Source: Tricharina praecox | Taxonomy: Eukaryota | Reading direction: 5' to 3' | DNA length: 64,000 nt | Assembly: GCF_024521635.1 (NCBI RefSeq) | Contig: NW_026250410.1 | Coordinates: forward strand, 930,001 to 994,000 | Shown: positions 1-64,000 of the stretch, piece by piece | Layout: every line of letters begins with the position of its first letter | Position numbering within the stretch: the stretch's first letter is position 1 | The notes under the pieces: generated by a model | What the model was told of the DNA's origin: nothing | Seen by the model: only the letters and a program-made list of their open reading frames with translations | Database searches by the model: none | Made by a program: the position numbers and the translations under genes

Positions 1-1082
1 GGGGATGATGTGGCGTGTGGTTGTAATGTCCTGTGTGGGTGACCGCATCACCCGGACAATGGAAGCGGGCTGCGTAAACTATACCATTAATGATTTGACT
101 ATTGCGGCTTGATTTATTTGCTGTCGTTTCGTTCGTTCGGAGCGGAGAGCTTGGTATTATCATTTCCCGGCAGTTCTATGGGAGCACGATTGCATGTAAC
201 AGAGCGTTGATTGATGAGCGGTAACTAGAGAGGAAATGATACCATACACGGCTAACTACATCATAAGTATCGATGTGAATGCCAGGGGATGGAGATGCGC
301 CCTCATACTCCATCGAGACAAATCTGTAAGGCCGGCTTCCTTTAGAGCCAACACTAGGCAAACCATCCGGAACACTAACTAACACTGCGTCGCCATGTGC
401 CCCTGGGGAAGGGGGTTCCGGAAGTTTATGCTCGCGTGGCCAGCTTGGTTGTGTGGGTTCCCGGTTTTGCATTGAGGCCCTGGATATGGTTTGCTTTTGT
501 GACGAATCACGCCATGTAATGCTCTCGTACTGGTACGAGGCATACGGTAGTTGACTACTCTCCCGGAGAGAGAACGTAAATTTGTTCTACATACAGTCTT
601 GCTGGACTGTGGCAACCGGAGCGAAGGAAACCTTTCCCACCGGGCACTCCTGTTCGGCCCTAGAGAACCCACTTCTTGTCTACGGGGACTTTTTCACCCA
701 CGTCCATTGTCCCCAAGAATTCCAGCCTTGCCTCGCTGCGGCGCTTGACTGCAGAAGGTCTGGCCATACTCTATCACCGCCGTTCTCGTCCCCACCCGCT
801 CCGAGTACCGAGTGCCGAGTGACTCCCCATGCACCAGCCCATGGCCGAGTGAGCGGGATTCCCCATTAGTTAGCGCGGGGGTTTTCAGCCCCACCCCACC
901 AACATCAAGTCAATGGGCGTGCAGATCCCCCTCCCCCTGCCCCGCCGACCAAAACTCTGACTCCGACCTCGATTGACTCAGAGCTTCCATTTCCCTTCTT
1001 AAACAGCTGTGCACCGACACATCACATCACAACACGCACCCTAAACCACCACCCACAAAAAAAAGTCCAATTCCTACACACA

Positions 1083-2417
<1,335 letters not shown>

Positions 2418-2890
2418 ATGCAGAAGTAGAAGCGCAAAAAAAAAGTTAGATCGGTAACTTTAGGGAGCATTTGGGCTAGTCATTTATGTACTCTACAGCG
2501 GCGGTGGCGGCGGTGTTGGAATGGAAAAAAAACGATGACAGTCCAATCGTATTGAACGGGGGTAACCACAGAGGGATATTTGAAGAAAAAAAGGTATTCT
2601 GACATTACAACAAACTCCCCACCACCCTCCCCTTCCCCAACATGCCCGTAACTCATCCCGTCATCCATCATCACTCAATAAAACCAAACAAACAAGCACG
2701 AACGCATCGCATCATACATAAATCGTCAATCTAAGAGTGTGAACCAGCGATACAACAGAAAGGCCCACCCACCCACACTGCAAGAGTAGTAGAGAGTAAG
2801 TAGAAGCCAGAACACAAAAATGGCCTGTATAAGACTGCACCACATCTATCCTATAACCTCCATGCCAGCCCCCAGTCCCTCTGGTGATCT

Positions 2891-5427
2891 CTAGCCCACG
2901 CTGCTGACAATCTCCTGGGCTTTGGTGAGCGACTCGACCATCTGCTGGCACTCCTTCCGTCGGCGAACTGTGTAGTCGCTCTCCTTGAGCAGAGTGTCGA
3001 GTTCGTCAGACTTGTAAAGGTTCTCAAGGAGCTCGCGTTGCATCTCCTCCTTCGAGAATCTAACCAGAGTGTCAGTTACTGCATGAGTGCTAGGGAATGG
3101 TTAAACTTACTGGACGAGGTTCAGCATGATGGCCTTGGGCACCATGTCGATCATGGTCCGCTTAACGATGTTGTAGTACGATTGGATCAAGAGTTTGATG
3201 ACCTCGACCTCGAGGTTCTCGCGCTCCGACAGGGTACCGGAAGCCATGAGCTTCGCTGGCGGAGGCTCCATGGCAGCCATTTTCTTCTTGTTCTTGGCGG
3301 CAAAGAAGGAGAAGAAGAAGCCTTCTTTCTCGCTGTCGCCGGCCATCAGACTCTGCGGGTTCGGCGACTCCCGTCCACCGCCAGGCAGCGGCTTGCCGGT
3401 CTTGGGGTCGACTTGGACGGGCTTAGCCGAGCTGTGTCGCTCGTTCACGATTGCCATCGCCCTGTGGCCGTTGATGAAGTCAGGATGGCCGGTATTAATG
3501 TAGCAAGATTCCATCGACACCAAGTCGGTCACCAGCTTATTGGTTGGCGTCATGGCCTTTTTGAAGAACTGAATGACGACTTGGTAGAACTTCTCCTTCA
3601 GTCCTGGGTACCGTCTGAAGAACTGCTACATGCGTTAGTATCAAACTCGTGAATACCCCAGAACCACTGAATACACCTACCTGCTTCTGGAGGAGCTGCG
3701 ACAATATCCGAACCAACTCGTCGTAGACTAGACTGGCACACTTCAGACTAGGATCCTCTAGTCGCTTGATCTGTTGCTTGACGATGAGCTCGAAAGCAGT
3801 GGTACCGACGAACAGAGCAGGTGACGATCCCGAAGAGTTGTACAGGATGGTTCGGATATGCGTGTCCTTAACATCTTCGAAAGGATCCACAGCCTTCACA
3901 CCGTTGGAGTACAATTCGTGGAAAACGAAGCTGATACGAGCACCGCCCGATAGCTCCGCGCTAGAGAGCTCCTGGTTGTTACCTTCCAGAACCGTGCGGT
4001 ACTCATTGCAGAACTCGGTGATGATGTTGAGGATAATGTTGGCACTGTTGCCCAAGAGGGAGTCGCCCAACTGCGCCAGTTCGGTTTGGTACTTCGCGAG
4101 TGAGCCCTGGATGCGGGTTCTGATTTCGGGAAGCGTATTCTTAATGTGCATCATAAGGATCTAAAGTATCGTCAGTGTCGGCATCCTTACTCGGGGCTCG
4201 CTGGGGATGAATTTTACCATGTTGAGCTTACGAGCAAGATAAGGTGTTCCACAGTAGGCGTGCTTATTCCTATAAGCTCGGTGGTTCTCGAAAAATGCCT
4301 TCTCGTGTTCCAACGCGGCAGCAATTTGTTTCCTGCTCTCAATGTCGCGTTGACCACGGTTGACAACTGGAACGTAACCGAGCCGTAGAGGAATAATGCG
4401 GCCAGCAAGAATATCGACAACGTCGGTGCCCTCGTCCATCAGGTCGATCTTGGTGAGAACTCCGATCGTCCGCTGTCCATCGGGATCCACCTCACGAGCG
4501 AGCTTAAGACCGTCCGAGTTCGCCAAATCCGTATTTGCTGCTGTCACGGCCAGGATGATCGAGTTGGTCTTCTGGATCTGCTTCATCACCATATCCCTGA
4601 TCTGGCGCTCGATATCCACCGGCTGGTCCCCGACGGGCACTTTCGTCAAACCCGGCAGATCCACCAACGTTAACGTCAACACGCGAGGAGAGTATATACG
4701 AAGACCGATCGGCTTAGGCGACAGTCCGACGTTCTTGCCCGCCTTCGCCTCGGTTTCCCTAACGATCTCCTCGCGAATCTTGTTGAAGTCATGGAACTTT
4801 TGGCCCGGAATGTGCAGAAACTCGCCCCACTCGTCGACATTCGAGGCGACGTCTGTGGTCTTCATATCGCCGTTTTCGCCATTTGTTTGTGGTACCGCGG
4901 GACGGTTAATGAGTTGAAGGACCTATCATCGCTACTTGTTAGCACACGCGCGTGATCGATCACCCAAATAACTCCCCCGGAATCAACTTACAAGTGGTCG
5001 TCTCGTGACGATACCCGTGCCTCGAGGAAGACTGTCGCACACATACGTCAGCTCCGTCGTCCATCTCGCGTGCACCCGATGAGCCCCTTACAAGTCTCTT
5101 CCGACGATGTTCTCCAACACTGAACTCTTTCCACTGGACTGAGATCCGACGACGACGATTTGGGGCAGATCGATGGGGTTAGTGGACTTCGAGGGAAGGT
5201 ATGTTAGCACGCGGGAGGGACCAGTGAGTATCAGGGGGAGGTGTGGATGATCGGGGATAGCTCACCCCTACTGTCGCAAACACATCTTGTAGCTTGTTGA
5301 CGAGTGTGATCAACCCGGGATCGTTCACGTTAATGCTCCTGTATTGGTCAGTGATGCTATCCTCACCATCGGCGGCGGTGGTGATGGCTCGAGGCGAGGA
5401 AGGCGTAACGTACGTTGGCTGTGACAT
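2891..5427 (-). CDS. VPS1: Dynamin-like GTPase Vps1; multi-exon
   Basis: [38 protein letters not shown] (P-loop), [18 protein letters not shown], middle domain, and [31 protein letters not shown]. Ends IVSSVG* at 2891. Confidence 0.95.
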
Positions 5428-6949
5428 CGGCGCTGGTTGGTGGGTTGGTAGTAGGGGGAGGGGGTTGGTTCGGTAGGATGGTGGGGTTTGAGGATGAGAT
5501 GCGTAGTCGAGTTCTTGGTATCAGAAAGCCCCTACGGTCCTTGTTGGTTGAATCTTTGTGAGAGATGGAATGTCGTAGCGGGGTTGTGTTGGTATCTCGA
5601 GACAGGTGGCCCACTTTTTGGGGGGAAGTTAGGTTGGGTATGCGCTGGATCTCCAAGTGAACCTATGCCACAAATGACTAGGGTTGCACGTGATCACATC
5701 TTGTGTAGCTTACGCAGGGGGTTACGTGGATGCATCTACTGCCCATCCGCGCGTCTGTGCGGCTGTCGCCCACCTTCGAGTGACCGGGAAATAATTGTAC
5801 CGCGCCGCTGGATGGAAGGCTCTAGCCTTGGGGTAGACCATTGTATGTGTCATACCGGTCGAGAGGAAATGGCCGGCAAAAGCCAAGGTGTTTTGAACGG
5901 GACGTGCGAGGACTCCCTCTGTCTAGTGCTCTAACTATGAGAGCTATGGTCGAGGGATCCCATGCTTCACAAGTCAAGCGAGTGCTTGCGAGCCTAGGCA
6001 AGAATCCATGAATCATAGATTTGAATCATGAGGCAAGCGTCAATCCGCTTGCAGAAGACAGAGGCTAGGTATATACCACAGGGAGGCGAGGGAGAGCGGC
6101 CGATCTGCTTTCTTGCGCTCGTTCTCAGTCTACATCTCATCCACGAGCGACTGCAGGGCATAAGTTCAGAGGTCGGCGAACCCTTCGAGTTTGGGCACTC
6201 ATGGCTAGGAAGACGCGGTAACAGCGAAGATACTGTATTTACGACTTTTAGTAGCTCTAAAATCAATGAGATGATCCGATTAGATCAGTAGGAGACTTGA
6301 TGATCTGCAGAATACGCATCACAGGCGATCGCCGTCGTGTTGACAGTCAGAGTGATATTTCATCACGTGCCGCGGTACCGGAGAATCCAGGCCTTCAAAT
6401 AATGTGCTGATGATCGAACAAAAAATAAGGGCCTAGCCGGTTGCCAGCTGCATTTTCAAACATTAGGTTTCTGATGAGTTGAAGGTTACCAAAGCTGCAG
6501 CTGCAAACTCCCATCACCCCCGATGACCCGTTCAGAAACCCAACCTAAACTGAAATGGAATAAAATTTCGAAGGAAAGGCAGGCACATACTGTACCGATT
6601 TGTCCGCCTAGGTCCAGGAATACACCGGGACATAGTGTTACCGGTAGCCAGAGCGTCGGAACTTTTGTGGCCAGCCCACTCTACTATACCGGTACTCTGT
6701 CTTTATGACCAGAATCACGGTGACTCCAACGATGAGCATCTCGGCGAGCCTTAAGGTCCGCTGACGTCATTAGAGATGCCACCGACTAGTCGATCCTGTC
6801 ACTAGAGTACATGGCAACCGTACATCGTCTGCGTAAGCGTTTTGGTGAACTTCGTCCGCTCCACAGAAGAAATACGAGTCGCTTCCCCGAGTAAATCTAT
6901 CTCTCCAGCACTTCAATAAATTCTGGTGCCTCAACATAAGCCTTGCCGT

Positions 6950-7788
6950 CAGTGCCTCCGATAGTCCAGTCCAGTACGTCTTTCGGCAAAAGCTGGACTG
7001 GACTGAGAGGTTCAGTCTGGCAGGAGGCGTGAACTGGACTGGGCAGTCTGCGCAACCGGCAGGTCTGGACGGACAGCAGCCGGGCTGGACGGACTGCAGT
7101 CGACTGGACGGACTGCAGTCGACTGGATGGACTAGTACTTTCAATAGAAAATGTTTGAACTCAGTAATGAACTTTTTATACACGTATAGTACAGCTACTG
7201 CAGATCCCCCTCGCACAGTGCATTGAGGATATATAGTCTCCATCTCTCTGATATCGCCCTTTGTAGTAGCTACATACATGACCATCTCGTTGCCAGCTTT
7301 TGAGACACTCCAGGGCCTTCAGTGGGTCCTCACCCATGCAAAAGCGACGATGAGAGAGACTGATTTTAGCCCCACTAAAACTCATTCCGGCTCTGCTCTC
7401 ATGGCGGGAATGCTCCAATACTCGAGGGCTATTCTGTCGAGATCTTTCCAGCGAGGTTCATGTGATTTATTCGCCGGGTACTGTACCCCATTGTCGATGG
7501 AATCGCATGGGGGCGGTTCCTGCTAGAAAACCTCCATCATATCTTTATTCAGACAACGGTGGGGTAAGAGATAGAGAGCTGGCATGGTACGAAAAGAGAA
7601 CATTTGATAAGTTGAAAGAGTGATGCCCGCTAGCCACATAGTTCGGCCCAAAATTTTCAAAAAGTGGCAGTCTGTCAGTCGACTGCAGTCGACTGCTGTC
7701 TGAGACGGCAAATCTTTGGGACGGACTGAATTCAAACCGTCCTCCAATTTTATGGACTGCCGTCCAGACTGGACTATCTGGAGCACTG
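6950..7788 (-). mobile_element. Non-autonomous, internally deleted hAT DNA transposon (839 bp)
   Basis: Left TIR CAGTGCCTCCGATAGTCCAGTC versus right TIR (reverse complement) CAGTGCTCCAGATAGTCCAGTC. Identical 8-bp TSD CTTGCCGT at 6942-6949 and 7789-7796. Subterminal GACTG/CAGTC repeats at both ends. Internal transposase C-terminus remnant. Confidence 0.9.
7282..7460 (-). pseudogene. hAT transposase C-terminal dimerisation domain remnant
   Basis: RWKDLDRIALEYWSIPAMRAEPE*V-(frameshift)-FSGAKISLSHRRFCMGEDPLKALECLKSWQRDG matches the hAT motif SIPA-S---ERxFS...EALxCLKSW. It carries one stop and one frameshift. Confidence 0.85.
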
Positions 7789-9381
7789 CTTGCCGTATAT
7801 ACGGTTCAGAATTGTGCTTTGATGTTTATATGATATGAATATCTGTTCCGTGGGAAAGAACGGTCTATTAACCTAGATATGCATACCCGGGCGAGACAGG
7901 CGTACGGAGCCCAGAAGTACGCAATCTCGAGGCTTCTCATATGAATGAGTGACGATATAGAGCGCTGTTGCCTCTTTCCCTCCTCCACTGTTGGTTGATA
8001 TCTCGAGTCATAATCCATGCCGCTCAAAGCACTACCTATGCCCTGCACAGTCGCAGTGAAAACCACGGGTTTCCTGCATCTCATGGTGATTCGATGAGAG
8101 CTTTTGGTATTTCCTTAAACTTTACGCCAGAGCTCGGATGAGGTCATGGATTATAGGGGGATGCGGAGTGGTAAATACGGTGGCGGGATCTTTTTGTATC
8201 ACCATTCTGTATTCGGTAGTCGGGCCTTGGATTCTCCTCTTCTGTTCATCATTTATTGCATACGGCCTATCCAGATCATAGTAATCCGTGTCCAAACCGC
8301 CCTATCTGCAGTCCCGTTGACGGGCTTGGTGCAGCACTTCCCCCTTCCCCACGCCTGCTGCCTGGGCTCGAACAATTATCGCACTGAGGAAAGACTACCA
8401 GTATCACCCCTTCACTTTATCCCTCTCCCCGGTCCAGCCCCGCCAGCATGGTGAGGCTTTGGATGATATGCAGTGAATGGAAGGAATGGTATGCCGAGTG
8501 CTGGTCTGTGCCATGTCTAGGTATTTTAGCTTCCCTCTCGAATCTACGCCATACGTATCAGTGCTCAGAATCATGCCACGGCGCGATCTATAGACACATG
8601 GAATTGCATCTTGGTTCAACGTCCCACTGCGGATTTCAAGTATTACCGTTTCGATCGGTTTTTTCTTTCTTTTTTCTACAGGGTTTACTGGAGACGAGGC
8701 AGCGGAATGTGCATGTAAACGCATCTGCGGGAGATCGGGGCCACTGTCAATATGCGGCTCATGGTGCTCCATCGGGGTGCAAATATCCACAGGCTGTCGT
8801 ACTCTACATACACTCAAAGCATCAGTGGATTTGAGGCTGACAGGCAGAGGTGACAGGTCTCAATTGGACCCTGCCATCCCCAACGGTGTCTTCTGGTCCG
8901 AAGAGCAACAACCGGCTACGCCGCGCACGCTAGAGGTGGAGAAAAGCTGGATTCGGACTGCTGCACCGGCATTGCATGACGGTGTATTTCTTCTAGCCAG
9001 CCACACACGACGCGAGCCGTTGTCCGTGTTCACGTGAGAGCTGGCACAAGCCTTTTTAATTCGCAGCTCTCGGCCGTGCCTCGAACTCAATTGCTGCCGG
9101 ATTCTTGATAGAAAAGGGTCCTCCTCGACGACGACGTCTTCTCCAGAAATCCCCAGCTCTACACATATAGATCTACATATTCATTGCTTGCCCTGCCCCA
9201 CCACCCCCCCCCGCTCCCATTTCGTCATCCGGGACCCTACTAGAGCACTTATCGATAAGCTCGATCAGCTCCCCGCCGCGCCGCCGCTACCCGCTACACC
9301 ACAACCGCGGCCTCCACATCCAATTCCACCGCAACCCCATCTACATCGACATCTACATACGCCCACGCCCACGAAACCCAC

Positions 9382-11494
9382 ATGCAGAAAATCACCGACA
9401 AGATCGCGGCGCTGCCGCCAGGCGATGTGTACCACAGTCTTGAATTTTTCCCTCCAAAGACAGAGATGGTTCGTGACTCCGGGGTGATCATCAGCTCCCC
9501 CCATCCCCTCTTGCTAACTGTGGGGGCTTGCCTTAGGGACTTCAAAACCTCACTGCACGACTCGAACGGATGGCGCTCGCCTTGCGGCCGCTCTTCGTGA
9601 CGGTGACGTGGGGCGCCGGCGGCTCGACAGCGACCAAATCACTACAACTCGCGGAGATCTGCCAGAGCCATCTGAACCTCACCACGTGCCTACATCTGAC
9701 GTGTACGAACATGTCGAAGAAGACATTGGACGAGGCGCTGGAGTCGGCGAAAGAGATCGGGATACGGAATATCTTGGCGCTTCGGGGGGACCCGCCGAGG
9801 CACGATGAGTATTTCAATCCGGCGACGGATGAGAAACAAGGGGAGAACGAGGCGGAAAGGAGGGAGTTCGTGTGGGCAATTGACCTCGTCAGGTATATTC
9901 GCGAGAAGTACGGGGATTACTTTTGTATTGGCGTGGCGGCATACCCGGAGGGATACGCGGAGGGGACGTGCCCTGAGCACCAGGACCCCGTGCACGATCT
10001 TCCATACCTGATCGATAAGGTCAAGGCCGGTGCGGACTTCCTGATGACGCAACTGTTCTACGGTGTGGACAAGTACGTCGCGTTCGAGAAGATGCTGCGG
10101 GAGGATCCGTCGGGGGTGTTTGCGGACATGGTGATCGTTCCCGGCCTGATGCCGATCCAGAGCTACTCCATTCTCCGGCGGACGACGAAGCTTTCCAACG
10201 CCTCGCTGCCACAGAGTCTCCAGGACCGTCTCGAGAAGGTGAAGGGCGACGATGCGAAGGTCAAGTCCGTCGGCGTTGACATCCTGGAAGATATCGTTAC
10301 CAAGCTCCGCAACACTCTCCCCACCCGGCCCCTCGGATTCCACTTCTACACTCTCAACCTGGAAAAAGTCGTCTCCCTCGTACTGGAGCGCTGCAACCTG
10401 ATCCCGCCCCCTGACGAGACGGCCATAATCGAAGACGACGAAGCCGGCACGATAATTGTGCACGGGCAACGACGGGACCGCAGGACATCCTCCCTAACAG
10501 TCCCAGACAACCGCCTAGTCGTCGACGGCCTCGAAGGGCGGGGCGACAGCATGCTCCTCGAGACGGCCAAAACCGCCGGCTTCCTCCAGAACAACAACCA
10601 ATCGGAGCAGCGCGCGGACGTGACGCTCACCATCTCCGAAGGTGAAGGCACGCTCGGCCGCGAAGCAACATGGGACGACTTCCCGAACGGGCGGTTCGGC
10701 GACGCGCGCTCCCCCGCCTTCGGTGACATCGACGGCTACGGCCCGTCGCTGCACATGTCGCACTCGCAGGCGGCGAAGCTGTGGGGCTTCCCCGCCGCGC
10801 CCGAGGACATCAGCGCCTTGTTCGTGCGCCACATCACGGGCGACCTCTCGGCCATCCCCTGGTCCGAGCAGGACCTCAACGAGGAGTCGAAGGTGATCCG
10901 GGACGAACTGGTTGCGCTCAACAAAAAGGGCTGGTGGACGGTTGCCTCGCAGCCCGCCGTAAACTGCTGCCGCAGCGACGACGCTACTTTCGGTTGGGGC
11001 CCCACCGGCGGCTTCGTCTTCCAGAAGGCGTTTGTAGAGTTCTTTTGCTCGACCGACGACCTGGTCCGCCTCGAGGGAAAACTAAGACAGCTCGGCGACG
11101 TCGTCAGCTTCTATGCCGCAAACGACGCCGGCGAGTACAGGTCCAACATGCCGCCGAGCGAGGAGAGCCTGAACGCCGTCACATGGGGCGTGTTTACAGG
11201 CAAAGAGTACGCTCCCCCCCATTTCCCCCTACCCCTACCCCATCCCCCCCTCCTTGCGATCCCCCGGCTGACAGCAGTAGGATTATCACTCCAACAATAA
11301 TCGAGGAGGTAAACTTCAAGGCGTGGAAAGAAGAGGCGTTCAGCATCTGGTACGAGTGGAGCCGCGTGTACCCGCCAAGATCGCCGACCGCACAGTTCCT
11401 TGCCGGCGTCGCGAGAAAGTACTGGCTCGTTAATGTCATACACCACGATTTTCCGGAGCCCGCGGCACTGTGGGAGTTGTTGGCGGGGTTGTAA
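9382..11494 (+). CDS. MET12: Methylenetetrahydrofolate reductase (fungal MET12-type paralogue); 3 exons
   Basis: SLEFFPPKT, FVTVTWGAGGST, CLHLTCTN, NILALRGDPP, GVAAYPEG, TQLFY, HFYTLNLE, plus the regulatory domain WDDFPNGRFGDARSPAFG and NAVTWGVF. The MET12 versus MET13 call rests on the N-terminus and is less certain than the MTHFR call. Confidence 0.9.
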
Positions 11495-11808
11495 GAGAAT
11501 GGGGACGGGGGAATGGGGGGTTGTATATATGGTTACTGGGGGAGGAGGGGGGAGGGGAATTATACCTACATGGTTTTTGATTACTGAATGTACCTTTTTG
11601 GAAAGTCACTCGTGATGGAGAGTGAAGGGATGGGAATAGGTGTCTGTGTCTCCGCTACATGATCCATTGTCATGACCTACTTGCTTAGCTAGGTCGCACG
11701 CAATGAATGAAATATTCTACATAATCCAAATCCCCGGTTATGTGAATGCACCCGCTATAAACCGAACGCCAAACCAAAGCCCAAACCAAAACTCCGTCCA
11801 CTACCCAA

Positions 11809-14800
11809 CTACCACATCGAGCTCCCCGCCATCCCCTCAGCACCCCCCGCCCTCCCGGCACGCTCCACAAACGTCAAGACTAAGCACCTGCCCCTGCGAT
11901 CCACAGCAACAATCCTCCTCCCATCCGGCGTAAACGCCACCTTCCCCGCCTGGGGGTCTAGTAGTCTAGCATCACTTCTTGCGGGCGGCAGCTCCGTGAG
12001 GTTATCGTCGCCATCGAGCCAGACCAGGGGTGTGACCCAGACAGTGCCGTTCCTGCCGAGCACTGCCGCCGCATCGCCGGACGGGCTGACCGCCGCGTGG
12101 AAGATGCGCGGCGGGAGGAGCGATAGCGGCCGCTGGCTTGCCGTGCCAGAGAGTGGTGAAGCGTACATCGCCTCTGTGAATGCGCCGGCCGCGGCGAGTG
12201 CGTCTTCGGCGGCCGCGGCGGAGCGGTGCTTGGTCGAGTTGCTGTTGGGGGTGAAGTTCGCGGGGAGCGTGCTGACGAGGAGGTGCCGTGCGTCTGGCAG
12301 GAGTGTGACGGAGGTCAGGTGCTCCCCTGAGGTCTTGGATGTGGCGAGGTGCTGCGGCTCGTGCGGGCGGGAAATATTCCAGACGAAGTAGTAGCCGAAG
12401 CGCGGGGTGGCACAGGCGACGTGACGCCCGTCTTTGGAGAGTGTGAGGATGTGTGGCGAGTCCTGCGGCTGCCGCGGGTGGATCGGCAGGTGGATGTCTT
12501 TCCCCACGCACTCGTAGCGGTGGCCGTCGTAGCTGTGCGCGTTTTGCCGGTAGAGGCGGAGCATGCCGATTGCTTCGGACTTGAGGGGCTTAGAAAGGCC
12601 GACGATCAGCACGGTGCTGGAGATGGAAACTGCGCTGTATTCCCAGCCTTTTATAGTGTCGTTGTAGATTACGTGGTTGTCGGCGGCAAGGTCGTGGACT
12701 TGTAGCTGGGGAAGTCAGTCATGGAAGCAATGGACACACGAAGGGAGGGTGGGGCATACCCGTTCTTTGGTAATCGTAACAACGTAGGAGTCGGAAACTG
12801 CCGCAGCTATATACTGCCACCGGACCTTCCCCTTCTTCAGACCCTCCCAGTCTCCCAGGCGGTAGTGGAACTTCGGCTTCAATGTTGAGGCCGGTCCCTG
12901 TTCTGGCGTGGGGATAGCAAAGACCTGGAAGCTATGAGGCGAGAGAAACACCGCATGCTTTCCATCTGCAGATATGCACGTGCTGAAACACGAGTCTTTC
13001 GAGTGAAATTTGTACATTGTCTCGACTGCAGGTTTATCATAGTCCGCCACGGGGCCTGGGTGTTCGGTCACAGACTCGACACAGATATCAGCAATCGGCG
13101 GGAGCGGCGAAGAACCACGACCGTCACCACCACCGCCGAATTGAGATTGCTGCAGTGTGTGGAATCCATACAGCGAGTCATAGTTAGATGTCTCTACGTT
13201 TGTTCCTAGTGTATTTTGGAATTGGTCTGAAATGGGTAATTGTATTTCCGCCAGTTCAGGCGCATTTTCTGCTGCTGCCGCTTTCTTTCTCATTTCTGAG
13301 GGTTCCACGCCGTCAGCAACTGGCGGTAGTGATTTATCAATTTGGAGACTCCATGCCCGTCTAGCTACCGGTCTTCGGGAAGATGTGGACTTTGTTTGTG
13401 CAGATGCCATGCGGGAGAGTGAATGTGCGGACCCGCTAGAGTGCGAGGATTGGTCCGCGAGGGTGTCGCTTTGGAAGGATCCTACCGTCTGGTCGGACTG
13501 GTTGTGCTTGTTCGTGAATGGCAGATCTTGGGCAGAGTAGTACGATGGGCGGGACACTGGGACTGGCTTCCGAGTTGGGTTGAGACTTGCATTCCGAGTT
13601 GGCGTTATCGGGGTAATTTGGCCTTCGCTATCCTCTGGTTCATCGAAGAGGGAAATGCTAGAGGAAAACAATTGGCTCAGTTCGCGGTGAAGGTACGGAT
13701 CAGTATTCTCTGGCTCGGGGGAAGCTGTGGGAAGCCTACGGGGGATCGTAGGGGTGTAAATCTGGATTATTGGGGATTCCTTGGGAGAGCAAGAAGAAGG
13801 AGATACAGGACTAAGAACGATATTGTGTGTATTGATTGCTGACGGGAAAGGAAATTCGGACGATCTGATTGTGCTGGGTGATATCGTCAAAGGCTCGTAT
13901 GTGGGAGTGGATGTAGGGCTGTCACTAGAAACGCTTTCCCAGGATTGACCCTCCGTGCTGAAGAGTGTTGGAACTTGGCTTGGTAAACTGCTCGGGACTG
14001 GGCTCGCGGTACGTACATCCTCTATTGACCTGGCCGCGATTTGGGCAATTTCGCCGGGTGACGCCTGCATTTGAGGCACCGTGTTTGCTTGCAGACGTCT
14101 CTGGATTGACTCTGCCGCTCCGGTGGACAGCACATTCTTTTTCTCGCAGCGGTCCATGGCTTCTCGTTTCTCCAATTTGAGCTGCTGCACCCATTCCAGC
14201 TTTTCCTCCATGGACCGGGCATCGAGCACATCGGGCGCAGAGGTCATCTCTATCTCAAACTCTAGGTTACGCATGGTGTCATAATACTCCTTCTCGCCGA
14301 CACCCAGCGTAGAACAGATAACGATTTCGAACTAAAGGTTCACCCTCAGCAAAAATCCAGTAACACCCCAAGTCCTGACAGCAGTTCACGTACACCTTTG
14401 TATCTGAATGCCTTCTCGCCCGAAGTCCGGATAAGTCTTAGCGCGAGAGCTCTAGCACCTAGAACAATATCCTCCGATCCTGGGAATGTTGCTACCAACT
14501 GGCTGAGGAGATCCAAAAGGCCACATGTGAATATTTGCACATCCAATTTGGAAAGCCCGATGTGACTGCCGTCTGCAGCTCCCCAATTGTTTTCGTCGTT
14601 GCCTCTGTTTTCATCGAAAGCCGCGAGCTGTAGCTCCAACCTTTCGATGATAGTCTGAGCAACGGCGCTGGCCCGAATTGCAGCCTGTAGTGAAGGACCC
14701 TGTCTCAAGTTCGACGATCTTTCCTGGTGATGCAGGAGGATGGCGTCGACTGCGCTCTCGTAGAGGCCCCGCATGTCCTCGAACCAGTGCGTCGGCGGAG

Positions 14801-15723
14801 CAGAAACCCTGGCAAAGACCGCGGCGATCATCTGCTTGCTAGGCTGGGCCTCCAGTTGATTCTGGTACTCGTGTGAGCGAACGGATATATGTAGTAGCCA
14901 GCACGTCATTGCCACTTACGATGAACCCCGCCGCGAACAAAAAGTGAATAGCTTCCCGATTCAATTCCTTTGGTATCGGAAGCTCTGCCTGCAAGCACTT
15001 GACCAGGTCACAACCGTATCTCGTAAGAAACTCATTCTCGCCGGCCCTAAAGCTGTCGGGCCCACCCTGCTCCCGCTTCGCTTCGTTGTGCGAATCTCGC
15101 TCGGTAAGGTTCCGCAGCAGCTTGGTATGTGAATCGCTGTCCAAGTTCCCGGAATTCAACTGGTGCAGCAACGAAAGTGCAGATATGAGCGTGCGCAGCT
15201 GCAGTTCTCGCGAAAGCGACGCGGCATCGCTATCCTTCTTGGCTAGTCTTCCGGACAACACGCAGGCGATCCGGATGATGCCATGTTCGCTGAGCATCGC
15301 CTCGGGCGACACGGGCCGCAACGGGAGATACTGCGACTGCAGATCCAATATGATCTTGAGGAGGTAGACCGAGTTGTAAGCGAAGGCCTTCTCCATCCTG
15401 TCCAGCGTGCTGCTGACGATCCCATTGATTCCCGGCAGCAGCCACAGCATTTCCTTGACGGCGATGAACGGGTCCACATACTCGGTGGTGGTCGGCAGCG
15501 GCGTGTGCAATGTGAACTGCGAGTGCTTCGAAAGCGGGTTCAACACGCTCAACGACATGCGGTTCGACGCTGGAATCGGCGCGGGCGAGGCCACCGACCC
15601 TTCGCTCCCGTAGTAGAACGCTTCGGCTTCGTCCTGCGGAAACGGGTTCTCGCGCGAACCATCGCCGTCGCCGTGCCGTATTCCGGAGCCGGAGGTCAGG
15701 CCAACGATCGTAGGTAGCACCAT
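11809..15723 (-). CDS. Hypothetical protein of about 1,250 aa: helical N-terminal region, Ser/Pro-rich linker, C-terminal WD40/beta-propeller-like region; 4 exons
   Basis: Four ORFs join through introns 14868-14919, 14332-14393 and 12706-12759; the total CDS length is divisible by 3. Blade-like motifs include CISADGKHAVF, LSKDGRHVACA, AVSPSGDAAAV and AFTPDGRRIVAV. Confidence 0.75.
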
Positions 15724-17431
15724 GGTTGCTCAGAGGATCATATCAGTACTTTCGCAGTGTTCGTTTCGCGTTTGGTGAGTGGTTTATAGGGACGAAAGGC
15801 GAACTGTCCTGGGGGGTAAGGTAGTTAGGGAGGGAGGGGGGTGAAGGCAGTGTTCAGCTCGCTCGCAAGGGGATGACGGGATGCATGCGTTTTAATTGCC
15901 GGCCATGCCAGGCGGTTGCACACGCAAGGCGCAAGGCCTCCAACATCATTGGATGATTAAGTCCGCAGCTGCGGATTACCTTCACCCCTCCCCCCCTCCA
16001 AACGTCGTTTGCGGACAAAAGGAAACCACCCCCGCGTGCGCAACAGCACGACATGTTGCGTGGACCCTGCGCATCCAACTGAGCGTGCATAGCTTTTGTT
16101 CTGCATACAAAGTAGGAGCAGCCGGCAATTTATCGCAGGTGCCAGGTGCCTTTTGGCATTTAAAGTATTTACTTTACTAGTACCGTGCGGCGTGATCCAT
16201 ACTAACTTTGGGCCCCTGCTTGTGAAATAGTGATACTTATGTCATATATAGGTGCAATGCATAACGTGAGCTCGATCCTCACAGCGACAACAACGACAAC
16301 GGCATCCTCCCATCCCACCATCTCCTTTCCCCTCTCGCAACACATATTTAACTCCTACAAGAGCTTCAGTACTTGGGTTGCCGATTACCAGATTTAAAGA
16401 CAAAAACACAATGTTGTTGATAGCATAGCACGATCACCGAAGAACATGTCTCGATCTCCGGTTTTTGCTATTCTGTACAATGTATCAAAGCTATAGACAA
16501 GGTGGAAGAAGCTCTGGAGGGTAGTAGGGACGGCGGGGGCACGAGTAGTCACTGAATGCTTGATCTATACGAAGATATTCCATTGATGAGGCGGAAAATG
16601 GTTACGTAGTGACCTCTGCCAGTACTATCTGTACTCATGCACAGGTGAGTCCCCCGTGGTCGCCCGTCTATTGTGCAATACCGGATACACCGCAAGTCCA
16701 GAAGTCCTCACAGCGGACAACACGAGAACAACCCCATGAATTCCGTGTATGATACGAAAGGGGGTTTCCCTAACACCGACAACGTACCTCCCCCCACGGG
16801 AGCGAATATAAACTCGACACAGCCCACAAAGAACCTTCACAGATCCAGGCCCACCAACGTCGAATGGGCACAGCGGGTGCGAGGGCGGTAATCCAAGTTG
16901 TTCGGGGCGTGGTGTATCCCCGATTACTCAGAGAGGCGTAGAGAGCCGTCGAGGAGGATATGAATGGTCTGGTACTATTAGCTGAAGGGTTAGAACATGC
17001 TAGAGGATGATAGAGCCCATACCTTTCGTGTAGCACCCGTGACGACGAACTGATAGGTAGAGGCATTCAAAAACCAGCAAAAACTCACGAAGGCCTTAGG
17101 AAGAAATTCAAGATACCTATACAAATCTTGAATACGCTAACACACATACAGAAAGACTCTTCTTCTATACATCACAGTGCCGTTCTCCACAGAAACAGAC
17201 CTTTATGGAATAACAGACCATACAATTCAAGCAACATAAATCCAGACGAATTCATGGATCCGTGCTCGAGCACCGCTGAGTACATAGCCGATCCTTAACC
17301 GGCCGGCCGGTAGTCGTTTTGCAGTTCGTTCGTTCGTGGCGGGCGATAGGTTTGGTATGCCGGAGCCGGCGTAGAGCTAGAGCTATTGCTGCTGGTGGGT
17401 AGGTATCAGCCTTCGTTCGTGGCGGACACCG

Positions 17432-17830
17432 TCACACCGACAGCAGCACGGGCAGCCCTACTTCCGAATCCTCGAGCATCTCGAAGGTATCTGAGCTCAG
17501 AGAGTGTATCGCCGCATCCCCGCACTCACGCTTCGTATGTTCACTGTATCTGGTCAGCAATCCGGAGGAGAGCAGGGAGGAGATAACAGGTGGTGGGAGA
17601 GCTTACACTAGCTCGACAAGAGCGAGCCTGATCCTCTCCAGATGATCCCTATCTGTGTCTAGATTCACCGCGACGGCTGGGTATCTTTTCCACATGTACC
17701 GAAGCATCCCGGCGAGCGTGAAGATGGTCTGGATCTTGTTTTGCACGTCCTCGAATGATTGAAGTGTGGGTTCGCGGATGGCACCGGGATCAGGTGCGGC
17801 GGGCTGGCACGGACAGGAAGACACTTTCAT
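17432..17830 (-). CDS. Small orphan protein (about 111 aa), 2 exons
   Basis: CAAAATG start, CT-rich leader and TATATAA upstream (about 18051-18058). A 63-nt intron at 17544-17606 (GTAAGC...GCTGAC...CAG) removes the stop and extends the frame. Confidence 0.45.
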
Positions 17831-18159
17831 TTTGAATTGAAGAGTCAAGGAAGGAGATGAATGGGTATTGATTTTGCTTCCGGAAGGGTAAAGTATGCAA
17901 CTTGGTAAGGGGATGCTTAAATTATGCTGGAGAAGAGAATGAGTGGTCTGTGGTTGTTGTTGATAGGTCGTGGAACTGGAGTGCAGCAGCTGCTACGTCC
18001 AGGCACGGCAAAGAAAAGCTTATGCAATGGCGTACCCTGTCAACTTGAGCTTATATAAAGTGTACTGTCGTCATATAAAGTCTGGCCGCCACTCCACGAG
18101 ACCGAAATAACCTCCGAGCTCCTATGTGTCGGTATGTTAGACAGACTTATGCAACTGGT

Positions 18160-19560
18160 GCAGATGCAGTCCCGCCGCCACAGCTCACCTCGCTACTTGA
18201 TGACTCTGATGAGGAGTTCCGCTTGAAGCCCTTCAAGTACTACAATGGACTGAAAGACGTCTTCACCAGTATGAATGCAGCAGATGCGGTTCCGCTGTCT
18301 CAGCTCACCTCGCTACTCAATGACTCTGATGATGAAGAACCAGTTGAAGTTTCTTCTTCACGCAAGCGGTCCAACTACCTTTCTTCGACGATGGGTACAC
18401 CACGTTCCCGCTCCGCTACGAAAGGGATGCATAAGCGCAAACGGGTTCACAGTCAACCTCTGAAACAACCGGCCAACCAGTCCATCGCAGCTGCATTACT
18501 GGAAATCAGTAACCGTGCGACAGCCCTCAGCGAGCCCCGAAAGTTCCAATTGAGGAGTATTCAACCCTTCCCAGATCGAAGATGTTTGGCCTATTACTAC
18601 TGCTTGAGGGCAACATGAAAGCTACGCACTTTCTGAACATGGAAAGAATAGCAGAAGACATGTGGCGCGACTACAATTTGTATCTAGAAAGGTAGAGAAG
18701 ATGTATAAAAAAAAGACATCCTTCTACTCCGAATTTACCCTCTTCTCACCCAACTGAAGGTTGATCCAGCTAACGCGAAAGCCTCTACCTTTCTAGATAC
18801 AAGTTGTAATCACGCCGCATGTATTCTGTTATTCTTCCATGTTTAGAAAGTGCGTAGCTTTCATGTTGTCCTCAAGCAGTAGTAAAAGGGGAAACATCTT
18901 CGGTTTGGAAAGGGTTGAATACTTCTTCAAGTACAATTTTCAGGGCTCGGCTGGTCTGATTCTGGCCGCTGAGGGCTGTCGTACGGTTACTGATCTCCAG
19001 TAATGCAACTGCGATGGACTGCCGGCCGGTTGCCTGAGAGGTTGGCTGCGAATCCGTTTACGCTTATGCATCCCTTTCGTGGCGGGGCGGGAACGTCGTG
19101 TACCGGATGTTGTTGTTTTTCATCGTCGGAAGAAAGGTAGTTGGGCCGCTTGCGTAAAGAAGAAATGTCAACTAGTTCTTCATCATCAGAGTCATCGAGT
19201 AGCGGGGTAAGCTGAGATGGCGGGTCTGCATCCGCACTGGTTACACTTATACCGGTGAAGACGTCCCTAAGTTCATTATAGTACTTGAAGGGCTTCAAGC
19301 GGAACTCGTCTTCAGGTTGGCTTTAAGAAACATCTCCCAGACATCATCGTCTGCTGTCGGCACACCACGGACTTCATCCCACCCCAAAACCACTGAACGT
19401 AAGCATTCCTGCAAAGCTATCGAATTTCTTCTTCAGCTAGTATAACATACACCACGTGTAGTTGGACCGCTTGCGTAAAGAAGAAACTGGTTCTTCATCA
19501 TCAGAATCATCGAGTAGCGAGGTGAGCTGAGACGGCGGGACTGCTTTCGCACTGGTTTTC
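18160..19560. mobile_element. Rearranged PIF/Harbinger-type Myb/SANT ORF relics (several partial copies in both orientations)
   Basis: The minus strand at about 19250-19435 reads LKKKFDSFAGMLTFSGFG/WDEVRGVPTADDDVWEMFLK/QPEDEFRLKPFKYYNELRDVFTG with two frameshifts, the SGFGWD...VW...FR.KPF..Y pattern of Myb/SANT-like domains. The segment is repeated on the plus strand from 18214. Confidence 0.7.
18214..19307. repeat. Long imperfect inverted repeat (arms 18214-18697 and 18783-19307, spacer about 85 bp)
   Basis: For example GAGTTCCGCTTGAAGCCCTTCAAGTAC pairs with GTACTTGAAGGGCTTCAAGCGGAACTC, and TATCTAGAAAGGTAGAG pairs with CTCTACCTTTCTAGATA. Confidence 0.85.
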
Positions 19561-21353
19561 GCTGATCTGTAGAAGTGACGCCTGTAAGGTAGTCTGCGAT
19601 TCCGTCGCCTGTGGGGTATGTTGTGATGACGTCGGAGTGAATGGTGCTTCAAGCTGAGAGGGTGAACTTATAGAGGAGTCCATGCCGGCCGACCGCTGAG
19701 TTGCCGCTGAGGATTGCCGGTAGGGAGAACTGTCCGCTGAGTTGCCGGTAGGGGGAACTGTCCGCTCCATGATGGGTCTGTCTTCATGTCAGTAATGGTT
19801 CACTTGCGCTCGCTCTCCCTTTAAGCTTCTGTGTAGTAGATGTGGCTGCTAAAAGCATTATGTCACGAGAAATTCTTGGCACATCCACATAACGACATTT
19901 GGAGAGTAGATAGAGAATTGGCCCTTGGAAGTCAGAGATCACGATGCGTTGATTGCTATGTACCTCCTTGGATACCTATTTCCTTAAAGACTTCAACAAG
20001 TACTATTCCCGTGTTGTAGCTACCAGTCGCCTAAGCAACCTCCGACCTGTCACCTGCCTCTACATACGCCTTCAAACTGCCCGTTGTTGCAAGGGATCAT
20101 ATCTTGGATTTCTACTGACGTATGTAGGTCTGGAGCAGCTGTATGATTATGTAACCGGTGATACCGATGATCTGCACAGGGTTTCGCGTGGTGTTGTCGC
20201 ACAACGCTGAACGACTTTCATGTACATACCGTACCTGTCCAGCACGCAGGGAAAGTCTCCGTCTGAAGTGCGAAGGCATCGTTGCTGATGGGGTATCCCG
20301 GAGAGTCGGTCGTTCGGGGCGGCATAGTAAACACTCTACTCGCTGCTGCTGCCGGAAAAGAAACGGCCGGTACATGGTGCTCTGGAGTGCCCACGCCTGT
20401 GTTCGACTGCACATGTACCATACCTACGTCATCAATCTTTGTTCGAACCAATTTCGGTGTTCTGACTTCTGACCTTCATTCACAGCGGCACTTTTGTGGA
20501 GTTCATCCCGATGCCTCATCTCGGCCTCATCGGTTCCCCCGCTTGCCCATCTCGACTCTCAGGGCGCAGCTGCAGTGTCGGGCACGAACCTGAACTCCAC
20601 CATCACGTGTATGAGGCGTCACCCCCGGCAACTGTAGTCCCGCTGATAATTCAGGGTGCATCAACTCCTCCGGGTAAACGCTGCACCAGCAATTTTTTCC
20701 CGCGCGCGACTACAAAAGCCCGGCGACCCCTCATTTTCCTTTCTCCTTCTTTACCAGACACACACGGCATCATCCAATATTCGTATTGTTTGAATAAACA
20801 AATCCGCCAGCAGAACGCTACAACTCCGCTGGCAACACTCGAACTGTGTGTCGAGATCAGATTGCGGTTTTCATGACCAAAGTTCTCCTTAAAAACCATC
20901 GCGACGAGACGCTCGTTCGGGCTTTGCCTGAACTGATGCTGCTCCATGACCTGGTGATGACCTGAAGTGAGGAACATTTATATCTACATCCGTGCCGATG
21001 TGTGACCGAAACGAGATTCGGAAGTTTGTCTTTTCTTGTATGTAAGCCGAACACCCTCCTCCCTCCCTACACCGCCCGCGCGCAGACGGGACGACCGCAT
21101 CGATTCGTCCTGCTCGTGGAGATGATACAAACAGAGCTCTGGTAATTAGAACCAACCGGTCGGGGCCTGTCTGGCTCCGATACTGGTAGGAAATGACATC
21201 TAAAAAGGCACAGTCTGAACCAGCAGGATCATACCGAGTCGTCCTCGCCGTGCGTTGTTAGAACAAAACCTGTGGGATAATTGAAGATTTCTGACTCGGA
21301 GTGAGATCGTAGGAAGCAATACCGCAGAGATGTACGGAGACGTACGGACATAA

Positions 21354-21393
21354 CGCTCGCACGGAAAGCACGCTCGCACGGAAAGCACGCTCG
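21354..21393. repeat. 17-bp tandem repeat ACGCTCGCACGGAAAGC, about 2.4 copies
   Basis: Read directly from the sequence. Confidence 0.7.
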
Positions 21394-23183
21394 ACGCGAT
21401 TGCGCGGCGCCGATTGCTCGAGATGTGGCCGAGCACGGCTGGAGGTTGCCGACGAGGCTGGCTGGCTGCCCGGCGGGAACGCGTGCCTCTATCAATCGCG
21501 AGAACCTATTCGGTTTTTTCCACGACACGCAAATCACTTATACATACACACCTCCTATATACCCACACATGGTGCGGCGGGAGTGGAGAATTATATATGG
21601 AAATGCAGACGGCTCCGTGGTCTATTACAGATGCAGCATAAGATCTCGCTCGTGAAAGATCCGAACGAAAATGCTGCTTCACGTGCCGCCGCGTGACGTT
21701 GAAACGCGACGGTAGAATGGACTCGATAGATCGAAAGGGAAGGGATATATGATTCGCCTGAAGTAATTGGGGAACGGTAATATTCGCGGTATAATAATTA
21801 CCTATATGGTGTGCTCGCACTCTACGTGCTGTACCCCAGATCTTGCGCTGCAACATGTACCTGTGTAGATCTGGTTTGTGCCGCGCCGTCTTGAATTGGA
21901 ACAGATACCCTCAGCGAACTCAAATATCCTGATACTGTTGGCCATTCCCTAGGCTATAGTGATGATTAACAGAAGTCAAACTTTGTTTGGCGGGAAATTC
22001 CTTCACAACTTTCCGATTTTTTTTTTTTTCGTGGGCTTGTTTCTCCCATTAACCGCAAGAATTTCCCAGGTGACAGGTGATGGCCGTCTGCAAGGTTCCT
22101 TCGTTCTTGGCGAATGACAGTCGTCTCCTCTTCTCTCCTCCTTCTCTGATTCTTTCCTGTGATGCAACAGCAAGAACCGTTGCAGTAACTCTACCTAAAC
22201 CCCCCTAACAAACTCATCCTACCCACCGCCCCCCTCCTTCTCGTCCACCCTCCGACCCCATACAAAAGGAAAAAACAGTTTGTTCTCTCGAATCCTCCGA
22301 ACTTTTCAAGCCTTCTCTAGCCTTCTCAAGACTTCCCTCACCACCACACTCAATCAACAAGAACCTTCCTACCATCCCACCTCGTCAGGAACCACCACCT
22401 ACCTACTGAACTTTACTACCCGCACCAATCCCACTCAATAGGAATAACGGATCCACCCAGCAAATCGTCATTTTGCGTGTCCTCCCCTGTCAACTAAACT
22501 CCTCCTTCCTTCACTTCCCTCCTCTCGGAAACTTGACGCCGACGAATTACCCCCCGCCGCCGTTGTCCATCATCCTCTCCATCCGTCATCCCGCTAACAC
22601 CACTACCCTTACCAACCACAACCCACCACACAACACAACACCCGTCTCTCTCAACTCTCAATCAACTTTCTTCGCCGCGCCCCACAACCTTACAACCTCC
22701 CACCAACAAACGCTCTCACTACCGCTACACCACAACCACAACCACAACACCCATAGCAAACTACTTCGATACTTCACCTGTAACTACTACAATACCACTA
22801 CCGTCTTACGGAGACTTCTCCTTCTACGAATCACGTCTTGACCTCGTCAATCGCATCAACAACCCACCCCATACTTTACCATCTGAATAGTCCACTCATC
22901 GCCTGCTTCTAGTTCATCCCCCTCCTCCTCCCCCTCCCTCCCTCCCTCCCTCCTCTCCCTTCCTCTCTTCCCCTCCCGCCGCCGCCTCTTCTTCACGTCT
23001 CTTACGCCACCTTCTCATCTCCCTCTTCTTCTACCTCTTCGCCATTCCTATCTTCTCTTCCAAAGCCCTCGTCTCAAGACCGCCGCCGCTCAAACTTCTC
23101 AAGCCGTTCAGTTACTTGCCGCTCGTTTATCCTTTTCTCAGTAGTGATACTCGAGCACACTTTTCAAGCTCTCCGGCATTCCA

Positions 23184-24330
23184 ATGGATACTTCCAACCC
23201 GCTCTGGAATCGCCGCTCCAACAAGTAACATTCCCGGCCGTTGTTGAGATTTGATACCTTCTTTTGGTTTGTGCGCTGACACGTTTTCTCTTTAAACAGC
23301 TCGACCAAACTTTCCCTTTCCATGTCAAGTGCAGCCGCCGCTGCTTCTTCCACTACAACCACGACTACTACTCCAGGTGAATCGGCTGCCTCCAGACTTT
23401 TTGCCGGTCCGCCGTCGGCACGCGTCACTTCCTCGCACCGTGCCAAAAATCCTTTCGACTTGCATTCCATCAACACCAATAATGCTCTCCCCTCACCTAC
23501 CACCGCGAGTGGCGCCAAGTCCGCTTCCGCTGCCTTTAACCTGGGTGCCGGAGGTGCCTTCGGTTCCTTTGGGCTTAAAACACCCAAGACTCCTGGTGCC
23601 GGTAGTGGCGGTGATGGCTTGAACGCTGCCGGCGCGGGTGTGGGCGCGGCTATCCCCGGCTTGCCCGGTAAGCTGACCGCATCGGAGGTGGTTGCTGGTG
23701 GTAAGAAGGTGACTATACCTCCGGTGCAGGAGGTTCACCCTCTCAAGAACACCTGGGTTGTGTGGTACCGCGCGCCTGGAAACAAATTTCAGGACTACGA
23801 GAAATCTACCCACAAGATTGCACACTTTGGGACAGTGGAGGAGTTCTGGACAGTCTACTCGCACCTGCGGCGGCCTAGCACCCTGCCGCACGTGAGTGAT
23901 TACCACCTGTTCAAGCAAGGTATCAGGCCGGTCTGGGAGGACAAGGAGAACCGGAACGGTGGCAAGTGGAACATTCGCCTGAAGAAGGGTGTTGCCAACA
24001 GGTACTGGGAGGATCTGATGTTGGCTATCGTCGGAAACCAGTTCGGCGACGCTGGCGAGGATCTCTGCGGTGCGGTTCTGAGTGTCAGGGGAAATGAGGA
24101 TGTTCTGAGCGTGTGGACGAGAGTAGACGGAGGCACCTGCTTGAAGATCAAGTATGTTCATCCCTTCGATCCAGGCGCATATCGATGCTAACTATATTTG
24201 TTCTAGGGGCACGATCATCAACAAGCTCAACCTACCCTCGGGAACGCGCATCGATTGGAAGTCGCACGCCTCTTCCCTCGAGGCTGTCAACAGCAAGACT
24301 CAGCCACAGACTCAGCCACAGGCCCAATAG
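23184..24330 (+). CDS. Class II eIF4E-family cap-binding protein (4EHP-like); 3 exons
   Basis: MDTSNPLWNRRSN-SSTKLSLS N-terminus; HPLKNTWVVWY, TVEEFW, YHLFKQGIRPVWED, NGGKW, LCGAVLSVR, SVW. Tyr in QDYEKS replaces the class I cap-stacking Trp. Confidence 0.88.
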
Positions 24331-25023
24331 AAACCGAATTAAAGCAAGGGACTTAGGCCCGATAGCTTCAAATCCCGTGTGCTCTTGTTGCGTATCCCAT
24401 TGTCAGCCTACCCGCGCGCGTCTTTGCAAAACTCGAGAATCTGTTGTGTTGTAAACTAGCTTTTCTATGGGGTTGGGTCCGGTCCGAGCCCATCTTTCTT
24501 TGCCATGCCATCGTTTCACGCTTGGTTCTAGGGTTTATCTTTCTTCATTTTCATTTCGTTCTGGCCTTTTACTTCCGATTTCTTGCGTCTTTGGGTTTGA
24601 TCTTTGGGATTGCATTGGTTCATTGAGCGAAACTATTCTTTCTTGGATACTTCTTAGGTTTTACTTTTGGGGTTGGGTTAGTAGTGATGGGTGGGGGGAA
24701 TGTCGTGTTTTCATTTGTGTGCTTTTGCGGTTTCCAGTCGGGACGTCTGCTGCCTTTATTATTCCGTCGGTAGGGTTGGCTCTTTCTGCTTGTTCAGATA
24801 TCTAGCGCTCTGGTTGGTCTAAGGAAGGGGGTGGGGAAGGGGGTGAGGAGGAGGGAAGAATTTGAGGTGTATGGAGTATGGGTTAGGTGTGTGGGTAGAT
24901 GCTTCGACCATAGTGTCGAATCATGCGAGCAAGAAACATCATTACAATGTAGCTGGATGATCAGATATCAAGTCAAGCCATCTCGTTCCTGCAAAACCCC
25001 TAGAGTAGATGACCGTCATTCGA

Positions 25024-25730
25024 TTATTCGATCCTCCGTAGCTCATTCTTCTTCGCCCAAATCATCGCCCTCACCGCCAGGTCCTCCACCATTTCTGCGA
25101 CCTTTTCGATCCCCTGGCCTGCATCAACGACCGTCCACCAGCCGTGCCTTTCCCCTGCCCCCTCCCTCCTCCTGACCTCGTCAAAACACCCCCTAACCCT
25201 CTCCTGCACATCGGACCGCTCATATCTCTCGCCGCCAAACCCCGCCCTCCCTTTCGCAACATCCACTGGCAAATCCAGAAACACCACCGCGTCGGGACTC
25301 GGCAGCCCCACGTCCGGAGCCCGCGCATACTCGTATCCCAGCGTCCCCTTGGCGATGCTGAACGCGATGCCGGAGTAGATGTAGCGGTCGAGAATCAGGG
25401 TCTCGCCGGCCTCCAGTGAGGCGAGGAGGGACGGTAGCGCTTCCCAGCGGTTCGCGGAGAAGAGGAGGTGGATTGCGTGGTCTTCCAGTAGAGGAGAAGA
25501 GTCGGAGTCGGAGTCGGTGGTTAGGTAGGTGTTTATCACCTGGCCGATTGGAGTCGTGCGGTCTGTGGAAAGAAAAGGTTAGCGAGAACAGAAGGGGGGC
25601 GGCGCGGGGCGGTGGAACCGGGGAATTTGATCAGTCGGCTGTTGTAGAGCCGCGACTCCAGGAGCGCGCATTGCGTCGTCTTCCCGGCGCGGTCGAGGCC
25701 TTCGATCACGATCAGGGCTCCGCGAGGCAT
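25024..25730 (-). CDS. CDC8: Thymidylate kinase; 2 exons
   Basis: [19 protein letters not shown]-loop, [34 protein letters not shown]. Confidence 0.93.
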
Positions 25731-26046
25731 TGTTTTCGTTGTTTCTCCTGTTGTGTATATGGGTGAGGCGGGGGGTGGGGGGTGGGGGGTGACATAGACA
25801 AGCCCTAGCAGACTGCCCTACGCACGCATCCCCATCCGGCGCTTTGCTGCCGAGTTCGGTCCGCAGCTTTCCCCGCAGTGTACTCTACTCAACACCGCAC
25901 CCCGGGCATCGGCCCGAACTCTCAATACGATCCGATCCGAATCTGATTAAAATAAATTTCCCACGTCCCACGTCCAATCCCACATCCGCCCGCCCCGCCA
26001 CGCCACCGCCATCTCCCCCCACCACTACGAGCAATCAACCACGACT

Positions 26047-26768
26047 ATGACTATGTCATTCGCGCGCCTCAGCAAGTCGCTCCTCCGCCTCCGCGCGCTA
26101 CCCACTCCCGTACCACGAGTCCGAGTCGCCCCCCGGATTGCCCCCGCGCCGTTAAGGAACTTCACAGTCTCCGCAGTGCGCGCTCACAATGAGCTCACCC
26201 CGCCAGCTCCCGGAGAGGAGTCAGTACCCTCCCACCAATATTTCTCTACATGCGAAGATACTGATATGGCGATAACTAGACTCAACATAACCTTCCTCGA
26301 CAAGGACGGCACCTCGCACACCTTCCAGGTCGCCACGGGCGACAACCTGCTAGACATTGCACAGGCGAACGATTTGGAGATGGAGGGTGAGTAGCGCATT
26401 TTTCCAGGAGGAATACACAGAGTACTTATCGACTCCGGGTAGGTGCCTGCGGCGGATCGGCCGCCTGCTCAACGTGCCACATCATCGTTGAGGGCGACGA
26501 GATGTACGATCGAATTCCGGAACCGAGCGATGACGAGAACGATATGCTGGACCTCGCATTTGGGTTGACGGAGACGTGAGTTATCCAGATCAGATGACGA
26601 TGACGGGCCGGTAGGGATTTGAATGGAATGGGAGCTGACACGGGTGGTGTTGTGTGCAGGTCACGTCTCGGGTGTCAGGTGCTTATGAGCAAAGACCTGG
26701 ATGGACTGACCGTACGGCTGCCGAGCATGACCAGAAATCTGCAGAGCAGCGATTTCTCAAAGAAGTAG
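26047..26768 (+). CDS. YAH1: Mitochondrial [2Fe-2S] ferredoxin (adrenodoxin-like); 4 exons
   Basis: Arg-rich presequence, [49 protein letters not shown]. Confidence 0.93.
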
Positions 26769-27011
26769 AGAGCACTGTCGTGCAGGCGAGACGACGACGG
26801 TGGTGGTGATGGAGCAGGCTGATATCTATGCGGGAACCATGTAAAATAACTCTACGTGTGGTCACTGGGATCATTGTACGATTGATGAGATTTCGCCAGG
26901 TTTTTGTGTTCGATAGACAACAACAAAAGGAGCGCCGGGAAACTTTTATAATGTACAAAAAGGAAACAAAAAGAATCATCCCAACAGTCATTACTCGCCG
27001 CAGCCGCAGCC

Positions 27012-27873
27012 TTATTTCGAGGCCTGGATGAGATCCAGGAAACCTTGTTTTGACATCTCCGTGACTACAATGTTCCGTCAGTATTCCAGGCCGCTTTAAG
27101 GCATGGAGAAAGAAGAAGAGCTCACCTTTTGCCTCCCTATTATCCATCCCCACAATGCCCTCCTTCCTCACGCCCTTCGCCGCCTCCTCGCCCTTGATCT
27201 GCGCGGCCCTGACGGCATTATACAGCTTAGCCACACCACTCCTGGCAATGGACCTAAGGACCTTCTCCTTCTCAAGTGCCTTTCCGGCGGCCTCATCGTC
27301 ATCCCTGGGCACCAGGTCTCTGACACGGCCCTTCTCCTTCTCCTTCCTAATCTCATCCTTGAGCACCCTCCTCGCCTTCGCCTCGATCTTCCCCTCGTCG
27401 ACGTGATCGGCGGTCTGCTTCGCGCGCACAAGCACAGGGTCTTTCCGCGCCGCGGTTGTCAGGTGCGACCCGAGGATCTTCGACATCGACGTGCTGAACG
27501 CCAACGGGTCGTTGCGCTTGCGCTTCTTCTTCGTCTGCAGGTTCTGCGACGCTACCAGCGAGCTGATCGAGTCGTCGCTGTCGGAGCCAGAGCCGTCGAG
27601 CGAGAACTCGTCCCCCTCCTCGTCCTCGTCCTCATCGAACTCATCTTCGGATGACGACTCGGCAGAGGCGTATTTGTCTGAATCGTCGTCGTTGGCGGGC
27701 TTCGAGGGCTTGATGGGCTCGGAGGTCTCCTTGGCGGCTGCTGCGGCGGCGGGTTTGGGTGCAGGTTTGGGTTTAGGTGAGGGTGCGGCGCGGGCGGGCT
27801 CGCTGAGTTGCGCGGCGGCGGCGGCTCCACCGCTGGTCTTCCGCTTCTTCTGGGCGCGTGCGTGGGGTGGCAT
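27012..27873 (-). CDS. RRP15: Ribosomal RNA-processing protein Rrp15; 2 exons
   Basis: Acidic N-terminal half, AFSTSMSKIL, DPVL, EKVLRSIARSGVAKLYNAVRAAQ, and terminal VTEMSKQGFLDLI. Confidence 0.88.
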
Positions 27874-28104
27874 TGTGTAGTGTGTCGTGTGTGGGTCGCG
27901 GTGGTGGTAACTACTTCTTCGTAGTGGAATTCGTTCGTCGGTGAGAAAGTTCAGATCTTTCTTTGGCGTTGTGTCACCTCTAGTTAACCCTGCAGCCCAT
28001 GTACGGTAGTTACCGCACGCTCCAAGTGTTAGATAACTCAATTCTCACCCCACATCCGTGACGCCCCCCACCCCGCCAAACGATCTTTACAGCAACCGGA
28101 AACA

Positions 28105-29877
28105 ATGATGCGGCCTTCGTTGTTGATACGCCAGCTGCGGATACGGCCAGCGTGCTCGCCGAGACTGTTCTCGGTCAATCGCTATTCCACCGCCACCTCC
28201 ACTGCGGCGGCGGCACAGACACCTCCGACAGTACCGGCAGGGGAGAAGCCGTACTACATCACCACGCCGATATTCTACGTTAACGCGGGTTGGTATTCCC
28301 GTGTCTCTGTAGGGTTGGGGATTGCGGACTGATGCATTGATTACATTACAGCCCCCCATGTCGGCCACCTCTACACCATGGTCCTCACCGACGTCCTGAA
28401 GCGCTGGCAGCAGCTCCACGGCCGCCCCGCCAAGATGTGCACCGGCACGGACGAGCACGGCATGAAGATCCAGCAGGCGGCGGCAGCCGCCGACATGGAC
28501 CCACGGACATTCTGCAACACGGGCGCGAACAGCTTCAAGTCGCTGGCGAACCTTTCCCAGTGCTCGTGGGACACGTTCATCAGGACGACGGATAAGGAGC
28601 ATCACGATGCGGTCCAGTATTTTTGGCAGATGCTGCTGCAGAGGGACTATATCTATGCCGGGAAGCATGAGGGGTGGTATAGTGTCGGCGATGAGACGTT
28701 TTATACGGAGGGCGGGGTGGAGCATACCCTGGATCCGGCGACGGGAAGGAAGATCGTCCTTTCTAAGGAGACCGGAAGGGTCGTCGAGTGGACCAGCGAG
28801 ACGAATTACCACTTCCGACTGTCAGCGATGAAGGAGAAGTTGTTGGAGTTTTACAAGGCGAATCCAGAGTTTGTTGTGCCGGCCGCAAGGTATGCGGATG
28901 TCGTTGCGGCGGTGGAGGCTGGACTCGATGATCTGTCTGTGTCCAGACCAAGGGACAGACTTACGTGGGGTATTCCCGTACCGAACGATGACACCCAGAC
29001 GATCTATGTCTGGCTGGACGCATTGGTGAACTACATCACGGCATCGGGATACCCATGGACCCCCGGCCAGGAGCGGAGTGGTGGGTGGCCGGCGGATCTC
29101 CACGTCGTGGGCAAGGACATCGTGAAGTTTCACGCAATATACTGGCCGGCGTTTCTTCTTGCGCTCGACATTCCGCCGCCAAAGCAGGTGCTCACGCACG
29201 CGCACTGGACGATGAACCGTAAGAAGATGTCCAAATCCGACGGCAATGTTGTGAACCCGTTCTACGCCATCCAGCGCTACGGCGTAGACTCGATGCGTTT
29301 TTACATGGCACGCGATGGCGGGATCCACGACGACGGCGATTATTCAAACGAGCATATCGTTGAGCGCTACCGTCACGAACTCCAATTTGGCCTGGGCAAC
29401 CTGACCAACCGAGTCTGCGGCGTCAACTTCGACCTGGACCTCGCGCGCGCCGAGGCATTCACCGACGTGTGGACGCTCTCCACACGCGACCAGCTGATGA
29501 AAGCGCTCCCCACCACCACCGCGATCGATGTCGCCGAGCAAATGGCTGCGCTCGACGTCCCCACCGCAGTAAAAACCATCATGTCGATCATCCACGAAAC
29601 GAACAAGTACATCCAGCACTCTGCGCCGTGGTCGCTCCGCAAACCGGAGCAGAAGTCTGAGCAGAACATGGTCATCTTCCTGAGTGCCGAGTGCGTGCGC
29701 GTGGCTGGCATCATGCTCCAGCCCTTCATGCCCGACAAGGCAAAGGCCGTGCTCGATCAGCTTAACGTCGCCCCCGAGAAGAGGTCCTTCGACTTCGCCG
29801 CTTACGGAAAAGACGACTCCTACGGCGTCGGCACGAAGGGGAAGAAGGGGTTGATTTTTCCGCCGCTGAGCGAGTAG
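28105..29877 (+). CDS. MSM1: Mitochondrial methionyl-tRNA synthetase (short form; see finding for the extended form ending at 30309)
   Basis: Presequence, YYITTPIFYVNA-APHVGH (HIGH motif), GTDEHGMKI, IYVWLDAL, GKDIVKFH, KMSKS. Confidence 0.93.
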
Positions 29878-29951
29878 GTCCGTCCCCTACCCCCACCTTC
29901 CCCTCCCCCACGACACCGCAGCACTAACCACCAATTTCGTGTACTCTCCAG

Positions 29952-30309
29952 CTGGCAGCTGATCCTCCGCCGCACGGAGAAGGACCCGAACTTCCGCTTC
30001 GTCGAGTGGAAGGCGCTGAGCAACGTGCAGCAGCGGGTGCTCAAGTTCGGCGGGACGATACGCGACGAGCAGGGGAAAGATCTGGACGAGGAGACGTTGA
30101 AGGTGCCGCCGCTGCTGCGGAAGGTGCAGACGGTGCCCAAGATGTGGGCCAAGAAGCTCGAGAAGACGAGGAAGTGGAAGGAGAATATGGAGAGAGTGAG
30201 GTCGCGGAGGGAGGGCCAGGAGAGGCAGCGTGAGAAGTGGGAGAGGATGGAGAGGGAGGGGAAGATGCTGCAGGAGAGGGAGAAGGATGAGAACAAGAGC
30301 AAAGAGTAG
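29952..30309 (+). CDS. Additional in-frame 3' exon of MSM1 encoding a Lys/Glu/Arg-rich tail
   Basis: Intron 29874-29951 (GTAGGT...CACTAAC...CTCCAG) joins in frame to WQLILRRTEKDPNFRF...ENKSKE*. The exon has strong G/C-ending codon use like the neighbouring genes. Confidence 0.7.
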
Positions 30310-31063
30310 GGCGAGGGTGTATGATTACTGGGTTGATTTTGGATTGGTTGGACGGACGGGTTGGGAATGTATCATAGCGGCGTAATTGCAACTCTTCTTC
30401 TTCCTCCTCCTCCTCATCCTCCTCCTTCCCACCTGATAGCAAACGAGCAAGAGATTTGTTTGTTATGTGTGTATGAGAATATGTACTCTCCACCAATCCC
30501 CTCCCATCTCCATCATCCCCCAATTCCAATCCACCACCTCCCATCCACCACCTCCCATCCACCACCCTCCCCTCCCGTCTATCACAATCCGCCAACCCGC
30601 CAAAGAAAGGCCGAATGTGTATGTACCAGAAAACCAAGCCAAAAAAAAAAAGAAAAGCGGAGATCATATCGTAACTGTCATCAACTGGCCCACACTGGCC
30701 CACACACTGTCTATACCTTCTAAGCTAGGTGAGTAGGTAGAAGGTGTAGTAAAATAAGTGGGTTATTCCACCCCCTTCCTTCCTTCCTTTCCCCCCTCAC
30801 CCTTCACCCTTCACCGACCAATGCAAACCGACCAACCAACAAAGACAAAAAACTCCAAAAAGAAATAAAAGAATAAGCACGCAAACGCTTCCCTTTAAAC
30901 AGTAAAGTAAAGAAAACCCCCATCGGAGAAAAGAAAAAGAAAAGTAGAAATAGAAATAGAATAGAACAATGCCGAAATACCATGCCTCCAAACAGGAAGG
31001 AAGGAAGGAAGGAAGGAAGGAAGGGAAAAGGCCACACCGCGCCACACCGCTTGCTTTCACCAA

Positions 31064-32735
31064 TCAGAACTCGTGCTTAGCACCACCCTGGACACCCAGC
31101 AGTCCAAGTCCCAGCACGCCCGCATTGCTCCAAGCACCCACGCGCCATCCGCGGTAGAGCCCCTCGATGCCCCACTTCCCGCGCTCCTCCTCCTTCATGA
31201 GGACCCACGCGGTGCCGACGACGCCGGCGTAGCGGCCCACGGGCACGATTGTTCGTTCCGGTTTTGCCTCGGCGATTTGGGCGCGGCGGAGGACCGTCTC
31301 GAGGGGAAGGCGGACCGAGAGCTCGACGCTGTTGGCGAAGAAGGTCAGGATGTTGTAGGAGGCGGGGGTGAGAAGCGGGTCCAGGTTGAGTTTCGCTTTG
31401 AGAAAGTACGGGGTGCCGAGATTGATTAGTGATGGCAGGATGGCATGGAGGGTCGTCGGGAGGATTAGGCTGGTGGGGATGAAGTAGCTCGGCAGTGCGC
31501 GAAGCGATGGGAGGAGATTTCGCGGTTTTGAGGAGCGGGGAGTAAGGATTAGTCTGAAAGAAATTGTTAGATCAGATGCCCGCTTCTCAATTTTGGGGTG
31601 AGGGAGAATCCTACTTTGTGCGGATCAGATCCAGCGGGGCAAGCAGCAGTGCAGTGAGTGCTGATGCGGCAATTGCAACTCCGAGCGACGCCAGTGGGTG
31701 CGTAGAATCGGCAATCTCGGTGACACCCGGGTCCGGCAGCGATAAGACTGCCGATAATAACGATGTGGACCACGCCTCCATTGTCGACACCAGGAAAGAG
31801 TGGATGAATGTAGCATTCGTGCCTGTCGCGTGTGAGTTTAATTCCTCTATGGCATCACAGAGGGGCCAGCGGAAATACCTTTCCAGACACCCCAAGCGCC
31901 CTCCTTAGCCCATAGAGCTTTGAGAGCATCGTTGACGGCACTGCTGCTGCACTTCCGGATCTGATAGTCCGGTCTTGGGGCAGTCTCCTTCTCCTCGATC
32001 ACGTAGCCGGCTCTATCCGTCGTCTTCTTCGGGCCGGTAGCCAGCACCTTCGACGGCCCGACTTTTGGCGAATCATCGGCGGAATCGGTCGAGGCAAAGT
32101 ACTTTGGCTCGTCGTCTGAATCCTCCGCTTCCTTGAGAAATTTCATCCAATCAGTCTCCCGGGAACACGCAGGCCCATGATCAATCGATCGATTGATCAC
32201 ACACACACACACATGCACACACCTCTTCTTCGAACGTAGTCCACGGATTATCACTTTCCTCCCCCTCGGCACTCTTCTCCTCGTCCGCATCCGACTCGTG
32301 GCCCTCCTCCTCCGCAGTCGCCGACGCCCCACGCGGATGATGATGCTGATGCTTCCCCTTGCCCTCCTTCTTGGGCACGTACTGGCACTGCAGGACTGTT
32401 TTTGCCACCTCGAACGGCTGGCTGATCAGGATGCTGGTGTACTTCAGCACGGCCTGCTCGAGGAAGTTTCGCATGGCCTCGCCGGTCGACGACGGGCTGT
32501 CGAGGTAGTCGGCCGAGTAATCCTGGAAGTCCTGGAGGATCGTGAAGCTACTTGGCGCCCCGCCATTCTTTGGCAGCAGGGAGGAGGATGATACGGGGAT
32601 GGCCGACGAGGAGGACGTGGGAACGGCGGCTTCGAACGGGCTCGGCGTCGTCGGTACGTAGTACGGTCTTAGCGGATTCGGACTGTGGGCGTAGTGGTGG
32701 TGGTGATGGTTCTGGTGGTTGTTGAAGGAGGCCAT
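31064..32735 (-). CDS. UGO1: Mitochondrial fusion protein Ugo1 (degenerate carrier fold); multi-exon
   Basis: PNPLRPYY, KYTSILISQPFEVAKTVLQ, EGAWGVWKG-TNATFIHS, LLAPLDLIRTK, PLETVLRR, GLYRGWRVG. Confidence 0.9.
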
Positions 32736-33069
32736 GATTGCTAGCTGTCTGTCGTACCGTAGTCGTTCGTGGGCCGTAGTCGAGGGCGTATGTAGGGGTG
32801 GGGGTGGAATATCCTTTCAACTCGCTCACAAGCGGGAAGGAGAAAAAAAAAAGTGGGAAATAATTGCCCTTCTAAGGCTTATGTCGTGTGTGGTGTGTGT
32901 GCTGTGTACACCCCCCGCCATGGGGGGCCAGGAGTTCCGTTCCGGGTAACTACTATAACAAAGCTTATCTTCACATGTCTGTCACTCGTGAACAACTCAC
33001 ACCCCCCTCTCCCAGTTCCGCAACCCAATCCAATCCAATCCAATCCAATCCACGCACCCAGCCCATCTA

Positions 33070-33565
33070 TTAAAGTAACGGCCCACCTCCCCCAGCAAAT
33101 GACAGCGAGGCAGCAGCAGCGAAAGACCCCGCAACTAAACTTCGTCGAGCCAAGTTCGAGTGACGTGGAGTGTTTTTCAGCACCGGTAACTACGCCTTTG
33201 AGGCCTCTCCACGTTGCGTCGCCGCGCGCCCCCCGCCCAGGCCCCCGCTCAACCACTATTCATCCGCCTCATGCCGCTCGTCAGCAGATTAGAATTGGAA
33301 TCGACACTGCTGCTGAAGCTGCTCCCCGACCCCGCAGTGATGGGTTCACTCTACCGTAGAGATAGTATAGTACCTATCGACTCGATCCCGCGGTCTCGCG
33401 GTCTCAGGAGATATAAACCCATTGGCCAACCCATTGGCTATAGTAGCCGCTAAACCACCTTTTATCCTCGAAGCTTCAAGAAAAGGATCGAGATGCCCAA
33501 TTATTATCACTATAGAGCCGAAATCACGAGCTCCCACGGCAATAAATCCGGGTGAAGGAAGTATA
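33070..33565 (-). ncRNA. Candidate structured non-coding RNA (unidentified)
   Basis: At least six helices with G-U pairs that favour the minus strand. TATA-like TTATGTAAAG lies just upstream, and no credible CDS is present. Boundaries are approximate. Confidence 0.35.
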
Positions 33566-34094
33566 GGAAGACGTCCAATGGCATGACTTCAGTTTCCGTC
33601 TTTACATAAGCCAATGATTCGCCACCAACCGCGTGCACCAACCCGTTGAAGATCCCCCATTCGCTTATCTCGGCGCGCCGGGTGGTGGTGGTGGTGCTAA
33701 TTGCTCACGGCACGGCGGGAACGAGCGAGCGAGAGAAAAGAAAAGAAAGCAATTGGAACCCAAATCACACGTCAGGCGATTGGGATGAACTCCCCTCCCA
33801 GTGTATGTGATGTATGTGATGTATGCTCGTAGGGATTTTTGTGCCAAATTCCGGAGACCTCCATTTCTATTAAAAAGCTTGCAAAAACCAAAAAACCAAG
33901 AAAAACCACAACAACTCTACCATCAACATCAACTGAGTGTGCTGCCGTTAACTAAACCGATTCGCTGAAACGAGCAAAATAAAATAAAAATAAAAAAACG
34001 ATAAAAAACGATAAAATCCAGACACAAGAAACAGCAGAGCAACTTTTCATCGAGGCGATTATCCAGTAGGAAAAGATGGTAAAGTGCTTCCCAC

Positions 34095-35672
34095 CTAGAA
34101 ACCCCTGCAGGCTTTTGCTCCGCCGCGCCAGTCATCGCGCTCGTAGTACCTAAAAACGAGATCGTAACCGTCAAGCTCGTGCACAATCTTGTCGATCTTC
34201 TTGTAGCCCTTGATCTTGTCCATGCGGTGCGCACGGCGGGCCGCGGTCATGTCATGGAATGCCTCCCTGCCGGGGCGGCTCTCAAGGGCCACAGGCTTAG
34301 CCTCGAAGAGGGTGACTGAGAAGCGTCCGGGACGGAAGATCTCGACCACGTGCTCCAAGATCTCGGCGGTCTCCCGTCCAGACTGGCGACCCGGAACGTT
34401 GGTCTCGAACGAGGCGTATGAGCAGTGAGGCTCGGGGGTGACGTGCACGGTGAAGTAGTGTGTGGTCGTGACGTTCGGGTCGGGGGACGGAATGACACCG
34501 TTGGCTGAGAACCCGCACGGGGAGAAGATGTACGAGTCGACGCACGCATCGGGGTACTTGGACCGAGGGTATGCGTCGTTGAGTCCGCATGCCTCCGAGA
34601 CTATGGCGCCCAGGGCGTGGCCCTCACTCCTGAGGTTCTCGGGCAAGTCGGCGACCCCGCTGTCGATCGACTTTCCGCAGTCGTCATCAGACTCGTCGGC
34701 TGAATTGTCACCGTTCTCCTTGCGGTACTGGCCTGCTGCGATAGTACTCGCGTCTTCGAGATAGAACTGCCTGGCCTTGACTGGGTCCAGGTCCGTCATC
34801 AACACCTCCAACGTCTCGTCGAAGATTCCGTTTCCACTGCCTCCGTCCCGACCTCCGCCAATGTTCTTAAAGATGGCGGCTTCGTCTTCTCCGGGGAAGT
34901 GCAGAATCTTAGTCTCGGTTTGGTGGAGCGCAAACTCCATATCCTCCATCTCACTCTGAGGAGTGAGCGGGGGAGACAGCTCGGAGCCGGGAGTGGTCAT
35001 GTACAGGTACCAGTGCTCGCCGTTGGTCCTGCCGAGCATGTAGGCGCTACCGTTGCCAAACCATCTGTCCAGGAAGTCGACCTCGTCCTTCCAGCTCTGG
35101 TGGGGGTGCATCTGCTTCTGGGGGAACATGAACGACTTGCGCGAGTAAAACACCCTGTACGGAGTGGCTGCAGCCTCTCCGGCATCGGTGAATCCGGCCT
35201 CCTGGGCAGCAATGCGGAGTAGCTCCGGGAGTCCGCTGAGAAGGGTCGTGGTTCCACAAGTCTTCAGGATGAGCTTGTGGGGGAAGACGAACATGCTACT
35301 CTCGCTGAGCAGGTACGCGTCGACGTGCTCGTTACGCACGACCGAGAGAACCTTGCATCGGACAATGTCCAGCATGGCCTTCCACGTGTCTTCCGAGACC
35401 GATTTGAGACCGTCCGGCTGGGCAGACATCGGGAGGAGTTCGGGAGACGGCGTGAACCAGACTTCAAGCAACTTCTCGGGCCCTTGAGGAAACCGTTAGT
35501 ACATACAATCCACCTCACAAGTGCGGGGGCCACCACGGCCCCATTGGTAGTGGAACATACCTTCGAAGGCATTGGTAGAATCCAAATCGATCGTAGCCTC
35601 GTGATTGATCGAGTAGGTGGTGAGAGGCAGGGAAACCTCCGGCATGGCCGATACGTCAACAGTAGCCACCAT
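34095..35672 (-). CDS. SPE2: S-adenosylmethionine decarboxylase proenzyme; 2 exons
   Basis: AFE-GPEKLLEVWF, DAYLLSE/SSMFV (autocleavage site), ILKTCGTT, FSPCGFSANG, TVHVTPE. Confidence 0.96.
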
Positions 35673-35994
35673 TTTGCTGAAAATCAAGTTTTCAAGGCGA
35701 TCTTGCGGGGAAACCTGCTTCGAGATGCTGAATCTATCCAATTACCGGAACCGAGAAGAATCGGAAACGCAGAGGATGAGGATTAAGAGGAGAAGGAGGA
35801 GGACGGTTTTGAGTGGTTTTTGTTGATTTATGGATGGGCGGAAACGATTCGCCGCCCCGTCGTCAAGATACCGATACCTCTTCGTAAGTATCGGTCAAGC
35901 AGACGAGGTGTGCTTGATGGGGAACGCGTGGATGGGGTTTCGTAGGTTCAACGAAGTTTGAATTGATCTTGTAGGTTGGTTATCGGGAGTCGTG

Positions 35995-36219
35995 TTATCT
36001 GGGCCTGTGGAGATGGGTAAAAAAGACCATGGTCAGTCCATTGTCTTTAGAAAGAAGCCCCGCAATGGTGGAATTGAACTATGTCACTTCTCCCAGCTAC
36101 CGCCACACCACCACCGCCACACGGCCTTTGCCGGGGGCATCACGTCACAAACACAGAACGGAGGAGAAAACCTACTTCTTGCGGAGGCTGAGGAATCGAA
36201 GCAGTTGCCTTCGGCTCAT
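35995..36219 (-). CDS. Upstream ORF of SPE2: MSRRQLLRFLSLRKKPR* (17 aa), split by a 171-nt intron
   Basis: ATG at 36219; intron 36005-36175 (GTAGGT...ACTGAC...CCACAG); TAA at 35995-35997. It is the only AUG in the predicted spliced leader. Confidence 0.7.
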
Positions 36220-36246
36220 AAGAATTGAAAAACTTTGGAAATAAAG

Positions 36247-36359
36247 AGGTTTGTTTGGCTTTCCAAGCCTAGAGAACGGTGCCTGGATAGTTCGCCAGAA
36301 CTAATGTCTAGACGAACAAACCTGACAGCCGTCGACGGGGTGTTTGTTTAGGACGTCGA
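36247..36359 (-). promoter_or_regulatory. Candidate cis-regulatory RNA structure upstream of the SPE2 uORF
   Basis: AGGUUUGUU/AACAAACCU closing helix with internal hairpins, plus an alternative pairing partner upstream. Confidence 0.45.
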
Positions 36360-39300
36360 GCCGTGGGTCCGACAGCTTTGCAACTTTGGGGTGGGCGGTG
36401 CGGGGCGGGGCGGGGGAGGATGAGTTGAATGCTGACTAGAATTAAGGTTGTTGTTGTAGTGGTAGGTGCGAAGCCAAAGCGCAGTATTGATTTGGTACGG
36501 GAAGTTGCGTGAGGATTTTTTTTGTCTGAGGGGAATTTATCGATGAGGGTGGAGATGGCGATGGAGAAGACAAAGGATGGGGGGATGGTTCGGTTTTTTT
36601 TTTTCTTCGGGGAGTTGGTGGGAAGGAGGGAAGCGTAGTAGTCGGGGAGAGCGGTGAGGAGCGGAGCGGGATTTATGGCACGTAAGTAACAAGTAGGTTC
36701 TGTGGGACAAGGACGAGGAGGGGAAGTCTAGAAAAAAAATCTGGGAGGCGAAGTGGGGTTGGTTGGGCGGTGGGTTGATCTCTTTTTTTTTTCCCTTCTT
36801 TTTTCTTCTTTTCTTCTTCTTCTTTCCTTTTCTTATGGTGATGCCCGATGGTGGACGGTGGACGGTGGTCGATGGCCCTTTTCTCTGCTCTTGTAAGTCA
36901 ATCCTGTCAAAGGCCTTTTTCCCTGTCGTGTCTTGTTCCTTCTTTCTGTTTTCTGTCTCTCCGAAAAAACGTCTGTGGGCCACTCATCGGGACGAGTAGA
37001 GTGCGATGTATGTATGGATGTGGTAGCTGGTACTCGCGCCACCACCCTGCTTGCTGGGAGAGACAAAGGGAATCCCTGCTGTCGTATTCCTATTCTATGT
37101 AACAACATCACTTGCAGCGCAGTGGACGCCTGCTTCCTGGCATGTATTCCTCCTAGCCCCATGTCACCGTCACCGCCCTTTTGCCTGTGCGGCTCGCCGA
37201 GGTGAAGATGATGATGTCGAGAGAAGGAGGAGGGAAGCCCCCTCAATGCCGCAAGCGAATCTTCCCACACAAGTCACAACTTGGCTTGGCCACAGTTCCA
37301 CGCTAGTTGGTCCCCCCGTTGCGACGACGACGTGTTGGTGGTGCCGCTCGAACGACCGTGCCCCCCGCCCCCCGGCCATAGTGTGGTCGTCGGGACGAGG
37401 GTAATACTTGTTCAACCCGCCTACCGTCCGTGCCCCGAGTTGGTCTCACGATCGGCTCTTAGCCTCTGGATCACGACAAGCGCGCGATCAACGACCGAAG
37501 CGTGCCGCCGAGTGCTCGGCCCACCGGCCCACCGGCACGACCGTCTTGGCCCCGCTCACCAGCCATGTCCTCGGTAAAAAGCTCTCCTCTCTCTCCCACC
37601 GAAGCAGATTCGACAGCTGTGCTTCTCCGTGCAACTGCGAAGCGAGCTGCCCTGAAAAGAAAAGGTCGAATCACTGCGCCTCACTCGCCCGCCCCCCTGT
37701 CCCACGGGGATATCGTGACGACACGGCGGAAAATTGCACTTTTTAGGAGGGCGGCCACGGGGGAGGCTGCACTACGCTACGGGAGCGGAGGAATTTTTTT
37801 TTGGGCTCCATCTGGGAGCGCGACTGCAGGCGCGGCTGGATGGGTACTCATGTATGTACTGGTACCTTGCCGTACCTGTGTGCAGTAAATACGGCTAATG
37901 CTGGGCGCCTGGAAGGCGCTGCGAGCCTGCGGTACTATGTTTAACTACTCTAAGGGCCAGATATCGCGTTTTAGCCTTTCGCACAACAGCCTCTCTCTCG
38001 ACCCCGGAGTACAAAGGTACACAGGTACACAGGTACATGCTTCAACTCCTGCGCAGTGTGGAGATGAAACTTGGGGAAAGCCCGGGGATGGCACGAGAGA
38101 TGAGTAATGAAGCACACTGCTGCAGATGGCCGGTGGCATCACGCTTGGGCAATGGGGAGGGGGGACTTGGAAGTTGAAAGTTGAACTCTCCTCTAATAGG
38201 TACATACAATGCACATGGCCACGGCCCATGGGTCAATGGATTGGCTATGGGGTACGGTACGGCTGGCCGCAGTTCTCCAGAGTCCAGATAGACACGTACT
38301 CTATATGTACATCACGTACACTACCCAGGTGTGTGCACTGTACAATGCATGCGGTTCAGGACTGTACCCGTCATAGGTGCCTAGGTATGATACTTGAGTG
38401 TCCATGTGGGAAGTAGGTATGTGTGTATGTACATAGCACAACCACACAAAATCCGCAGGGACGTACGTACGGATACTTGTATGTACAGTACATAAGCAAG
38501 TTCCTACCGCACCCACACCCACACCCACGCCCATCCAGTACCGGCACGGGAAAGCAAAGAAAAGAAAAGAAAAGAAAAGCGCGGCCATCATACGGATGGA
38601 GGGGATCTCCAGCGAAAAAGAATTTTCCCCCATCCATCGAACCGATGCGATGGGCGAGCGAACGAACGAGCGAAAGAACTTAGAGGAGGGAACAAACGAA
38701 TTGATACTCTACATACGCATGCGGTTTCCGCATTTTAACCTCTAATCTCCAACGTCCAACCTTTAACCTTTTACCTCCAACCTCCAACCTTCACCTCCGA
38801 CCTCTGCAGCGCAACGCAATGCAGAACCCGCGGCGGCTGGCTGGCAGCTCATTGCATCGGTATGTAATTACAGAGTACTTAAAAGTTAACCTACCATCTC
38901 GCGATAGAAAAAACCTAAATAAAAATAGAAAAAAACAAGAAAAAGGGCAGCGGCTTCTTACCGTCAATTCTACTACATATACCGTACTTCAACGCATGTG
39001 GACTTCCGATGGGCGATGGGGTATGAGAGCACTGGAGCAGCGCTAGCATTCAGCATCCAGCCTTCAAAATCCAGCCTCCAAAATCCAGCCTCCAATCCAA
39101 TTGCGGCCAGTCAATCGGTCAGTCGGCCAGTCGGTCAATCAGTCGGTCGGTCAATCGGCAGGAAAGCAAAGTAACGAAAAGAAAAGAAAGAAAAGAAAGA
39201 AAAGAAAGAGAATAGCACGGTGTCGACCGTATGATACCGGTATGTAACCCTGCTAGGTATATCCCAATCCCCATCCCCATCCCACCCCCCGCTTGCGCAA

Positions 39301-53720: not shown

Positions 53721-55315
53721 TCAACCCACCATGCGGTCTTCTTCGTCGTCGAAGACCGCAGGGGACGAGGAGGAGTCCGCGTACATGTGGAACTGCACAA
53801 AGATCTGGAGCAGCGTGAGCTTCGGTTCGGTTTGGTCGAGGCAAGGGAAGGAGGGAAGGAAAGATGGAGGGAAGGAAAGAAGGAGGGAGGGAAGGAGTCT
53901 TACGATAACGTCTTCGGCCATGGTTCCGAGACTGCCCATCAGCCAGGGGAGGTTGTCCATGACATACGTCCGCTCGGACGAGTGCAGAAGGATTCCGGCG
54001 CCGTATGTGAGGTTTCCCAGGAGCGACAGGAGGAAGAAGAGGAGCGAAAGACCTGTAGCCATCCATCCATCCGTTAGCATGGGATGTAGCTATGCGACCG
54101 AACGACCATATGACGACTGACCTTCGCAAGACTTCTTCTGGTAGTTACGTATGATCTGGGGGATGCGCGCGGTGAGGTACAGCACGGCACTGATATATCC
54201 CAAGATCTCAGCGCCCACGGGCATATTATCCTCGCCGCCAGCAGAATTCCCGCCGTCCTGGACCTTCCACGCGCCCGACCACCAGGCAAACCCCCATCCC
54301 AGGGCGCCCGCGGCGACCACGCCCAGGATCGAGAGGGCATTGCGGGCGACAGCGGGGTAGGAGTTCTCATCCTCGGTGAGGATAGCGGCCTCCAGCGAGC
54401 CGCGCCTGCTGCTGCTGCGACGGGACGCGACGGAGCTGCGCCGGCGGTCGCGCGCCGCGATCAAGGGCTGCGACGGGTCGTTGCTGAAGACGCTGCTGCG
54501 GCGCCGCGCGCCGCCTTTCTCCTCCGCTGCGATGCGGTTGTAGTAGATCGTCTGCCCCATGAGCAGCACATCGGCGAAGCAGAAGTAAACGGCGATTGCG
54601 ATAACGGTCGGGAGGAGACCGCCCCATAGGGCACCTGCACGCGACAGAAAAAAACAACGGTGAGCAAATCACGGCCATAGATACAGTAAATACTACGAGT
54701 TTTGAAGGAAGGCTCTCGTCTGGGCGGCGATGTGTTGCACACACATGCTGGCGTGGATCCCTTCCGTCCGTGCGTGTTCCCGCACGCGGCGGCGGTGTGC
54801 GGCGGCGGTGGCCTCCGCCGCCACTGAATGCATCACGCACATAACACGACACGCCAACGTTTCCGTTCCCTCACGCGCGCGACGGATGCAGGAACACACA
54901 TACCGATCAGATTCGTCAGGTCACCCACGAACCAAGCGGACAGGAAGACCATCGAGAGGGCATCTGCACGGCCGTTCTTGTAGTTCTCGATGAGTTGCGG
55001 TAGCTACGAGCAACGCACGAACGAGGATGTCAGTTTGCCGATTGTTATTATTATTATTTCGTTTGATTGCCCGGGGGAGGATTTCGCACGCGACGACTGG
55101 ATGGGATGGAGTGGAATGTAGAGTGGAAAGTAGAGCAGACGAAACGATGGCGAAGATTTCGGGCTTCGATGTGAAGTACGTACGAGCAGGACAATCCAGG
55201 ACACGAGAGAGATGGAGCCCGCGATGCCGGATAGAGCTTCGCGGAGACTCACGTCCACAGCGGCACTGCTGTTGTGGCTGATCATGAAGGAGGAAACAAG
55301 GGAGTAGGTCGCCAT
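53721..55315 (-). CDS. Vacuolar PQ-loop repeat protein (Ypq/PQLC2-like cationic amino acid transporter); 5 exons
   Basis: REALSGIAGSISLVSWIVLL-LPQLIENY, WFVGDLTNL, GYISAVLYLTARIPQIIRNYQKKSCEG-LSLLFF, NLPWLMGSLGT. Confidence 0.9.
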
Positions 55316-56958
55316 GGCCAGGAACGGGACACAACGGTCTCTGGACGTCGACGGATGGGGAGTTTGAAGTCTGGTACCGCTCGAAACAGAAATCTCTGTT
55401 GGGGGACCAAAGATGACCTTTTTTGCTTTCTTTTTTTTGGCATTTTTTTCGCAGGCGGGCTGGGGGGTGGGATGGGCTGGGGGCGGCCGTTACGGATCTC
55501 GCCGCTGCGCATGACGGTAACTATCGCTGTAGGCCCTGCTTTGTGCGGTCTCTACAAGAGCAAGATAGAGCATCGTAAGCGGACGACAATGAATTGCTGC
55601 ATCCTGATTCTCTGGTTTATCAATTTGTATCGGATCTGCAGTTCTTTCAATCATGGGGTCTGGTGACAGCTTAAGGGCAGCACCAAGAAACTTGGCAGTA
55701 ACAGTGGTCGATATGCACTCGGTATGTATGGGACTGCGGTTGCCGACGGACGATACGCGTAGAGTGCGGTTATGATTGTCCGAGGTGTGCTTCCAATTCC
55801 ACGGTTTCCGCAGTGCTTGACGGGTTCGTATGGTTGCGGACAGACTACCGGTACATATGCCTCTGCAGAAGGGCAAGGCTTGACGGCGGAGGGCGGAAAG
55901 CGGAAGGCTGAAGGCTGAAGCTTGAGGCTTGAAGTCGTCATCGTCGACATGAAATCGGCGCTGGTCCTTGCGAGGCGTTTCGCTTAGCGTCGTCGATGGA
56001 CACAGGATCACCGCCACCGCTTCAGGGACCTCTTCTTGGTATCCTCACGGCCCACCACCGCCGGCTGTTTCGGAAGGTGACATCTCTCTCTGCTCGGAGT
56101 CTGTGTTTTCCGCGCCTTCCGGCCACTCTACTCTACTAGCACCTAGGCTCCGTGACGAATCAGAATCGCACGTATCTAACACCAAAATGACAAGCCGTCC
56201 AGGAAAGCTGGGGTCGGAGTTTCGACTGGCTCAGGGAAGGAAGTAAGGAGGCAAGGAGGGGGTGAGGACTCAGGGAGCAACGCACAGCGCACGCTTGTTT
56301 GGTCCCTGCAACGCTCGAGTTCATTTTGTTCTGCTTGCTGCGAGGGATCGCAGATATACCTGGGCAAGCAGGTAGATACGGGTACTTTCTTCCAGTTATA
56401 GTGGTAGAAGGCGAGGGAAGGAGCTGCTCTTCTATTACCTGCTCTACTCCGTTCCGTTCTTGCTGTGTGCTACGCCATCACTTCCACCACCAACCACTCC
56501 CCAACTCATACTCACCACCACCACAACCACAACTACCACAACCACATCCATTCACCTCACCTTCGCTTGCCGCCGCTTGTAGCCAACCACGATCGACCAT
56601 CAAAAACAGCATCTGTCGCCAGCCCCTCTCTGGCCAATCCGAGCCTTCCGAACAGCGCCACTTCAACTGCGAGTCGCGCATCCGCATATCATCCATCCCC
56701 TTCGTTCGATTCACCTCGACCCCGTCGCCGTCGCCGTCGCTCGTTTGAGGCTTCCGTATTTTATTGCGTAAAACCTGCGCTCGTTGTTCTCTCGCTCCTT
56801 CAGAAAAACAATATTCGCTACCGTCAATAAAGGACTTCCGACTCGGCAATTCGACATCCGCGCGGGAAAGAAAAAAAAAGAAAAAGCAAAGGGCGCATCA
56901 CAGCTCGTCGCTCGCTCTTTCAACCGGTTCACACTTTCGATAAGCATCGGCCTTCAAC

Positions 56959-57810
56959 ATGAGGATAACACGCTCATTCCTTGTTGCGTCGCTGCTGCTC
57001 TGCATGTCCGTGACCTATGTGGCAGCTTTGGAGGACGACATGGAAAACCACGAAATCGTCGTCGAGAGGCGACAGGACAGTAACGCCACATCCAACTCCA
57101 CGCCGACAACGGTCCCCTCGGTCACCCTTCTTCCTTCGACTTCGTCGGATCCGACGACAGCCGACCCGGAAACCACCCCTACTACTACGGCCCCGACGAC
57201 GACGACGCAGCCCCCGGAGACGACCGAGAACACTACTCCGACGGACGGTGGCACCGACAATACAACCGCCCAACCATCCACTCCGGACAACCCGCCAGAA
57301 ACCACCGCCACTACTAGCACCCGCCCCACTGTTGTCGCCACACCGAGTCCCACCACAAGGGTTCGCACTACCGTCATCGTCACTCGCGTCGGAAATGCAG
57401 ATGTCACGTCCACGGTCACCACCACGGCCGTCGATATGGTCACTCCCACCGTGGATCCGGCAGCGTCAGCATCCGGTTCCGGCACCGCTACGCCCGGGAC
57501 TGCCGGGGGCAGCGATAGCGGTGGGTCCAGCGGTCTCAGTACCACCCAGAAGAATGTTGTTATCGGAGTGGTTGTCGGTATTGGAGGTGCTGTTTTGTTG
57601 GGCGGGTTGGCGTTCGTCTTCTGGCGGTTGAGGAAGCGAAACACCAACCCCGTCGATGAAGATGACTTGATGCGGAGAAACGGGTCGCCTTTGGCGGGGT
57701 CGTCAGGACGGGAGATGCATAGCACTAGCCCAGAGGCGTCACCCTTCCAGGCTACCCTCGATCAATACCACAAGCCACCCGGACAAGTCAACACCGCGGC
57801 AAACTTCTAG
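56959..57810 (+). CDS. Mid2-like type I membrane cell-wall sensor (signal peptide, Ser/Thr-rich ectodomain, one TM helix)
   Basis: Hydrophobic N-terminus, dibasic ERR, Thr-rich region, GLSTTQKNVVIGVVVGIGGAVLLGGLAFVFWRL, and tail PFQATLDQYH...NTAANF. Confidence 0.85.
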   Translation: MRITRSFLVASLLLCMSVTYVAALEDDMENHEIVVERRQDSNATSNSTPTTVPSVTLLPSTSSDPTTADPETTPTTTAPTTTTQPPETTENTTPTDGGTDNTTAQPSTPDNPPETTATTSTRPTVVATPSPTTRVRTTVIVTRVGNADVTSTVTTTAVDMVTPTVDPAASASGSGTATPGTAGGSDSGGSSGLSTTQKNVVIGVVVGIGGAVLLGGLAFVFWRLRKRNTNPVDEDDLMRRNGSPLAGSSGREMHSTSPEASPFQATLDQYHKPPGQVNTAANF

Positions 57811-58866
57811 TTCGGGGTCGGATGCCATTCTTTATTTGTGACCGGGTGTTGGTTTTCGGGCATTTTCATTCCATCACCTTCTTGCTTTTTTCTTTCTTTC
57901 TTTCGATGATGGCTACAACCCATTCTGTATTTTGTCCCTCTTATTTACCTTATTGATACCCATTGTCGGCTTCAACGTCGACCTTCTGTACGTGCTGTTT
58001 CCAGACAGTTGTCTGATTCCGCTATAATCGAGTGATCTACCATATGTCATCTTTCATCTTTTAGCCTCAACTTCATTCCCAATTTCTCTTTCCACTTTGG
58101 CTTCCTTTTCCTTTTTCGGGGAGCGTACATTTTTATAGGGTGGCTTTGGAGCGTCAACGACAACGAGAACCAAGGTGGCACTTACTGCCTAATGATTGTG
58201 TGGCCGCAAATGTATCTCAGAATACTACATCTTATGTATTGGTGATCTTTTTGCATCAAGTGCTTACTTGCGTGCGCGAAGGATAGATGGTGAGCATTGA
58301 ATGTAGATAACGGCTGTGATGGTGGTGGTAGTAGCAGGAATGATGCTGTTGATATTCGATTGTTTGAAAGGGGCACATACAGAACAAAGCGTTCCTGCGA
58401 TTGGGTTAGTTACTGCCAACCAACGACCTCAGCTAAGCGGACCACGTTTATGCCCCTCCCCCATCCTCCCACTCCGAGTGAAGCCCTCACTCGGTTTGTG
58501 CTTTCGTGATGCTGCGAAAAATCGGTGACCAATTCGTATACGAGCTACAGAAACCCATTTACCGCGGTTGGCTGCAAAATATTCGCATGCACCCAATAGT
58601 CTGTTCGCTATTTTACGCAGGATTGCATCAGACAGAACGGGCGGATTCAATTCTGCCTGTCGTTTGGCGTTTCCCGATGCCCTGAACCCTGAAAACGGCT
58701 TGCTAGACTTTGCGGCTGGTGCGATCCGATTCCTCCCTGCCTCTCGGCCTTCTTCGGTCTTTCACCACCACTAGATCCATCTTCACCGCTTCCTCCCAGC
58801 CCACTATTCCCCCGCCCCGCAACACAGCTCAGCATCTCCTTCTCCACAATCTCAAAATCATCCGCA

Positions 58867-60107
58867 ATGGCTCCCCCAGCTTTCTCTGACATCGCGAAGT
58901 CGTCCAATGATGTACGTCGTTTACGAAATCCACCTCACCTGCTGCTTTTGCTGTGTGTGAGAGTGCGTATGTGTGCTACGACAGTATGCTGATTTTTTTC
59001 CCACGCGAAAAAAGCTCTTGACGAGGGACTTCTACCACACCGCCTCGGGTTCGTTACAAGTCCTATCCTACAGACTCAAATGTGGAGGTTTGAATTTAAA
59101 GTTAACCAACGCCGCAGCCAACCTCGAGGTTAAGTCGAAGGCTCCCAACGGTGTTGCTTTCACCGTCAAGGGAAAGAGCGACCACAAGTCTGGTGCCATT
59201 GCTGGCCAGGTACCGTATTCCAAAAATTACCCCCTTCCTCCCCACGCGAACGTAGGCAGGTTCCTGACGACCAGCGTGTAAGCATAGATCGAGGCCAAGT
59301 ACACCGACAAGCCTACTGGTAGCTTCCCCCATCATCATCATCGTTCTATTCCGATGTACAAGACAAAGCGCGGTGTCTGACATTCTTGTAGGCTTGACCC
59401 TGACCCAGGCGTGGACCACCTTGAACGCTCTCGACACCAAGATCGAGCTTGACAACACCATCGCCAACGGCCTCAAGGCTGAGGTTCTCACTCAGTTCCT
59501 CCCTGCCACCAAGGGTAAGGGCGCCAAGCTCAACCTCCACTTCCGCCAGCCCCTCTTCCACGCACGCGCCTTCTTCGACCTGCTGAGGGGCCCCTCCTTC
59601 AACGGTGATGCCGTTGTCGGACACGATGGCTTCCTTGCCGGTGCCGAGGTTGGCTACGACGTCGAAGGAGGAAAGATCACTAAGTACTCCGCTGCCGTCG
59701 GTTACAGCGTCCCCGAGTACACCGCTGCGATCACCGCTACCAACAGCCTGAACATCTTTGCTGCCTCTTACTACCACCGTGTCAACGCTCAGGTTGAGGC
59801 TGGTGCTAAGGCCACCTGGGACGCCAAGAGCGGTTCCACCAGCGGTGTCGGTCTCGAGATCGCCAGCAAGTACAAGCTCGACCCCAACGCTTTCGTCAAG
59901 GCCAAGATCAACAACCAGGGTATCGCCGCTCTGGCTTACAGCCAGCTCCTCCGTCCCGGTGTCACTCTCGGTCTCGGTGCCTCCATTGACACTCAGCGAT
60001 TGGCCGAGCCTGCCCACAAGGTGAGTTACTGTAGTTCCCGCAGGGTTACGGATGGAGACTAACGAGCTATATATCAGGTCGGTCTTAACTTTGTCTTCGA
60101 GTCGTAA
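58867..60107 (+). CDS. POR1: Mitochondrial outer-membrane porin (VDAC); 6 exons
   Basis: MAPPAFSDIAKSSND-LLTRDFYH, GLTLTQAWTT, GHDGFLAGAEVGYDV, KAKINNQG, LRPGVTLGLGASID, HK-VGLNFVFES*. Confidence 0.96.
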
Positions 60108-60566
60108 ATGTTTATAAAGCGGGAAGATGATATCTTACGATTTCTGTACGTTACTTTGGAACCCATATGGTTTCATCAGGGAGAATGAATAGGAAGTAGA
60201 GAAGGGCGGGCTATTTTTTTCTTTTTCAATGGAGGTGCTGTAGGGTAGAAGTAAATCCATATTACGCCATACGTGCACCGAAAACGAAAACGAATCGAGT
60301 GACTGCGCCTACCAAGGCCGGTCGATTTTCGGGATTCAGCCAGACGGACAGAGAAGTACATAAACAAAACGCACCCGTCCAACGTCATCGGACAATGATG
60401 GTAGATGCCAAGGCACTCGTGTCCTGACGTAATATGTATGTGCGCCACAAGCATAGTATGTATTGTACATAGAGTGCCTCTACCTCTATCATCGCTATCA
60501 CGCCTCCTCTAACCTACACGCCTACACACTCCTCAACCGCCCAGCAAAGCAACATTCCGGGATGAC

Positions 60567-61410
60567 ATGCTCTCACGCCCGCAATTCACCTTAGGCCTCA
60601 GCCTCGGCCGCTCCCTCTTCCTCCTCCCCCGCCACCAGCAATTCCACACATCGCACCCCACCGCCGCCGTCGCCGCCGACCCACCATCCCACTACGAAAC
60701 CCTCCAGCTCCACGAGACCGCCACGCGCGCAGATATCAAAAAGTCCGTATCCCACCCCTCCCGCCCCTCCCCCTCCCCCACCCCCCCATCTTTCCCATCC
60801 AGTAGCGGTACTAACCCCACCCAGACGTTTCTACGAACTCTCGAAATCGCACCACCCAGACCGACTGCACCTCCGCGGTGGCGGCAGCAGTGGTGACAAG
60901 AAGAAATTCCTCGAGATCTCGGGGGCATACCAAGTTTTGCGCGACCCATTGCAGCGGCAGCGCTACGACCGCGAGCTCCTGCGCGCACGCGGACATCGGC
61001 CCACGGTCGGAGGTGCGAGACCAGCGACAGGGCTCTCCCGTCGCGGACCCGCGCCGAGGGGGCCGGTGCAGAGTTATTACCGTAATGCGGTGGCGGGCGC
61101 GGGGCCAGGGGCGTTTAGGGGGTCGGCGGTGAGGAAGGAGGGGGGAGGGGTTGGTGGGGTGGGAGGCGGCATGGGGGGCGGCATGGGCGTTAACGGCGGG
61201 GAGGGAGAGGTTAGGGGCTTTGATGTCAAGGAGAAGCAGAGGATGCATGAGGCGCATGAGGAGCGGAGGAATCGAAGGAGGCAGACGGGTGGTGATGGGT
61301 ATGATCCTGGCGTTATTGTGCCCATCGTTGCTGTTACGGGGATTTTGGCATTTACGGTTTGGAGTGGGACGAAGGCTTTTCACGGCGGCGGGAGGGAGGA
61401 GAGGAAGTGA
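60567..61410 (+). CDS. DnaJ-domain protein, probably mitochondrial, with a C-terminal TM helix; 2 exons
   Basis: Presequence-like N-terminus, HYETLQL...DIK-KRFYELSKSHHPD (HPD motif), AYQVLRDPLQRQRYD, and hydrophobic VIVPIVAVTGILAFTVW. Confidence 0.8.
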
Positions 61411-62014
61411 GTGAGTGTGTTGTACGATATATGATAAGATGGTCTATACCTAGAGGTGTATATGGGAAATGTGTGTTTAGAAGTTGAGTTTTACAAGGTC
61501 GACTGCAAGTATCTATGCTATCCGCCCCAATGCCGTATTTGCGGGGTGAGCTAACTGATACTATACAAACACTTCTCCCCATCACCAGTATGATTGCTAT
61601 CTACCAAAGCCATACTTCCGTGGAGAGAGATTGTCTGGAATAAAGAACGATGAGTTCGATAGACTGTCGTACCATAATCATGAATAAATTAGCTGCACAA
61701 ATGCTTATACTGACCAACCGACTGGTTCTCGCAATGTAAAGAACCCATGACGTCGGCGCAGCACTGCAGCAGCAGCAGCCACACTTTGCGCTAGTTAGTT
61801 AACCATCGTACCGCGCGGCGCGCATAGCAACGGTAGGTGGTGGGTCGGTGCAAATAGAATCCATGTGAGTCGGTAGGACTCAGTGCGGAGCCACAACACC
61901 TCAATTTTTGCCCCACCTCAACTCCAACCACGAGCGAGCGGACAACTCATTACTAGCCACGATCGATTCCCCACAACACTACACGAAACTACACGACACT
62001 ATACTACGCTCGCA

Positions 62015-63676
<1,662 letters not shown>

Positions 63677-63867
63677 GTGGGTGGATGGACTGGTTGGACT
63701 GGTTGGATGGATGGACTGGTACATACTACCTACATAAAAAAGCGATCGTTTATTCTCCTTTGTTTTTGAGTGGATGGCTGGCTGGATGGCTGGAGTACGA
63801 ATCTGAAAAATTTGCGGTGCACAATGGATGGATGGATGGGCTTGGCTGGATGGGCTTGGCTGGGCGG

Positions 63868-63919
63868 AGGTTGGGCTGAGGTTGGGCTGAGGTTGGGCTG
63901 AGGTTGGGCTGAGGTTGGG
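63868..63919. repeat. 11-bp tandem repeat (AGGTTGGGCTG), about 4.7 copies
   Basis: Read directly from the sequence. Confidence 0.85.
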
Positions 63920-64000
63920 GAATGCGCAGGGCTGTAATTATGCTTACTTACCTACGTATTTACTGCCTACTTGTTGCTTAGTACTTGTTACACGTGCGGT

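Follow-up and report, generated by a model that had tools for sequence, protein, structure and literature searches.

The leader of SPE2, the gene for the AdoMetDC proenzyme, contains in the window (the whole 64-kb stretch of DNA that was analyzed) a short upstream open reading frame (uORF) that is split by an intron and is a divergent member of the Pezizomycotina AdoMetDC uORF family described by Ivanov, Atkins and Michael in 2010 (PMC2811004). Its sequence assigns it to a class-level subtype of Pezizomycetes that lacks Pro13. The uORF probably functions as a cis-acting, sequence-dependent attenuator of AdoMetDC, the enzyme whose step commits SAM to spermidine synthesis, through a combination of leaky scanning, a pause at Pro-Arg-stop that spermidine would lengthen via eIF5A, and a queue-aided use of the weak AUG. 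Earlier publications cover both the uORF family and a uORF interrupted by an intron; the additions are the Pezizomycetes variant, the fixed context of the stop codon, and the loss of a second uORF, which makes the gain from this member useful yet incremental.

SPE2 is the only AdoMetDC match in the 38.4-Mb genome, and its product, counted from the AUG at 35672, has 499 residues in total, with the coordinates of the coding-region intron amended to those in Table 1. The queried part of the protein is 100% identical to an NCBI protein of Tricharina praecox (490 residues), and the next matches carry the NCBI labels Trichophaea, Geopyxis, Pyronema, Tuber, and Morchella; both the SPE2 homologs and a protein tree place the host among the Pezizomycetes. 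Judged by its length, the public protein appears to begin at the second AUG (35645); the AUG at 35672 has the stronger context, adds nine residues, and provides the Met-Val start found in many orthologs.

Table 1. Features of the SPE2 gene and its leader, with positions in the window
Feature	Position	Strand	Basis or remark
AUG-free 5' part of the leader within high-depth contigs	36220–36604	minus	5' end approximate
Upstream irregular stem and small hairpin	36332–36276 and 36270–36257	minus	weaker support
uORF exon 1, 44 nt: poor-context AUG, codons 1–14, two bases of Lys15	36219–36176	minus	sequence, RNA contigs
Leader intron, 171 nt, inside Lys15 of the uORF	36175–36005	minus	joint in contigs of X1 and X2
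uORF exon 2: third base of the Lys15 codon, codons 16–17 (Pro, Arg), and the UAA stop, with C next	36004–35995	minus	
Conserved extended hairpin, ~85–140 nt 3' of the uORF stop	35914–35850	minus	match to a model from 27 non-Pezizomycete sequences
Decayed second uORF (approximate place)	35777–35760	minus	alignment; no Pro-Pro-stop in the window
SPE2 (AdoMetDC proenzyme) exon 1, strong-context AUG	35672–35561	minus	first AUG 3' of the uORF; RNA contigs
SPE2 coding-region intron, 78 nt	35560–35483	minus	skipped in contigs of both X1 and X2
SPE2 exon 2	35482–34095	minus	Pfam PF01536, E 6.9e-113

Re-reading of the sequence bore out the first-pass annotation with respect to the coordinates of the uORF, its splice sites, its peptide, its weak start context, and the number of AUGs. 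The upstream AUG (uAUG, 36219) is located in the context AUUCUU-AUG-A, the leader intron has a GUAGGU donor, a branch-like CUGAC (36036–36032), and a CAG acceptor, and splicing results in a uORF of 17 codons with 322 nt between the uORF and the main AUG. The dependence of the C terminus on splicing, which had been part of the original proposal, is equally evident: the Pro-Arg-stop end exists only in the spliced form, and the unspliced frame ends after 15 residues at a UAG within the donor site. The ATGs present between 36980 and 35672 besides the uAUG are three, all intronic (36140, 36041, and 36030); the next one upstream (36987) is just outside the 36980 bound of the earlier count, and longer, minor RNAs would take in four more AUGs (36987–37162).

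The window was compared with RNA contigs from four (X1–X4) of five available runs, among which X1 and X2 come from two studies. Contigs of X1 and X2 (labelled 'RNA?') skip both introns and therefore represent spliced RNA. Each of the two runs provides one contig of ~2,470 nt (depth 578 and 522, respectively) that continues through the SPE2 coding sequence after a gap of exactly 171 bases bounded by CT..AC, which establishes that the leader intron is removed and that the uORF exons are joined to each other on the SPE2 message, as had been assumed. The uORF joint is present also in one contig of X4, with only 24 letters on its short side, and was not seen in X3 (both X3 and X4 consist of short pieces only); no intron-retaining or alternative joint was found among the listed contigs of the four runs, in which rare forms are dropped. 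Because the contigs of X1 and X2 extend 290–385 nt 5' of the uAUG, the main transcript contains the uAUG, which removes the concern that transcription might start downstream of it. Contig depth drops more than tenfold, to 39 and 23, upstream of ~36560–36610; given that contigs cannot show a start, this is a weak hint that the main 5' end lies near these positions and that the spliced leader comprises ~750 nt. The uORF peptide scores 48.9 against the profile of the other subtype, far above chance: the best of 300 dinucleotide shuffles, in which any GT-AG splice was allowed, reached 23.3. Having just one AUG in the spliced leader departs only mildly from expectation (shuffles average 4.3 AUGs, and 33 of 1000 have one or none).

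Orthologs were obtained from a scan of metagenome contigs, using the best 80 of 525 relatives; six that matched the C-terminal part only were dropped, which left 74 loci (designated by L numbers). These were searched for the uORF freely over all combinations of AUG, donor, and acceptor, and then in a stricter pass. In the free search, the selected donor followed base 44 in all intron-bearing matches but L046, and the stricter pass detected the uORF in the window and in 59 of the 74 loci drawn from the best 80 of 525 relatives. Eleven of the 15 misses have too little upstream sequence: the contigs of L039 and L050 begin inside the intron and have exon 2 visible, that of L041 begins 3' of the stop, and the other eight (≤345 nt each) were placed in this group by length alone. 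Among the remaining loci, L024, L028, and L030 are without this first uORF, and an upstream gene ends ~500 nt before their main AUG; L047 (one contig) kept uORF codons 6–15 and the intron and has no in-frame AUG, with near-cognate codons in frame (L047:1700–1760). The absence of the uORF from three loci and the missing AUG in a fourth indicate that it is dispensable in some lineages. Removal of duplicates resulted in 45 non-redundant copies with 41 unique 54-nt sequences. The copies share common descent, and near-identical strains still occur among them, so that counts based on them overstate their independence. The intron is located inside Lys15, after base 44, in 41 of the 45 copies and has a length of 54–265 nt; the four intronless copies are possibly transcript contigs.

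Across orthologous leaders, the peptide is conserved, which had been named as a check on the initial proposal. In the 41 unique sequences, M1, L6, R8, F9, L10, K15, P16, and R17 are invariant, as is the presence of a stop, and pN/pS (from pooled, uncorrected pairwise counts) is 0.25 over codons 2–17 and 0.17 over codons 6–17. Variable columns comprise all 16 third codon positions but only eight of the 16 second positions. Synonymous codon usage at codons 6–12 is highly varied and, for Leu, Arg, and Ser, extends across codon boxes; this variety points to selection on the peptide.

Seven of the unique sequences, including that of the window, form a subtype with Leu-Arg-Lys (in one case Ala-Arg-Lys) in place of Lys-Pro-Ala at positions 12–14; pN/pS among the seven is 0.33. 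None of these seven Pezizomycete-type sequences has Pro13, which all 34 others have, and the peptide of the window has Gln5 and Arg13 instead of Asp5 and Pro13. They are read as a subtype because the position of the intron, the length, and both ends of the peptide are shared with the rest of the family. In a quick protein tree, the five subtype loci that were included group with Pezizomycetes, and L019 and L066 form long branches.

The mention, in the first-pass annotation, of short uORFs in AdoMetDC leaders of filamentous ascomycetes was correct. The 25 Pezizomycotina AdoMetDC uORFs in Suppl. Fig. 1A of Ivanov et al. (PMC2811004) all have 17 residues and end in Lys-Pro-Arg, and the penultimate proline is described there as common to nearly all AdoMetDC uORFs, across kingdoms. 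The window shares with this family the 17 codons, the AUG after pyrimidines, the L-[LV]-R-x-L core, the terminal Lys-Pro-Arg-stop, and the place in a Pezizomycotina AdoMetDC leader, a few hundred nucleotides before the AdoMetDC start. It differs in having Leu-Arg-Lys where the listed members have Lys-Pro-Ala at 12–14, and in the replacement of both Asp5 and Pro13, which are each present in 25 of 25 members of the list but are not named there as defining. The list includes no Pezizomycete, and the word 'intron' never occurs in the main text of that paper. The subtype suggests that Pro13 and Asp5 are dispensable, which narrows the candidates for what matters in the peptide.

The sequences around the start and stop codons are also fixed to a large extent. 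With 'poor context' defined as in PMC8892498, the uAUG qualifies in all 45 copies: position –3 is always a pyrimidine and +4 is never G. The statistic for –3 is weakened, and in part reflects background, because pyrimidines make up 71% of the 30 nt upstream of the uAUG anyway. At the main AUG, position –3 is a purine in each of the 41 copies in which this AUG was located, and the main AUG is the first one 3' of the uORF in 38 of them. The uORF stop is UAA (34 copies) or UAG (11 copies) and never UGA, compared with UGA in 15 of 36 main-ORF stops; the preceding base is A in 43 of 44 copies (for the other Arg codon, 25 of 44), and the next base is C in all 45, versus 3 of 36 main-ORF stops. A C after a stop codon is a sign of slow termination. 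The fixed bases round the stop also open exon 2, and splicing needs could be their cause.

In the proposed mechanism, routine removal of the intron, which is observed in the RNA contigs, yields a mature mRNA with a 17-codon uORF 322 nt before the main AUG. With the weak context of the uAUG and the strong context of the main AUG, most scanning subunits would bypass the uORF and make the enzyme, and those ribosomes that translate the uORF would end on the conserved Lys-Pro-Arg-stop in a slow termination context and presumably pause. High spermidine would prolong the pause, probably by hindering eIF5A-assisted termination, as is reported for uORFs with a Pro-Ser-stop end; by the same kind of analogy, the paused ribosome would block scanning, and the queue behind it may raise the use of the weak AUG. 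The conserved hairpin downstream of the uORF would add a fixed barrier to scanning, and the outcome would be a negative feedback of polyamines on their own synthesis.

Stalling at this uORF and its response to polyamines are proposed by analogy with known systems. Polyamines reportedly inhibit eIF5A-dependent termination at the uORF of yeast HOL1 (PMC10855120, a secondary citation), and the window has in common with HOL1, the plant AdoMetDC uORFs, and mammalian MAGDIS a short uORF on a polyamine-pathway mRNA (PMC10855120, PMC2811004); a sequence relationship with these uORFs is not claimed. The penultimate Pro is shared with HOL1 and the plant Pro-Ser-stop uORFs, but the window uORF ends in Arg, whereas those that have been tested end in Ser or Pro, which speaks against polyamine sensing. 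A literature search with few subscription papers in its scope found, since the 2010 listing, no experiment on the peptide of a fungal AdoMetDC uORF, be it a polyamine response, a ribosome footprint, or a mutant.

All conservation data would fit equally well with a constitutive damper, a peptide that slows ribosomes at any polyamine level while sensing takes place elsewhere (in the hairpin, in enzyme turnover, or in global start-codon stringency). It would also agree with the SDC (AdoMetDC) leader of N. crassa, whose hairpin is repressive and binds no polyamines, neither spermine nor spermidine, in a study that left uORF-mediated control open (Li and Breaker 2017, PMC5640933). However, the mammalian and plant AdoMetDC uORFs that have been tested are polyamine-gated (PMC2811004), and a constitutive damper is considered unlikely, as it gives little reason for the uAUG to have stayed weak in all sampled classes.

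Nonsense-mediated decay (NMD) as the main output, with termination at the uORF stop sending the message to decay, is less probable still. It would be in line with the presence of the coding-region intron 434 nt 3' of the uORF stop and with the finding that uORFs trigger NMD in N. crassa, but in that fungus the process is independent of the exon junction complex (PMC10578600), so that the uORF intron would not be needed. Moreover, the uORF intron supplies no downstream exon-junction mark because it precedes the uORF stop, and NMD alone leaves the conservation of the peptide unexplained, although it could be a consequence of the stall.

Regulation via splicing, as envisaged in the first-pass annotation, was not supported and is now regarded as improbable to a slightly greater degree than NMD. 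Here, certain conditions would favor intron retention or an upstream donor, with loss of the Pro-Arg-stop end or of the uAUG; the intron position is indeed fixed in all 41 intron-bearing copies, with retention leading to an immediate stop in 33 of them. However, the spliced form alone is present in X1 and X2 (in contigs, which drop rare forms), the immediate stop is absent from the closest listed relative (L002) and seven other copies, and retention in the window would also expose the three intronic AUGs. An immediate stop upon retention is a consequence of an ordinary GURAG donor, which likewise counts against a switch. A designed role of this stop was rejected on the same counts; the control for it (12 of 36 coding-region donors) was unreliable, having included intronless genes. 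In N. crassa, the SDC leader has two uORFs, two donors, and one acceptor; one splice form keeps just the 3' half of uORF2 and is without both uORF starts (PMC5640933). That leader shares with the window a leader intron that splits a uORF and a conserved hairpin but differs in an extra uORF1 and an alternative donor, neither of which was seen in the window. Candidate GU dinucleotides for such an upstream donor exist at 36321 and 36436, yet no corresponding joint is present in the contigs, from which rare forms could escape.

Conservation at the RNA level, or a peptide acting in trans without a stall, is highly improbable: although the bases round the stop are more fixed than coding requires, the varied synonymous codons at 6–12 point to the peptide, and no read-through extension is conserved (its length ranges from 3 to >40 codons, with nothing shared past the first residue or two).

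Of the two RNA structures that the first-pass annotation had placed on either side of the uORF, the downstream hairpin is well supported and the upstream stem only weakly so. A hairpin model built from 27 non-Pezizomycete sequences matches the window at 35914–35850 with 26.9 bits (E 2.4e-5), and the next best match in the 64-kb window reaches 11.2 bits. The model scores 23–31 bits in L002, L003, and L007–L012 and 18.9 bits in L004 and L005, with no match in L019; the core of the hairpin is located 50–115 nt past the uORF stop in 37 of the 45 copies. Its structure of 21 pairs, which was derived from the same 27 sequences on which pairing was counted, is 95.9% paired, with three pairs changed on both sides and 11 on one side. 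The hairpin may be identical with the SDC motif (Li and Breaker 2017), for which it is a candidate; its upper stem has 9–12 bp, compared with ~11 bp in that motif. A search of Rfam gave no match at E ≤ 1 at window positions 33000–39000 and two chance-level matches in six loci. A two-state switch in the hairpin was considered and not adopted: the window and most copies from other classes would allow an alternative 5' hairpin, but L004 and L007–L009 would not, and this alternative is less stable in all 37 copies. Non-Pezizomycete leaders (L039, L041, L047, L050, and others) have additional conserved short hairpins between a second uORF and the main AUG, none of which is present in the window, and one of these could be the published SDC motif instead.

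The upstream stem of the window has a fold z-score of –2.77, and 2 of 200 shuffles are as stable. In the consensus of the seven Pezizomycete-type sequences, 4 of 22 pairs are changed on both sides, and the covariation term is unfavorable; the stem can be drawn in six of the seven, and one sequence breaks most pairs.

A second uORF, which starts at a non-AUG codon, mostly AUU, and ends in Arg/Leu-Pro-Pro-stop 105–280 nt past the first stop, is present in 39 of the 45 copies (36 of 37 of the common subtype and 3 of 8 of the window's). An in-frame AUU with A at –3 is located 15–17 codons upstream of its end in 36 of the 39. It lies 3' of the hairpin, with ends, for example, near position 2739 of L045 and 2844 of L007, and is present also in L024, L028, and L030, which are without the first uORF. 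The best score for a second uORF in the window is 6.1, whereas the minimum among members is 16.9; L004 has kept Arg-Pro-Pro without a stop, and L066 has the first uORF only. The leader of the window is thus reduced to one conserved uORF and, because the second has decayed, offers a simple system for testing Pro-Arg-stop sensing. The literature search found nothing in print on the second uORF; its end resembles that of a nematode AdoMetDC uORF of 17 residues (Ivanov et al. 2010, Suppl. Fig. 1B, PMC2811004).

A more tentative reading is that two interchangeable sensors of 16–17 codons with a Pro-x-stop end, one with a weak AUG and KPR-stop and the other with AUU and RPP-stop, flank the hairpin in AdoMetDC leaders of filamentous ascomycetes and that lineages have dropped either; the stop and the C that mostly follows it may be part of the sensor. 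The fungus of the window and its family-level relatives have only the first uORF, in its Pro13-less form, and L024, L028, and L030 have only the second. If this reading is true, leaders that naturally have one sensor would broaden polyamine/eIF5A termination sensing to include Pro-Arg-stop and would delimit the minimal peptide for it.

An 11-nt inverted repeat in the leader intron (36048–36022, minus strand) has the branch-like site in its loop, and just 4 bp of the repeat are present in L002; the corresponding branch-site hairpin was dropped as a candidate (z –1.17; 27 of 200 shuffles equally stable). Upstream of SPE2, low-depth RNA contigs indicate a divergent plus-strand transcript (37352–38000) with a GT..AG intron at ~37852–37915, and a plus-strand ORF of 107 residues (37565–37888) gave no Pfam match. 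In the 160 nt before the uAUG, none of the eight copies of the window's subtype has an extra AUG uORF, compared with 24 of 37 of the other. In the window, a CUG with A at –3 opens a frame of 24 codons (36376–36302, minus strand) that ends ~80 nt before the uAUG; the length of this frame, though not its peptide, is kept in L002 and L004 (with GUG), and the frame is shifted in L007–L009. It might be a stand-in for the short extra AUG uORF of the other subtype.
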